This document shows, one piece after another, positions 1 to 8,594 of a DNA stretch of 8,594 bases. Both the position numbers and the translations under genes were made by a program. The notes beneath the pieces were generated by a model. That model did no database searches, was not told where the DNA came from, and saw only the letters and a list, made by a program, of their open reading frames with translations. The DNA is from a virus (taxonomy: Duplodnaviria; Heunggongvirae; Uroviricota; Caudoviricetes), in the IMG/VR virus record IMGVR_UViG_2690316210_000003, positions 1 through 8,594 of that record; one strand, given 5' to 3'. How positions within the stretch are numbered: position 1 is the first letter of the stretch; every line of letters begins with the position of its first letter.

Positions 1-986
1 GGAAAATCGATACTGGAAAAACTCTAACTCGGTGGCCAGTTTTTGTTGACCACTTCAACGCGAATATGTCACTGGCAACGTTCTATAACACTGTCTTAGG
101 CGAAACCTTCGATGATCTTAACGAAGACCGCACAGCCGACGAACTGGAAACGCTGAAAACTGATATTAGCCTAGACAATATTCCTGATGATGTATTGGCT
201 CTGGTAGGTGGAGTTGACCAGCAAAAAGACCGTCTGGAATCTACCTTGCTGGGTATTTCTCGTAAAGGGATATGTGTAGTTGATCACCGATCATTCTATG
301 ATGTGAACTGCGAACGCCACGAATCACTAGCATATAACCAGCTTTACAACTTCCTGAAAGCGAAATTCTATACCCGATCCGGTGAACGAATCCCGATGTT
401 ATCTGCTTTCGTGGACTCATCGAACGGACGAGCTACAAACGTGATCTATCGATTCTGTAGTCGGTGGCAAAATCTAACCGCCATTAAAGGCGCAAGCAAT
501 GTTGATGCTCCAATCCTTCCGGTAAAAGACACAAGAACGGGCGGTTTTACCCTTAAAATTCTGGGCGTAAACAACCTTAAAACGATGATCCGTGAAATGA
601 TTAACCGGAACTTGAGAGATGGCGATCCTCACACTGTCTTCCAGATTGGTGACGTTCCTGATGACTACTGCGAGCAATTGCTATCTGAACAGTTGAAACG
701 GCAGGGTAATACCACACGTTGGGTAAAAGTTGGACAAGCACGAAACGAGGCTCTCGACTGCCTGGCTTATTCCTATGCTGCTTCTCGTCATGTGCTCAAT
801 AAAATGTCATGGGAAAAACTCGAAGCCATCAAAGATAGTTTGAACCGCGAACCAGAAGAATCCGTAAAAGCTCCTGAAACGCAATCTGACGAGCAAATCG
901 AAGAAACTAAGCCAATCACACGACCACAACGTCAAAACATCGCCAGACGCCCAAATAGAGGCCGTAGCTGGGTAACATCGTTCTAA
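1..986 (+). CDS. Probable terminase large subunit, C-terminal portion (5'-partial; gene starts upstream of window)
   Basis: The frame of the listed 66..986 ORF is open from the first full codon (nt 3) to TAA at 984-986. ATG at 66 has no Shine-Dalgarno upstream (aacgcgaatATG), so it is probably an internal Met. Placement directly upstream of the portal candidate fits a packaging ATPase/nuclease; the C-terminal RNEALDCLAYSYAA segment resembles lambda gpA-like terminases from memory only. Confidence 0.55.
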   Translation, partial: KIDTGKTLTRWPVFVDHFNANMSLATFYNTVLGETFDDLNEDRTADELETLKTDISLDNIPDDVLALVGGVDQQKDRLESTLLGISRKGICVVDHRSFYDVNCERHESLAYNQLYNFLKAKFYTRSGERIPMLSAFVDSSNGRATNVIYRFCSRWQNLTAIKGASNVDAPILPVKDTRTGGFTLKILGVNNLKTMIREMINRNLRDGDPHTVFQIGDVPDDYCEQLLSEQLKRQGNTTRWVKVGQARNEALDCLAYSYAASRHVLNKMSWEKLEAIKDSLNREPEESVKAPETQSDEQIEETKPITRPQRQNIARRPNRGRSWVTSF

Positions 987-992
987 TAACTC

Positions 993-1010
993 GCCGTCCT
1001 TCGGGGCGGC
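993..1010 (+). promoter_or_regulatory. GC-rich RNA stem-loop with UUCG tetraloop, no U-tract
   Basis: gccgtcc-ttcg-ggggcggc forms a 7-bp stem (one G-U pair) closing a UUCG loop, 7 nt after the terminase stop; the following sequence (ttactcc) is not U-rich, so it is not a classical intrinsic terminator. Confidence 0.45.
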
Positions 1011-1022
1011 TTACTCCTAAAT

Positions 1023-1042
1023 ATTGTTAATCCAATAACAAT
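1023..1042. repeat. 7-bp inverted repeat ATTGTTA-N6-TAACAAT upstream of the 164-aa gene
   Basis: Perfect 7-bp arms with a 6-nt spacer, read directly from the sequence; AT-rich, so chance occurrence is not excluded. Confidence 0.3.
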
Positions 1043-1046
1043 TAAA

Positions 1047-1058
1047 TAAGGGGTAATT
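1047..1058 (+). promoter_or_regulatory. Ribosome-binding site (ATAAGGGGTAAT motif)
   Basis: AAGGGG core 5 nt upstream of ATG 1059; same extended motif recurs at 1549, 5304 and 6012. Confidence 0.7.
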
Positions 1059-1553
1059 ATGAGTTTAGAACTAATTCCCTTAGTAATTCGTAAAGGCGAA
1101 AAAATCACGCTGGCGAATGAAGAGGGTGTAACAATTCAGGTAGGAAATAGTAAAGGTATCATTTATCAGGTTGATGATTCTCCGGCTAATCACGAGATTA
1201 AAACTCTCTCATTCGAGATAGGTAAATATACCATCGTAATAACTTTGGAAGAAGAACTGGTATCAATGCAGGAATTAACTGTTTTGCCAGTATTCGCCAA
1301 ACAATCCAAAAAAGAATATCTGCGGGAAACTATCGCCTTAATCGAGCAAGTTATTTTCGCCCGTTTATCTGGGGACGAAGCCGCATTATCTCAAATGACC
1401 GTGAAAGGAAATACTTTCGCCTATGAGTCATTGGCTGTTCTCCAGACTCTAAAAGTCGATTATGAACGTCAACTGTCTAAATTAATTCAAGCCGAACGAC
1501 GTAAACAGGGAATTAGCCCGATTAAAAATATCAAATTACGTCTTACGCGATAA
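1059..1553 (+). CDS. Hypothetical protein (164 aa), unknown function
   Basis: ATG with strong upstream RBS; stop TAA 1551-1553 overlaps the RBS of the next gene. No motif I can recognise. Sits between terminase and portal, where lambda has W, but is much longer than W. Confidence 0.8.
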   Translation: MSLELIPLVIRKGEKITLANEEGVTIQVGNSKGIIYQVDDSPANHEIKTLSFEIGKYTIVITLEEELVSMQELTVLPVFAKQSKKEYLRETIALIEQVIFARLSGDEAALSQMTVKGNTFAYESLAVLQTLKVDYERQLSKLIQAERRKQGISPIKNIKLRLTR

Positions 1554-1563
1554 GGGGTAAATC
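1549..1563 (+). promoter_or_regulatory. Ribosome-binding site overlapping upstream stop codon (ATAAGGGGTAAATC)
   Basis: TAA stop of the 164-aa gene (1551-1553) is the first three bases of the TAAGGGG element; ATG 1564 follows 6 nt after GGGG. Confidence 0.7.
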
Positions 1564-3075
1564 ATGTTTAATCTTTTTCGACGCAAAAAGGCGGTAGAAA
1601 CTCCAGTTAAAACTAATCACCGCCAGCAACAACCAAAAATTTTCATCGATAAGCAAGTAGAAAAATTTCAGAAAGACCTGAATACACGTTCATTGGGATT
1701 AGTTGGTGATCGCATTGATGGATCGCTTCAACAAGATACTATCACAGGAACCTTCAATAAGGCTCTCAAATCGAACGGTAAGCGCCTTTATGATCAGGGT
1801 CGTACTCTGGCTATAAACAATGCTGTAGGCAAGCGATACAAGCAGTATATCGTTGACCAAGTTGTTGGTACGGGGCTTGATCCGAAACCATCAATCGTTA
1901 AATCAAATGGCAAACTTGACACCGCACTGAATAAGCAGATCGAGAATGCTTTCTGGAAGTGGGCGCAGAGTGCTAAACGCTTCTCTCGCAACGGTCGCTT
2001 TAACTTCCGTGAAATGCTGGCAATGGCAGAATCTGAACGTGTTCAGGGTGGAGAATGCTTCATCGTTTTAACCAAAGAGAACAATGAGTTACAAGTTTCT
2101 ATTCTGTCTGCTGATAGGTGCGACTGGTCGCTTAGTCGTGAAATAAGCAAAGAACGTGCGATCTATCAGGGGATTGAGTATGACGTAGACACAATGCGCC
2201 CTGTAGCATACTGGTTTAGAAAAATCAATCTACTGACTCAGACCTACACTGGCGAAAATTATCGCGTAGATGCTTCTCAGGTGTGCCACTACTACCAGCC
2301 ACTGTGCGCGGAAAGTTTACGTGGTGTGACTGACTTCCTGCCAGTGATTAAGGATATTGCGCATCAAGAAGCGTTCCGCGAAACCGCGATCGTCCAGAAA
2401 CGTATTGCAGCTAGCTCTATGGGCTTTATTGAACGTCCGAAAGATTCTGGTGACGATTTTGATACTGGTGAAGAGGATGAACAATATCAAGCGCCGGAAG
2501 TAGTACAGGACTTTGCACCGGGTACTATTCAGGAATTGCCGGAAGGGGCAACAATCAAGAGCATTCAATCATCGCAAAATGGCGATGACTTTAACAGCTT
2601 CAATGATGCGATGTTCACTAGCGTATCAATGGGCTTAGGCGTGTTCAAACAGGGCTTAACAGGAGATTGTTCACAGATCAACTACTCAGCCGCACGTTTT
2701 GGGGAACTAACCCAGCGTAACCGCATTAAAGCACTGCAAAACAAATTGATTGAAACAGTGGTATTGCCAATTTTTGAAGCATATCTACGCCATTATTCCG
2801 CGCGTGGTATTGTTCCGATTCGTATTACTGCAATTCCGCATATTATCGATAATACAACTATTATTCGTCCGCGTTTTGAATCCGTCGATCCTATTAAAGA
2901 CGTAAACGCCGAGATTGCTTTAATTCAAAATGGTCTTAAATCACGTACTGCCGTTATATTAGAACGTGGTGATGATCCTGAAAAAGTATTCTCAGAGATT
3001 CAAGCCGAAAAGAGCGCACTAAATATTATCGTTGATGGCGAGGGTGAAGAAAAAAATTCCCCAGCCGATCCCTAA
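1564..3075 (+). CDS. Probable portal protein (503 aa)
   Basis: Size typical of portals, position between terminase and protease/capsid, acidic C-terminal tail (DGEGEEKNSPADP). Assignment is by synteny and size, not a verified homology hit. Confidence 0.6.
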   Translation: MFNLFRRKKAVETPVKTNHRQQQPKIFIDKQVEKFQKDLNTRSLGLVGDRIDGSLQQDTITGTFNKALKSNGKRLYDQGRTLAINNAVGKRYKQYIVDQVVGTGLDPKPSIVKSNGKLDTALNKQIENAFWKWAQSAKRFSRNGRFNFREMLAMAESERVQGGECFIVLTKENNELQVSILSADRCDWSLSREISKERAIYQGIEYDVDTMRPVAYWFRKINLLTQTYTGENYRVDASQVCHYYQPLCAESLRGVTDFLPVIKDIAHQEAFRETAIVQKRIAASSMGFIERPKDSGDDFDTGEEDEQYQAPEVVQDFAPGTIQELPEGATIKSIQSSQNGDDFNSFNDAMFTSVSMGLGVFKQGLTGDCSQINYSAARFGELTQRNRIKALQNKLIETVVLPIFEAYLRHYSARGIVPIRITAIPHIIDNTTIIRPRFESVDPIKDVNAEIALIQNGLKSRTAVILERGDDPEKVFSEIQAEKSALNIIVDGEGEEKNSPADP

Positions 3076-3083
3076 TAACCAAC

Positions 3084-3100
3084 GGGGGCGCAATGCCCCC
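3084..3100 (+). promoter_or_regulatory. GC-rich stem-loop (GGGGGC/GCCCCC), no U-tract
   Basis: gggggc-gcaat-gccccc, 6-bp G:C stem 8 nt after the portal stop and 20 nt before ATG 3121; followed by aattaatt rather than a T-run. Confidence 0.45.
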
Positions 3101-3108
3101 AATTAATT

Positions 3109-3120
3109 AAAGGTGATTAA
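3109..3120 (+). promoter_or_regulatory. Ribosome-binding site (AAAGGTGATTAA)
   Basis: AGGTGA 4 nt upstream of ATG 3121. Confidence 0.65.
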
Positions 3121-3630
3121 ATGCTTAAATTTCGCCGCGAACTTAACGGTTACGGTGGAGTTATTAACGAAGGGCATACTGATCAATACGAATTTGAAAT
3201 TGCTTTCTCCAGTGAACAGCCTTATCAGCGCCAATTCTGGGATGAGCAAAATCAAGAAATGGTGGTATTAGATGAAATTCTGGTACATACACCGGAAGCG
3301 GTTGATCTGTCTCGTCTGAATAATAACGCTCCGTTGCTGTTTAATCATAATTTCGATAATCATTTAGGTGTCGTTTGTAACGCTCGAATCGATGCGGATA
3401 AAGTAGGCCGTGCGACCGTTAGATTCTCTAAGCATGGCACTTTGGCTAATGATATTCGTAATAAAGTCATTGAAGGTACGATGGAAAAAATTTCTGTCGG
3501 CTATGACATTAAAGAATATCACATCGATTATGCCAAAGGACAATTGATTGTTACTAAGTTTGTTCCTTTCGAATTAAGTTTTGTTACGGTCCCGGCGGAC
3601 GATTCGGTCGGTTTAAATCGCTCTCTAAAT
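3121..3630 (+). other. HK97-type prohead protease domain (approximate bounds)
   Basis: Candidate catalytic His76 and Ser125 are 49 residues apart; I recall the same spacing for HK97 gp4 (His65/Ser114), unverified. Confidence 0.5.
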
Positions 3631-5124
3631 ACTATCACAGTTAATTTGGAGGCTAAACGCGATATGACTAAAGAACAAATTGAAGAAATCAAAGAAGAAC
3701 AAGAATCCGCTCAGGTTGAAGAAACTCCGGTAGAAGAAATTAAAGAATCGGAAGTTGAAGAAACTCAAGAGCGCCAAGTTGAAGAGAATAAAGAAGATGA
3801 AAATCTCGAAGACGGAAAAGACGCTGAACATCCTGAAAGTGTTGATGATGATAGTTCAACTGTTCGGGAAACAGAAGAAGTAAAAGAAGAACGTGAAGCT
3901 GCTCCGGTTGAAGAAGAAAAAACCGAGGAAGTGGCTGAACGTTCCGAAGAAGACGAATTAGAAATCCGCGAAATTGCACGCGAGCTAAATATTAACGACG
4001 AAGAATTAGAACGCGCATTGGCAGTTAAAGACATGACGCCGGAAGCATTCCGCACTAAGGCACTAAATAACATTACCAATGCTCAACGTATTAACGAACA
4101 ACAAATTAAGGACTCTAAAATGGAAAAAACTTTTGACCTGAACAACGTAATTCGCTCTCTGGTAGATGGTGAAGCTCTGGGTGCTCACGAAGCCGAGTTT
4201 TCTGCAATGGCTGCTACTGCAACTATGCAGCGTGGTCGTGCTGCTCGTGGTGGCTCTGTATTCGTTCCGGCTGCTGCTATGCGTGCTGCTGCTGCTGGTA
4301 ACACCAAAGCTGACCTGACTGCTATCACTGACGAAAAACTGATGACTGAATCCTACATCGAAATGCTGATGCCGGAATCCGTTCTGGGTCGTCTGGGTGT
4401 GACTGTTTATAGTGGCTTGACTGCTCCGACCGCTATTCCAAAAATGACTAAATCCAGCGTTGACGCTTTCGGCTTCGTTGATGAAAACGGTGCTGCACCG
4501 GAAGGCAAAGCTGAATTTGCAAACGTGAAACTGTCTCCTAAGACTTTTGCTGGTGGGAACCCGATCAGCCGCCAGAGCATCAAAACCGTACCGGGCATCG
4601 CTACCCTGATCACTGATCACATCAACCAGGCTGTTCGCATCAAACTGGAACAACTGATTCTGTCTGACAAAGCTAACGATCGTGGTCCGGCTGGTCTGGT
4701 TAAACAACTGGTAGACGCTAGCCGCGTTGAGAAGAAAGCTGCTTTCACCTACAAAGACTTCCTGAAAGAAATTGCTAAACTGACCGACGCTGGCGTTCCG
4801 GCACAGTCCATCAAGTTTGCAATGAGCGGTGCAACTGCTGCTGAACTGGAATCTACCCTGAAAGATAACGGCGTTTCTGGTTATATCATCGAAAACGGCA
4901 AACTGGCTGGTTACGAAGTAGTTACTTCTGGTGTTATTCCGGCAGACCACATCGTTCTGGGTGACTTCTCCGGTATTACTATCGGTGAGTGGGGCGGTCT
5001 GGAACTGGATATGGACGACACCACCTACCGCGCACAGTCCGCTATCGTTCCGCGTATCTGGGTAGATCTGGATTATGTAGTTACCCAGCCGGAAGCTCTG
5101 AAAGTTCTTCACGTCTCCGAATGA
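3121..5124 (+). CDS. Prohead protease - scaffold-like acidic segment - major capsid protein fusion ORF (667 aa)
   Basis: Single uninterrupted ORF. The N-terminal ~170 aa carry HK97-type prohead protease (S78/U35-like) motifs as I remember them: LLFNHNFDNHLG (His76), KISVGYDI (Ser125), ELSFVTVPADD. Residues ~182-333 are Glu-rich and low-complexity, like a scaffold/delta domain. Residues 334-667 are Ala/Gly-rich with strongly optimised codons, typical of a major capsid protein. Confidence 0.75.
   Translation: MLKFRRELNGYGGVINEGHTDQYEFEIAFSSEQPYQRQFWDEQNQEMVVLDEILVHTPEAVDLSRLNNNAPLLFNHNFDNHLGVVCNARIDADKVGRATVRFSKHGTLANDIRNKVIEGTMEKISVGYDIKEYHIDYAKGQLIVTKFVPFELSFVTVPADDSVGLNRSLNTITVNLEAKRDMTKEQIEEIKEEQESAQVEETPVEEIKESEVEETQERQVEENKEDENLEDGKDAEHPESVDDDSSTVRETEEVKEEREAAPVEEEKTEEVAERSEEDELEIREIARELNINDEELERALAVKDMTPEAFRTKALNNITNAQRINEQQIKDSKMEKTFDLNNVIRSLVDGEALGAHEAEFSAMAATATMQRGRAARGGSVFVPAAAMRAAAAGNTKADLTAITDEKLMTESYIEMLMPESVLGRLGVTVYSGLTAPTAIPKMTKSSVDAFGFVDENGAAPEGKAEFANVKLSPKTFAGGNPISRQSIKTVPGIATLITDHINQAVRIKLEQLILSDKANDRGPAGLVKQLVDASRVEKKAAFTYKDFLKEIAKLTDAGVPAQSIKFAMSGATAAELESTLKDNGVSGYIIENGKLAGYEVVTSGVIPADHIVLGDFSGITIGEWGGLELDMDDTTYRAQSAIVPRIWVDLDYVVTQPEALKVLHVSE
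3664..4119 (+). other. Glu-rich scaffold/delta-like segment with in-frame internal ATG at 3664
   Basis: About 150 residues dominated by E/K/V with 39-bp periodic GTTGAAGAA(ACT) repeats (3715, 3754, 3778); GGAGG at 3648-3652 lies 11 nt upstream of the in-frame ATG 3664. Confidence 0.45.
4120..5124 (+). other. Major capsid protein domain (HK97-fold candidate) with in-frame internal ATG at 4120
   Basis: AAGGA at 4108-4112 lies 7 nt upstream of ATG 4120 (MEKTFDL...). From here to the stop, Leu is almost exclusively CTG and Arg CGT, with Gly GGT and Ala GCT favoured, unlike the upstream part of the same ORF. Confidence 0.6.
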
Positions 5125-5146
5125 ACTAGCTTAGAACCTTCTGAAC

Positions 5147-5167
5147 CTTCCCCCGATTTGGGGGAAG
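5147..5167 (+). promoter_or_regulatory. Perfect 8-bp stem-loop (CTTCCCCC-gattt-GGGGGAAG) 22 nt downstream of the capsid stop
   Basis: Read directly; followed by purine-rich sequence, no U-tract. Confidence 0.5.
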
Positions 5168-5261
5168 AAAATCTGATTCCATCTCAGGAAGAAGAAGTTC
5201 AAGAGGTTACGGCGAAAGCCACAGTTAAAAAAGAACGTAAGACTAAAGCAAAATAATAATT

Positions 5262-5288
5262 AGCCCTGCCTAACGGTGGGGCTTTTTT
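5262..5288 (+). terminator. Rho-independent terminator after the capsid gene
   Basis: agccctgcc-taac-ggtggggct forms a 9-bp stem (two G-U pairs) followed immediately by TTTTT(T); located after the TAATAA double stop. Confidence 0.7.
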
Positions 5289-5303
5289 GTATGTAAATAC
5301 TCC

Positions 5304-5318
5304 ATAAAGGGGGTAACT
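5304..5318 (+). promoter_or_regulatory. Ribosome-binding site (ATAAAGGGGGTAACT)
   Basis: GGGGG 5 nt upstream of ATG 5319; begins only ~15 nt after the terminator U-tract. Confidence 0.7.
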
Positions 5319-5609
5319 ATGTTCAAATTATCAGAATCACAATTATCAAGAATGTTTAAGAGTGCTCCTGTATTTGTGGTGGAAGGTGGTAAATCAATTC
5401 GTGCTTACCATGAAATTACTACTACCGACGAACAAGGGGTAATTACAGAATCAGAATTTCTATTTTGTCGTGAGGGAGACTTAAATCAGGGTGATGTTGT
5501 CATTGTAGACGGTGAACGCTTCAAAGTTCAATACGTTAAGCGCAATGGTGATAATACTTCTGATTGCTTTATTGCTCGTGCAGGGGGTACACATGCTCGC
5601 TACCGTTAA
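5319..5609 (+). CDS. Small virion protein (96 aa), possible head-tail adaptor/head-closure protein
   Basis: Strong RBS; the C-terminal GDVVIVDGERFKVQYV segment resembles the end of head-tail joining proteins as I recall them. Position is immediately downstream of the capsid gene. Function tentative. Confidence 0.75.
   Translation: MFKLSESQLSRMFKSAPVFVVEGGKSIRAYHEITTTDEQGVITESEFLFCREGDLNQGDVVIVDGERFKVQYVKRNGDNTSDCFIARAGGTHARYR
5582..5592 (+). promoter_or_regulatory. Ribosome-binding site embedded in the 3' coding end of the 96-aa gene (AGGGGGTACAC)
   Basis: GGGGGTA + 3 nt + ATG 5593, same geometry as the RBSs at 1059, 5319 and 6025. Confidence 0.6.
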
Positions 5610-6015
5610 TAATATGCCGAGACTGAAAATCAAACGCGCCTTGCAAGATATTATCGAACAAGATTTAGGTCTGGCTTTAAACGTAGAACAAACTCAGCAA
5701 GGCTTTAGTGATGACGTGGTTTGTTGGATTACTGGCATGAATGAAACTTATACGCGTGTTCGTGGTGGTAATGCAATGCAAGCTGAATGCGTTATCGAAA
5801 TGCAGTTGTATTCTCAGAATCATGAAACAAAAATCCATGAGGGTATTTGCCAGATAATCCAGATTCAGCCGGATAACCCACGATTTAAAGATTTGGGCTT
5901 CTCTATTTCAGATATCACTCCAGTAGCTTCTAATACCGATTATGACGATGATTCTAGTGATGGGGGTATCGTTGGGACACTTAGCCTTAAATTTTCTTAT
6001 CTAGCGCGTTTTTAA
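5593..6015 (+). CDS. Hypothetical structural protein (141 aa from ATG 5593), possible connector/tail-completion protein
   Basis: Same frame as the listed 5512..6015 ORF, but 5512 is a GTG with no RBS inside the upstream gene; ATG 5593 has the conserved RBS. Overlaps the upstream gene by 17 nt. ATG 5614 is an alternative start without a recognisable RBS. Confidence 0.7.
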   Translation: MLATVNNMPRLKIKRALQDIIEQDLGLALNVEQTQQGFSDDVVCWITGMNETYTRVRGGNAMQAECVIEMQLYSQNHETKIHEGICQIIQIQPDNPRFKDLGFSISDITPVASNTDYDDDSSDGGIVGTLSLKFSYLARF

Positions 6016-6024
6016 GGGGTAATA
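6012..6024 (+). promoter_or_regulatory. Ribosome-binding site overlapping upstream stop (TTAAGGGGTAATA)
   Basis: TAA stop 6013-6015 forms the start of TAAGGGG; ATG 6025 lies 5 nt after GGGG. Confidence 0.7.

Positions 6025-8594: not shown

Follow-up and report, generated by a model that had tools for sequence, protein, structure and literature searches.

Conserved RNA folds in late transcripts of an HK97-like prophage and possible readthrough of its capsid UGA

The late mRNA of a defective, E. coli-type, HK97-like prophage carries three hairpins that are best regarded as non-random, selected RNA structures of the + strand with three different roles, an explanation to which, with UGA readthrough included, a probability of about 0.5 is assigned. 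The best reading of the third hairpin, based on comparisons between the window (i.e. the whole 8,594-nt stretch of DNA that was analysed) and its relatives, is programmed or tolerated readthrough of the UGA stop of the capsid gene, which would generate a minor, C-terminally extended capsid protein. The original prediction had treated the hairpins as one consistent class of structures placed after stop codons. This uniformity was not sustained: hairpin 1 is limited to one clade, hairpin 2 is tied to a start codon and hairpin 3 lies within a larger structure.

Stable folds of the window

When MFE values were computed over the whole window in sliding 30-nt segments, the five most stable folds of the + strand were hairpin 3, the terminator at 5262-5288, hairpin 1, hairpin 2 and the terminator at 6885-6908, in this order and with energies of -15.9 to -13.6 kcal/mol; the next fold (-12.1 kcal/mol) lay within coding sequence. 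As all five were located in the 384 nt outside annotated ORFs (i.e. ~4.5% of the prophage part), the probability of chance placement was ~2e-7, in agreement with the original prediction that these positions are not fortuitous. Folding against shuffled controls pointed the same way, as the energies of hairpins 1, 2 and 3 (-14.1, -13.9 and -15.9 kcal/mol) were equalled by 0, 5 and 1 of 200 shuffles, respectively. The hairpins start 6, 8 and 22 nt past the first stop codon of the terminase, portal and capsid genes, respectively. Tandem TAATAA stops on the + strand end the large terminase gene (984-989; TAA in 31/31 relatives, second TAA in 30/31) and the portal gene (3073-3078; kept in 31/31 relatives). 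Values of pi were 0.001-0.015 for the intergenic regions as compared to 0.13-0.25 for third codon positions, and conservation of the hairpins thus far exceeds what neutral evolution would leave.

Refolding and a terminator scan confirmed that the hairpins at 993-1010, 3084-3100 and 5147-5167 have no U-run and are distinct from the two true terminators. On the + strand the scan reported 5262-5283 and 6885-6904 and none of hairpins 1-3; on the - strand hairpin 2 appeared as a weak terminator-like site. The tails 3' of hairpins 1-3 are CUUACUCC, AAUUAAUU and AAAAUCUG, respectively, and identity as intrinsic terminators was rejected as none of the three has a following U-run. The terminator at 5262-5288 (+ strand) consists of a 9-bp stem and U6, and across relatives its loop varies and its stem is unchanged. 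A second terminator-like hairpin (6885-6908, + strand) is found downstream of the 277-aa tail tube gene. RNase III sites of the T7 type, which comprise ~20 bp or more of near-continuous dsRNA, were also rejected; the hairpin stems span 6-8 bp, and the longest continuous helix of the Y-shaped element around hairpin 3 is <=8 bp.

Hairpins 1 and 2

Hairpin 1 (993-1010, + strand; GCCGUCC-UUCG-GGGCGGC) has a 7-bp stem with one G.U pair and a C(UUCG)G tetraloop. Written as GCCGUC-C-UUCG-G-GGCGGC, it belongs to the class of Tuerk 1988 (i.e. a C-G-closed UUCG loop, a stem of 2-8 bp and an intergenic location); its fold on the - strand is far weaker. The hairpin was identical in 53/54 clade relatives, with a single loop deletion in the remaining one (L012), and was missing from the sister clade (clade 2; i.e. 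relatives with capsids about 40% identical), being found in its own clade only. As there is no variation within the clade, the case for hairpin 1 is one of conservation. Directly adjoining it is a helix, UUACUCCU/AGGGGUAA (1011-1018 paired with 1049-1056, + strand), that masks the Shine-Dalgarno (SD) of the gene at 1059-1553 and surrounds an AT-rich hairpin (1023-1029/1036-1042). This 1011-1056 element had an MFE of -26.7 kcal/mol (z = -5.2), with 0/200 shuffles as good, and its sole change in the helix, an A to G in L001, the intact prophage of E. coli FDAARGOS_1267, keeps the pair as G.U. Hairpin 1, with its C(UUCG)G loop, may nucleate folding and stack on the SD-hiding helix, such that translation of the 1059-1553 gene would be held low.

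Hairpin 2 (3084-3100, + strand; GGGGGC-GCAAU-GCCCCC) is positioned 20 nt before the ATG of the capsid ORF and just 5' of its SD (AGGUGA, 3111-3116). Within the clade it is constant except for a 1-nt deletion in L016 (spacer pi 0.0014), so that it is the comparison between clades that backs this hairpin. In sister-clade relatives, eight distinct stems, each fully paired, are located 16-22 nt ahead of the capsid ATG, and the loop is C(UUCG)G in five of the eight; the loops of hairpins 2 and 3 in the window are GCAAU and GAUUU. Complementarity was kept through complete stem turnover, bearing out the expected conservation of pairing in relatives, and the retention of both position and complementarity through eight different stems indicates that hairpin 2 is a selected RNA element. 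Spacing is fixed to the downstream start (16-22 nt) and variable from the upstream stop (8 to ~35 nt), and hairpin 2 therefore resembles an element belonging to the 5' side of the capsid cistron. Hairpin 1 and the hairpin 2 of DCP80 (L055) both contain G.U pairs, which points to function at the level of + strand RNA. No sigma-70-like promoter was found near hairpin 2 in a sequence scan. An additional gene is inserted exactly 3' of hairpin 2 in L004 and L017, and in L056-L058 four U directly follow the hairpin 2 equivalent.

Hairpin 2 would be a 5'-flanking element beside the capsid ribosome-binding site, most likely stabilising or insulating in the manner of the 5' CUUCGG hairpin of T4 gene 32, and together with the Y-shaped element and the terminator would bracket the capsid message. 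In stabilisers of the T4 gene 32/ompA type, the hairpin is found at, or a few nt from, the 5' end of the mature transcript. RNA processing or 3'/5' stabilisation, as initially proposed, is plausible for hairpins 1 and 2, and these two do occupy gene junctions; hairpin 3 does not, as it is located inside an in-frame capsid extension. Nothing was found in favour of the suggested tuning of downstream reinitiation.

The region behind the capsid UGA

The capsid ORF (3121-5124, + strand) encodes a 667-aa fusion of prohead protease, acidic scaffold and HK97-type major capsid protein, which matches Pfam Peptidase_S78 and Phage_capsid and, over its full length, phrog_617. An in-frame internal ATG (4120-4122, + strand) has a conserved TAAGGA upstream, and codon usage is strongly optimised from this ATG onward (Fop of 0.86 as compared to 0.49 upstream). 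The ORF ends in TGA, and the stop and following base (5122-5125, + strand) are invariant, with TGA in 39/39 and A in 39/39 distinct sequences, while the last sense codon varies (GAA/GAG/GAC). In the only segment of the operon with strongly optimised codon usage this TGA is an unusual stop, and it is never replaced by TAA; the remaining genes stop with TAA, except for the tail tube gene, in which TGA and TAA alternate. Nor does it have a back-up stop, TAATAA being the ending of the spacer-followed genes (i.e. terminase, portal and 5319-5609). No homologue with a sense codon replacing the capsid TGA was present among the 120 matches listed.

The frame continues behind the stop for 43 codons (TSLEPSEPSPDLGEENLIPSQEEEVQEVTAKATVKKERKTKAK; 5125-5259, + strand) and is closed by TAATAA (5254-5259), directly 5' of the terminator. 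This extension was open in 39/39 distinct relatives, at lengths of 28-45 codons, and ended in TAATAA in 39/39; the other two frames behind the capsid stop are full of stops. A -1 frameshift was rejected for the window, the extension being in frame 0 and the -1 and +1 frames closed. Differences in extension length were 48 and 3 nt, every one divisible by 3; indels in flanking noncoding DNA of the same loci were 1 nt after TAATAA and 1-5 nt after the tail tube gene. No RefSeq record has a gene of its own annotated at the extension. The pi values by codon position (0.10/0.14/0.13) exhibited no third-position excess, indicating that the amino-acid sequence is barely constrained and that frame and length class alone are kept. 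The encoded peptide is first acidic and then lysine-rich.

Hairpin 3 (CUUCCCCC-GAUUU-GGGGGAAG; 5147-5167, + strand, stem 5147-5154/5160-5167) forms arm 1 of a 74-nt Y-shaped RNA element (5135-5208, + strand) that starts 10 nt past the capsid UGA. The predicted fold also contains a basal stem (5135-5140/5203-5208 and 5142-5146/5197-5201) and arm 2 (5172-5174/5193-5195 and 5177-5180/5187-5190). Pair probabilities were 0.87-1.0 and z was -5.0. Variable columns were found at 0/46 paired and 13/28 unpaired positions (Fisher p = 4e-7), a test that is biased in favour of the structure as this was derived from the same sequences. A mini-hairpin (GGC-GAAA-GCC; 5211-5220, + strand) follows within the extension in long and short forms. 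Counted from the U of UGA, the first nucleotide of the long-form structure is nt 14, and so is that of an unrelated 11-bp hairpin in the short form. The features expected of readthrough (i.e. an in-frame ORF behind a stop of conserved identity and 3' base, and a conserved RNA structure shortly 3' of the stop) were found, the structure in both forms. Hairpin 3, as an arm of a larger structure in a conserved in-frame extension behind UGA, points to recoding, a role other than the processing or reinitiation originally envisaged.

The 43-codon extension is probably made by occasional readthrough of the conserved UGA. Most ribosomes would terminate at UGA-A, and a minority would insert an amino acid, most likely Trp via near-cognate tRNA-Trp, and add 43 codons up to the TAATAA that immediately precedes the true terminator; this would give a minor capsid species with an acidic-then-lysine-rich tail. 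The Y structure, lying at the mRNA entrance of the UGA-paused ribosome, would set the frequency of readthrough and might in addition protect the 3' region, most of which is untranslated. No structured stimulator of readthrough is known to us from bacteria, and a literature search turned up none; the suggestion that the Y element and the short-form 11-bp hairpin are bacterial cis-acting stimulators of UGA readthrough is a tentative one. Reporters in E. coli K-12 gave UGA readthrough of ~2% (37 C) and 4% (25 C) (PMC10570021), and nudL and pheL have been demonstrated to undergo it natively (PMC5373646). B-type RF2 terminates efficiently at UGAA, with nudL readthrough undetectable (PMC5373646), so that RF2-B hosts may have a basal level well under 2%.

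Tails are also present in the sister clade. Some of its capsids have constitutive tails of like composition (GTPAEAKAAKQ and GEAEAGETRKAK) and others have tails in the -1 frame behind an in-phase slippery site (A_AAA_AAG in L132 and an A8 run in L126), the combination of an in-phase slippery heptamer and a -1 extension being found in L132, L126, L125, L061 and L055. The -1 tails of L061 and L132 are homologous and are accompanied by a post-stop hairpin with a compensatory A-U to C-G change. A -1 tail with no hairpin behind the stop is found in L125 and L126; a recoded tail can therefore do without one.

Alternative explanations and known systems

A possible though rather doubtful alternative is that hairpins 1-3 are generic mRNA stability or processing elements, serving as barriers to 3' exonucleases and/or as 5' stabilisers after RNase E cuts in AU-rich spacers, with a harmless UGA leak and a hairpin 3 unrelated to decoding. 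Differential segment stability classically involves short GC hairpins (UUCG or GNRA loop) adjoining AU-rich single strands, and CUUCGG hairpins are known stabilisers in T4 (PMC8948821). The conserved position of hairpin 2 without any recoding context, the lack of codon periodicity in the extension and the hairpin-free -1 tails also fit this explanation, which leaves unexplained, however, the invariant TGA-A, the survival of frame and length class through four independent replacements or indels, the ending of this frame in an operon-typical TAATAA, the occurrence of two unrelated structures at equal distance from UGA, and the like tails, constitutive or by -1 frameshift, in sister clades.

It is improbable that the hairpins are weak or conditional transcription signals (i.e. 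pause sites, partial terminators or attenuators, or Rho-loading blocks) that grade the late operon. They do look like terminator stems, and structured RNA past the heavily translated capsid stop could hinder Rho on the ~135 nt, mostly untranslated, that follow, but hairpins 1-3 lack a U-tract in the window and a real terminator is already present at 5262-5288. The four U of L056-L058 would suit such a signal; across relatives, however, the stem of hairpin 2 is conserved and the U-run is not, and a terminator before the capsid gene would cut expression of the most-needed product.

A separate small gene with its own start, for instance UUG 5158 in the loop of hairpin 3, is very unlikely. This UUG is present in long forms and most short forms, but has been lost in L028 (UUA) and L053 (UCG), and it has no SD, unlike the genes of the operon with their strong conserved SD (AAGGGG/AGGUGA). 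Furthermore, the stretch from UGA to UUG is also stop-free and differs in length by a multiple of 3 between forms, even though DCP80 (L055) has a small post-capsid frame headed by AUG codons.

We give equally little credence to an action of the palindromes as DNA (i.e. as protein-binding sites or as mosaic recombination joints conserved via recombination), for which the intergenic regions as the most conserved parts of the locus and the gene inserted exactly behind hairpin 2 in L004/L017 might speak. A sequence-specific site would not allow complete stem turnover between clades with complementarity kept, the G.U pairs of hairpin 1 and of the DCP80 hairpin make the fold strand-specific, and UUCG and GAAA tetraloops are RNA-stability features. 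Selenocysteine insertion at the UGA, with hairpin 3 as a bacterial SECIS, can practically be discounted: although sel genes are present in E. coli and a UGA closely followed by a stem-loop is common to both, the fdhF SECIS has a fixed loop position with G23/U24 and a bulged U17, the apical loops here differ by form in sequence and position (GAUUU at nt 34-38 and GAAA at nt 25-28 from UGA) and are off that position, and the extension region had no Rfam match even at E up to 10.

Among known elements, the CUUCGG hairpin is one that phages commonly carry between genes, and in the T4 gene 32 mRNA such a hairpin on the 5' side has a stabilising effect (PMC8948821). Hairpin 1 and the five UUCG versions of hairpin 2 resemble this class (Tuerk et al. 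1988; PMC8948821, PMC4371310) and likewise have no U-tract; the loops of hairpins 2 and 3 in the window differ from it, and the roles proposed here are putative. The nudL and pheL genes of E. coli K-12 have in-frame extensions behind UGA, in pheL likewise UGAA, that are decoded by near-cognate tRNA with the K-12 RF2 variant only, not with RF2-B, and have no function assigned (PMC5373646). In the prophage, by comparison, stop, frame and downstream structure are conserved across a phage family.

In eukaryotic viruses (MuLV with a pseudoknot; alphaviruses and coltiviruses with extended stem-loops), a leaky UGA or UAG has a stable structure that starts ~8-10 nt downstream. These structures act on the 80S ribosome and eRF1, and the stimulation proposed here is putative; no bacterial counterpart is known to us, and the Y element, if it functions in this way, would to our knowledge be the first structured readthrough signal for 70S ribosomes. 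The coat-gene UGA of Q-beta is read through at a few percent to give A1, a minor extended coat protein of the virion. In this ssRNA phage the extension is functional and 196 aa long, and a stimulatory structure is not known; the present case is a dsDNA HK97-like prophage with a tail of 28-45 aa and a conserved structure 10 nt past the stop. If the Y element does stimulate readthrough, a dsDNA phage could equip its capsid with a small, fixed number of tailed subunits.

In T7, as in the window, the capsid extension is directly followed by a terminator, which in T7 is a strong one. Capsid extensions made by frameshifting are known from T3/T7, A2, A118 and PSA (PMC5009743), and the production from one gene of a major capsid protein and a minor one that is longer at its C-terminus by a few dozen residues, as in T7/T3 (10A/10B), Lactobacillus A2 and Listeria A118/A500/PSA, is proposed here too. 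The programmed -1 route of T7 10B is apparently that of the sister clade, with A_AAA_AAG in phase with a -1 tail. The extension of the window is instead in the same frame behind UGA, without a slippery site, so that no frameshift is needed or possible, and its tail is a short low-complexity acidic/basic peptide and not an Ig-like domain. Should such stimulated readthrough be real, one capsid family would reach the same tail by three interchangeable routes: constitutive translation, -1 frameshifting and readthrough.

The late operon fragment and its relatives

The window is a fragment of a prophage late (head and tail) operon in which every gene lies on the + strand. Both ends are insertion sequences (i.e. 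an IS911 end at 1-57 and an IS2 end at 8557-8594), marking the operon, on this evidence, as a truncated prophage remnant with a terminase lacking its N-terminal part and a cut fibre. The genes encode a lambda gpA-type large terminase (its C-terminal part only, to 986), a head-tail joining protein of 164 aa (1059-1553), a portal of the lambda type (1564-3075), a 667-aa protein in which prohead protease, acidic scaffold and HK97-type major capsid protein are fused (3121-5124), two small connectors, a tail tube protein of 277 aa (6025-6858) and a tail fibre (from 6932). A related prophage was present in 55 of 5,426 complete E. coli genomes (~1%) with roughly 88-96% DNA identity. Relatives were fetched as 22 loci from genomes or assemblies and 32 from IMG/VR, together with a sister clade whose capsids are ~40% identical to that of the window (i.e. 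loci L055-L062, L125, L126, L132 and L134). Neither of two scans of a species-representative genome collection (capsid alignments A1 and A2) yielded a relative, and the family was therefore traceable only in E. coli genomes and IMG/VR. No close relative was found in a phage collection, where the best match had 44% capsid identity (PQ671644, Escherichia phage DCP80). This 141-kb record, classed as Straboviridae (T4-like), opens with a terminase-portal-protease/capsid module of lambda/HK97 type, related to that of the present family, and is possibly a chimeric assembly.

For many relatives, alignment to the window starts only at ~741 (741-744), and 900-1345 is the sole stretch common to the window and some unrelated prophages (H123-H128); these limits look like mosaic breakpoints that fall within the terminase and gene 2 rather than at the spacer. 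Distally, the tail fibre gene (7799-8556) exhibited 85% DNA identity to gene 37 of the T4-like phage RB49, which encodes the long tail fibre distal subunit, and 74-81% identity to other T-even-like phages. These sequence identities indicate that a temperate prophage and virulent phages have exchanged receptor-binding modules. In its N-terminal half (7100-7700), the fibre gene contains, by eye, apparent repeats of ~30 codons each (...TVAANKSAIETTVANNK.DADNKI...).

Hairpins at the gene junctions

The original prediction described three hairpins without U-tracts at gene junctions and proposed roles in RNA processing, stability or reinitiation. All three were present on the + strand at exactly the coordinates proposed and folded as described, i.e. 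hairpin 1 at 993-1010 (GCCGUCC-UUCG-GGGCGGC, -14.1 kcal/mol), hairpin 2 at 3084-3100 (GGGGGC-GCAAU-GCCCCC, -13.9 kcal/mol) and hairpin 3 at 5147-5167 (CUUCCCCC-GAUUU-GGGGGAAG, -15.9 kcal/mol). When the whole window was folded in sliding segments of 30 nt, these three hairpins and the two terminators ranked as the top five + strand folds by stability, and all five lay within the 384 nt (4.5%) outside ORFs, confirming that the hairpins are non-random, far beyond chance. The U-run is absent from all three and a terminator scan of the + strand returned only 5262-5283 and 6885-6904; transcriptional roles of the hairpins are among the less likely alternatives. The original interpretation was supported in part: hairpins 1 and 2 are intergenic, and hairpin 3 lies inside a conserved in-frame extension of the capsid gene. 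No hairpin had an Rfam match at E up to 10, and the sole match nearby, at the terminator (5258-5287), was due to chance (15.1 bits vs a gathering score of 137).

Nucleotide diversity was computed over 31 distinct aligned relatives. Values of 0.0145 for the terminase/gene-2 spacer, 0.0014 for the portal/capsid spacer and 0.009 around the first terminator were obtained, as compared to 0.13-0.25 at third codon positions and, in the flanking genes, 0.03-0.09 at codon positions one and two, indicating that constraint is stronger on the spacers than on the proteins. As hairpins 1 and 2 hardly vary inside the clade, compensatory changes were not scorable at this level.

Hairpin 1 is a textbook C(UUCG)G hairpin whose G.U pair makes it far less stable on the - strand. 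This asymmetry points to action as RNA; DNA-level roles of the palindromes are less likely. A helix (1011-1018/1049-1056) directly adjoins hairpin 1, pairs the Shine-Dalgarno sequence AGGGG of the gene at 1059-1553 and encloses an AT-rich hairpin. The 72-nt terminase/gene-2 spacer folded with -26.7 kcal/mol (z = -5.2), and its few changes in relatives either lie in loops or preserve pairing (e.g. A-U to G.U in L001, a prophage of E. coli FDAARGOS_1267). Sister-clade loci have short spacers with no counterpart of hairpin 1, which is thus a clade-specific element. Plausibly, hairpin 1 is a folding nucleus that fixes the Shine-Dalgarno-sequestering structure, whereby translation of the connector gene would be held low. 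Inside the sequestering helix, an AT-rich inverted repeat (ATTGTTA-ATCCAA-TAACAAT, 1023-1042) is nearly invariant in relatives, with one loop change (in locus L008), and could equally be a protein-binding site.

For hairpin 2, a 7-8 bp hairpin was found between the portal and capsid ORFs in every sister-clade locus examined, located 16-22 nt 5' of clear capsid starts (the start in L062 is uncertain) and just 5' of the Shine-Dalgarno sequence. The sister-clade stems all differ in sequence, with versions such as GGGACUUC-UAAC-GAGGUCCC, (A)GAGCAAC-UUCG-GUUGCUC(U), GAGGAAC-UUCG-GUUCCUC, AGAGACUC-UUCG-GAGUCUCU, GAGCGUC-GAAA-GACGCUC and AGAGCGC-UUCG-GCGCUCU. Across clades, two to four pair types occur per stem position and the loop-closing pair is always C-G, so the conservation of pairing by which the original prediction could be judged was found for this hairpin. 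Homologues have either no U-run or four U only. The distance from the upstream stop varies from 8 to ~35 nt and that to the downstream start is constant; together with the kept pairing, this spacing argues that hairpin 2 is a 5'-flanking part of the capsid cistron. The majority of versions are CUUCGG hairpins, a class common in phage intergenic regions and represented by the hairpin of T4 gene 32, which stabilises mRNA from the 5' side (PMC8948821; PMC4371310). By analogy with these intergenic stabilisers, a similar role would apply to hairpin 2, and both hairpins 1 and 2 belong to, or closely resemble, a known kind, the phage intergenic tetraloop hairpins. A hairpin just 5' of the capsid ribosome-binding site that is kept between clades provides a defined element for studying the portal-to-capsid expression ratio.

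The scan also flagged hairpin 2 as a - strand terminator, which was rejected because all genes are on the + strand and a U-rich tail is not kept there in relatives. Two relatives, L004 (4180-5376) and L017 (4177-5374), carry an extra 340-aa gene without known function at the equivalent of 3104/3105 in the window. With a sigma-70-like promoter of its own (TTGACG...GATAAT), this gene sits exactly behind hairpin 2 plus AAUU, a moron-type insertion at the hairpin boundary.

Hairpin 3 and the reading frame behind the capsid stop

The capsid stop TGA (5122-5124) is followed by 43 more open codons in the same frame, closed by TAATAA at 5254-5259, three bases 5' of the true terminator. Among 54 relatives, representing 39 distinct sequences, the TGA, the following A, an open extension (28-45 codons) and the TAATAA end were each found in 39/39, with a variable last sense codon and with both other frames full of stops. 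The extension is a mosaic of two N-terminal and three C-terminal forms whose length differences are all multiples of three (48 and 3 nt); flanking non-coding indels in the same loci are of 1 nt after the TAATAA and 1 to 5 nt after the tail tube gene. The other operon genes stop with TAA (31/31), three with a spacer behind them having a tandem TAATAA, except for the tail tube gene, whose stop toggles between TGA and TAA while the capsid TGA is invariant. A third-position excess was absent from the extension, indicating that its sequence is almost free to vary whilst frame, length class and basic end are kept. Within the operon, only the capsid segment is strongly codon-optimised (Fop of 0.86 vs 0.48-0.59 for other genes), the scaffold segment having an Fop of 0.69 and the extension, which is not optimised, 0.58.

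Codon usage also shifts sharply along the 667-aa ORF (3121-5121), its protease part having an Fop of 0.49. TAAGGA stands upstream of an in-frame ATG (position 4120) in 31/31 relatives (region 4105-4122), which suggests that most capsid protein may come from this internal start and that the protease-scaffold-capsid fusion is a minority product.

Hairpin 3 is, in the long form of the extension, one arm of a Y-shaped RNA element that also contains a basal stem and a second hairpin (UUCC/GGAA) and spans nt 14-87 from the U of the UGA (5135-5208). Pair probabilities were 0.7-1.0 in all sequence types (z = -5.0). For the 26 distinct majority-type sequences, from which the Y structure was itself predicted, 0/46 paired columns varied as compared to 13/28 unpaired columns (Fisher p = 4e-7). 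Inclusion of all 29 sequences changed these numbers to 2/46 and 15/28; both paired exceptions come from three sequences (the window included) with a substituted 3' strand that pairs in a different register. The short form, 48 nt shorter, has an unrelated 11-bp hairpin (AAUUGCCGGAA-GAAA-UUCCGGUAGUU, -14.9 kcal/mol, z = -5.2) that starts, as in the long form, at nt 14. An additional hairpin in one C-terminal form exhibited a compensatory change from GGUGG/CCACC to GGCGG/CCGCC. A pseudoknot between the loop of hairpin 3 (GAUUU) and AAAUC at 5169-5173 was rejected because a single nucleotide would have to span the 8-bp stem.

In the main rival explanation, the three hairpins are all ordinary elements of stability or processing, with translation of the tail as tolerated noise. 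This explanation suits hairpins 1 and 2 well but leaves unexplained the fixed TGA-A, the kept frame and the equal spacing of two unrelated structures behind the stop. An independent small gene is less likely: an internal UUG start was rejected because it has no Shine-Dalgarno sequence, is lost in two relatives and has an upstream segment that is also in frame. Hairpin 3 is instead predicted to mark a leaky stop followed by a conserved in-frame extension that has a conserved RNA structure of its own. No fused homologue (i.e. capsid C-terminus and extension with W at the UGA) was present among the 120 matches listed, all of which end at the stop (88% coverage). The extension is annotated in no record of the relatives' loci and, if the prediction is true, annotation of these capsid genes needs correcting; coding sequence can be concealed at what are taken for post-stop hairpins in the late operons of phages.

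Predicted readthrough and capsid tails

Ribosomes translating the capsid message at a high rate would arrive at UGA-A, where RF2 would free most chains. A small fraction would take a near-cognate tRNA, most likely tRNA-Trp, and continue through 43 further codons, giving the junction peptide ...HVSE-W-TSLEPSEPSPDLGEENLIPSQEEEVQEVTAK; a SECIS function for hairpin 3 is less likely. With UGA in the A site, the base of the Y element, 10 nt behind the stop, would be near the mRNA entrance, a placement derived from ribosome footprints. This structure could tilt the competition toward decoding, an effect proposed by analogy with eukaryotic viruses, in which 3' structures favour decoding at the stop.

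Readthrough is considered rare in bacteria (PMC5373646). UGA readthrough reporters in E. coli K-12 exhibited levels of ~2% at 37 C and 4% at 25 C (PMC10570021), and native UGA readthrough has been shown for nudL and pheL, the latter at UGAA (PMC5373646). Readthrough of a few percent in a shell of a few hundred subunits would yield a handful of tailed subunits per particle. B-type RF2 terminates efficiently at UGAA and nudL readthrough was undetected in that background (PMC5373646); with this RF2, either a stimulator would be required or readthrough would be very low. A UGA-A and a downstream structure, both conserved in E. coli prophages, would constitute a testable bacterial model that could reveal how mRNA structure affects competition between RF2 and tRNA-Trp. 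The functional roles of the hairpins and the extension are, at this stage, predictions from sequence.

Additionally, the capsid C-termini of the sister clade were compared. Their cores end in ...DDRLFLYEK, aligned with ...PEALKVLHVSE of the window. Several members have short in-frame tails of the same make-up as the extension, acidic/Pro/Ala then Lys (i.e. GTPAEAKAAKQ, GTPAEAPAEAKAGK and GEAEAGETRKAK), and in these constitutive-tail members the stop is followed directly by a terminator. Other members have an early stop and a tail encoded in frame -1 and preceded by a slippery site in phase (A_AAA_AAG in L132, an A8 run in L126, and A_AAA_A or GAA_AAG in L125, L061 and L055), these sites being candidate programmed -1 frameshifts. 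The slippery sites lie a few codons 5' of the capsid stop and the -1 tails are Lys/Ala-rich (e.g. L132 4476-4560); the frameshift was unannotated in the one record checked, DCP80. The -1 tails of L061 and L132 are homologous in amino-acid sequence, and both loci share a hairpin behind the stop with a compensatory change (A-U to C-G). A U-less hairpin behind the capsid stop occurred only in loci with a conditional tail. With constitutive and -1-frame tails both present in the sister clade, it appears that three routes serve to attach an E/P/A-then-K tail within one capsid family.

A literature search found no description of a readthrough-made capsid extension for a dsDNA phage. To our knowledge, frameshifting is the only recoding route to a C-terminal extension on part of the capsid subunits in dsDNA phages, and a capsid extension via UGA readthrough is known only from the RNA phage Q-beta. 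The extension predicted here would mirror the Q-beta protein A1, a UGA readthrough product, and the putative three-route tail would mirror the frameshift-made coat extensions of T3/T7, A2, A118 and PSA (PMC5009743).

Follow-up and report, generated by a model that had tools for sequence, protein, structure and literature searches.

The window, that is, the whole stretch of 8,594 nucleotides analysed here, carries an operon of phage head/tail type with seven complete ORF starts (1059, 1564, 3121, 5319, 5593, 6025 and 6932). Its gene products match terminase gpA nuclease, lambda-family portal, S78 protease plus capsid, and head-tail proteins. These start codons open real genes, as five of the seven products have PHROG or Pfam matches, the intact relative L001 is annotated (PGAP) at the same starts, and gene conservation is of the coding type, third codon positions varying most. 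The ribosome-binding sites (RBS), with their Shine-Dalgarno (SD) elements, and the hairpins between the genes are as follows, duplex energies being predicted values.

993..1010, + strand: GC-rich hairpin with a UUCG loop after the terminase stop, without a U-tract, in the near-invariant intergenic region 987-1058
1011..1018, + strand: TTACTCCT, an anti-SD-like stretch with predicted pairing to AAGGGGTAA of the 1047 motif, a tentative SD-occluding stem
1046..1061, + strand: class-1 RBS of the 164-aa head-tail joining gene (PHROG match), ATAAGGGGTAATT + ATG; SD 1047-1054, ATG 1059; the 30 nt upstream of the gene are identical in 30/33 relatives
1550..1566, + strand: class-1 RBS of the portal gene (PF05136, lambda-family portal), ATAAGGGGTAAATC + ATG 1564; TAA 1551-1553 ends ORF 1059..1553; stop to ATG 10 nt
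3084..3100, + strand: GC-rich hairpin GGGGGC-gcaat-GCCCCC after the portal stop, in the invariant intergenic region 3076-3120
3109..3123, + strand: class-2 RBS of the protease-scaffold-capsid fusion gene (PF04586 + PF05065, S78 protease and capsid), AAAGGTGATTAA + ATG 3121; AGGTGAT 3111-3117; duplex -10.8 kcal/mol; identical in 32/33 relatives
5262..5290, + strand: intrinsic terminator-like hairpin and T-run, lying before the 5304 motif; L001 has three related copies (family D4)
5304..5321, + strand: class-1 RBS of the 96-aa head-tail attachment-like gene, ATAAAGGGGGTAACT + ATG 5319; AAGGGGGT 5307-5314; duplex -12.1 kcal/mol; A-run and G-run length variants among relatives
5582..5595, + strand: reduced class-1 RBS of the 140-aa gene, AGGGGGTACAC + ATG 5593 (the same start in L001), within the 3' end of the 96-aa gene (stop 5607-5609; 17-nt overlap)
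6012..6027, + strand: class-1 RBS of the 277-aa gene, TTAAGGGGTAATA + ATG 6025; TAA 6013-6015 ends the 140-aa gene; stop to ATG 9 nt; SD-to-ATG stretch invariant in 33/33 relatives
6885..6910, + strand: terminator-like hairpin separating the 277-aa gene from the fibre-gene RBS
6921..6934, + strand: class-2 RBS of the tail-fibre gene, GAGGTGATTAG + ATG 6932; 8-nt perfect complement GAGGUGAU; duplex -13.8 kcal/mol

The most interesting by-product of the analysis concerns the capsid protein, on which a conserved UGA is followed by an in-frame extension (5122-5259), an arrangement also seen on the tail-tube protein in relatives. The capsid UGA-A is present in 34/34 sequences and is followed by 28-45 sense codons, in which indels are all multiples of three and neither of the other frames is open in any of the 34; variation has no third-position excess, which fits a fast-evolving linker. 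This resembles programmed read-through of the Qbeta A1 type, in that the capsid gene has a conserved, leaky-type UGA and an in-frame open extension that appears to evolve as coding sequence. A search for naturally fused variants of the extended capsid returned only a partial capsid protein.

All seven complete ORF starts are preceded by one of two short motifs. GGGGTA-N2-4-ATG has five matches in the window (1050, 1554, 5310, 5584 and 6016) against 0.09 expected, a count reached by none of 200 shuffles, and AGGTGATTA-N1-2-ATG has two (3111 and 6922) against 0.01 expected, a number that likewise no shuffle reached. The longer word TAAGGGGTAA is exact at 1047, 1551 and 6013, with a single one-mismatch copy within a gene at 5433; the four copies with at most one mismatch compare with 0.43 expected in the window and were again matched by 0/200 shuffles. 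Motif sites in the window lie exclusively on the + strand, the distance from the end of the G-run to ATG is 5-6 nt at all five class-1 sites, and the aligned spacing of class 2 is 7 nt. AAGGGGTA also occurs within genes at 5434 and 6492, where no start codon follows, and this intragenic share of AAGGGGTA/AGGGGGTA sites (2/7 in the window) is a minority. The initial annotation had described a recurrent ATAAGGGGTAA-N3-4-ATG of near-constant geometry, and every site that it quoted exists; its positions 5304, 5582 and 6012 are exact, but ATAAGGGGTAAT really begins at 1046 and ATAAGGGGTAAA at 1550, each off by one. The second RBS class that it had recognised before the fusion and fibre genes is equally real.

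The E. coli 16S rRNA ends in GAUCACCUCCUUA-3', the full SD complement of which is UAAGGAGGUGAUC. Class 1, TAAGG-GGT(A)AT, corresponds to the 13-nt complement of the 16S 3' tail (TAAGGAGGTGATC) minus one A and with one mismatch, and class 2, (A/G)AGGTGAT, to a 3'-shifted portion of it, so that both classes are sub-windows of one complement. Like the E. coli SD/anti-SD system, they are sense-strand elements that precede AUG at an aligned spacing of 5-7 nt and have 7-8 predicted pairs to the 16S 3' end. Predicted duplexes with GAUCACCUCCUUA-3' range from -8.5 to -13.8 kcal/mol, and the window median of -10.8 kcal/mol exceeds in strength that of host genes (-6.3 kcal/mol, n=45; Mann-Whitney p = 4e-4). 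The earlier proposal of a translation-initiation motif is thus borne out both by position before all seven complete gene starts and by complementarity to the 16S tail. Against the covariance models of Rfam 15 no family match was obtained, the sole hit being at chance level (E 0.93), in the fibre gene and on the - strand.

The motif differs from the usual E. coli element in its core, which is GGGG(G) and not GGAG/GAGG, so that U1537 must bulge or form a G.U pair; this G-run flavour marks 5/7 window starts. In the late polycistronic mRNA, UAAGGGG(G)U would pair with the last 8-9 nt of the 16S rRNA (3'-AUUCC[U]CCA-5'), with U1537 bulged or in G.U wobble, and the pairing would position the 30S subunit so that 5-6 nt separate the G-run from AUG; the A/U-rich spacer (UAAUU etc.) may again be partly complementary (AAU against GAU). 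Class 2, (A/G)AGGUGAU, would pair through a portion of the 13-nt complement that is shifted 3', at the aligned spacing of 7 nt. Actual ribosome binding at the motif, and its strength, are inferred. The initial annotation had read the flanking TAA/ATAA as conservation beyond the SD core, a view that we do not share, as these are mostly rRNA-pairing positions within the SD element itself: UAA complements the last three 16S nucleotides (UUA-3'), the U after the G-run complements A1534, and exchange of either the 5' UAA or the 3' U costs the predicted duplex stability (-6.4 or -7.6 kcal/mol, compared with -8.6). As the motif follows the complement of the 16S tail, most flank positions would pair with the rRNA, and an A/T-rich spacer comes after them. 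A/U-rich translational enhancers adjoining SDs, such as the T7 gene 10 leader, bind ribosomal protein S1; the AATTAA(A)TAA-type runs upstream of the SD and the TAAT-type spacers downstream of it in hairpin-containing intergenic regions resemble them, but the putatively coupled sites have coding sequence upstream.

The genome-wide motif search that had been proposed as a check was run on L001, and it places the exact motif at structural gene starts only: all four copies of the exact 10-mer lie 2-4 nt before such starts. GGGGTA lies 0-10 nt before an annotated start in 9 of its 18 copies, a target space of about 0.6% of positions. G-run SDs precede 13/22 late genes of L001 but only 2/19 other genes of the prophage (Fisher p = 0.003), 3/45 host genes (p = 7e-6) and 2/19 lambda late genes. 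What has been shown is where the motif lies, its complementarity, its enrichment, its confinement to structural gene starts and its conservation. We consider that the repeated motif very probably serves the late (head, tail and lysis) genes of a family of temperate phages of E. coli-type hosts as their Shine-Dalgarno ribosome-binding site. The natural variants among relatives, GGGGTAAT to GGGGTGAT, a change towards the rRNA complement, and differing A-run and G-run lengths, are of the kind that an SD site tolerates or prefers. The distant relative DCP80, in which gene order is the same and the portal is 37% identical, has ordinary SD variants (AAGGAG, GAGGT, TAAGGA and TAAGGAG) before the corresponding genes; the function of the motif is therefore generic and its exact word lineage-specific. 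Counting against a plain SD reading, one identical 10-mer is shared by 4/22 late starts, compared with a maximum of 2/19 in lambda late genes and 1/45 in host genes, which exceeds the usual heterogeneity of SD sites, and generic SD selection alone does not explain GGGG in place of GGAG. Nor can conservation be credited to the motif alone, because entire intergenic regions are near-invariant in the 33 relatives (non-majority fraction 0.001-0.009 vs 0.07-0.13 at third codon positions).

At two junctions the upstream stop forms part of the motif, as had been stated earlier: TAA at 1551-1553 and at 6013-6015 both ends the preceding ORF and opens the motif of the following gene. A third case of a stop within an SD, TAAGGGGGGTAAT-ATG, lies in the lysis cassette of L001. 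Where 9-10 nt lie between the end of one gene and the AUG of the following one, the first three SD nucleotides would come from the UAA stop of the former, a terminating ribosome would cover the site of the next initiation, and the two genes would probably be translationally coupled. Coupling is most efficient at short positive spacing (PMC12548453) and is known for adjacent cistrons such as trpE-trpD and MS2 coat-lysis, among others (PMC12548453, PMC6728339). The window genes resemble these in being co-directional, at spacings of +10 nt (1553 to 1564), +9 nt (6015 to 6025) and -17 nt (5593/5609), with the upstream stop inside the downstream SD, and given stop-to-ATG gaps of just 9-10 nt, translational coupling at the stop-in-SD pairs is plausible. 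Unlike known coupled cistrons, however, the downstream genes carry strong SD elements of their own, so that independent initiation is also possible. The SD sequestration required by an unfolding model is weakly indicated by predicted folding (a 9-bp interrupted stem at the portal site, z -1.67; z 0.19 at the 277-aa gene site, no better than shuffles).

It is also possible, though rather unlikely, that the near-identical 10-11-mers are SD sites which owe their identity to shared ancestry or to gene conversion of intergenic cassettes within the late module, with no selection on each flank base and flanks that add nothing beyond a generic SD and an A/T-rich spacer. The remaining genes of the same prophage have a recurrent style of their own, AAGAGGATTA (GAGGATT in 4/19), the layout hairpin - CAATT(A/T)-rich - SD recurs in three intergenic regions with a hairpin, and the three copies of the terminator cassette indicate that regulatory cassettes are copied in the L001 genome. 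Moreover, the exact word is not retained in DCP80. Against inheritance as the whole explanation, the flank bases are the 16S-pairing bases, worth 1-2 kcal/mol each in the model, and GGGG is not avoided within late genes (O/E 0.99) whereas GGAG is (O/E 0.30), which suggests that a bare G-run is a weak ribosome binder needing its flanks.

That the motif, besides binding ribosomes, is the target of late-gene-specific control we regard as quite improbable. One version holds that upstream anti-SD-like stretches (TTACTCCT at 1011-1018, TACTCC at 5298-5303 and TTACGTCTTA at 1537-1546) occlude the SD and need opening. Region 987-1058 has a predicted 8-bp stem of UUACUCCU with AAGGGGUAA (z -2.44; 3/200 shuffles fold as well) and weaker stems are predicted at 1528-1569 and 5288-5324 (z ~ -1.6), but those at 5560-5598 and 5985-6030 do not stand out from shuffles, and the stem regions, being invariant, lack covariation. 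The other version invokes recognition by, or escape from, a sequence-specific RNA-binding protein or RNase. T4 RegB, an endoribonuclease specific for GGAG, inactivates early mRNAs by acting on the SD; similarly, the late genes here avoid GGAG both in SDs and in coding sequence, 7/19 other prophage genes have a GGAG SD, and G-run SDs are confined to the late block. GGAG is the lowest-O/E 4-mer on late-gene sense strands (z -5.8), while its complement CTCC is undepleted (1.09) and lambda late genes are not so depleted in GGAG (0.85). However, a search of the 19 non-structural proteins for RegB-like and other RNase domains found none, and DCP80 depletes GGAG (0.37) and GAGG (0.31) equally strongly yet has GGAG/GAGG SDs, so that the depletion looks like ordinary avoidance of internal SD-like words in highly expressed genes.

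The promoter-like function that the initial annotation had left open is unsupported, and it is most improbable that the motif is or contains a transcription start signal for the late genes. The motif is A/T-rich with a TAAT-like end, and its 1047 and 5304 copies follow hairpins in true intergenic regions, but no motif site has a sigma-70-type match (8 promoter-like sites in the window vs 17.5 expected), three copies (1551, 5582 and 6013) overlap the ORF before them, and the fixed distance to ATG is a constraint of the ribosome, not of the polymerase. Since the motif holds the sole SD-like element and ends 2-4 nt from ATG, a transcript starting there would lack an RBS. Chance or a compositional artefact is scarcely credible: A/T-flanked short G-runs are no rarity, and there are two internal near-copies (5433 and 6491), but the motif stands at every start and exclusively on the + strand, and a chance origin is refuted by the shuffles.

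The Shine-Dalgarno motif is thus a real, unusually uniform signal of an ordinary kind, in a prophage that is itself uncharacterised. A bolder reading, in which the late block speaks a private ribosome-binding dialect, UAAGGGGUAAU, with GGAG avoided on the sense strand and a dedicated mechanism separating late from early and host translation, is very doubtful given the DCP80 control and the lack of a nuclease domain among the proteins searched. If it were true, candidate mechanisms would be an RNase directed at GGAG, phage-encoded or encountered in superinfection, that spares late messages, or the regulated opening of SD-occluding stems with upstream UUACUCCU-type anti-SD mimics.

Judged from ORFs and profile matches, we take the window to be the head and head-tail portion of a phage late operon, with all genes on the same strand.

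Genes of the window, with the evidence for each
1..986, + strand: large terminase, lambda-type, C-terminal half (PHROG/Pfam matches and ORF analysis)
1059..1553, + strand: head-tail joining protein, 164 aa (ORF and PHROG match)
1564..3075, + strand: portal, lambda-family (ORF and Pfam match)
3121..5124, + strand: prohead protease-scaffold-major capsid fusion (ORF and Pfam matches)
5319..5609, + strand: small head-tail gene, 96 aa (ORF)
5593..6015, + strand: small head-tail gene, 140 aa (ORF)
6025..6858, + strand: 277-aa protein, major-tail-protein match weak (ORF and weak match)
from 6932, + strand: tail fibre (ORF)

Bases 1-57 are an IS911 end (100% match) that cuts the terminase gene and leaves its C-terminal nuclease half, and the source genome therefore probably carries a defective copy of the prophage. 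In its middle (3660-3960), the capsid fusion is scaffold-like and made of imperfect, Glu/Lys-rich 47-nt direct repeats (repeat family D2 in the intact relative described below). No near cultured relative was found, the closest portal among cultured phages being that of DCP80 (37% identity). Of 5,426 complete genomes searched, 22 E. coli genomes carry prophages that cover 80% or more of the window at ca. 90% identity, and one of these carriers, strain STEC1575, holds an intact 37.9-kb element (L001) inserted at ycdX and encoding a serine recombinase. The IMG/VR search returned 32 further near relatives and two GC-rich distant ones without comparable sites; the one-genome-per-species contigs searched held no deeper relatives. 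The C-terminal part of the fibre (7799-8556) shares 85% DNA identity with gene 37 (distal long tail fibre) of the T4-like phage RB49, which points to recent exchange between temperate and T-even-type phages. In L001, a protein with a gp38-adhesin-like N-terminal domain (31135-31641) is encoded directly downstream of the tail-tube gene.

Every site of the recurrent pre-ATG motif described in the initial annotation was recovered, with coordinates within one base. Exact copies of TAAGGGGTAA lie at 1047, 1551 and 6013; the pattern GGGGTA-N2-4-ATG occurs five times (0.09 expected) and AGGTGATTA-N1-2-ATG twice (0.01 expected), counts that were matched in none of 200 shuffles in either case. These seven matches coincide exactly with the seven complete gene starts of the window. 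Inside genes there are only two near-copies (5433 and 6491), neither with a start codon behind it, and the motif is thus not equally frequent within coding sequence.

The 3' end of E. coli 16S rRNA reads GAUCACCUCCUUA-3', so that its full complement is UAAGGAGGUGAUC. The first class of sites, TAAGG-GGT(A)AT, equals this complement minus its central A, with one mismatch, and the second, (A/G)AGGTGAT, is its 3' part, perfect over 7-8 nt. In the predicted duplex of UAAGGGGU with the rRNA tail 8 nt are paired and U1537 is bulged (-8.6 kcal/mol), that of AAGGGGGU includes a G.U wobble (-12.1 kcal/mol), and the class-2 sites reach -10.8 and -13.8 kcal/mol; changing the 5' UAA to UCC or the 3' U to C gave -6.4 and -7.6, respectively. 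Conservation had been thought to extend beyond the Shine-Dalgarno core, but because the flank bases fit the rRNA complement and their replacement weakens the predicted duplex, most of the flank belongs to the Shine-Dalgarno element itself, the outer A/T bases remaining as spacer. On these duplex models, the apparent "extended" conservation shows itself to be the full complement of the 16S 3' tail. Predicted site strength is also high (median -10.8 in the window vs -6.3 for 45 host genes, p = 4e-4). As far as the sequence can tell, we consider the motif an ordinary Shine-Dalgarno element written in an unusual, module-wide G-run dialect.

Across the whole intact L001 element, the distribution of the motif agreed with a link to structural genes. 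The exact 10-mer occurs four times, each 2-4 nt before a structural gene start (head-tail joining, portal, 277-aa protein and tail tube), and in no control set did the same 10-mer stand at more than two starts. Nine of 18 GGGGTA words fall within 10 nt of a start, positions that make up ca. 0.6% of the sequence. Shine-Dalgarno sites with at least four consecutive G (G-run sites) precede 13 of 22 genes in the late block, i.e., the co-directional genes from terminase to endolysin, vs 2/19 of the remaining prophage genes (p = 0.003) and 3/45 host genes (p = 7e-6); the lambda late genes have 2/19. The non-structural genes (9689-18938 and 42410-47473) possess their own recurrent style, AAGAGGATTA or (T)GGAGGA; their products have almost no Pfam matches, with no replication genes recognised.

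Among 33 relatives, which diverge from the window at ca. 10% of bases, hardly any variation is seen in the 30 nt upstream of each start. However, since the intergenic regions (987-1058, 1554-1563, 3076-3120, 5260-5318 and 6016-6024) are nearly invariant as wholes, with a non-majority fraction of 0.000-0.009 vs 0.02-0.03 at second and 0.07-0.13 at third codon positions, this conservation is not attributable to the motif alone. Equally constrained are a GC-rich hairpin with a UUCG loop past the terminase stop (993-1010), the inverted repeat ATTGTTA-N6-TAACAAT (1023-1042) and a GC-rich hairpin past the portal stop (3084-3100); the near-invariant hairpins suggest that the late operon may be controlled at the RNA level. 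The rare natural changes within the motif are harmless to a Shine-Dalgarno site: GGGGTAAT becomes GGGGTGAT, a shift towards the rRNA complement, or the length of the A-run or G-run is altered by one base. The distant relative DCP80, with the same gene order, has AAGGAG, GAGGT, TAAGGA and TAAGGAG at its starts and TAGGGGAAG before the 140-aa homologue only. Benign variants and the loss of the word in DCP80 are what would be expected of a generic ribosome-binding function with a lineage-specific word, and the pattern fits it.

The proposal that the motif is twice built on the upstream stop codon also held: TAA 1551-1553 and TAA 6013-6015 end the preceding ORFs, 10 and 9 nt, respectively, from the next ATG, and a third such case, TAAGGGGGGTAAT-ATG, is found in the lysis cassette of L001. 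Neighbouring cistrons are separated by +10, +9 or -17 nt and the stop codon falls within the next Shine-Dalgarno site, a layout at which translational coupling reaches its highest efficiency (PMC12548453); whether coupling works by unfolding or by ribosome scanning is a matter of debate (PMC12548453; PMC6728339). These tightly packed cistrons, with their familiar stop-in-Shine-Dalgarno layout, are probably coupled, and the predicted strength of the downstream sites is sufficient for independent initiation. In the 140-aa gene another in-frame ATG follows at 5614, 4 nt past the 96-aa gene stop (TAATAATATG), a possible alternative, reinitiation-type start; of its two ATGs, the one at 5593 alone has a Shine-Dalgarno site.

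Some of these sites might additionally be occluded, as anti-Shine-Dalgarno-like stretches lie upstream of three motif copies (TTACTCCT, 1011-1018; TTACGTCTTA, 1537-1546; TACTCC, 5298-5303) and can pair with the Shine-Dalgarno sites in predicted stems. Of 200 shuffles, 197 gave a poorer fold than the stem between UUACUCCU (1011-1018) and the 1047 motif (z -2.44), yet equivalent stems at the remaining sites are weak or absent and no covariation accompanies the predicted stems.

Within late coding sequence (L001 19025-42378), no other 4-mer has a sense-strand observed/expected ratio as low as that of GGAG (0.30, z -5.8), of which the coding regions of the window contain 6 copies vs 16.8 expected; host genes, at 0.78, and lambda late genes, at 0.85, are far less depleted. 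Neither CTCC (1.09) nor GGGG (0.99) is depleted in the late coding sequence, and avoidance at the DNA level (restriction) was rejected on the former, the complement of GGAG. So strong and strand-specific a depletion could be the trace of a GGAG-directed, RegB-like RNase, though we give this a low probability: DCP80 is similarly depleted (GGAG 0.37, GAGG 0.31) yet uses both words as Shine-Dalgarno sites, and a Pfam scan of all 19 L001 non-structural proteins returned neither a RegB-like nor another nuclease domain. Strong avoidance of internal Shine-Dalgarno-like words is the simpler reading, and, as the bare G-run is apparently not "seen" as such a word, real sites would need their pairing flanks.

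A promoter-like function, earlier left possible, was rejected on a sigma-70 scan and the motif geometry: no sigma-70-like promoter lies at any motif site, and promoter-like matches are under-represented in the window (8 vs 17.5 expected). Their scarcity fits one long operon, presumably punctuated by terminator-like hairpins, one past the capsid gene at 5262-5283 and another past the 277-aa gene at 6885-6904. A known RNA family was likewise dismissed (no Rfam match).

Past the capsid gene stop, UGA 5122-5124, the same frame stays open for 43 sense codons (TSLEPSEPSPDLGEENLIPSQEEEVQEVTAKATVKKERKTKAK) up to TAA TAA 5254-5259, and then comes a terminator; tandem TAA TAA also stands at the ends of the terminase (984-989) and portal (3073-3078) genes. 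UGA-A is retained and the extension is open over 28-45 codons in all 34 sequences, with 21 distinct pairings of a capsid C-terminus with an extension peptide, with all indels in multiples of three and the remaining two frames closed in 34/34. An acidic linker rich in proline is common to the peptides, as is a basic tail, VTAKATAKKxRKxK (KKVGRPPKAK in one allele). At the tail-tube gene end (L001 30973-31120), UGA plus 36-41 in-frame codons recurs in 17 of 28 relatives; the basic tail (VTAKATAKRSRKAKD) is the same there and the terminator nearly identical. In the remaining 11 the tube gene is another allele, with TAA as its stop and no extension. The terminator cassette, AAT(T/A)AT(A/T)AGCCCTGCC..GGTGGGGCTTTTTT, has three copies in L001, following the capsid extension (25150-25184, i.e., window 5256-5290), the tail-tube extension (31085-31119) and the tail chaperone genes (32364-32398), the last without a UGA extension in the gene before it. 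The conserved UGA with its open extension looks like programmed read-through, a candidate on two virion proteins. The extensions have no conserved internal start, and ARAGORN gave no credible suppressor tRNA in L001 or the window, its sole call, a 91-nt tRNA-Gln within a coding gene of L001, being probably spurious; a search for naturally fused capsid-extension proteins returned one partial capsid protein. If true, read-through on capsid and tail-tube proteins would be unusual for a tailed dsDNA phage; we know of no other case, and a literature search found none. It would then have a parallel in the two frameshifts of Lactobacillus phage A2, a double frameshift in place of read-through (PMC5009743). 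This candidate and the invariant intergenic hairpins are better leads than the motif.

The motif itself is a clean natural case of a Shine-Dalgarno flavour built on a G-run and predicted to rely on its flanks, of possible interest for modelling ribosome-binding-site strength, and its sites fix where the genes begin in an uncharacterised prophage family carried by some E. coli genomes.

Follow-up and report, generated by a model that had tools for sequence, protein, structure and literature searches.

A prophage gene that joins protease, scaffold-like region and capsid protein in a single frame, and a conserved internal start signal that may yield a second product

A single uninterrupted frame that holds a prohead protease, a scaffold-like region and a major capsid protein raises the question of whether such a gene is a genuine head gene and, if so, whether one product or two are made from it. 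In phage HK97, the protease (gp4) and the capsid protein (gp5) are encoded by separate, adjacent genes. The window analyzed here is a stretch of 8,594 nucleotides from a tailed phage (Caudoviricetes; IMG/VR record IMGVR_UViG_2690316210_000003), in which a complete gene on the + strand (positions 3121–5124) starts with ATG and encodes a protease–scaffold–capsid precursor of 667 amino acids and 73.7 kDa. The host element is a temperate siphophage of roughly 38 kb, found as an integrated prophage in chromosomes of E. coli/Shigella. Inserted in ycdX, it looks intact, with terminase, portal, tail tube, a 2.5-kb ORF at the tape-measure position, tail tip and serine recombinase.

The ORF contains no internal stops and its product is identical to WP_052974392.1. 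It matched PHROG 617, a profile built from full-length fusion proteins, from end to end (E 4e-91; aa 21–665 against profile positions 24–623 of 626). Independent E. coli/Shigella assemblies yielded the same protein of 666–669 aa, spread over more than 120 of the 90%-identity clusters listed, and in all of the 83 related loci examined the fused layout was kept, with no interruption of the frame over 587 codons or more. Because of this recurrence in independent assemblies and the 83 uninterrupted loci, a sequencing artefact is excluded for the single frame. The fused layout was common to hundreds of diverged clusters; among the best-scoring 150 50%-identity clusters listed, nearly all were of 560–760 aa and matched at both ends. 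Fusions were also found in isolated plaque-forming phages (R4C, the Rhodobacter RcC cluster, the Xanthomonas FoX phages, Burkholderia Mica, Achromobacter Mano, E. coli ECO1230-10 and Halomonas phiHAP-1), members, with Rhodobacter RcA, of the S78 fusion family. An earlier note made from the sequence of the window had described protease, scaffold-like segment and capsid protein as one continuous ORF, and this was borne out, with no stop or frameshift in hundreds of independent copies. The interest of the three-part layout had been overrated, as the architecture is not new: such fusions are catalogued in PHROG 617 and 4523, in NCBIfam NF045541 (scaf_prot_MCP2, prohead protease/major capsid protein fusion protein) and in JGI product names, and in 2010 Gifsy-2 was reported to carry a "tripartite capsid gene" (Effantin et al., Virology 402:355; as cited in PMC8538268). 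Against NF045541 the protein scored 124 bits, below the cut-off of 525, with only aa 21–346 aligned; its architecture is as in that family, but the protein falls outside this narrowly defined model. The one element that may be new is the conserved internal start signal described below.

The N-terminal part of the precursor (positions 3178–3615, + strand; aa 20–165) is a prohead protease domain of the S78/HK97 gp4 type. Its match to the Pfam profile Peptidase_S78 (PF04586) was significant (aa 40–162, E 1.8e-10, 41.6 bits against a cut-off of 21), in agreement with the S78-like domain proposed before. A sequence search of the PDB with the protease part gave no match; a fold search with the same part found the assemblin-like capsid-protease fold. 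The candidate catalytic residues of the earlier note, His76 (CAT, positions 3346–3348, +) and Ser125 (TCT, positions 3493–3495, +, in an S-V-G-Y motif), proved to be invariant and aligned with H65 and S114 of HK97 gp4, the latter by both blastp and hhalign; 'FNH' and 'SVGY' correspond to 'FFNH65' and 'S114VGF', with a spacing of 49 residues in both proteins. The invariance held in alignments of 28 and 77 sequences, the fusions being only 24–29% identical to the window protein, and extended to H56, E151 and a P158-A159-D160 motif across the family. These features identify the domain as an S78 serine protease with His76 and Ser125 as catalytic residues, its activity being predicted. By the criterion of NCBI the protease part is related to TIGR01543 (HK97 family prohead protease, equivalog) and is not an equivalog, its score of 32.7 bits lying below the curated cut-off of 59.

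At the other end of the precursor, an HK97-fold major capsid protein occupies positions 4285–5121 (+ strand; aa 389–667), with a mature size of ~29.6 kDa if cleaved after R388. The Pfam profile Phage_capsid (PF05065) matched significantly at aa 410–663 (E 3.2e-25, 89.5 bits against 24.2; profile positions 11–278 of 280). PDB chain 8gta_A was matched by sequence (E 3.5e-24) and, in a Foldseek search with the predicted model, by structure (E 3e-19, target TM 0.71), and HK97 chains gave target TM values of 0.61–0.73, with 0.65–0.73 for 1ohg, 2ft1, 3e8k and 8cfa; pLDDT in the capsid region of the model was mostly 80–97. The capsid-type domain that the earlier note had placed from aa 334 is thus real and has the predicted HK97 fold, but the fold starts only at about aa 389–411. 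The mature capsid protein accounts for less than half of the ORF, and the protease is masked by the label given in databases, which reads only "major capsid protein".

Release of the capsid domain by proteolysis had been proposed from the layout of the ORF, and is supported by a relative, gp006 of roseophage vB_DshS-R4C. The R4C precursor gene encodes 629 aa, and the deposited virion chain, 415 copies of which build the solved T=7 capsid, consists of the C-terminal 268 aa (aa 362–629). By analogy, this difference fits removal of the N-terminal part, with the start of the chain being either the true N-terminus or the first modelled residue; neither the paper on the R4C structure nor one on marine-phage proteomics contained anything on precursor processing. 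In HK97, too, an N-terminal scaffold-like segment is cut from the capsid protein by the protease. In the window, the predicted maturation-cleavage zone spans positions 4282–4317 (+ strand; aa 388–399), the best guess being R388|A389. R388 is kept in at least 90% of sequences, the R4C virion chain starts at the residue equivalent to L399, and HK97 S104 maps to about aa 394 at the hhalign offset, so that by analogy cleavage would fall somewhere within aa 388–399. Alignment of the family profile with HK97 gp4 and gp5 by hhalign was confined to the catalytic core and the capsid core, and for this reason the HK97 cleavage site and the C-terminal tail of gp4 are not mappable onto the linker.

Between protease and capsid fold, two segments of different character were distinguished. 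The first is an acidic low-complexity tract (positions 3667–3945, + strand; aa 183–275) that is predicted to be disordered (pLDDT <50), the predicted disorder spanning aa 169–271. With 36% Glu and a net charge of -38 over aa 181–300, the Glu-rich segment of the earlier note is present, although its length is ~120 residues and not 150. The tract is an insertion relative to most homologs (alignment A1, columns 401–480) and is specific to the enterobacterial lineage; tandem units of 15 and 24 nt lie within it, at positions 3710–3796. The second segment is a conserved helical, scaffold-like (delta-domain-like) module (positions 3946–4284, + strand; aa 276–388) with helices at 276–288, 293–301 and 307–331 (pLDDT 83–93) and positions conserved family-wide that include I282, A358, F360, A367, P383 and R388. 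Its counterpart is missing from the R4C virion chain, and aa 276–388 belongs to the scaffold part that is removed, not to the capsid fold. The module gives the impression of resembling the C-terminal segment of HK97 gp4. The delta domain of HK97 has 103 aa; here, ~207 aa separate M182 from R388.

R4C gp006 and the other members of the S78 fusion family (PHROG 617) share with the window gene the domain order, a similar length in one gene, the invariant His and Ser, a helical module and a capsid domain that are homologous, and the gene neighbourhood, in which a lambda-type large terminase, a head-tail joining protein and the portal precede the fusion. They are 25–31% identical to the window protein, except DCP80 at 44%, and differ in host, in prophage backbone and in lacking the long acidic tract.

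The explanation that we consider probable as a whole combines a three-part precursor, proteolytic maturation and a nested second product. The single precursor comprises the S78 protease with its His76/Ser125 pair, a scaffold made of the acidic disordered tract and the helical module, and the HK97-fold capsid protein. Precursors would assemble through their C-terminal capsid domains, placing scaffold and protease inside the prohead, where the protease would cut near R388–L399 and degrade the internal parts to leave a shell of ~29–30 kDa capsid protein. From the same mRNA, an internal ribosome-binding site would most likely direct synthesis of a second, co-terminal scaffold–capsid protein of 53 kDa without protease, the equivalent of HK97 gp5 with a long delta domain. 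Subunits with and without protease would then occur together in the prohead, in proportions that depend on the two start sites, as is the case for lambda C/Nu3 and herpesvirus UL26/UL26.5.

The signal on which the second product depends is located directly after the protease domain. A Shine-Dalgarno (SD) core, GGAGG (positions 3648–3652, + strand), is embedded in frame in Leu-Glu-Ala codons 11 nt before the ATG of Met182 (positions 3664–3666, +), the proposed internal start of a putative 486-aa, 53.1 kDa scaffold–capsid product. The anti-SD duplex at Met182 (-9.3 kcal/mol) is the strongest of all in-frame ATG, GTG and TTG codons in the ORF; the full-length start codon is served by the SD-like AAGGTGAT (positions 3110–3117, +), with a duplex of -4.3 kcal/mol. 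Downstream of the protease domain, the window gene thus contains an in-frame internal start that has a ribosome-binding site of its own, an arrangement of the lambda C/Nu3 type. An internal promoter for the short product found no support (3 promoter-like sites against 3.6 expected), and the short product would arise from the same mRNA as the full-length one. The GGAGG-to-ATG spacing of 11 nt lies at the long end of the functional range. Comparison of the internal SD and ATG among six close E. coli relatives was uninformative because the whole of 3600–3915 is nearly invariant (3–6% of columns vary, compared with 20% overall), a pattern more like recombinational mosaicism than constraint acting on the site itself. 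In two relatives GGAGG is replaced by GGGGG, a Glu-to-Gly change, with pairing still at -8.4 kcal/mol. M334 was considered as a further internal start (SD -5.8) and rejected, this Met not being conserved in homologs.

Conservation of the internal start was assessed over 38 lineages dereplicated at 60% identity, which are not fully independent of each other. A Met was present in the linker of 35 of the 38 lineages and absent from three. Median SD energy at the linker Met was -5.6. The corresponding medians were -2.0 for the other ATGs in frame (417; Mann-Whitney p 5e-9) and -1.9 for those out of frame (675; p 1e-8). An SD core 4–11 nt upstream, with a mode of 7–8 nt, was found for 26 of the 35 linker Mets (74%) versus 6% of 1085 background ATGs (p ~5e-25); about a quarter of the lineages with a linker Met have no recognisable SD. 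Since the linkers are purine-rich and of low complexity, SD-like matches are inflated in them and folding energy is lowered. A control for local composition, in which 24 of the 35 Mets were among the best 10% within the linker that holds them (binomial p 1.4e-16), handles the SD inflation; it does not handle the difference in folding energy, which was -5.2 against -10.8 kcal/mol and marks the linker start sites as weakly structured. As a positive control, the known lambda Nu3 start ranked second of 17 in-frame ATGs in gene C. That the internal ribosome-binding site is stronger than the 5' one is true of the window and not of the family, in which the median internal SD (-5.8) is comparable to that of the genes' own 5' starts (-6.6) and is stronger than or equal to the 5' SD in 10 of 29 members; for this reason the major product cannot be inferred. 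These statistics, drawn from sequence alone, suggest that a nested protease-less scaffold–capsid product is also made. The proposal that protease is packaged as a built-in part of the precursor should be modified in this sense: the earlier note had assumed a protease on every subunit, and the conserved ribosome-binding site at M182 suggests a protease-less product too. Tentatively, S78 protease–scaffold–capsid fusions in general could be nested two-product genes in which the dose of protease per prohead is set by translation. In the searchable literature and annotation, no report of internal initiation or nested genes in S78–capsid fusions was found, an absence that is weak evidence.

Alternatively, only the full-length 667-aa precursor would be made, with protease, scaffold and capsid protein in a 1:1:1 ratio, and GGAGG and ATG would be a non-functional relic of the ancestral boundary between protease and capsid genes that were once separate, or an SD-like pause site that aids co-translational folding of the protease. 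This is the simplest reading of the annotation, in which all records call a single CDS and no public entry annotates a short form; some lineages lack the linker Met or the SD, and, the HK97 genes being separate neighbours, a fusion could have kept the old start of the capsid gene. Moreover, 415 copies of a 44 kDa internal cargo (~18 MDa by our own estimate) would fit a T=7 prohead, if tightly. A relic in an unconserved, low-complexity linker should decay, however, whereas an SD core at canonical spacing (mode 7–8 nt) before a Met has been kept in ~70% of lineages at 25–30% protein identity, and a pause site needs no ATG at the correct distance. The same pattern was also encountered in the tripartite gene of Gifsy-2, which has a protease of an unrelated, ClpP type and whose best SD and ATG combination is at codon 221, directly after the protease domain. 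We hold it rather unlikely, then, that the full-length precursor is the only product.

The Salmonella phage Gifsy-2 resembles the window in having protease, central scaffold-like region and major capsid protein in one ORF of ~690 aa within a lambda-like head module. Its protease is annotated as Clp (ClpP-like), in contrast to the S78 type found here, and in their N-terminal part the two fusions are analogous, not homologous. Fusions of the Gifsy-2 ClpP type may have reached the same nested arrangement independently. Gifsy-2 is reported to employ, in addition, a decoration protein resembling lambda gpD, of which no counterpart was detected here.

Two further readings concern the function of the precursor. 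The N-terminal domain could be an inactive, protease-like scaffold or cargo, with processing left to a host protease or another phage protease, as might be suggested by its sub-threshold TIGR01543 score and its low sequence identity to HK97 gp4. Invariance of the catalytic His and Ser, of H56 and E151 and of P158-A159-D160 is unexpected for a degenerate enzyme, and the annotated head genes, both in the window and in the STEC1575 prophage, included no other protease gene, which makes this reading highly improbable. Although the window is prophage DNA taken from bacterial assemblies, and decay is frequent among prophages, the idea that the fusion is a defect (a stop codon lost between genes through decay or an assembly error, with a non-functional product) is effectively refuted by the recurrence of the frame in the 90%- and 50%-identity clusters and in the related loci, by its presence in plaque-forming phages, including R4C, whose gene builds a solved capsid, and by the complete appearance of the surrounding prophage.

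The nested reading finds its models in lambda C/Nu3, where nu3 is annotated inside C, and in herpesvirus UL26/UL26.5, the short form of which is expressed ~10-fold higher (PMC11565193). An in-frame internal start would here likewise give two forms ending at the same C-terminus, a long one with protease and a short one without. In lambda and the herpesviruses, scaffold alone makes up the C-terminal part common to both forms and the capsid gene is separate, whereas here the capsid protein would be part of both predicted products; herpesviruses, moreover, use a separate transcript and not an internal ribosome-binding site, while internal initiation is predicted for the window gene. If the nested reading is true, hundreds of phage lineages set the load of maturation protease per capsid through two co-terminal proteins from one gene, a simple answer to how a 1:1 fusion avoids packing ~415 proteases per shell. 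The logic of C/Nu3 and UL26/UL26.5 would then extend to genes with the capsid protein in both products, and a further parallel between tailed phages and herpesviruses would stand beside the shared protease fold, which is assemblin-like here. It would also bear on the design of HK97-type capsids, on cargo loading and on the reading of metagenomic capsid genes.

HK97 shares with the window the protease family, the catalytic residues, the capsid fold and the presence of terminator-like hairpins on both sides of the module. HK97 K169 aligned with A459, in an alignment only 18% identical; the Lys169-Asn356 chainmail cross-link is HK97's own and not a trait of the fold family. Upstream of the fused gene, after the stop codon of the portal gene (3075), a GC-rich hairpin (positions 3083–3101, listed on the + strand) scores only as a minus-strand terminator-like site; in HK97, a 'putative terminator' is annotated at the corresponding place. 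Downstream of the capsid gene, an intrinsic-terminator-like hairpin followed by a T-run (positions 5262–5293, + strand) compares with the terminator annotated after gp5 in HK97.

The fused gene is a single uninterrupted ORF on the plus strand (3121–5124, ATG start, 667 aa), joining an S78-type prohead protease, a scaffold-like middle and an HK97-fold capsid protein. Its surroundings follow a lambda-like head-gene order: it is preceded by the nuclease domain of the large terminase gpA (66–986), a head-tail joining protein (1059–1553) and a lambda-family portal (1564–3075), and followed by an FII/head-closure-like protein (5319–5609), a protein with weak resemblance to major tail proteins (6025–6858) and a tail-fibre gene (ca. 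6935–8594) that extends past the window end. An identical protein from Shigella sonnei, WP_052974392.1, is annotated as "phage major capsid family protein" and nothing more. Among the matches listed, more than 120 90%-identity clusters from independent E. coli and Shigella assemblies contain proteins of 666–669 aa that are 94–98% identical to the fused protein. Because a protein of the same length recurs in this way, the single frame is real, confirming the continuous protease-scaffold-capsid ORF described in the earlier note and supporting the interpretation given there. The homologous region of E. coli STEC1575 is part of a ca. 38-kb prophage inserted at ycdX, which also carries serine recombinase, tail tube, tail tip and lysis genes and a 2.5-kb ORF at the tape-measure position, a gene set that makes this prophage look like a complete temperate siphophage.

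Although the observation was confirmed, the fusion itself is of a known kind. The fused protein gave an end-to-end match (E 4e-91) with PHROG 617, labelled "major head protein"; PHROG 4523 carries the name "major head and protease protein", and the NCBIfam model "prohead protease/major capsid protein fusion protein" was matched well below its cut-off. An exhaustive search found 6,376 matching 50%-identity clusters at E ≤ 1e-3 and 436 at E ≤ 1e-30; nearly all of the best 150 were 560–760 aa long and matched at both ends. Isolated phages with the one-gene layout include roseophage vB_DshS-R4C (hereafter R4C), Rhodobacter RcA/RcC phages, Xanthomonas FoX phages, Mica, Mano, ECO1230-10 and phiHAP-1, and no protein of an isolated phage exceeds 44% identity to the fused protein. 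[quoted passage not shown] From these models, clusters, isolated phages and the Gifsy-2 description, the architecture is established, and the window gene is a new diverged member. A fused module 44% identical to the window's protein was also present in Escherichia phage DCP80 (PQ671644, nt 1–13765), a 141-kb record classified in Tevenvirinae whose left end carries a lambda-like terminase, a portal and this module, all labelled hypothetical; the record may combine two phages in a chimeric assembly.

The capsid domain was delimited by profile and structure comparisons. Pfam Phage_capsid matched aa 410–663, the solved R4C capsid chain (PDB 8gta) aligned with aa 409–661 (E 3.5e-24), and Foldseek with the model of the fused protein returned R4C as top match (E 3e-19) along with many HK97-fold capsids, HK97 itself at a target TM of 0.61–0.73. 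The capsid fold begins near aa 389–411, not at aa 334 as first proposed. The product of R4C gene 006 has 629 aa, whereas the deposited chain, which forms a T=7 shell of 415 subunits, comprises exactly aa 362–629; the structure paper is silent on the other 361 residues. The first deposited residue is equivalent to L399 of the fused protein. Ten residues upstream of it, at least 90% of sequences share R388, which resembles the basic residue at P1 of the K103|S104 site in HK97 gp5; by the hhalign offset, HK97 S104 falls at about aa 394. By analogy, we infer cleavage between R388 and L399, which would yield a mature protein of 28.7–29.6 kDa.

The Glu-rich segment, previously put at ca. 150 residues, spans ca. 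120 (aa 181–300; 36% Glu, net charge −38), and disorder was predicted for aa 169–271. The homolog alignment marks this acidic tract as an insertion peculiar to the enterobacterial lineage; short tandem DNA repeats with 15- and 24-nt units inside it (3710–3796) suggest that it grows via slippage or duplication. It is followed by a predicted helical module (276–288, 293–301 and 307–331; pLDDT 83–93), with additional predicted helices to about aa 391, whose sequence is conserved family-wide (I282, A358, F360, A367, P383, R388). Among six E. coli/Shigella relatives, window 3601–3915 was almost invariant (3–6% variable columns) between flanking parts of the fused gene with 20–40%, a mosaic that suggests recent recombination inside the capsid gene.

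Most homologs in the alignment carry a Met directly after the protease domain, inside an otherwise unconserved linker and often preceded by Glu/Gly codons. In the window this is M182 (ATG at 3664), with GGAGG (3648–3652) 11 nt upstream. The duplex predicted here with the 3' end of 16S rRNA (−9.3 kcal/mol) is stronger than at every other in-frame ATG, GTG or TTG codon in the ORF; the Shine-Dalgarno (SD) pairing of the annotated 5' start reaches −4.3 kcal/mol. Fused ORFs were extracted from 80 related viral loci and dereplicated at 60% identity to 38 lineages, themselves related to each other. An ATG-encoded Met 3–90 residues after the 'PAD' motif was found in 35 of the 38 and was absent in three. 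Median SD energy at the first linker Met was −5.6 kcal/mol, versus −2.0 at 417 other in-frame ATGs (Mann-Whitney p 5e-9) and −1.9 at 675 out-of-frame ATGs (p 1e-8); values ≤ −5.5 occurred at 66% of first linker Mets and 8–10% of comparison ATGs. Because the linkers are purine-rich, each linker position was also scored as a pseudo-start, and the real site ranked in the top 10% in 24 of 35 lineages (binomial p 1.4e-16). An SD core 4–11 nt upstream (mode 7–8) was present at 26 of 35 sites versus 6% of 1,085 background ATGs (p 5e-25), being absent in about a quarter of lineages with a linker Met. The median internal SD (−5.8) was close to that of the genes' own 5' starts (−6.6). Weak mRNA structure at the internal site (−5.2 vs −10.8 kcal/mol) would equally follow from low-complexity sequence alone. 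As a positive control, the known Nu3 start inside lambda gene C ranked second of 17 in-frame ATGs. An in-frame ATG at codon 309 of that gene (1343–1345 of lambda locus L086) is preceded by an SD (−10.8) stronger than that of the Nu3 start (−6.9). In the Gifsy-2 tripartite gene the best in-frame SD plus ATG, codon 221 (23131–23133 of locus L087), likewise adjoins the end of the protease domain. The short form was called in none of the annotations checked, and limited literature access disclosed no earlier report of an internal ribosome-binding site; of the features of the fused gene, this conserved site alone may be new.

The reading that we consider reasonably probable, judging from sequence, is that a 73.7-kDa full-length precursor is made together with, probably, a 53.1-kDa scaffold-capsid protein from M182, which would correspond to an HK97 gp5 bearing a delta domain ca. 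207 residues long. Both would co-assemble via the capsid domain, the scaffold and protease portions pointing inward, and the protease would cut near aa 388–399 and then degrade internal material, its dose being set by the ratio of the two starts. This scheme mirrors lambda C/Nu3 and herpesvirus UL26/UL26.5, whose protease fold is shared by that of the fused gene and whose protease-less form is ca. 10-fold more abundant (PMC11565193). The main alternative, production of the full-length form only, with the internal SD and ATG a relic or pause site, is possible but clearly less probable; by rough estimate it would require a T=7 prohead to hold ca. 415 × 44 kDa, or ca. 18 MDa, a feasible but crowded interior. 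An inactive N-terminal protease is improbable, and decay or artefact most improbable of all, given the constant length across independent assemblies.

Two hairpins flank the fused gene. The portal stop codon and the fused-gene start are separated by a strong GC hairpin (3083–3101, CGGGGGC-GCAAT-GCCCCCA) that lacks a coding-strand T-run; in HK97 a 'putative terminator' is annotated at the equivalent relative position (3309–3335 of locus L003), and the window's hairpin could be an attenuator or mRNA-stability element. The 194 nt that follow the capsid gene (5125–5318) contain an intrinsic-terminator-like hairpin (5262–5283) with a T-run, as after HK97 gp5, and vary more than any other stretch across six close relatives (47–71% variable columns at 5086–5265, vs 20% overall). 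Downstream, a mechanically listed GTG-start ORF (5512–6015), for whose protein no family match was found, overlaps the FII-like gene by ca. 100 nt; its translation probably begins downstream of 5512, since the RefSeq homolog is a 423-nt gene overlapping its upstream neighbour by only 17 nt. The tail-fibre gene, whose STEC1575 homolog is 3.6 kb long, is placed after the head-completion genes and ahead of the tail tube gene and contains repeated 'TxTVxANKxDADxKIxxLT' units. At window nt 7799–8556 its DNA is 85% identical to the distal long tail fibre gene (gene 37) of T-even phage RB49; a receptor-binding module appears common to lytic T4-like phages and a temperate siphophage.

Follow-up and report, generated by a model that had tools for sequence, protein, structure and literature searches.

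One uninterrupted ORF in the analysed window (the whole stretch of 8,594 nt from a virus of the class Caudoviricetes) carries protease and capsid domains in a single frame with a scaffold-like segment between them, which raises the question of whether it is translated into one protein or into several. The initial annotation had proposed that two in-frame internal starts, ATG 3664 and ATG 4120, yield a scaffold-capsid product and the capsid domain alone in addition to the full-length protein, so that the protease:scaffold:capsid stoichiometry could be set from one ORF. Nested in-frame initiation was supported: the computational tests able to contradict it all agreed with it. Judging from sequence, the 667-codon ORF probably represents three nested genes with one frame and one C-terminus.

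Domain organisation of the fusion ORF

The fusion ORF was identified from the ORF list and Pfam matches at 3121–5124 (+ strand; 667 codons plus stop, 73.7 kDa), and the homologous ORF is called as a single CDS by PGAP in 14 E. coli genomes. The PF04586 (Peptidase_S78) profile matched aa 40–162 (41.6 bits, cut-off 21), and PF05065 (Phage_capsid) matched aa 410–663 (89.5 bits, cut-off 24.2). The start codon ATG 3121 is preceded by a weak SD, AAGGTGA (3111–3117; duplex energy −4.3 kcal/mol). Between the portal stop and this SD there is a GC-rich hairpin, GGGGGC-GCAAT-GCCCCC (3084–3100, + strand), which is identical in all 15 alleles, including those with differing flanks.

The prohead protease domain (S78; 3181–3615, aa 21–165) was modelled by AlphaFold2 with pLDDT of about 90–98. 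The putative catalytic residues His76 and Ser125, present without exception in 89/89 family members, are separated by 49 residues, which equals the spacing of H65 and S114 in HK97 gp4. The protease is followed by an acidic linker predicted to be disordered (3625–3933, aa 169–271; pLDDT <50 over most of its length), the DNA of which is GAA-rich and has nearly no synonymous variation between alleles (third-position diversity 0.00–0.05). Over aa 182–333, 55 D+E residues were counted vs 20 K+R. The next segment (3934–4296, aa 272–392; block-mean pLDDT 79–96 in the AlphaFold2 model) is a predicted helical pro-domain, similar to a delta domain or scaffold, and is kept in the family alignment. A flexible segment (4300–4344, aa 394–408; pLDDT <50) probably contains the maturation cleavage site and leads into the HK97-fold capsid domain (4345–5121, aa 409–667), which was delimited with Pfam and Foldseek. 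The best Foldseek matches of the AlphaFold2 model were the capsids of R4C (8gta), D3, GTA and HK97 (probability 1.00). In the R4C capsid chain 8GTA_A (268 aa), residue 11 aligns to aa 409 of the window protein (phmmer, E = 3.5e-24), and the N-terminus of the mature capsid protein is probably near aa 399.

Met334, the residue encoded by ATG 4120, is located at the end of a long helix of the pro-domain (aa 307–336, AlphaFold2). The description of the 4120 product as the capsid domain alone should be corrected accordingly, since this product keeps about 60 helical pro-domain residues (aa 334–392) and the mature protein would begin only near aa 399. It should be noted that Met334 is inside a predicted helix and away from a domain border, and a capsid precursor with half a pro-domain is not obviously assembly-competent.

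Internal start candidates and the codon-usage step

Direct reading confirmed the motifs and spacers of both candidates as well as the sizes of the three products (667, 486 and 334 aa; 73.7, 53.1 and 35.4 kDa, respectively). The upstream candidate, ATG 3664–3666 (+ strand, Met182), is in frame at codon 182, as (3664 − 3121)/3 = 181, and would open a 486-aa scaffold-capsid product of 53.1 kDa. Its SD, GGAGG (3648–3652), has the strongest duplex energy with the 16S 3′ end in the ORF (−9.3 kcal/mol; top 1–2% among the 392 start-like triplets of the window + strand), while the 11-nt spacer is longer than optimal, relatives having 5–7 nt. The downstream candidate, ATG 4120–4122 (+ strand, Met334, codon 334), is invariant in 15/15 alleles and would open a nested ORF (4120–5124; 334 codons, 35.4 kDa) with strongly E. 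coli-optimised codons. It is preceded by TAAGGA (4107–4112; AAGGA at 4108–4112, 7 nt before the ATG). The duplex energy of this second SD (−5.8 kcal/mol, spacer 6–7 nt) exceeds that of the annotated start 3121, and its strength is moderate (top 7–11% of the same 392 triplets).

The accessibility of the mRNA was at the 85th percentile at ATG 3664 and at the 97th percentile at ATG 4120, and among the 75-nt bins of the ORF, 3625–3700 and 4075–4150 are the most open ones and coincide with the two candidate starts. Two other in-frame codons were rejected. ATG 5011 has an SD-like string (−7.1) and was regarded as a decoy, as its RNA is structured (24th percentile) and it falls within the conserved motif WGGLELDM; ATG 4033 (codon 305) has an SD energy of −2.1 and an accessibility at the 32nd percentile. 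SD strength alone makes a better-than-chance case only partly; the case for internal initiation rests on accessibility, the codon step and conservation. An Rfam search found no family. As Met334 directly follows Lys333, trypsin would release the peptide MEKTFDLNNVIR from the full-length protein as well.

Codon usage in the ORF changes from ordinary (CAI about 0.28) to ribosomal-protein-like (0.74–0.75) at codon 331 ± 10, the other genes of the window having CAI of 0.26–0.34. With Glu and Lys codons excluded, the CAI was 0.26 for codons 1–181, 0.31 for codons 182–333 and 0.74 for codons 334–667; with all codons counted, the acidic scaffold segment reached 0.45. The least-squares breakpoint fell at codon 331, three codons from ATG 4120. 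The CAI values depend on the set of codon weights used, and a weight-free multinomial two-segment test, which removes this dependence for the window only, also placed the breakpoint at codon 331 (lnLR 69.8; support interval, codons 321–340), against a permutation null of 28.8 ± 3.3 with a maximum of 38.2. The step was found in 15/15 E. coli prophage alleles, with the breakpoint within −16 to +8 codons of Met334. If there were a single start, the ribosomes on the capsid part would have to read the first 333 codons beforehand; a downstream rise in translational selection thus points to extra initiation. At ATG 3664, codon usage does not rise in this phage, and this start was for that reason judged to be probably minor.

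Similar steps were observed in four enteric relatives, at the SD-preceded ATG at the protease junction: the breakpoint and this ATG were at codons 182 and 180 in DCP80, 224 and 215 in Arya, 220 and 216 in ECO1230-10, and 233 and 217 in PT1, respectively. In a host-agnostic variant, the breakpoints of 28/81 family genes clustered from −5 to +24 codons from the junction ATG; this variant, for which the weights were derived from the capsid core of the gene in question, is noisy and was used solely as a population-level histogram, and it misplaces the breakpoint of the window gene because Glu and Lys codons are left in. In the lambda control, CAI was 0.29 for C upstream of Nu3 and 0.40 for Nu3, which is the expected direction with a weak and imprecise breakpoint (p = 0.09).

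Conservation of the candidate start sites in alleles and relatives

Among the 12 alleles that share the protease module of the window, the upstream SD reads GGAGG in 10 and GGGGG in 2, and the other protease module (3 alleles) has GGAG-N8-GTG, in frame and 2 codons downstream. A mosaic junction is located at about 3673, 3 codons past ATG 3664, which fits the expectation for a gene boundary. The 360 nt around this ATG (3601–3960), which are purine-rich, are unusually conserved at the nucleotide level. The downstream SD is preserved across the 3 upstream haplotypes of the 15 alleles.

Relatives of the ORF were reached by tblastn, megablast of the ORF against phage records giving no matches; a word-indexed protein search returned close E. 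coli entries only, mostly partial. The window protein is 27–44% identical to proteins of Jilinvirus, Cronusvirus, R4C, phiHAP-1 and FoX, at least 545 relatives are present in IMG/VR, and the protease–scaffold–capsid layout is common to 88 non-redundant relatives. An in-frame ATG 5–50 aa after the invariant Arg167, just past the protease domain, was found in 87/88 family genes. It is accompanied by an SD in 52/88 and has no recognisable SD in 36/88, these counts not being fully independent, as the sequences are mutually related. An ATG with an SD occurred in 3–15/88 genes in control in-frame windows (6/88 in the second acidic control window, +51 to +96) and in 12 and 0 genes in the other two frames. 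The proposal of a start at 3664 gains from the family-wide junction ATG and is weakened by the flat codon usage at this point; initiation there is probably real and minor in this phage, as far as the sequence indicates.

The downstream site is also kept at larger distances. The arrangement TAAGGA-N7-ATG-GAAAA was detected at the homologous position in a clade of about 30% identity (L029/30/31/33/37/47/55), and the Lys codon within the SD is AAG at 11/11 sites despite a 2–6:1 predominance of AAA. In DCP80 and a Salmonella prophage, an ATG preceded by AAGGA is located 9–13 codons upstream. In a split relative, a 193-aa S78 protease gene is separated by a 46-nt gap from a 436-aa gene for pro-domain and capsid, and stand-alone capsid genes that start 10–20 aa before the Met334 equivalent are known among relatives. 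Two kinds of database entries were set aside as support: a 335-aa entry (P0006) begins 20 nt from a contig end, and entries of 486–491 aa merely show that some gene callers favour the stronger internal RBS. With the codon step at codon 331, the open mRNA and an SD and ATG kept across clades of about 30% identity, the assignment of ATG 4120 as a start was upheld, and the bulk product in this phage most likely begins here as a putative 35-kDa protein that retains half of the helical pro-domain.

Proposed nested translation, alternative explanations and known systems

We infer the following course of initiation, relative amounts, co-assembly and cleavage. Start 3121, with its weak SD right behind the GC hairpin, would yield the full-length protease-scaffold-capsid protein in small quantity; de novo ribosome binding at GGAGG and ATG 3664 would add a modest amount of the 486-aa scaffold-capsid protein; and TAAGGA with ATG 4120, where the mRNA is most open, would supply the bulk 334-aa product, consisting of a short helical pro-peptide and the HK97-fold capsid domain. 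The three products may co-assemble via their common capsid domain, in which case the rare long forms would deliver both the protease and the complete scaffold to the procapsid. Cleavage by the S78 protease at about residue 399 would then remove all residues before this point, and the mature capsid protein would have a mass of about 29 kDa.

It is unlikely, in our estimation, that only ATG 4120 works in this phage and that ATG 3664 with its GGAGG is a little-used or unused relic of an ancestral start of pro-domain and capsid, so that scaffold would enter the procapsid solely within the full-length protein. Codon usage that is flat at codon 182 (0.26 to 0.31) and rises in DCP80 and the Jilinviruses would agree with such a relic, as would the 11-nt spacer vs 5–7 nt in relatives and the replacement of GGAGG by GGGGG in two alleles. 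However, the SD in question is the strongest in the ORF, is in open RNA and is kept in 12/12 same-module alleles, the other protease module has its own GGAG-N8-GTG instead, and the surrounding 360 nt are conserved; moreover, most codons of the region encode Glu or Lys and are optimal to begin with, and the CAI has low power there. An excess of capsid-only protein generated mainly at the RNA level, by an internal promoter or by processing after which the 3′ segment differs in stability, is quite improbable; ATG 4120 would then be the first good start on a shorter RNA. Two hairpins after the ORF (5147–5283, + strand: 5147–5167, and a terminator-like one at 5262–5283 followed by a T run in the terminator scan) may protect the mRNA at its 3′ end and so suit this explanation, and the conserved purine-rich stretch 3601–3960, otherwise unaccounted for, also speaks for it. 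On the other hand, no sigma-70-like promoter match was found between 3531 and 4120 and the overall count of matches was no higher than in shuffles, while transcription usually runs through the whole of a late phage operon and gives a single RNA. Since ATG 4120 is still required as a start, RNA-level control would modify the nested-start explanation and not replace it.

That the ORF produces a single polyprotein from start 3121, all capsid subunits being 74-kDa precursors trimmed by their own protease, appears very improbable. The internal SD-ATGs and the codon step would then result incidentally from amino-acid composition and mosaic origin. A single CDS is called by all annotation pipelines, such genes are treated as simple fusions in the literature, the gene is indeed mosaic, and purine-rich acidic linkers readily yield SD-like strings, of which the decoy at 5011 is an example. 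Yet a single polyprotein cannot account for the rise of the CAI to 0.74 precisely at an SD-ATG in all 15 alleles, the steps at the other SD-ATG in four relatives, the junction ATGs in 87 of 88 genes within a non-conserved disordered linker, the rarer Lys codon at every one of the 11 downstream SD sites or the accessibility peaks, and the second acidic control window has an ATG with an SD in just six genes.

The nested starts proposed here are reminiscent of lambda C/Nu3, the internal start of which has been proven experimentally (Shaw & Murialdo 1980, cited in PMC8508860). Both have a nested in-frame start inside a head-protease ORF with a common C-terminus, both would use start strengths to set the ratio of a rare protease to an abundant assembly protein, and in lambda the nested part has the higher CAI as well. 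In phage Mu, translation of the scaffold (Z) likewise begins at an internal start, in frame with the protease gene (I) that contains it. In lambda and Mu, however, the nested product is scaffold only and the capsid protein is encoded by a separate gene, whereas in this phage the capsid protein itself forms the C-terminal part common to the products, and two nested start candidates are present; the protease is of the S78 (HK97) type here, not S49 or ClpP-like. The comparison with C/Nu3 made in the initial annotation is thus apt as an analogy and does not extend to homology, an S78 protease standing against the S49 protease of lambda: the starts would work alike in an arrangement that differs.

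HK97 gp4 and gp5 share with the fusion protein the protease family, the capsid fold and a helical pro-domain at the N-terminus, which maturation removes in HK97 and would remove here, and the HK97 layout of two adjacent genes is matched exactly by the split relative of the fusion family. In HK97 there is a stop between the genes, whereas here there is none, and a fusion of the read-through type would be made as well; in addition, this lineage has an extra candidate start further downstream. The HK97 protease is targeted through a C-terminal targeting peptide, whereas here targeting would be achieved by covalent linkage. Protease-(scaffold)-capsid fusions are also known from Arthrobacter phages AM/AU/AN, Microbacterium EE, Rhodobacter RcC, Pseudomonas MD8 (with a ClpP-type protease), Jilinvirus, Cronusvirus/R4C and phiHAP-1. 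The papers on these phages call the fusion unusual and do not mention internal starts, and those on the structure of R4C pass over the N-terminal 361 residues. Retroviral and totiviral Gag/Gag-Pol offers a further analogy, without homology, in that a minority of subunits bear the enzyme covalently and enter via the shared capsid domain, with stoichiometry fixed at the level of translation; here, the enzyme is N-terminal, and alternative initiation would take the place of frameshifting or readthrough.

We lean slightly towards a broader reading, according to which many phages and prophages with protease-capsid fusions would behave in a Gag/Gag-Pol-like manner, with the bulk capsid precursor made from a conserved internal start and few subunits bearing the protease, or in this lineage a second tier bearing the full scaffold, as covalent N-terminal extensions. 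With the same slight preference, competition between initiation sites on a single mRNA may be considered the sole determinant of protease incorporation and stoichiometry, and the E. coli prophage lineage may, on a marginally favourable balance, have added a third tier, its main start having moved 152 codons downstream into the pro-domain. If this is true, the at least 545 IMG/VR relatives make two or three proteins and are credited with one, and the annotation of a widespread gene family would have to be corrected from a single CDS to two or three products. It would also resolve why about 415 proteases are not carried by a T=7 shell, which has about 415 subunits, and would constitute a covalent packaging route for the maturation protease, distinct from the HK97 targeting peptide. 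Nested starts would then be traceable, with no experiment needed, by a step in codon adaptation inside a gene, and for E. coli prophage biology and capsid engineering, the 35-kDa product rather than the 74-kDa ORF is likely the unit to express.

Head-gene block and the fusion protein

The window carries the block of head genes from a siphovirus-like, uncharacterised E. coli prophage, with a lambda-type large terminase (C-terminus), a 164-aa ORF, a lambda-family portal and the fusion ORF 3121-5124, followed by small head–tail genes and then a tail-fibre gene. Pfam matched aa 40-162 of the 667-aa fusion product to Peptidase_S78 and aa 410-663 to Phage_capsid. The AlphaFold2 model, computed from 50 diverse homologues, predicted with confidence both a protease fold (aa 21-165) and an all-helical pro-domain (aa 272-392), joined by an acidic linker that is disordered (aa 169-271); the pro-domain is followed by a flexible segment (aa 394-408) and the HK97 fold (aa 409-667). 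The top structural match of the model was the capsid of roseophage R4C (8gta), whose deposited chain of 268 aa aligned from its residue 11 onward with aa 409-661 of the window protein; by analogy with this chain, the mature capsid protein should start near aa 399. The N-terminal 361 residues that this chain lacks are not addressed in the paper describing the R4C structure.

A GC-rich hairpin, GGGGGC-GCAAT-GCCCCC (3084-3100), separates the fusion-gene SD from the portal stop codon (3073-3075) and was unchanged in all 15 E. coli alleles, including those in which both flanks differed; it might restrict initiation at the fusion-gene start 3121 or mark a site of RNA processing or stability. The capsid ORF is followed by a non-coding gap of 194 nt (5125-5318) with two hairpins. 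The first is CTTCCCCC-GATTT-GGGGGAAG (5147-5167), and the second (5262-5283) is a stem resembling a terminator, with TTTTTTG after it. Within a late operon, a terminator or an RNA-stabilising element is unusual. The next listed ORFs, 5319-5609 and 5512-6015, overlap by approximately 100 nt. Since the overlap in their RefSeq homologues (locus L105, 21214-21504 and 21488-21910; second gene of 140 aa) is only 17 nt, the true start of the second gene is probably near 5593 rather than at GTG 5512. The tail-fibre gene is very large (window ~6930-8594; L105 22830-26441) and has the head genes on one side and the tail-tube gene on the other; its Gp34_trimer and Peptidase_S74 domains were found in locus L023. 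Of 5426 complete E. coli genomes, 4370 contain DNA matching parts of this gene, so that a search with the whole window matches 5697 records, and the long minus-strand ORFs 7066-7689 and 7976-8467 are probably its shadows.

The closest phage record was Escherichia phage DCP80 (PQ671644.1, 1-13765; 44% aa identity), a 141-kb genome classified as Straboviridae/Gaprivervirus. The terminase, portal and protease–capsid fusion at its left end are arranged as in the head block of the window, with almost every product annotated as hypothetical, and the record may be a chimeric assembly or carry a wrong taxonomic assignment. Annotation of the fusion gene is already inconsistent across public calls: PGAP calls proteins of 666-671 aa, whereas 486-491 aa is the length of entries made by other pipelines (protein database entries considered: P0003, 486 aa; P0004, 491 aa; P0001; P0005; and P0011). 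The checked entry P0003 begins exactly at the Met182 equivalent, and P0004 has unrelated residues first and the family sequence from about 10 residues past Met182.

Motifs, accessibility and conservation of the candidate internal starts

The initial annotation had proposed nested translation starts at ATG 3664 (Met182) and ATG 4120 (Met334); direct reading of the sequence found its motif positions to be exact and both codons in frame. SD strength was calculated as the pairing energy with the 16S rRNA 3' end and ranked among the 392 start-like triplets of the window plus strand. The SD of ATG 3664 (GGAGG, 3648-3652) reached −9.3 kcal/mol (top 1-2%) with a long spacer of 10-11 nt, and that of ATG 4120 (TAAGGA, 4107-4112) reached −5.8 kcal/mol (top 7-11%) with an ideal spacer of 6-7 nt; the value for the annotated start 3121 was only −4.3 kcal/mol. 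SD strength by itself would not be convincing evidence for internal starts. The in-frame ATG 5011-5013 is preceded by an SD-like string (−7.1 kcal/mol, 11-nt spacer) because the conserved capsid motif WGGLELDM encodes it, as also in DCP80 and some other family members; lying in structured RNA (24th percentile of openness), it was rejected as a decoy and is a warning against trusting SD scans alone.

Accessibility was estimated by local folding (RNAplfold type) for the 25-nt stretch from −18 to +6 around each start. ATG 4120, ATG 3664 and ATG 3121 were at the 97th, 85th and 84th percentiles of openness, respectively; across the entire ORF, openness was highest in the two 75-nt bins 3625-3700 and 4075-4150. 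The other in-frame ATGs were mostly at the 3rd-35th percentiles, with the exceptions of 3481 (70th), 4363 (80th), 4342 (92nd) and 4444 (94th), at none of which did the pairing-energy scan find a usable SD (energy of about 0 at the last three; −3.9 with a 2-nt spacer at 3481).

The first site was compared across 88 non-redundant fusion genes (80 IMG/VR loci plus phage records) anchored on Arg167, an invariant residue at the protease-domain end. An in-frame ATG was present 5-50 residues past Arg167 in 87 of the 88 genes, within a segment that was unalignable and predicted to be disordered. This junction ATG had an SD (≤ −5 kcal/mol, spacer 3-13) in 52/88 genes, against 3-15/88 in seven in-frame control windows of equal size and counts of 12 and 0 in the two other frames at the same position. 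In three E. coli alleles (L013-L015), the protease module is approximately 50% identical and near-identity begins at a mosaic junction at ~3673, 3 codons past ATG 3664, with in-frame GGAG-N8-GTG replacing GGAGG-N11-ATG, which is consistent with a gene boundary. Relatives also occur in the classical split layout, with an S78 protease gene (193 aa) and a capsid gene (436 aa) separated by 46 nt; the best 150 representatives of 50%-identity clusters were mostly fusions of 600-690 aa, with some pro-domain–capsid proteins of 394-445 aa and a few proteins of 345-375 aa starting 10-20 residues before the Met334 equivalent. Because such split and shorter stand-alone relatives exist, the internal starts look like retained starts of genes that were formerly, or are elsewhere, separate. 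Between the two candidate starts, the GAA-rich, purine-rich and predicted unstructured stretch 3601-3960 had a third-position diversity of 0.00-0.05 among the 15 E. coli alleles (0.12-0.42 in the rest of the ORF), the same as at its first and second positions; possible causes are gene conversion or a recent sweep of a shared module and a constraint acting on the RNA.

ATG 4120 was invariant across the E. coli clade, and TAAGGA-N7 was preserved in three distinct upstream haplotypes encoding IKDSK, NKEQI and NKEKN. At the homologous position, a ~30%-identical clade (IMG/VR loci L029, L030, L031, L033, L037, L047 and L055) carried GATAAGGAAATCAAA-ATG-GAAAAA immediately 5' of the conserved helix EKxxxLNxxIRSL. 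The Lys codon within the SD was AAG in 11/11 non-redundant sequences, even though AAA is the predominant Lys codon upstream (2-6:1). In DCP80 and a Salmonella prophage, AAGGA is found 9-10 nt 5' of an ATG located 9-13 codons upstream of this helix, and in the latter, optimal codons start at that ATG.

Codon usage along the fusion ORF

Codon usage shifts abruptly within the ORF. Codons 334-667 show the bias typical of highly expressed E. coli genes (CTG 25/27 Leu, GGT/GGC 28/29 Gly, ACT/ACC 24/24 Thr, CGT/CGC 12/12 Arg, GCT 35/45 Ala), and usage in codons 1-333 resembles that of all other window genes. With Sharp–Li weights and with Glu/Lys codons left out, the CAI was 0.26, 0.31 and 0.74 for codons 1-181, 182-333 and 334-667, respectively, and 0.26-0.34 for the other window genes. 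The least-squares breakpoint was codon 331; a two-segment multinomial free of external codon weights peaked at the same codon (lnLR 69.8, support interval 321-340; permutation null 28.8 ± 3.3, maximum 38.2). The breakpoint fell −16 to +8 codons from Met334 in every one of the 15 alleles taken from E. coli genomes, which share 89-95% identity and differ most in the capsid part. With a single start, every ribosome translating the capsid part passes the upstream 333 codons, so codon selection should be equal along the ORF; a downstream rise therefore indicates that additional ribosomes enter there.

In a validation set of four enteric relatives without an SD–ATG at the second position, the breakpoint coincided with the SD–ATG just behind the protease domain (DCP80, 182 vs. 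ATG 180; Arya, 224 vs. 215; ECO1230-10, 220 vs. 216; PT1, 233 vs. 217); the CAI of DCP80 rose from 0.26 to 0.51 and then to 0.66, with the further rise at a second SD–ATG. Host-free breakpoints across the family clustered −5 to +24 codons from the junction ATG (28/81), and a smaller cluster lay close to the capsid-proximal helix. In lambda, Nu3, an experimentally established nested gene, had a CAI of 0.40; the part of C upstream of it had 0.29, and genes D and E had 0.43-0.45. The lambda breakpoint was imprecise because the codon bias was too weak.

A pure polyprotein made from the single start 3121 cannot account for the codon-usage steps at SD–ATGs in the 15 alleles and the four relatives, nor for the junction ATGs of the family. 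Part of an excess of the capsid-only product could come from an internal promoter or from differences in RNA stability; the promoter scan found no sigma-70-like site between 3531 and 4120, and ATG 4120 would still be needed as a start. ATG 3664 could be a relic in the phage of the window, given its long spacer and a CAI without a rise at codon 182. It is very likely that at least one internal start is in use.

Proposed expression scheme

The motifs, their accessibility, the selection step and the conservation are evident from the sequence; initiation itself, the product ratios, co-assembly and the cleavage site are inferred, and the following model of three products sharing the capsid domain is, as a whole, fairly probable. 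A 74-kDa protease–scaffold–capsid protein would be rare, originating from the weak start 3121 directly behind the invariant GC hairpin, a 53-kDa scaffold–capsid protein would be made in modest amount from 3664, and a 35-kDa precursor from 4120 would be the bulk product. Co-assembly through the shared HK97-fold domain would carry protease and complete scaffold into the procapsid, and the protease would then trim every form to ~29 kDa. The doubtful point is the assembly competence of a precursor with only half of the helical pro-domain, since Met334 lies at the end of helix 307-336 and not at a domain border.

As in lambda C/Nu3 and Mu I/Z, stoichiometry would be set by a nested start that lies in frame within the protease gene. 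Unlike in lambda, the window protease belongs to the S78 family, the capsid protein itself forms the C-terminal part common to the products, and two nested starts are proposed. Protease–(scaffold)–capsid fusions, termed unusual, are on record for Arthrobacter, Microbacterium, Rhodobacter and Pseudomonas phages; internal initiation is unmentioned in the accessible papers on these fusions, and specialists may have assumed it informally or published it elsewhere. For most family members, translation of the bulk product probably begins at the junction ATG (cf. HK97 gp5 with its delta domain); in the lineage of the window, the main start appears to have shifted 152 codons downstream.

Follow-up and report, generated by a model that had tools for sequence, protein, structure and literature searches.

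The window analysed here, an 8,594-nt stretch of DNA from a tailed virus (IMG/VR record IMGVR_UViG_2690316210_000003, positions 1 to 8,594), contains a long open reading frame (ORF) in which a prohead protease, an acidic linker and a capsid protein are joined in a single frame (Table 1). The protease part belongs to the Pfam family PF04586 (Peptidase_S78; residues 40-162, 41.6 bits against a cut-off of 21) and the capsid part to PF05065 (Phage_capsid; residues 410-663, 89.5 bits against a cut-off of 24.2). His76 (nt 3346-3348) and Ser125 (nt 3493-3495, within an SVGY motif), which are conserved in 77 and 78 of the 79 aligned relatives, respectively, presumably form the catalytic pair, an assignment made by homology to HK97 gp4. 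In a phmmer search, residues 409-661 matched the solved capsid protein 8gta_A (E = 3.5e-24), described as HK97-like (PMC10276861), and the capsid part is by this homology predicted to adopt an HK97 fold. The 8gta structure represents the mature capsid protein of phage R4C (268 aa), equivalent to residues 362-629 of the 629-aa fused ORF of that phage, and its first residue aligns to approximately residue 404 of the window ORF. Homology to the window ORF is detectable in R4C and the RcC phages.

Table 1. Features of the protease-capsid locus (window coordinates)
Feature	Position	Strand	Details
Weak ribosome-binding site of the full-length ORF	3110..3116	+	AAGGTGA, 4-nt spacer
Full-length ORF	3121..5124	+	667 aa: S78 prohead protease, acidic linker, HK97-type capsid protein
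Protease part	3121..3663	+	Residues 1-181; low codon adaptation (CAI 0.41)
First internal candidate start	3648..3666	+	GGAGG 3648-3652, 11-nt spacer, ATG 3664-3666 (codon 182)
Acidic linker	3667..4119	+	Residues 183-333; Asp+Glu = 36%
Internal Shine-Dalgarno (SD) motif AAGGA	4108..4112	+	7 nt before ATG 4120; Lys codon AAG + GAC
Proposed internally initiated capsid gene	4120..5124	+	334 aa, MEKTFDL..., codon 334 onward; CAI 0.79
Probable capsid propeptide	4120..4329	+	Residues 334 to ~403; removal at maturation predicted by homology to R4C
Candidate readthrough extension	5122..5256	+	TGA then A; open for 42 codons, 5125-5250; TAATAA 5251-5256
Intrinsic terminator 3' of the capsid gene	5262..5290	+	9-bp stem with 6 G-C pairs, then T-run

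In relatives, the ORF is annotated as one 'phage major capsid protein', and in 49 E. coli genomes PGAP gives it as one CDS. The best relatives listed by the representative search are mostly fused proteins of 580-690 aa. Stand-alone capsid homologues of 345-349 aa have their N-terminus 10-20 residues ahead of the position equivalent to Met334 and, judging from these, the predicted 334-aa unit is a complete capsid protein. When the 334-aa part was used as the query in a word-indexed homologue search, most hits were database entries that are truncated or partial, and nothing could be learned from them about stand-alone capsid genes; one apparent example, the 335-aa entry P0006, is simply cut by the end of its contig. 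Among isolated phages, megablast of the gene found no DNA-level relatives, a distant DNA search matched only the tail-fibre segment, and a scan against Rfam gave no family match anywhere in the window.

A codon-usage step inside the ORF

The initial annotation had pointed to a sharp switch in codon usage from about nt 4130, within one and the same ORF. Such a switch is borne out by our analysis. The best two-segment split of the ORF falls at nt 4111, on a flat optimum spanning 4081-4135, with a change-point statistic of 48.9 compared with an average of 4.8 and at most 33.4 among shuffles in which synonymous codons were permuted within each amino acid, leaving the protein sequence unchanged (0 of 5,000 shuffles reached the observed value). 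An artefact of amino-acid composition is thereby ruled out, since these shuffles never match the observed step. Two host-independent measures agree: the effective number of codons falls from 45.6 in the upstream part to 31.6 in the downstream part, and the codon heterogeneity of G = 138 was reached by none of 2,000 permutations. The two halves of the ORF thus differ significantly in their codon usage.

Measured with weights taken from a set of 29 E. coli K-12 genes (ribosomal proteins, tufA and fusA), which themselves span 0.55-0.83, the codon adaptation index (CAI) is 0.41 for the protease, 0.53 for the linker and 0.79 for the capsid part, and that of all other genes in the window is 0.33-0.42. 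When Glu and Lys are left out, since for these two amino acids the AT-rich codons happen to be optimal, the linker (0.387) becomes indistinguishable from the protease (0.368; Fisher p = 0.69), and the capsid part stands at 0.779. Base composition changes as well, with GC at third codon positions (GC3) rising from 0.31 to 0.46, overall GC from ~0.38-0.43 upstream to ~0.50 in the capsid part, and second-position GC, in sliding windows, from roughly 0.2-0.4 to 0.35-0.7, the encoded protein being rich in Ala and Gly.

Individual codons refine this picture. The capsid part (4120-5121) differs from the upstream part (3121-4119) in its use of Leu CTG (25/27 versus 4/21), Asn AAC (10/10 versus 7/23), Ile ATC (15/21 versus 5/20), His CAC (4/4 versus 1/7), Gln CAG (6/8 versus 3/15), Gly GGT+GGC (28/29 versus 8/12) and Thr ACC+ACT (24/24 versus 12/18). 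Among the codons that had been put forward as examples of the switch, Leu CTG is thus well chosen, whereas Arg CGT and Pro CCG do not discriminate, being used alike in both halves (CGT/CGC 12/12 versus 16/19; CCG 11/13 versus 6/9). For Ala, the capsid part uses GCT or GCA in 44 of 45 cases, GCC once and GCG never (0/45). This near absence of GCC and GCG, together with the enrichment of the A/T-ending optimal codons GCT, GGT, GTT and ACT, points to translational selection rather than a compositional shift, and rules out an origin of the step in GC-rich foreign DNA. In a related complete prophage, the order of CAI values parallels the copy numbers expected of the products (0.78 for the capsid part, 0.64 for the tail tube, 0.40 for the protease and 0.27-0.57 for other structural genes), which supports high translation of the capsid part from a start of its own; the exception is one early-region gene of unknown function, with a CAI of 0.67.

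Candidate internal starts in the window and in other lineages

Two explanations had been offered for the switch: either an internal start allows the capsid part to be translated at a much higher level, or the capsid domain was acquired as a mosaic segment. The former is supported, on inferential grounds, by an accessible and conserved AAGGA-N7-ATG at the change point. ATG 4120 (codon 334) is in frame with 3121-5124, shares its stop codon and falls within the change-point plateau. The stretch from -30 to +20 around it has a minimum free energy of -0.3 kcal/mol and ranks among the least structured 1.1% of windows in the ORF. AAGGA and ATG are kept in 71 related loci, comprising 17 distinct contexts and reaching down to ~31-38% protein identity, with a spacing of 7 or 10 nt in all 17 contexts, and the peptide encoded at the conserved site varies (KDSK, NKEQI, NKEKN, KDDK, EDKK and DDEN). 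AAG makes up only 20% of the Lys codons in these ORFs, yet it is always used in the AAGGA motif, and none of 187 other internal ATGs is preceded by AAGGA. The internal site hence appears to be conserved beyond what the protein sequence requires, even though conservation of the K-D/E preceding Met334 might in principle reflect a constraint on the protein. Two further points count against initiation at 4120: its SD is only moderate (-5.8 kcal/mol), and Met334 is not conserved across the wider family.

The SD preceding ATG 3664 is stronger (-9.3 kcal/mol), in fact the strongest in the ORF, and the site, located in frame at the junction of protease and linker, is kept in close relatives. In the window, however, no codon step follows ATG 3664, and codon 182 is not supported as the start of a highly translated unit in this lineage, given that linker and protease are equally adapted. 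At the other extreme, no ribosome-binding site in the window is weaker than that of the full-length ORF, whose duplex energy with the 16S 3' end is -4.3 kcal/mol, compared with -8.4 to -12.0 kcal/mol for the TAAGGGG-type sites of its neighbours; the low-copy tail-fibre gene at 6932 has a similar site.

Further support for internal initiation comes from other lineages, in which the step lies at a different in-frame SD-ATG. The change point falls at codon 181 in DCP80 (AAGGA-ATG at codon 180), 218 in Bas97 (start at 217), 225 in Arya (start at 215) and 183 in the L034 group (start at 193; CAI rising from 0.28 to 0.73), the observed statistic being reached by 0-1 of 1,000 permutations in each case. 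In all of these, the step is located at the junction of protease and scaffold, at most ~10 codons from the in-frame SD-ATG. Starts equivalent to that at codon 182 of the window ORF are also found in DCP80, Bas97, Arya and R4C. In 9 of 10 representatives, the effective number of codons drops from 45-51 in the upstream part to 32-37 in the downstream part, and 24 of 27 fused ORFs have the stronger codon bias in their downstream part. Five groups for which the E. coli weights may not fit the hosts (L040/L050, L043, L061, L063 and L064) were judged by the effective number of codons and G tests only, which are host-independent, and were counted neither way: the change point is broad or displaced in the L040 group (185-306 in L040; 240 in L050, versus an ATG at 304), codon heterogeneity is marginal in L043 and L063 (about 0.02-0.03), and it is not significant in L061 and L064.

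In non-redundant fused ORFs from diverse bacteria, an SD-ATG is present 8-65 codons past the protease motif in 29 of 42 cases. ATGs within this junction window are ten-fold enriched for an SD (30/62, versus 47/551 elsewhere; Fisher p = 9e-14). The enrichment was computed for ATG codons only, as picking the best SD with GTG and TTG included is noisy in GC-rich genomes.

Proposed nested genes and competing explanations

Collectively, these observations suggest that the capsid protein is mostly made alone, from a hidden internal start, and that the full-length, protease-carrying form is minor. We consider it probable that ORF 3121-5124 comprises nested, in-frame, 3'-coterminal genes rather than encoding one uniformly translated polypeptide. 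Rare initiation at the weak site before ATG 3121 would yield the full-length protease-linker-capsid protein, possible initiation at GGAGG-N11-ATG 3664 a linker-capsid form, and far commoner initiation at the unstructured AAGGA-N7-ATG 4120 the 334-aa capsid protein, which would retain a propeptide of ~65-70 aa. The shell would be built from this abundant product, with a few full-length copies co-assembling via their capsid domain, so that the protease would enter the procapsid tethered by the acidic linker; there it would subsequently cut off the N-terminal regions. Bearing most of the ribosome traffic, the capsid part alone would have been selected for the codons of highly expressed E. coli genes, resulting in the sharp step. 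What is observed directly is the step, together with its position at a conserved, accessible SD-ATG and the recurrence of this match in other lineages; that the internal starts are used, in what ratios the products arise, and that the protease is co-assembled and delivered, we infer from sequence.

Among the alternatives, an internal promoter or RNA processing could generate an abundant short capsid mRNA, so that the difference in output would be mainly transcriptional, with translation still starting from ATG 4120. Herpesvirus protease-scaffold genes are arranged in just this manner (UL26.5), an internal transcript would account for very high output from a moderate SD, and late phage promoters need not look like sigma-70 sites. 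A consensus scan, on the other hand, detected no promoter-like site in 3532-4120, the count for the region (3) staying below the 3.6 expected from shuffles, and an internal sigma-70 promoter was accordingly rejected. We regard this alternative as unlikely; it would in any case complement internal initiation, because the internal start would still be required.

Considerably less probable is a uniformly translated ORF in which only the part retained in the virion is under selection for translational accuracy or co-translational folding, with the protease and linker tolerating poor codons. Codon bias is reportedly somewhat stronger at functionally constrained sites (Akashi, 1994), and the mature shell domain is the sole part retained in the virion. 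Nevertheless, with Glu and Lys excluded the CAI jumps from 0.37-0.39 to 0.78, a difference far beyond known accuracy effects; residues 334 to ~403, which by homology to R4C are probably removed at maturation, still have a CAI of 0.84; and in DCP80, the L034 group, Bas97 and Arya, where the step lies at the protease/scaffold SD-ATG, codon adaptation is complete even in the scaffold region, itself disposable. The adapted propeptide and scaffolds indicate that the boundary tracks start codons and not the boundary of the mature domain.

Mosaic acquisition, whereby the capsid half would have recombined from a highly codon-adapted phage and the step would mark the recombination junction, is the least plausible explanation and did not hold up. 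The family is indeed mosaic: at codons 334-400 and 541-610, L002 and the window share 99.5% identity, which is 94.7-99.5% across the capsid blocks and 93% in the protease part, and the pattern is reversed in L005, L009, L012 and L030 (protease 99%, capsid blocks 82-96%). Capsid blocks also exist as high- and low-CAI alleles (e.g., 0.76 versus 0.46-0.54 for codons 401-470), and the increase in GC from ~0.40 to ~0.50 at the capsid part fits such an acquisition. However, although recombination is frequent, comparison of the boundary with the junctions in relatives revealed breakpoints scattered near codons 180, 270-330 and 390, none being fixed at codon 334. The split between low and high adaptation is kept in all 32 close alleles and in distant lineages with saturated synonymous sites, indicating that it is upheld by selection rather than inherited from a single event. 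Furthermore, the preferred codons are those of host ribosomal-protein genes, A/T-ending ones included, with no signature of a GC-rich donor, and the step meets an SD-ATG in several lineages at differing positions in the protein.

The proposed nested arrangement has precedents. In the lambda C/Nu3 genes (as in Mu I/Z), which are in frame and 3'-coterminal, an internal SD-ATG in the protease gene directs synthesis of an abundant assembly protein, the full-length product being minor; this assembly protein serves as the scaffold, and a separate gene encodes the capsid protein gpE. The window has a counterpart of this internal start in the same place (codon 182, GGAGG-ATG), as do the 29 of 42 fused ORFs, but unlike in lambda, the ORF continues through the capsid protein, and the codon evidence favours a second internal start (codon 334), the product of which would be the capsid protein itself. 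Herpesvirus UL26/UL26.5 relies on a separate internal promoter and transcript, with the capsid protein encoded elsewhere. It shares with the arrangement proposed here the nested in-frame genes, the low ratio of protease to structural protein and the entry of the protease into the procapsid via the C-terminal assembly domain of the abundant product, but differs in that the window has a ribosome-binding site within the ORF and no promoter-like site was found there. In Gag-Pol of retroviruses and L-A, the enzyme is C-terminal and made by frameshifting or readthrough. The co-assembly proposed here would follow the same logic, by analogy only, in that a minority of capsid subunits fused to an enzyme is packaged; in the window, by contrast, the enzyme is N-terminal and the ratio would be set by alternative initiation.

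HK97 encodes its gp4 protease and gp5 (delta domain plus capsid) in two genes, the protease being targeted by a C-terminal tail. The protease family and capsid fold are the same as those predicted for the window, as is an N-terminal region cut off by the protease, but the abundant window product would be without the long linker. Each HK97 capsid subunit carries a full scaffolding domain, without which the protein aggregates (PMC10275583). This counts against the proposal, in that a mostly scaffold-free capsid protein would for this reason need the ~65-aa propeptide or the minor longer forms to direct its assembly. Protease-scaffold-capsid fusions have been described in small actinobacteriophages, the Rhodobacter RcC cluster and roseophage R4C (PMC7302621; bioRxiv 10.1101/2021.08.04.455094). 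These 'major capsid and protease fusion protein' genes share the domain order and families of the window ORF (S78 protease, linker, HK97-fold capsid) but are reported as encoding a single fused product, whereas our evidence suggests mostly separate nested products. No mention of internal initiation or readthrough in such fusion genes was found in the literature searched, which included few subscription journals.

Protease-(scaffold)-capsid fusion genes are widespread, and databases annotate each as a single protein, implying a 1:1 ratio of protease to capsid that conflicts with known HK97-type assembly, in which the protease is needed in far fewer copies. If these fusions are nested genes, the stoichiometry problem would be solved, a simple route for packaging the protease would be provided by co-assembly of few fused subunits, and both capsid annotation and recombinant expression would need to change, with the codon-adaptation step within an ORF serving as a cheap, sequence-only sign of alternative initiation. 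In a broader reading, which we consider less likely than not, translational control alone would produce up to four capsid isoforms: protease-tether-capsid from ATG 3121, linker-capsid from ATG 3664, the bulk capsid protein from ATG 4120 and, through UGA-A readthrough into 5125-5250, a minor form extended at its C-terminus. Packaging of the protease would then follow from its being an N-terminal extension of a few shell subunits, most bacterial 'protease-capsid fusion' genes would be nested genes, and codon-adaptation steps could be used genome-wide to locate hidden starts.

A candidate extension after the stop codon

The stop codon of the ORF is itself followed by an open frame, and the candidate extension peptide includes TSLEPSEPSPDLGEENLIPSQEEEVQEVTAK. 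TGA-A, a conserved in-frame extension and a terminal TAATAA were found in 32 of 32 close relatives, making the TGA a candidate leaky stop. The extensions measure 84, 126, 129, 132 or 135 nt, all multiples of 3, and span 28-45 codons, the other two frames being closed. No comparable conserved extension was detected in the distant lineages, nearly all of which end in TAA; in one of them, L059, TGA is followed directly by a second stop. Variable sites in the extension number 7, 17 and 20 at the first, second and third codon positions, respectively, with no clean third-position excess, and the RNA downstream of the TGA is structured (z = -4.4) and includes a hairpin at 5135-5208. The conserved TGA-A with its in-frame extension may represent programmed readthrough of the Qbeta A1 type, which, if real, would be a rare instance in a tailed dsDNA phage.

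Codon usage within the fused capsid gene

The window covers a head and tail module of an E. coli prophage, the features of which are listed below. The fused gene is present in 49 complete E. coli genomes at 80-96% identity, in all of which it is annotated as one "phage major capsid protein," and no isolated phages close to it at the DNA level were found.

Features of the head and tail module and of ORF 3121-5124 (nucleotide coordinates refer to the window, residues to the 667-aa product)
Feature	Position	Strand	Remarks
Large-terminase C-terminus			PF20454
164-aa ORF	between terminase and portal in listed gene order		
Lambda-type portal			PF05136
667-aa ORF	3121-5124		S78 prohead protease, acidic linker, HK97-type capsid
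S78 prohead protease domain	residues 40-162		
GGAGG-N11-ATG	3648-3666 (ATG 3664)		codon 182, in frame, protease/linker junction
Acidic linker	residues 183-333		Asp+Glu = 36%
AAGGA	4108-4112	+	7 nt 5' of ATG 4120
ATG	4120-4122	+	in frame, codon 334
HK97-type capsid domain	residues 410-663		C-terminal; PF05065
Head-tail joining genes, 277-aa ORF, tail-fiber gene	3' of ORF 3121-5124		

The initial annotation described an abrupt switch in codon usage near the start of the capsid part, and this was borne out. The codon adaptation index (CAI), with weights from 29 E. coli K-12 genes (ribosomal-protein genes, tufA, and fusA), is 0.41 in the protease part, 0.53 in the linker, and 0.79 from nt 4120 onward, the last being close to the upper end of the range of the reference genes themselves (0.55-0.83); all other genes of the window lie at 0.33-0.42. 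When Glu and Lys were left out, because their optimal codons are also AT-rich, the values were 0.368, 0.387, and 0.779, respectively, with a difference between linker and capsid (Fisher p = 3e-10) and none between linker and protease. The best two-segment split falls at nt 4111, the optimum being flat across 4081-4135, and its statistic was reached in 0 of 5,000 shuffles in which synonymous codons were permuted within each amino acid. Arg and Pro, which had been cited as examples of the switch, do not differ between the two halves of the ORF. The rise in GC is largely one of second-position GC, as befits an Ala- and Gly-rich protein, plus a moderate increase in GC3. Given that the codons preferred for Ala, Gly, Val, and Thr have T or A at the third position and that GCG is absent, the step reflects translational selection rather than a change in composition. 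The ranking of genes in the related E. coli STEC1575 prophage (CAI of 0.78 for the capsid part, 0.67 for one early-region gene, 0.64 for the tail tube, 0.40 for the protease part, and 0.27-0.57 for all other structural genes) indicates that codon adaptation tracks expected copy number, and the protease and linker parts behave as low-copy genes do.

Candidate start sites and their conservation

The region from -30 to +20 around ATG 4120 folds at only -0.3 kcal/mol, which places it in the least structured 1.1% of the in-frame windows of the ORF. The full-length ORF starts behind the weakest ribosome-binding site of the window (AAGGTGA, 4-nt spacer, -4.3 kcal/mol), which is similar to that of the low-copy tail-fiber gene; those of the neighboring genes range from -8.4 to -12.0 kcal/mol.

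Among the 77 related loci returned by a scan of viral contigs, protein identity is ~90% for 32 and 31-38% for 45. ATG occupies the homologous column in 71 of them, and AAGGA lies 7 or 10 nt before the ATG in all 17 distinct upstream contexts. The peptide encoded over the AAGGA site is variable (KDSK, NKEQI, NKEKN, NKESI, KDDK, EDKK, DDEN, and others), and the Lys codon of the motif is AAG without exception, a codon used for only 20% of the Lys residues of these ORFs. Of comparable windows, 0.9% contain AAGGA, and none of 187 other internal ATGs is preceded by it. Retention of AAGGA and ATG over a varying peptide indicates a constraint on the nucleotides rather than on the peptide.

In other lineages, the step shifts together with the start codon. 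In Escherichia phage DCP80 (44% identity), the change point is at codon 181, with AAGGA-N7-ATG at codon 180; in phages Bas97 and Arya, it is at codons 218 and 225, with GAGGG-ATG at 217 and GAGGA-ATG at 215, respectively; and in the group of locus L034, CAI rises from 0.28 to 0.73 at codon 183, with an ATG preceded by a weak AAGAG site at codon 193. In each of these four cases, the statistic was reached by 0-1 of 1,000 permutations. The well-adapted unit takes in the scaffold-like linker in all four, so that the boundary tracks initiation sites rather than the edge of the mature shell domain. A host-independent measure, the effective number of codons, agrees, with values of 45-51 upstream and 32-37 downstream for 9 of 10 representatives. 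For the L040/L050 group, the change point is broad or displaced with E. coli weights, which may not be those of their hosts; codon heterogeneity is only marginal (~0.02-0.03) in loci L043 and L063 and not significant in L061 and L064.

A scan of one genome per bacterial species yielded 80 loci, and 42 non-redundant fused ORFs were analyzed, mostly from that scan together with the earlier representatives DCP80, L034, and Bas97. A junction start, defined as an in-frame ATG with a Shine-Dalgarno (SD) site of -5.5 kcal/mol or stronger, 8-65 codons past the conserved protease motif PxExSxVxxP, is present in 29 of the 42; in roseophage R4C, whose fused ORF encodes 629 aa, GGAGG-N5-ATG lies at codon 189. 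Within the same ORFs, SD sites precede 30 of 62 ATGs in the junction window versus 47 of 551 elsewhere (odds ratio 10, p = 9e-14). Downstream codon bias exceeds upstream bias in 24 of 27 cases, with only 5 individually significant by this rough measure. A candidate internal start at the protease/scaffold junction is therefore the usual condition of the fused architecture, and the extra start at codon 334 is a trait of the lineage of the window and its nearer relatives.

Proposed nested genes and alternative explanations

The proposal that the capsid part is translated from an internal start is well supported by sequence and comparative evidence. Nested, in-frame, 3'-coterminal genes would set product stoichiometry, with many capsid molecules, few of the protease-tether-capsid form, and possibly some linker-capsid. 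Co-assembly via the capsid domain would let the fused molecules carry the protease inside. Lambda C/Nu3 and herpesvirus UL26/UL26.5 share this logic, whereas here the internal product would be the capsid protein itself. Such an organization would have practical consequences for the annotation and expression of these common "fusion" genes.

Relatives of the 334-aa product in an exhaustive search of representatives are mostly fused (580-690 aa). They also include some delta-plus-capsid proteins (400-445 aa), with query residue 1 aligned to their positions 80-125, and a few stand-alone proteins of 345-349 aa, which start 10-20 residues before the equivalent of Met334. In R4C, the mature capsid protein of the solved structure (8gta, 268 aa) spans precursor residues 362-629, and its first residue aligns to approximately residue 404 of the window protein; the propeptide on the internal product would thus be ~65-70 residues long. 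The CAI of this putative propeptide, 0.84, counts against selection for accuracy restricted to the mature capsid domain as the source of the step. Mosaic acquisition of the capsid half, also put forward in the initial annotation, is rejected as the cause: recombination in the gene is real, with the capsid part varying more among E. coli prophages than the protease part does (synonymous difference, as a pairwise mean, of 0.12-0.27 in capsid blocks and 0.06-0.11 upstream) and individual blocks existing as high-CAI and low-CAI alleles, but breakpoints relative to the window lie at scattered positions (near codons 180, 270-330, and 390) and every allele and every distant lineage shows the step.

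The nested-gene proposal has weak points. First, the HK97 capsid protein requires its scaffolding domain for assembly (PMC10275583). Second, ATG 3664, the equivalent of the lambda Nu3-type start seen in most fused relatives, follows the strongest SD of the ORF, made of the rare codons TTG and GAG, and yet CAI does not rise after it; its 11-nt spacer may be too long. Protease-scaffold-capsid fusions are a recorded annotation category (PMC7302621; bioRxiv 10.1101/2021.08.04.455094), and the numbering in the R4C structure paper is that of the mature protein alone, with the protease left unmentioned (PMC10276861). In the literature searched, mostly outside subscription journals, we found no mention of internal initiation in such fusion genes.

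Candidate readthrough and other features of the module

At window 5122-5256 (and also in L002-L032), an A follows the TGA stop of the capsid ORF; in the window, the frame then stays open for 42 more codons (TSLEPSEPSPDLGEENLIPSQEEEVQEVTAKATVKKERKTKAK) and closes with TAATAA directly before the terminator. Both TGA-A and TAATAA are found in all 32 close relatives, with extensions of 84, 126, 129, 132, or 135 nt, each length being divisible by 3. Both alternative frames are closed, and the extension contains no ATG preceded by an SD. In distant lineages, the capsid stop is almost always TAA, L059 has TGA directly before a second stop, and no comparable conserved extension was found. The arrangement is a candidate for programmed UGA readthrough, which would yield a minor form of the capsid protein whose C-terminal tail is basic. 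A stable RNA structure lies ~10-20 nt past the TGA (5135-5208; 186 nt fold at -58.8 kcal/mol, z = -4.4, with the core cccccgatttggggg at 5150-5164), and short-extension relatives carry, by eye, a different hairpin (CCGGAAGAAATTCCGG) at a similar distance; such structures could stimulate readthrough or stabilize the 3' end.

Compared with L002-L032, the capsid part of the window (4120-5121) is a patchwork among E. coli prophages. For some blocks, codons 401-470 and 611-667 among them, alleles share 74-99% nucleotide identity and have a CAI of 0.46-0.90, and the protease part is 90-99% identical; the patchwork may represent a diversifying exchange of segments. The 141-kb DCP80 record (L001, PQ671644.1) is classed as a T4-like Gaprivervirus, and its positions 1-13765 encode a lambda-type terminase, portal, and S78 protease-capsid fusion, all annotated as hypothetical. 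Such a head module would not be expected in a T4-like phage; the record is possibly chimeric or misclassified.

Within the tail-fiber gene, a segment at ~7799-8556 shares up to 85% identity with gene 37 (distal long tail fiber) of T4-like RB49 and its relatives, reflecting an exchange of receptor-binding modules between a temperate siphovirus-like prophage and lytic myoviruses. The stretch separating the portal stop codon from the start of the protease holds a G+C-rich hairpin (GGGGGCGCAATGCCCCC; 3083-3101), which a terminator scan rates as terminator-like on the minus strand alone. Finally, the mechanically called ORF 5512-6015 overlaps the 96-aa ORF (5319-5609) by ~100 nt; as its counterpart in a related annotated prophage is 140 aa long, its true start is probably ATG 5593, which has GGGGG upstream.

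Follow-up and report, generated by a model that had tools for sequence, protein, structure and literature searches.

The window, the whole stretch of 8,594 nucleotides of phage DNA analysed here, carries a major capsid gene that ends in UGA and is followed in the same frame by 43 open codons embedded in a structured RNA. On balance, the sequences make it probable that the UGA gates a readthrough extension within this RNA and that a minor form of the capsid subunit ends in an acidic linker followed by a basic tail. Among relatives the UGA-A is invariant, the frame stays open through substitutions and indels and is closed by tandem stops, and the RNA fold is constrained at the level of the nucleotide. 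The features of the region are the following.

3121–5124, + strand: prohead protease–scaffold–major capsid protein fusion gene, 667 aa, with Pfam domain matches
5122–5125, + strand: capsid stop UGA with the next A (UGA-A), invariant in 74/74 sequences
5125–5253, + strand: 43-codon in-frame extension, TSLEPSEPSPDLGEENLIPSQEEEVQEVTAKATVKKERKTKAK, an acidic Pro/Ser/Glu-rich part and then a basic Ala/Lys-rich tail
5254–5259, + strand: tandem stops TAA TAA, which close the extension 2 nt upstream of the terminator stem
5262–5289, + strand: intrinsic terminator with a 9-bp stem, a 4-nt loop and a T-run, kept in all relatives
5319–5609, + strand: the next gene, for a head-tail attachment-like protein of 96 aa (PF05354 Phage_attach, E = 2e-5)

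The fusion product matches PF04586 (Peptidase_S78, E = 1.8e-10) and PF05065 (Phage_capsid, E = 3e-25), its nearest solved structure is the roseophage R4C capsid protein (8gta), and its relatives carry the RefSeq label 'phage major capsid protein'. The capsid domain spans approximately 4120–5121 and ends in ...LKVLHVSE; CTG accounts for 25 of its 27 Leu codons and CCG for 11 of its 13 Pro codons. The codon usage of the extension is not optimised, as the earlier note had remarked, with no CCG among four Pro codons and with GGG, TTA, TTG, ACG and ACA in use. The terminator that the same note placed right after the TAA-TAA is indeed there: a stem-loop at 5262–5283, in which six of the nine base pairs are G-C, runs into TTTTTGTATG, as befits an intrinsic terminator, and its loop varies by 1–2-nt indels among relatives. 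The gene at 5319–5609 is context and lies outside the extension; its PF05354 match falls slightly under the curated cut-off, and its relatives are labelled hypothetical protein.

The TGA at 5122–5124 is followed by 43 open codons and then by TAA-TAA at 5254–5259, just as first described, and the two other forward frames are soon closed, with stops at alignment columns 2 and 7 past the TGA. The frames on the reverse strand over the extension are likewise mostly open; an antisense gene was considered and rejected, as these frames are open to the extent that purine-rich sequence predicts, a stop interrupts them in two haplotypes and the region contains no start codon. The chance of an open stretch of 43 codons, previously put at one in ten, comes to 0.055–0.067 when computed from composition, by shuffling and from the window's own stop-to-stop distances; the exact figure is thus a little lower, and it is not significant for a single sequence. 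One sequence proves little at a chance of ~0.06, and the case for a candidate coding frame is carried by comparison.

The comparison covered 74 related sequences, from E. coli prophages or metagenomes, with 39 extension haplotypes, 15 of the sequences having been found solely via a downstream anchor, a choice blind to the extension. The element that bears the extension occurs as prophages in 55 of 5,426 complete E. coli genomes, together with metagenome or IMG/VR contigs; megablast against 50,697 phage records gave no match to it, and a 15-nt motif scan of IMG/VR returned mainly chance matches and no new haplotype. In the alignment with relatives that the earlier note had called for, the frame stayed open behind a conserved UGA in 74/74 sequences, and neither an in-frame stop nor a frame-breaking indel, which would have spoken against readthrough, occurs in any of them. 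None of the 39 haplotypes has an in-frame stop in the extension; polymorphic stops occur at 11 positions in frames +1 and +2 and at none in frame 0. Extension length falls into seven classes (81, 84, 99, 126, 129, 132 and 135 nt, or 27–45 codons), every one a multiple of three, and the indel events, of which there are at least six, are all 3n (p ≤ (1/3)^6 = 0.0014). The adjoining spacer of 58–62 nt changes length by 1-nt steps and carries 1–2-nt indels. The closing tandem stops are TAATAA in 65 sequences, TGATAA in seven and TAATAATAA in two, and the terminal stops lie 2 nt 5' of the terminator stem in 74/74. A TGA with an extension also stands behind a capsid protein 39% identical to that of the window (L017 type). 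An in-frame downstream ORF is thus maintained across relatives, as readthrough of the Qβ A1 type would lead one to expect. A stop-avoidance test falls to p ~0.07–0.09 after allowing for the few T at codon position 1, and since the 74 sequences are one recombining clade, the link between TGA and extension has a single evolutionary origin.

The stop codon is conserved while its surroundings change: TGA-A is kept in 74/74 sequences across 12 distinct flanking contexts with variable neighbouring codons, and the codon before it is always Glu or Asp (GAA 53, GAG 9 and GAC 8 in the 70 sequences tallied). Distant capsid relatives (32–44% identity), which have no extension, stop at TAA, often TAATAA, with one exception. 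Among the other genes in the window, 5/6 have a TAA stop and three have TAATAA, the same signature that closes the extension. A leaky stop conserved at the end of an upstream ORF is again a mark of Qβ A1-type readthrough, and UGA is read through at 2–4% in E. coli K-12 reporters, where Trp-tRNA competes with RF2 (PMC10570021). A search for fused forms, with the capsid domain, W and the extension as the query against 5.8 billion proteins, gave matches that all end at 88% query coverage among the 120 listed, and none of the 120 capsid clusters listed has the TGA replaced by a sense codon.

The strongest constraint on the region is on RNA pairing, synonymous sites included, rather than on the peptide. 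The RNA elements are as follows.

5135–5208, + strand: three-way RNA fold, MFE −57.7 kcal/mol, z = −5.07
5135–5146 with 5197–5208, + strand: outer stem P1, enclosing P2 and P3
5147–5154 with 5160–5167, + strand: P2, the hairpin of the earlier note, CTTCCCCC-GATTT-GGGGGAAG, perfect over 8 bp
5172–5180 with 5187–5195, + strand: P3, inside P1
5211–5220, + strand: P4, a mini-hairpin GGC-GAAA-GCC within Ala-Lys-Ala codons

None of 200 shuffles folds as well as the three-way fold, and the folding z lies between −3.5 and −6.2 in all 30 haplotypes folded. Variable columns make up 0/44 of the paired and 25/53 of the unpaired ones (Fisher 1e-8), and 0/16 third codon positions in stems vary, whereas 84% of those in the capsid gene do so at the same loci. 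The 8-bp hairpin reported 22 nt past the stop is present at 5147–5167, not as a standalone element but as one arm of this larger conserved fold. The short allele does without it and has an unrelated 11-bp hairpin at equal distance, the base of the fold being 10 nt past the UGA in long, deleted and short alleles. Within the long allele 22/22 pairs are invariant and show no covariation; support for the structure comes instead from the contrast between paired and unpaired columns and from the short allele. A compensatory double change is seen in each of three helices; in P4 of one relative (L016), GGA-GAAA-UCC turns AKA into EKS, and another change costs V to A. That such changes are tolerated at an amino-acid cost places the dominant constraint on the RNA.

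The same evidence is what a purely non-coding structured 3' UTR would present, one whose hairpins stabilise or process the capsid mRNA so that capsid and downstream genes are expressed differentially, with the frame, the 3n indels and the TGA as coincidence. The puf operon hairpins and REP elements are intercistronic or 3' stem-loops of this kind, which stabilise upstream mRNA segments. Like the fold described here, they lie just 3' of a highly expressed gene and 5' of less expressed genes, beside a terminator; unlike it, they are not in frame with the upstream gene and follow no conserved leaky stop. The lack of conservation in amino-acid identity and the unoptimised codons would also suit a non-coding element, as would a sister clade of capsid relatives, which has a conserved hairpin with compensatory changes directly after a TAA stop. 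However, coincidence leaves unexplained why the indels are all 3n next to a spacer with only 1–2-nt indels, why frame 0 lacks stops and the tandem closing stops are constant, and why the most highly expressed gene keeps TGA-A in 74/74 although TAA or TAATAA is the stop in neighbouring genes and in distant relatives. Nor was any Rfam family matched, a scan by E-value giving just weak terminator-driven matches. We consider a purely non-coding role the main rival reading, though a somewhat unlikely one.

Purifying selection on the peptide, the other expectation placed on the alignment, could not be detected: there are at minimum 37 non-synonymous against 19 synonymous changes, and an excess at third positions is absent. 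Of the amino-acid-level signature that readthrough would normally carry, only the charge pattern is conserved. The argument for the frame rests on frame-aware indel statistics and not on dN/dS. In every haplotype the first part has a charge of −3 to −9 and the last 16 residues one of +4 to +6, and the acidic head and basic tail recur in the short allele despite its unrelated sequence. The peptide seems to matter by composition, that is by charge pattern and disorder, over exact sequence; the acidic and basic character could be partly a by-product of purine-rich and A-rich RNA. The window allele has no match to the AT-hook PF02178, and the allele with ...KKVGRPPKAK reaches 13.3 bits (E = 0.079), under the 17.4-bit cut-off.

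A frame that stays open while the peptide is free to vary, with its closing stops so close to the terminator in all 74 sequences, would also follow if translation mattered and the peptide did not, readthrough ribosomes covering the 5' arm of the terminator and thereby setting transcription into the head-completion and tail genes. In the sister clade, −1-frame ORFs mostly end 4–8 nt before the terminator and fused tails 12–22 nt before it, which would agree with such a role. It is nevertheless improbable: the effect would be confined to the ribosome that directly follows the polymerase, and to readthrough events of a few per cent, which ordinary leakiness of the terminator would presumably swamp, the stable fold between stop and terminator would hinder coupling, and the conserved charge pattern would be left unexplained.

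The stable hairpin after the UGA and an in-frame TTG at 5158–5160 could also be taken for signs of selenocysteine insertion directed by the hairpin or of a separate small gene with its own start, both of which we consider highly improbable. The extension has no ATG, its sole TTG has no Shine-Dalgarno-like sequence upstream and lies within the segment missing from the short allele, and the frame is open directly from the TGA in all alleles. For selenocysteine, no SECIS or other Rfam match was found to E = 10, and the hairpin varies between alleles in sequence, loop and distance. No tRNA gene, whether for a suppressor or a selenocysteine tRNA, was found in the window.

If the UGA is indeed read through, the 138 nt between capsid stop and terminator would serve two functions together. 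UGA-A would halt most ribosomes, and a small percentage would decode the UGA as an amino acid, most probably Trp by way of tRNA-Trp, and go on to add 43 codons up to the TAA-TAA. The extended capsid species would be ~4.7 kDa larger and would span ...HVSE-X-TSLEPSEPSPDLGEENLIPSQ..., the stop-crossing sequence in relatives, with UGA as Trp, being …VLHISE-W-T[SN]VEPSEPSPDLGEENLIPSQEEE…. In this minor subunit the linker would be acidic and disordered and the tail basic (Lys/Ala/Arg), and each shell would take up a few copies during assembly, in the manner of T7 10B or Qβ A1. We infer that readthrough proceeds at a useful rate and that the product enters capsids with the tail facing outwards; the R4C and D3 capsid papers do not state the orientation of the capsid C-terminus. 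The fold may either act as a recoding stimulator that slows termination at the UGA or stabilise the 3' end of the abundant capsid mRNA.

Known systems resemble this arrangement in part. Qβ A1 arises by UGA-to-Trp readthrough of the coat stop at a rate of ~1/15 (PMC8067240), and there as here a capsid gene ends in UGA ahead of an in-frame downstream ORF, low-level decoding of the UGA giving Qβ its minor virion subunit. However, the coat of Qβ, an ssRNA levivirus, has an unrelated fold, and its extension of 196 residues is folded and needed for infection, whereas the phage considered here is temperate, has dsDNA and an HK97-type capsid protein, and its extension of 27–45 residues looks disordered by composition. 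In T7, a 52-residue frameshift extension is found on ~10% of capsid subunits and is conserved yet dispensable (PMC3185693). The 10A/10B pair of T7/T3 thus shares with the window a dsDNA phage and an HK97-fold capsid, the sub-stoichiometric C-terminal extension of T7 being made by recoding near the gene end. Its mechanism is a −1 frameshift rather than the stop-codon readthrough proposed here, no acidic/basic pattern is known for the T7 extension, and its whole length is not covered by a multi-helix RNA fold. A slippery site with a frame shift of the T7 10A/10B type was not found in the window, where the extension follows the stop immediately and in frame 0; a −1 frame arrangement occurs only in the sister clade.

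For the RNA, the parallels come from eukaryotic viruses, in which readthrough-stimulating structures stand behind spacers of at least 8 nt, and in which the MoMLV pseudoknot and the extended stem-loops of alphaviruses and coltiviruses place a stable structure inside the extension ORF after the UGA (PMC13517186). Here, likewise, a stable conserved structure lies a short, constant distance behind the stop, and its spacer of 10 nt is kept in alleles whose stem sequences are unrelated. The viral stimulators act on eukaryotic ribosomes and eRF1. The structure in the window runs far past the stop, into P4 and P5, which are too distant to act on the UGA. To our knowledge, no 3' structure has been demonstrated to stimulate readthrough at bacterial RF2 termination, and none with a 10-nt spacer.

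In the sister clade, Ala/Lys/Glu tails are fused straight to the capsid C-terminus, so that tails of this kind are present in the capsid family. Homology of the extension to them was considered and rejected, with local alignment scores of at most 28; the best match is a single 14-nt identity, TAAAGCAAAATAAT, with L090, which is weak in A-rich sequence. A broader idea, unlikely and offered tentatively, is that this capsid family may add basic tails to a chosen share of its subunits by three interchangeable routes, namely direct fusion, slippage into the −1 frame at an A-AAR Lys site, and readthrough of UGA, with the post-stop hairpins as recoding stimulators. If true, bacterial ribosomes would have a first natural case of stop-codon readthrough assisted by RNA structure, and dsDNA phages a first capsid variant made by readthrough.

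Examples of functional stop-codon readthrough are well established for RNA viruses and eukaryotes, and we know of very few cases in bacteria and dsDNA phages; a literature search found no dsDNA-phage capsid example of readthrough. The present case teaches that an open frame past a stop may overlap an RNA element whose constraint hides the usual coding signatures. Were the extension untranslated, the region would still be an unannotated, strongly structured RNA element beside the capsid gene. If the extended subunit is real, it would provide a naturally tuned way of equipping an HK97-type shell with a small number of flexible, charged tails, of use in display engineering, and a tractable E. coli system for the effect of RNA structure on RF2 termination.

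Judged by its gene content, the window is a lambda-like head module. In it, the prohead protease, an extremely Glu/Asp-rich scaffold-like linker (about residues 180-330) and the capsid domain form a single polypeptide, and the length of this linker differs between relatives (products of 634-670 aa). The genes and the elements around the capsid stop are as follows.

66-986, terminase gpA nuclease domain
1059-1553, 164-aa gene
1564-3075, lambda-family portal
3121-5124, 667-aa fusion of S78 prohead protease, very acidic scaffold-like stretch and HK97-type major capsid domain
5122-5124, capsid stop TGA
5147-5167, 8-bp hairpin, 22 nt after the capsid stop
5254-5259, tandem stops TAA TAA closing the 43-codon frame
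5262-5289, intrinsic terminator
5319-5609, head-tail attachment-like gene, with further genes after it

Beyond the terminator, the genes at 5319-5609 and 5593-6015 share a 17-nt overlap; the second could start earlier, at a GTG at 5512, and RefSeq relatives use the equivalent of 5593. Opposite the capsid domain lies a 349-aa open reading frame on the minus strand (4063-5112), which is most likely a side effect of the capsid gene's strong codon bias.

The layout described in the earlier note, namely a TGA followed by 43 open codons, TAA TAA and the terminator, with the other forward frames shut immediately after the capsid stop and a hairpin 22 nt past it, is borne out by the sequence. Given that 43 open codons have a chance probability of 0.055-0.067, and that any of the window's seven genes could show such a run, the open frame in one sequence is weak evidence by itself. 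TAA ends five of the six non-capsid genes (five of all seven), and the tandem TAATAA ends three of these six (984-989, 3073-3078 and 5607-5612; three of all seven). Two genes, the capsid gene among them, stop at TGA; behind the capsid gene alone runs a long open frame, which lacks its own start codon. The weak stop therefore sits on what is surely the most highly expressed gene of the window, and the extension closes with the 'true end' signature usual in this genome. Two readings of the extension, as a small gene in its own right and as an antisense gene, were rejected.

No close sequenced phage was found, and the module is present as a prophage in 55 of 5,426 complete E. coli genomes at 73-94% identity. 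The comparison set of 74 sequences, in which 39 different haplotypes of the extension occur, draws on E. coli chromosomes (23), IMG/VR records (36), a protein look-up (one) and metagenome contigs (14), the last drawn from 15 matched exactly and solely through sequence downstream of the terminator, so that their selection was blind to the extension. Some prophage copies are in visible decay (L005 with IS903B, L014 with IS1A cutting the capsid gene, L055 with a broken capsid frame and L254 with IS3), and thus some of the 74 sequences are without current selection; the extension is intact and in frame even in these four.

Across the whole set, the frame behind the capsid stop has been kept open. 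In-frame stops and frame-breaking indels, which the earlier note named as evidence against an extension, occur in the extension of none of the 74 sequences. TGA is followed by A in 74 of 74, the codon before it is always Glu or Asp while neighbouring codons differ (12 contexts), and the frame runs on to two or more stops in tandem (TAATAA in 65, TGATAA in 7 and TAATAATAA in 2). The extensions fall into seven length classes (81, 84, 99, 126, 129, 132 and 135 nt), all multiples of three, and six or more indel events are needed to account for them (p <= 0.0014, assuming that one third of indels are multiples of three by chance). In the adjoining downstream spacer, 1- and 2-nt indels give all five lengths of 58-62 nt. 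Stop triplets come and go at 11 positions of frames +1 and +2 and never in frame 0, an avoidance with p = 0.012 if the frames are treated as equal, rising to about 0.07-0.09 when the rarity of T in the first codon position is taken into account. In capsid relatives from Atlantibacter, Yersinia, Leclercia, Phytobacter and IMG/VR, which are 32-44% identical, the gene stops at TAA, often TAATAA, with one TGA exception, and no comparable extension follows. The TGA, extension, terminator and downstream genes (about 90% nucleotide identity) also stand behind a capsid domain that shares just 39% identity with that of the window (4120-5124), at loci L017-L019 and L256-L259, with the mosaic junction right at the stop codon.

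The peptide itself is poorly conserved. Of the two signs of a genuine extension anticipated in the earlier note, the open frame is retained and purifying selection on the peptide is not seen: changes are many and non-conservative, with a minimum of 37 non-synonymous against 19 synonymous. Composition alone is kept: Pro, Ser and Glu abound in an acidic first part of net charge -3 to -9, and the stretch formed by the final 16 residues is basic (+4 to +6), with the tail alleles ...KKERKTKAK, ...KKQRKTKE, ...KKVGRPPKAK, ...KRGRKPKE and ...KKAGRPPKAKE. The likeness of the GRP-containing tail allele to an AT-hook stays under the threshold (E = 0.079), and the tail allele of the window has none. The charge pattern could partly be a by-product of purine-rich and A-rich RNA, and is therefore weak evidence on its own.

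On the other hand, the segment from TGA to TAATAA folds far better than its shuffles in every haplotype (z = -5.07 in the window; -3.5 to -6.2 across 30 haplotypes). Long alleles fold with P2, which is the 8-bp hairpin, and P3 inside an outer stem P1 (5135-5146 paired to 5197-5208), and the mini-hairpin P4 (GGC-GAAA-GCC) comes next. Among 20 long haplotypes, 0 of 44 paired columns vary as against 25 of 53 unpaired ones (Fisher 1e-8), and 0 of 16 third codon positions in stems vary as against 84% of capsid-gene third positions at the same loci. The 28-codon allele carries an unrelated 11-bp hairpin with a GAAA loop in place of P1-P3. In six such short haplotypes, pairing holds in 98% of cells and all three helices carry a single compensatory double change each, a covariation equalled in 2 of 500 shuffles. 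Two of these events alter amino acids (AKA to EKS, and V to A plus a silent Pro change); hence pairing outranks peptide identity, and the main constraint visible in the extension is on the RNA. A purely non-coding structured 3' UTR would account for these RNA data, yet it leaves the indels in multiples of three, the missing frame-0 stops, the invariant TGA-A and the tandem terminal stops unexplained, and we regard it as rather unlikely.

An extension gated by UGA readthrough, whose coding sequence is also an RNA element, would cover both constraints, and it is the reading towards which we lean, if only modestly. The earlier note's proposal of a minor capsid subunit with an acidic linker and a basic tail is thus supported in part: the observation stands, and the data point to structured RNA overlapping a frame that has stayed open past a conserved weak stop. 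The feasibility of readthrough is not in doubt, as UGA is read through at 2-4% in E. coli K-12 reporters, where Trp-tRNA competes with RF2 (PMC10570021). With several hundred subunits in a shell, readthrough at a few per cent would put the extension on a handful of them. Display work with T7 and P22 is the basis for placing the tail outside the shell, a location that we assume here. Precedents for a recoded minor subunit are the 52-residue extension on 10% of T7 subunits, made by frameshift (PMC3185693), and A1 of Qβ, a UGA readthrough product at about 1/15 (PMC8067240); such a subunit made by readthrough in a dsDNA prophage, set in a conserved RNA fold, is a reasonable, if far from certain, interpretation of the comparative sequence data.

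In the long, 27-nt-deleted and short alleles alike, the fold begins exactly 10 nt past the UGA. This spacing agrees with the 'spacer of eight or more' described for structures that stimulate readthrough in eukaryotic viruses (PMC13517186), but P4 and P5 are too distant to act on the stop. The fold might equally plausibly stimulate readthrough or stabilise or process the capsid mRNA, and both roles could coexist. An Rfam scan of the region gave no matching family and no SECIS match, and selenocysteine insertion at the UGA was rejected on the latter and on the differing hairpins of the alleles. A regulatory model, in which readthrough ribosomes mask the terminator, would account for a kept frame without peptide constraint, but ordinary terminator leakiness should swamp the effect, making it highly improbable.

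A sister clade with capsid proteins 41-44% identical, likewise E. coli prophages, has two arrangements. In the first, a short Ala/Lys/Glu tail is fused to the capsid C-terminus (...YEKGTPAEAKAAKQ, ...GTPAEVKAALKASA and ...GEAEAGETRKAK, each up to the stop). Loci L060, L062, L090, L246 and L247 carry such in-frame tails of 10-14 Ala/Lys/Glu/Pro residues (GTPAEAKAAKQ, GTPAEAPAEAKAGK, GEAEAGETRKAK and GTPAEVKAALKASA), with no additional hairpin before the terminator. In the second (L248:1660-1790, L061, L253, L059, L058 and L020), TAA comes two or three codons past a conserved ...EK, the protein ending in the residues ...EK(K)TGA or ...EKQA, and a conserved hairpin with compensatory changes (GGAGAA/TTCTCC, GGAGCA/TGCTCC, GGGGTT/GACCCC) lies 6-8 nt after the stop. 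There a -1 reading frame without stops runs from an A-AAR lysine site (canonical A_AAA_AAG in L248, A_AAA_AAA in L059) to a basic tail, e.g. ...GSLTDTGAQAAPVRKPRALKVTK, mostly ending just before the terminator, and indels are again multiples of three. The L020 record (PQ671644.1, Escherichia phage DCP80, 5789-7789), which holds a homologue of the protease-capsid fusion and downstream genes, is classed as a T4-like Straboviridae phage of 141 kb and could be a chimeric assembly or mis-binned prophage fragment.

In the second arrangement, the same capsid extension may be produced by a -1 frameshift, with the caution that the 12-18 nt between slip site and hairpin is long and that frame 0 is open as well in three of its sequences. 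At the DNA level, the sister-clade tails show no significant homology to the extension in the window. Taken together, these comparisons suggest, but do not prove, that this family adds tails to its capsid protein by fusion, frameshift or readthrough.

Follow-up and report, generated by a model that had tools for sequence, protein, structure and literature searches.

How the structural genes of this locus are expressed is not obvious from their order: a strong hairpin with a run of T separates the major capsid gene from the genes for neck and tail and lies directly in front of a ribosome-binding site. What ends the capsid gene, what this hairpin does and how transcription reaches the genes behind it are the questions addressed here. 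The analysed stretch of 8,594 nucleotides (hereafter the window) is the late operon of a temperate R4C/HK97-like prophage of E. coli, and its features are listed in Table 1. The ORF of the fused protease and capsid protein matched Pfam Peptidase_S78 (E = 1.8e-10) and Phage_capsid (E = 3.2e-25) as well as the major head protein family phrog_617 (E = 4e-91). Its nearest solved capsid structure belongs to roseophage R4C (8GTA), a siphophage whose T=7 shell contains 415 copies of the capsid protein. The first gene behind the hairpin matched its Pfam family with E = 2.1e-5 and 25.5 bits, slightly below the 26-bit cut-off, and the product of the second one (5593-6015) had no family match in Pfam or PHROGs. 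Ribosome-binding sites of the AAGGGGTAA type, as found ahead of the gene at 5319, also precede the genes starting at 1059, 1564 and 6025. Relatives with 74-96% nucleotide identity are present in 54 of 5,426 complete E. coli genomes, for example as a ~36-kb element inserted in ycdX of strain PEC41, and no close phage was found in GenBank, where the best match was DCP80 with 44% identity.

Table 1. Features of the late operon, with coordinates in the window.
Position	Strand	Feature	Evidence or measure
66-986		Terminase large subunit, C-terminal part	
1059-1553		Small head-tail joining protein (W-like)	
1564-3075		Lambda-family portal	
3121-5124	+	Fused S78 prohead protease, acidic scaffold-like linker and HK97-fold major capsid; 667 codons, first stop TGA	
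5122-5125	+	UGA-A stop context, proposed leaky stop of the capsid gene	Conserved TGA-A
5125-5253	+	43-codon in-frame extension TSLEPSEPSPDLGEENLIPSQEEEVQEVTAKATVKKERKTKAK; acidic/proline-rich linker and basic tail	
5147-5167	+	8-bp hairpin CTTCCCCC/GGGGGAAG, 22 nt past the UGA, within the extension	-15.9 kcal/mol, z = -3.6
5254-5259	+	Tandem stop TAA-TAA ending the extension, 2 nt 5' of the terminator hairpin	
5262-5283	+	Terminator hairpin, 9 bp, loop TAAC	Pattern scan and folding; kept in close relatives
5283-5288	+	U-tract, six T, the first of which closes the stem	Invariant in all relatives compared
5307-5313	+	Shine-Dalgarno AAGGGGG, 5 nt 5' of ATG 5319	Read from sequence
5319-5609	+	96-aa head-tail attachment gene (lambda FII-like), first after the terminator	Pfam Phage_attach
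5593-6015	+	140-aa gene, 17-nt overlap with the previous gene	PGAP annotation of relatives and ORF start scan agree
6025-6858	+	277-aa putative major tail protein	phrog_158 major tail protein, E = 1.4e-8
6885-6904	+	Second GC-rich hairpin, past the major tail gene, poor U-tract	-16.1 kcal/mol, z = -3.6
6932 to window end		Tail fibre	

The hairpin reads AGCCCTGCC-TAAC-GGTGGGGCT and is followed by TTTTTG; six of its nine pairs are G-C. Folded alone it reached -15.0 kcal/mol (z = -3.4), a stability that none of 200 dinucleotide shuffles equalled, and together with its flanks -15.9 kcal/mol (z = -3.7). Although positions 5262-5288 were the top-scoring terminator-like site of the window, the generic terminator pattern was not enriched across the window (7 sites vs 7.7 expected), and terminator function is therefore argued here from conservation and not from the pattern. 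The comparison used 15 loci from E. coli, 32 from IMG/VR and others from metagenomes and viral contigs, about 63 in total, the last group having been recruited with the terminator and ribosome-binding site sequence as anchor. Hairpin and U-tract were kept in every one of these related E. coli prophage sequences. The loop differs between relatives (TAAC, TTAAC, TTAAT or TTAT, with enlarged loops in the L036 and L014/L015 types), and the stem changed solely in ways that keep the pairing, from U.G to C-G in L108 and from G.U to G-C in L036 and L014/L015. The site thus combines the properties of a Rho-independent terminator: a GC-rich stem in the range of ~5-14 bp, a loop of 3-8 nt, a U-tract within 0-2 nt of the stem, and stem changes in evolution that preserve the pairs. 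Judged by its sequence, 5262-5288 is an intrinsic terminator of canonical form and strong conservation.

The same order of elements recurs beyond the close relatives. In a clade whose capsid protein is 36-38% identical (Atlantibacter and metagenomic phages, 9 loci), a non-homologous terminator occupies the same position, between the capsid stop and the ribosome-binding site of the FII-like homologue, and its versions AGCGCTCC/GGGGCGCT and GGCAATCC/GGGTTGCC differ by three compensatory pair differences. The capsid stop of these phages lies 17-20 nt from the hairpin, they have no extension of the capsid frame, and homologous N-termini of the pattern M-x-K-F/L-S come after their terminators. Escherichia phage DCP80 (44% identical) has a different terminator again at this site, GGGAGCC-TTCG-GGTTCCC with six T behind it. 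Since unrelated terminators sit at the same site in distant relatives, the layout of capsid gene, terminator and ribosome-binding site is recurrent and selected, yet it is not universal. Six distant clades or loci have no terminator 3' of the capsid gene, and their next gene begins a few nt past the capsid stop; the terminator is therefore not indispensable for the head module. Taken alone, the terminator is an ordinary, if well conserved, case of the known design of a capsid gene with a leaky terminator (cf. T7).

How transcription could continue past this site depends on what follows it. A scan for the sigma-70 consensus found no sigma-70-like site on the + strand from 4445 to 6374. The first-pass annotation had described a strong hairpin with a T-run ending at 5288, close to the next ribosome-binding site and with no recognisable sigma70 promoter in between. 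Sequence, folding and conservation bear out the first of these claims and the promoter scan the last. The closeness of the ribosome-binding site holds as well, with 18 nt from the T-run to the Shine-Dalgarno sequence and 30 nt to the ATG, and only its start, given as 5304, has to be moved to 5307. Because no promoter follows, the neck and tail genes from 5319 onward would be transcribed only via read-through of the terminator. Host RNA polymerase coming from terL, portal and capsid genes would meet the terminator 30 nt ahead of the next gene, and 5262-5288 would work as a Rho-independent terminator at the end of the head-gene transcription unit. The likely outcome would be more capsid message than downstream message and a capsid mRNA whose 3' end is protected by the hairpin. 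In T7, expression of genes 11 and 12 depends wholly on read-through of Tphi, the terminator directly behind capsid gene 10 (PMC5592923).

An efficient terminator combined with an unrecognised promoter within or just past the hairpin, for instance one that requires an activator or alternative sigma factor, is very improbable. The 30 nt from 5289 to 5318 are almost invariant, unchanging up to the Shine-Dalgarno sequence (differences are confined to a few bases right in front of the ATG in three relatives, L010, L015 and L136, whose first codons can differ too), and the scan covered the sigma-70 consensus only, both of which would suit such a promoter. However, 30 nt to the ATG are too short for a -35 element, a -10 element and a leader with a Shine-Dalgarno sequence. 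The best -10-like hexamers match 3-4 of 6 positions and lack a -35, and the invariance is common to the whole downstream gene block.

Partial termination at 5262-5288 with a dosage purpose is plausible. The reason first offered for it was stoichiometry, the capsid protein being needed in far more copies than the downstream products, which were taken for 12-copy connectors. This does not hold for all three, since 6025-6858 matches a major tail protein family. As this is probably a high-copy protein, the stoichiometric argument is weakened, and a high-copy tail tube protein encoded downstream argues against strong attenuation. The tail tube gene is also what one would expect to find if lytic transcription showed little or no step-down. 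The hairpin would then either serve as a stability or processing barrier at an mRNA 3' end, blocking 3' exonucleases, or be a terminator that is ignored late through phage antitermination and insulates the downstream genes in the lysogen. For a stabilising role speaks that the other abundant structural gene, that of the major tail protein, is followed by a stable hairpin with a poor U-tract (6885-6904), which was recovered by pattern in 14 of 33 relatives examined. The perfect and invariant six-U tract at 5283-5288, in contrast, marks a terminator and not a mere stabilising hairpin. As to antitermination, no Q-like or other antiterminator or late activator was recognised when 10 non-structural ORFs of the prophage were compared with Pfam and PHROGs in a non-exhaustive search. 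We consider both versions, stabiliser and ignored terminator, unlikely.

The capsid gene itself does not end where it had been assumed to. The first-pass annotation implied that its ORF ends beside the hairpin, but the first stop is the TGA at 5122-5124, 137 nt upstream. As the capsid ORF stops at this UGA and the stops that adjoin the hairpin are those of an in-frame extension, the likely control of the terminator changes. All 32 distinct variants (about 63 of 63 sequences) have an A directly after the TGA, with varying codons on both sides, and a sense codon in its place was not found among the about 63 loci. Elsewhere in the window TAA prevails: it ends five of the seven genes, and the only other TGA is that of the major tail gene, which stops with TGA-T and has an in-frame TAA three codons further. 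In distant relatives the capsid stop is TAA in 49 of 50 cases, often as TAA-TAA, and no extension follows. The NCBI PGAP annotation closes the capsid gene at the TGA in every relative.

Two readings of the interval 5125-5253 have to be weighed, a translated extension of the capsid frame and an untranslated, structured 3' UTR, possibly with an sRNA derived from it that ends at the terminator. For the latter the open frame would be a coincidence, and the chance that 43 codons of such composition stay open is about 0.10. Two stable hairpins plus a terminator do resemble a 3'-end sRNA. The codon-position bias is weak, too: single-nucleotide codon variants of the extension comprise 22 synonymous and 33 non-synonymous ones (40% vs 25% synonymous expected), and the variable sites are distributed as 14, 19 and 19 over the three codon positions, without a third-position excess. 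Selection on the residues of the extension is thus weak. Against an untranslated region stand several regularities. Past the TGA (129 nt in the window), the capsid frame alone is open in each of the 32 variants, frame +1 containing 1-2 and frame +2 1-7 stops. The extension lengths of 90, 93, 108, 135, 138, 141 and 144 nt form seven classes, all multiples of 3, which implies at least six frame-keeping indel events with a naive probability of ~0.001, although slippage in GAA/AAA repeats may favour 3-nt steps. The TGA never becomes TAA even though the neighbouring codons vary. It is exactly the capsid frame that the tandem stop ends, as TAATAA in 29 variants and as TGATAA in the remaining 3, always with TT and then AGCCC next. 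Four tail sequences occur in the extensions (KKERKTKAK, KKQRKTKE, KK(V/A)GRPPKAK and KRGRKPKE), and all keep the basic character. Finally, an Rfam scan of 4900-5500 at E <= 10 returned sub-threshold terminator look-alikes only and no known RNA family. The extension module is also joined in frame to a second capsid lineage that is 39% identical in the capsid domain (L013-L015). A coincidentally open 3' UTR is therefore, in our judgement, fairly unlikely. The conserved UGA-A and the open downstream frame with its frame-keeping indels are the features of programmed read-through of the Qbeta A1 type, and there is a good likelihood that 5125-5253 is translated by UGA read-through into a loosely constrained, probably disordered tail.

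Programmed read-through of the UGA would thus probably yield a minor, C-terminally extended capsid protein. Most ribosomes would stop at the UGA, and a few per cent would insert an amino acid, most likely Trp. The resulting minor form of the capsid protein would gain ~44 residues (about 4.8 kDa), comprising an acidic linker and a basic tail, and with Trp inserted its junction peptide would read ...ALKVLHVSE-W-TSLEPSEPSPDLGEE.... The capsid-extension fused protein was not found in a database of 5.8 billion proteins, a weak negative from a word-index search that gave 3 candidates. E. coli K-12 carries a weaker RF2 variant (Thr246) than the natural RF2 with Ala246, and natural E. coli may read through less often than K-12. 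UGA is described as the leakiest stop codon, misread in E. coli by tRNA-Trp notably before A (Engelberg-Kulka 1981, as cited in PMC5289835), and UGA reporters gave 2-4% read-through in E. coli K-12 (PMC10570021). At 2-5% read-through, the 415 subunits of a T=7 shell would include roughly 8-20 extended ones per particle.

Other ways to decode or explain the region were rejected. For a suppressor tRNA or an alternative genetic code, the window and the prophage would have to look different: they hold no tRNA (the single tRNA-Ser detected belongs to the chromosomal flank), and all other ORFs of the window are intact under table 11, the standard bacterial code. A separate small gene between 5125 and 5260 has as its sole candidate a TTG-started ORF at 5158-5256, which lacks a Shine-Dalgarno sequence; its TTG sits in a hairpin loop, is replaced by TCG in part of the relatives and is missing from the short type of extension.

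The loop just mentioned belongs to the structure at 5147-5167, whose stems are unchanged in 24 long variants while the flanking codons vary. Only 55 of 2,000 synonymous recodings were as stable as the native hairpin, which thus exceeds 97% of them. The short type of extension contains an unrelated 12-bp hairpin ~10 nt past the UGA (-16.9 kcal/mol), equalled by 7 of 2,000 synonymous recodings (native above 99.6%). Covariation among the six sequences of this short-type hairpin, with one compensatory change, three one-sided changes and one break, was suggestive but not significant (53-58 of 500 shuffles match). Because both native hairpins outdo nearly all of their synonymous recodings, our analysis suggests selection at the RNA level on the structures past the UGA, perhaps for slowing the ribosome at the stop codon. 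To our knowledge, no 3' stimulator of read-through has been established for bacterial ribosomes besides the SECIS element. Insertion of selenocysteine by a bacterial SECIS was rejected here since the hairpins of the two extension types are unrelated (apical loops GAUUU and GAAA) and differ in their spacing. For eukaryotic viruses, stimulation of stop codon read-through by 3' RNA structures is described in PMC3159437.

The evidence therefore tilts somewhat towards an explanation in which the terminator closes the head unit, the capsid ORF runs past a leaky UGA-A to the TAA-TAA, and the neck and tail genes need read-through of the terminator. Its observed basis is the anatomy and conservation of the site, the absence of a promoter and the conserved frame of the extension, to which it would add partial termination, actual decoding of the UGA and a dosage purpose. 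Translation enters this explanation in one more respect. Because most ribosomes leave at the UGA, the polymerase would cross 137 untranslated nt and reach the terminator uncoupled.

This leads to a reading in which the terminator is efficient and its read-through is set mainly by translation. A leading ribosome that passes the UGA would follow the polymerase to the TAA-TAA at 5254-5259, cover the 5' arm from 5262 onward and prevent termination, so that transcription of the neck and tail genes would be coupled to read-through of the stop codon. The distances suit this mechanism, as the UGA is 137 nt from the hairpin and the tandem stop 2-5 nt, with an invariant spacing. In E. coli, the lambda tR2 terminator shows a corresponding effect of stop distance, with ~90% termination when the stop was 28 to >30 bp off and <10% at 5 bp (Li et al., PMC4824070), and the effect was lost once translation was uncoupled (PMC4824070). 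When the structure was computed with the 5' arm blocked, AAAGCCACA at 5215-5223 became the pairing partner of the 3' arm. However, 2-5% read-through by leading ribosomes would add little to the leak of an intrinsic terminator, and a tight coupling of ribosome and polymerase would be needed at that very moment. Stops adjoining terminators are common through genome compaction alone, and the distant clade with terminators has its capsid stop 17-20 nt from the hairpin and no extension. Such gating matters quantitatively only if the terminator is very tight or the read-through well above background, and we regard it as rather unlikely to be the main determinant. A designed RNA antiterminator was rejected as well: the only partner is an 8-of-9 complement (5215-5223 with 5277-5285) at -7.4 vs -15 kcal/mol for the terminator, and it is absent in the short extension type.

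Joining both levels gives a more elaborate and unlikely scheme. As the tandem stop lies 2-5 nt from the hairpin, a leading ribosome that reads through the UGA should disarm the terminator; the leaky UGA would then set both the amount of the minor, tail-bearing capsid subunit and the disarming of the terminator, with the hairpin past the UGA tuning the rate of read-through. Under this scheme, only transcripts with UGA read-through would extend into the neck and tail genes. If true, it would be a first on two counts, as the earliest report of programmed stop-codon read-through from a capsid gene of tailed dsDNA phages and as the first attenuator under the control of translational read-through.

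For the preferred explanation, a leaky UGA in front of an intrinsic terminator, the searchable literature yielded no report of stop-codon read-through in a tailed-phage capsid gene, which is absence of evidence only. A widespread family of E. coli prophages appears to extend an HK97-fold capsid protein by UGA read-through, where T7 and Listeria phages use frameshifting. If confirmed, capsid read-through would be the DNA-phage counterpart of the textbook case Qbeta and would show that annotation pipelines miss such capsid isoforms. The family would also offer a natural system in which to test the stimulation of read-through by a 3' hairpin on bacterial ribosomes, as well as the gating of an intrinsic terminator by translational read-through.

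Several known systems share single elements with this locus. The eukaryotic viral stimulators, such as the MuLV pseudoknot and the alphavirus stem-loops, are described in PMC3159437 as stable structures that begin ~8-22 nt past a leaky stop and show suppressed synonymous variation; in the prophages the hairpin lies 22 nt (long type) or ~10 nt (short type) past the UGA. In the lambda tR2 reporter and the pyrBI attenuator, a stop within a few nt of the hairpin lets the terminating ribosome block its folding (PMC4824070), as proposed for the tandem stop, but there every ribosome reaches the near stop, whereas here only those would do so that have passed the UGA 129 nt upstream. The Qbeta coat gene has a UGA that is read by a host tRNA at ~5% and yields a minor extended subunit, A1 (PMC7026636). 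Qbeta is, however, an ssRNA levivirus with an unrelated coat fold, and the A1 extension is a folded domain of 196 aa that is essential for infection, compared with 28-45 residues of low-complexity look in the prophages. T7 makes a minor C-terminally extended capsid isoform by recoding (10A with 344 aa, 10B with 397 aa), has the terminator Tphi directly 3' of the extended capsid frame and leaves genes 11 and 12 (tail tubular) without a promoter (PMC5592923, PMC3276506, PMC5009743). Here, too, the terminator directly follows the extension, and promoter-less structural genes lie downstream. The two differ in that T7 uses a -1 frameshift and this locus an in-frame UGA in the zero frame, and in that Tphi is read by T7 RNA polymerase, whereas a host-type intrinsic terminator is found in this temperate, siphovirus-like prophage. 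Moreover, the capsid protein here is fused to its protease, and there is no sequence homology between the two systems. By its sequence organisation, the combination of terminator and extension therefore looks like a T7-type capsid and terminator design that uses UGA read-through of the Qbeta type in a tailed dsDNA prophage.

At 5215-5223, within the extension that is proposed to form a read-through tail of the capsid protein, the sequence AAAGCCACA is complementary at eight of nine positions to the 3′ arm of the terminator (5277-5285), and the A-run of the lysine codons at 5227-5233 is complementary to the U-tract at 5282-5288. In variants that carry GCCCCA, the complement to the 3′ arm would rise to 9/9, as judged by reading of the sequences. 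When the 5′ arm of the terminator was occluded in a constrained fold, the extension segment was the preferred partner of the 3′ arm. The complementarity between extension and terminator may be due to chance. A 23-nt imperfect inverted repeat (5088-5110 with 5191-5213, 78%) flanks the UGA codon and the first hairpin after it; its 3′ arm differs in sequence in most of the other extension variants that were read.

In Escherichia phage DCP80 (locus L099, PQ671644; 4399-4560), the capsid gene stops with TAA, and the 115 nt that separate this stop from the terminator form a spacer with an open -1 frame, ending in ...DAAPVKKSKSASG, which is similar to the E. coli extension's basic tail. Judged from sequence, this -1-frame spacer could be the counterpart of the E. 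coli extension, accessed by frameshift. PQ671644 also has an entry as a Straboviridae genome of 141 kb, and because the record begins with a lambda/HK97-like head module, a chimeric assembly is suggested.

Within the capsid ORF, the S78 protease is separated from the HK97 capsid domain by a highly acidic linker (see table), which probably constitutes a built-in scaffolding (delta-like) domain. The linker is of low-complexity composition, which gives rise to long minus-strand ORFs that are spurious. 

Coordinates and properties of two further features of the window
Feature	Window position	Capsid ORF residues	Sequence	Energy	Remark
Acidic, repeat-bearing linker	3660-4020	about 185-300			tandem repeats 3710-3796
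Second GC-rich hairpin	6885-6904		GGGGAGG-TTAA-CGCCTCCC	-16 kcal/mol	

The gene encoding a 140-aa protein starts with the ATG at 5593, preceded by GGGGG, so that its first 17 nt (5593-5609) are shared with the end of the FII-like gene; this overlap suggests translational coupling of the two genes. Ribosome-binding sites of the AAGGGGTAA type were found upstream of four genes in the window. Further downstream, the second hairpin follows the major tail gene and precedes the tail-fibre gene, has a poor U-tract (TTATTCCTGTTTT) and was detected by pattern search in 14 of 33 relatives.

One relative, the E. coli PEC41 prophage (locus L001, 6186-14285), has about 7.5 kb between the small and large terminase genes, a stretch with hypothetical genes on the opposite strand, a regulator of the Rha family and a gene resembling a transposase, and its tail region is broken by an IS5 element. 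This prophage copy may be rearranged or defective.

Finally, positions 7799-8556 within the tail-fibre ORF, which runs from 6932 to the end of the window, share 85% nucleotide identity with gp37 of the T4-like phage RB49, its distal long tail fibre gene, and 74-81% with many further T-even-type phages. It looks as if a temperate prophage and virulent myoviruses have exchanged a tail-fibre module here.

Follow-up and report, generated by a model that had tools for sequence, protein, structure and literature searches.

In phage lambda, the tail terminator gene U (8552–8947) begins inside the end of gene Z (7977–8555), the two genes sharing the 4 nt ATGA. Gene overlaps with an internal Shine–Dalgarno sequence are textbook arrangements, and translational coupling is the classical behaviour of such overlaps. 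The junction described here, between the genes of two predicted neck proteins, has in common with the lambda Z/U type that the downstream start lies in the end of the upstream gene and that the ribosome-binding site is carried by the upstream coding sequence. It differs in the length of the overlap, which is 17 nt in our locus (8 nt in distant relatives) compared with 4 nt in lambda, and in the partner of the terminator gene, which is a gene for a putative lambda gpFII-like stopper, with no Z-like gene in between, instead of Z. It is an ordinary compact overlapping junction, the start of which is already annotated by RefSeq PGAP, and the start call in itself brings nothing new. In lambda and related siphophages, the stopper and the tail terminator are both hexamers, which are in contact when the head joins the tail.

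The stretch of DNA that was analysed (the window; 8,594 nt, positions 1 to 8,594 of IMG/VR record IMGVR_UViG_2690316210_000003) is the late structural module of an Escherichia coli prophage, and all of the genes listed here lie on the plus strand. It opens with the C-terminal part of a gpA-type large terminase (66–986), followed by the genes for a head–tail joining-like protein of 164 aa (1059–1553), a lambda-family portal (1564–3075) and a protease–capsid fusion (3121–5124). Next come the two genes of the junction, encoding the predicted lambda gpFII-like stopper of 96 aa (a head–tail connector for head closure; 5319–5609) and the predicted tail terminator of 140 aa, with a lambda gpU-like fold (5593–6015, starting at ATG 5593). 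These are followed by the gene for a 277 aa protein (6025–6858), which weakly matches a PHROG annotated as ‘major tail protein’ (E = 1e-8), and by a fibre gene that starts at ATG 6932 and is still open past the end of the window. Among 5426 complete E. coli genomes, 54 (about 1%) carry DNA related to the window. No relative of the window DNA was found among sequenced phages by megablast or tblastn, nor in a scan of one genome per species, and an Rfam scan of the window gave no match (best E = 0.93).

The order of the genes that follow the junction is unusual, running from the terminator to the 277 aa protein, a fibre of 1100–1200 aa and an annotated tail tube protein of 156 aa (6827–11878 in locus L001). 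The annotated tail tube gene is not adjacent to the terminator gene; it lies two or more genes on, past those of the 277 aa protein and of the fibre of roughly 1200 aa, and in loci L055 and L057 three further small genes stand between the terminator and the tail tube. Two minus-strand ORFs inside the fibre gene (7066–7689 and 7976–8467) are probably spurious, with no convincing Pfam or PHROG match, the second having a weak match to PHROG 35665 (E = 0.0023). A third minus-strand ORF (5481–5633), together with a promoter-like site at 5531–5502, was rejected, such sites occurring at chance level (three found for 5.0 expected). Some relatives also carry an extra gene of 340–486 aa that is absent from the window and looks like a mobile insertion. 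It occupies the interval between the capsid and stopper genes in L003 (1199–2659), L004 (1620–2657), L007 (635–1681) and L009 (1629–2663), with matches to the DUF723 and CapR domains, and the interval between the portal and capsid genes in L055 (3861–4883; 340 aa, no domain information).

The reading frame of the terminator is shifted by +1 relative to that of the stopper and offers four candidate starts: GTG 5512, ATG 5545, ATG 5593 and ATG 5614. The longest ORF in this frame (5512–6015, 167 aa) begins with the GTG codon, which an earlier note made from the sequence alone had described as devoid of a ribosome-binding site, placing the start at ATG 5593 instead. The calculated duplex with the anti-Shine–Dalgarno sequence at the 3′ end of 16S rRNA agrees with this, with −10.7 kcal/mol at ATG 5593, compared with +0.3 kcal/mol at 5512, −0.6 kcal/mol at 5545 and +1.2 kcal/mol at 5614; an energy of −8 kcal/mol is reached by only ten of the 392 candidate start triplets in the window. 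The GGGGGTA-N3-ATG geometry that the same note had pointed out can be read directly: GGGGGTA (5583–5589) is followed by CAC, a gap of 3 nt, and then by ATG 5593, all within the last codons of the stopper gene. The stopper ORF (5319–5609) ends with ...IARAGGTHARYR (TAA at 5607–5609), so that its C-terminus, ...ARAGGTHARYR, encodes both the ribosome-binding site and the start codon of the terminator, the Shine–Dalgarno sequence GGGGGT (5583–5588) being formed by the Gly-Gly codons GGG GGT inside the stopper coding sequence. The two genes overlap out of frame over 17 nt (5593–5609), as had been stated, and this dual-coding plus-strand segment reads HARYR* in the stopper and MLATVN in the terminator. 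The product is one residue shorter than the 141 aa announced, since the 141 codons of 5593–6015 include the stop codon, which leaves 140 aa. The motif GGGGTANNNATG occurs four times in the window, compared with 0.03 expected (none of 200 shuffled sequences reaches four), and all four copies lie on the plus strand at the ORF starts 1059, 5319, 5593 and 6025.

We compared the junction across 46 loci of the E. coli/Salmonella clade, comprising the window itself, RefSeq genomes of E. coli and contigs from Logan, ENA, NCBI and IMG/VR, with terminator proteins that are 47–100% identical to that of the window. The independent lineages behind these counts are few, about 12 distinct sequence types plus five distant loci. 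An equivalent of ATG 5593 is found in 46 of the 46 loci, with the 17 nt overlap likewise present in all of them. The Shine–Dalgarno site that precedes it is kept at an unchanged spacing in every locus, with duplex energies between −9.4 and −10.7 kcal/mol, and takes the form GGGGGT, GGGGGC or GGAGGA. Despite divergence elsewhere, the first Gly codon of the pair is always GGG or GGA and never GGT or GGC in these 46 loci. No observation speaks against this start. The invariance, together with the stops found upstream (see below), shows that the terminator is translated from ATG 5593 with a Shine–Dalgarno sequence embedded in the Gly-Gly codons of the stopper.

The segment 5512–5592 has a pN/pS ratio of 0.32 when read in the stopper frame, compared with 1.06 in the terminator frame, and the former value is similar to that of the rest of the stopper gene (0.39). 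Diversity per site over this segment is highest at the third codon positions of the stopper, which are the second positions of the terminator frame, and the codon-position profile matches that of the rest of the stopper gene. In the overlap itself (5593–5609), diversity per site is lower than in the flank at all three codon positions. We may then ask whether the terminator could start further upstream, at GTG 5512 or ATG 5545, as a protein of 156–167 aa bearing a membrane-anchor or signal-like helix. The form from GTG 5512 is the longest ORF and would open with VNASKFNTLSAMVIILLIALLLVQGVH, and the out-of-frame extension 5512–5592 would yield peptides from SAMVIILLIALLLVQGVH; this segment is strongly hydrophobic, the extension is open in 29 of the 46 loci and 42 loci have ATG 5545. 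However, only 14 of the 46 loci have a start codon at the GTG 5512 position, and in-frame stops interrupt 5512–5592 in 17 loci (12 of the 24 distinct sequences), 16 of which have a stop only 9–12 nt before the ATG. The loci with stops include close relatives, with terminator proteins 98–99% identical to that of the window. The long ORF is effectively refuted by these in-frame stops in relatives. Moreover, no Shine–Dalgarno site accompanies either 5512 or 5545, ATG 5545 is an unavoidable consequence of the stopper's Asn-Gly codons AAT GGT, and no homologue of any length carries the extension. The hydrophobic, transmembrane-like N-terminus had already been called odd for a structural protein, and the predicted fold is that of a soluble tail terminator, a ring protein that would have no use for a membrane helix. 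The transmembrane-like character arises because stopper codons ending in T, read one base later, become xTx codons (Val, Ile, Leu, Phe or Met); T occupies the third position in 12 of the 16 stopper codons between 5544 and 5591. We therefore give an upstream start practically no credence: the long ORF from GTG 5512 is, on this comparison, an accident of the alternative frame, and 5512–5592 codes in the stopper frame only. The call for a reassigned start is justified against a naive longest-ORF prediction, but the RefSeq PGAP annotation of five E. coli genomes already has the same start and the same 17 nt overlap, and the metagenomic gene calls all use the ATG 5593 equivalent with this overlap.

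A second in-frame ATG (5614–5616, plus strand), corresponding to Met8 of the terminator, lies 4 nt past the stopper stop codon. Reinitiation a few nucleotides past a stop is a known process, and translation restarting at ATG 5614 without a Shine–Dalgarno sequence would give a protein of 133 aa and leave the two genes without overlap. An ATG is found at this position in 43 of the 46 loci, and residues 1–8 of the terminator are disordered in the structural model, so that a protein devoid of them could fold. Yet this ATG has no Shine–Dalgarno site (the duplex energy is the positive value given above) and it is not a conserved start. Its codon is CTG in the other three loci (L003, L009 and L010) and its position is occupied by Leu in the distant homologues P0012, P0014, P0015 and P0019, each of which starts 3–11 residues earlier, whereas ATG 5593 and its Shine–Dalgarno site are invariant. 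In distant relatives, too, the start is located 8 nt before the stopper stop codon and not after it. ATG 5614 cannot be the start of the family; it may serve as a minor secondary start in this phage, and we consider it very unlikely as the functional one.

These distant relatives are five IMG/VR loci with 22–32% identity to the window, in which an upstream FII-like ORF of 104–119 aa and the terminator gene overlap by 8 nt (ATG NNN TAA type) with the same frame relation. A terminator start placed inside the end of the stopper gene, on the same strand, is accordingly common to the 46 loci and the five distant ones. The same arrangement is found at this distance, and the junction is therefore an old and conserved feature; the E. 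coli clade has moved the terminator start three codons upstream.

The run of five G residues at 5583–5587 raises another reading, in which it acts as a +1 frameshift site producing a stopper–terminator fusion. If tRNA-Gly slipped by +1 on GGG G, the two frames would be joined precisely, and a database protein of 193 aa (P0010) is such a fusion. However, the 2 kb Logan contig that encodes it (L053) has G4 in place of G5, and a second deletion of 1 nt about 160 nt further on breaks the frame again. On the basis of these two indels in the contig alignment, P0010 was rejected as a case of recoding and attributed to an assembly error or a decaying prophage. No other fusion is found among the homologues, and the G5 run is not conserved, since L009 and L010 have GGAGGA. 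Frameshifting at this site seems to us next to impossible, and separate translation of the terminator from ATG 5593 is retained.

The 140 aa protein has no Pfam or PHROG match at E = 0.01 or better, and it is called ‘hypothetical protein’ in all of the records examined, both those of RefSeq and those of the protein collection. Isolated members of the family touch the terminator PHROGs 78, 123 and 37 (E = 0.045–0.14). The family is very small: when 1.84 billion representative proteins were searched with a profile, only ten relatives were retrieved. The full-length homologues are 134–141 aa long and their first residues align with the beginning of the profile; down to 22% identity, none of them has the hydrophobic extension. 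The AF2 model built from 15 sequences has a mean pLDDT of 82.6 and a pTM of 0.76, with residues 1–8 disordered ahead of the first helix (pLDDT below 50 for residues 1–5). When this model was compared with the PDB using Foldseek, the matches were lambda gpU (PDB entries 3fzb, 3fz2 and 8iyd), T5 p142, the pyocin R2 collar and the SaPI1 and NF5 neck terminators (E of about 1e-6 upwards), and also Listeria Antigen B and T4 gp15; nearly all of the 50 matches at E ≤ 1e-3 are terminator, collar or neck chains. The likeness to lambda gpU is seen in the fold (E = 3e-6, probability 1.00, TM 0.53–0.60), in the size (140 versus 131 aa) and in the position of the gene directly after an FII-like gene. Unlike gpU, which belongs to the Pfam family Phage_tail_U, the 140 aa protein has no Pfam or PHROG membership. 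At the sequence level, an hhalign comparison of the terminator with lambda gpU was collinear but not significant (probability 1%), and profiles made from the terminator and stopper alignments gave chance matches only when run against PDB sequences. On the predicted fold and on synteny, the 140 aa protein is identified as a tail terminator with a lambda gpU-like fold.

As for the upstream gene, the stopper matches the Pfam family PF05354 (Phage_attach) over residues 27–79 with 25.5 bits (E = 2e-5), just below the curated cut-off of 26, and PHROG 161 (‘head closure Hc1’) with E = 0.0017; PF05354 is matched by seven of the 13 stopper orthologues at E = 0.01 or better. Its AF2 single-sequence model is of low confidence (pLDDT 62.5, with residues 89–96 below 50) and its weak Foldseek matches are to chains of neck stoppers, among them 8xow_f of the lambda virion. 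The protein resembles lambda gpFII in following the capsid gene, in its small β-rich predicted fold and in its PF05354 match; it departs from it in the score just below the cut-off, in the low model confidence and in the hhalign comparison with gpFII, which was collinear but not significant (probability 12%). With the reservation of a sub-cut-off Pfam score and a low-confidence model, we describe the 96 aa protein as an FII-like stopper.

The locus is thus, with little doubt, the junction of the stopper and terminator neck genes of an E. coli prophage, with the terminator starting at ATG 5593, and we infer from the conserved geometry that the two genes may be translationally coupled. Some ribosomes would initiate directly at the strong Shine–Dalgarno site of ATG 5593, while others would finish the stopper at TAA 5607–5609, 14 nt downstream of this ATG, and restart at ATG 5593. 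Such coupling would hold two proteins that are expected to form stacked hexameric rings at roughly equimolar amounts. A stricter version, which we regard as possible but doubtful, is that the conserved overlap (17 nt in the clade and 8 nt at 22–32% identity) would be an obligatory termination–reinitiation device fixing the stopper and the terminator at 1:1, with selection on both the Shine–Dalgarno sequence and the protein keeping the stopper's Gly-Gly pair as GGR-GGN. Folding of the RNA between 5545 and 5645 revealed no structure beyond that of shuffled sequences (minimum free energy of −19 kcal/mol compared with a shuffle mean of −21.6 kcal/mol, z = +0.77). With a strong Shine–Dalgarno site and no RNA structure to occlude it, dependence on upstream translation is not implied, and independent initiation at ATG 5593 may suffice. 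What is new at this junction is the tail-terminator label for a 140 aa protein annotated as hypothetical; the longest-ORF rule misplaces the start of its gene.

A hairpin resembling a rho-independent terminator (5262–5283; AGCCCTGCC-TAAC-GGTGGGGCT, followed by TTTTTG) lies between the capsid gene and that of the stopper, and would reduce transcription of the low-copy neck genes compared with that of the capsid gene. Upstream of it, the protease–capsid gene ends with TGA followed by A (5122–5125), and its frame stays open for 43 codons past the TGA (TSLEPSEPSPDLGEENLIPSQEEEVQEVTAKATVKKERKTKAK) up to a double stop at 5254–5259; a further hairpin (5147–5168) lies inside this extension region (5122–5259). 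Readthrough would give a junction reading ...LHVSE-W-TSLEPSEPSPDLGEENLIPSQ..., and the extended form would carry an acidic linker rich in proline and a basic tail of AT-hook type (KRGRKPK or KKxGRPPK). The TGA-A stop is found in all 43 loci of the E. coli clade that include the end of the capsid gene (33 distinct DNAs), and the extension frame is open for 28–45 codons across several in-frame indels, while both other frames carry stops in 33 of the 33 distinct sequences. The adjoining C-termini of the capsid proteins are highly diverged (pS of 0.43–0.56). In three of the five E. coli genomes examined, the module has just one other gene ending with TGA-A, that of the annotated tail tube protein. 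It is followed there by a paralogous in-frame extension of 39–41 codons, TNEELP...VTAKATAKRGRKAKN or TNEELP...EVTAKATAKRGRKAKN (L001, 11876–12004; L052, 17744–17866; L056, 12620–12748), and then by a terminator hairpin; in L055 and L057 the tail tube gene ends with TAA and has no extension. The 3′ half of the tail tube extension has almost the same DNA sequence as the capsid extension, and given this near-identity the two could be copies of a repeated terminator cassette. The pN/pS ratio of the capsid extension is only 0.68, and the probability of an open frame past the capsid stop arising by chance is about 0.05. No protein containing the capsid extension was found in a collection of 5.8 billion proteins, tblastn of the extension peptides against phages gave no match, and we found no description of a capsid readthrough extension in the literature. 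Parallels exist in the UGA readthrough that gives the A1 protein of phage Qβ, in the 10A/10B frameshift of T7 and in the capsid and tail proteins that Listeria phage PSA makes by frameshifting. The extension (5122–5259) is a more promising lead from the window than the junction itself: the pattern suggests programmed UGA readthrough, which would produce C-terminally extended minor forms of the capsid and tail tube proteins, the two most abundant proteins of the virion.
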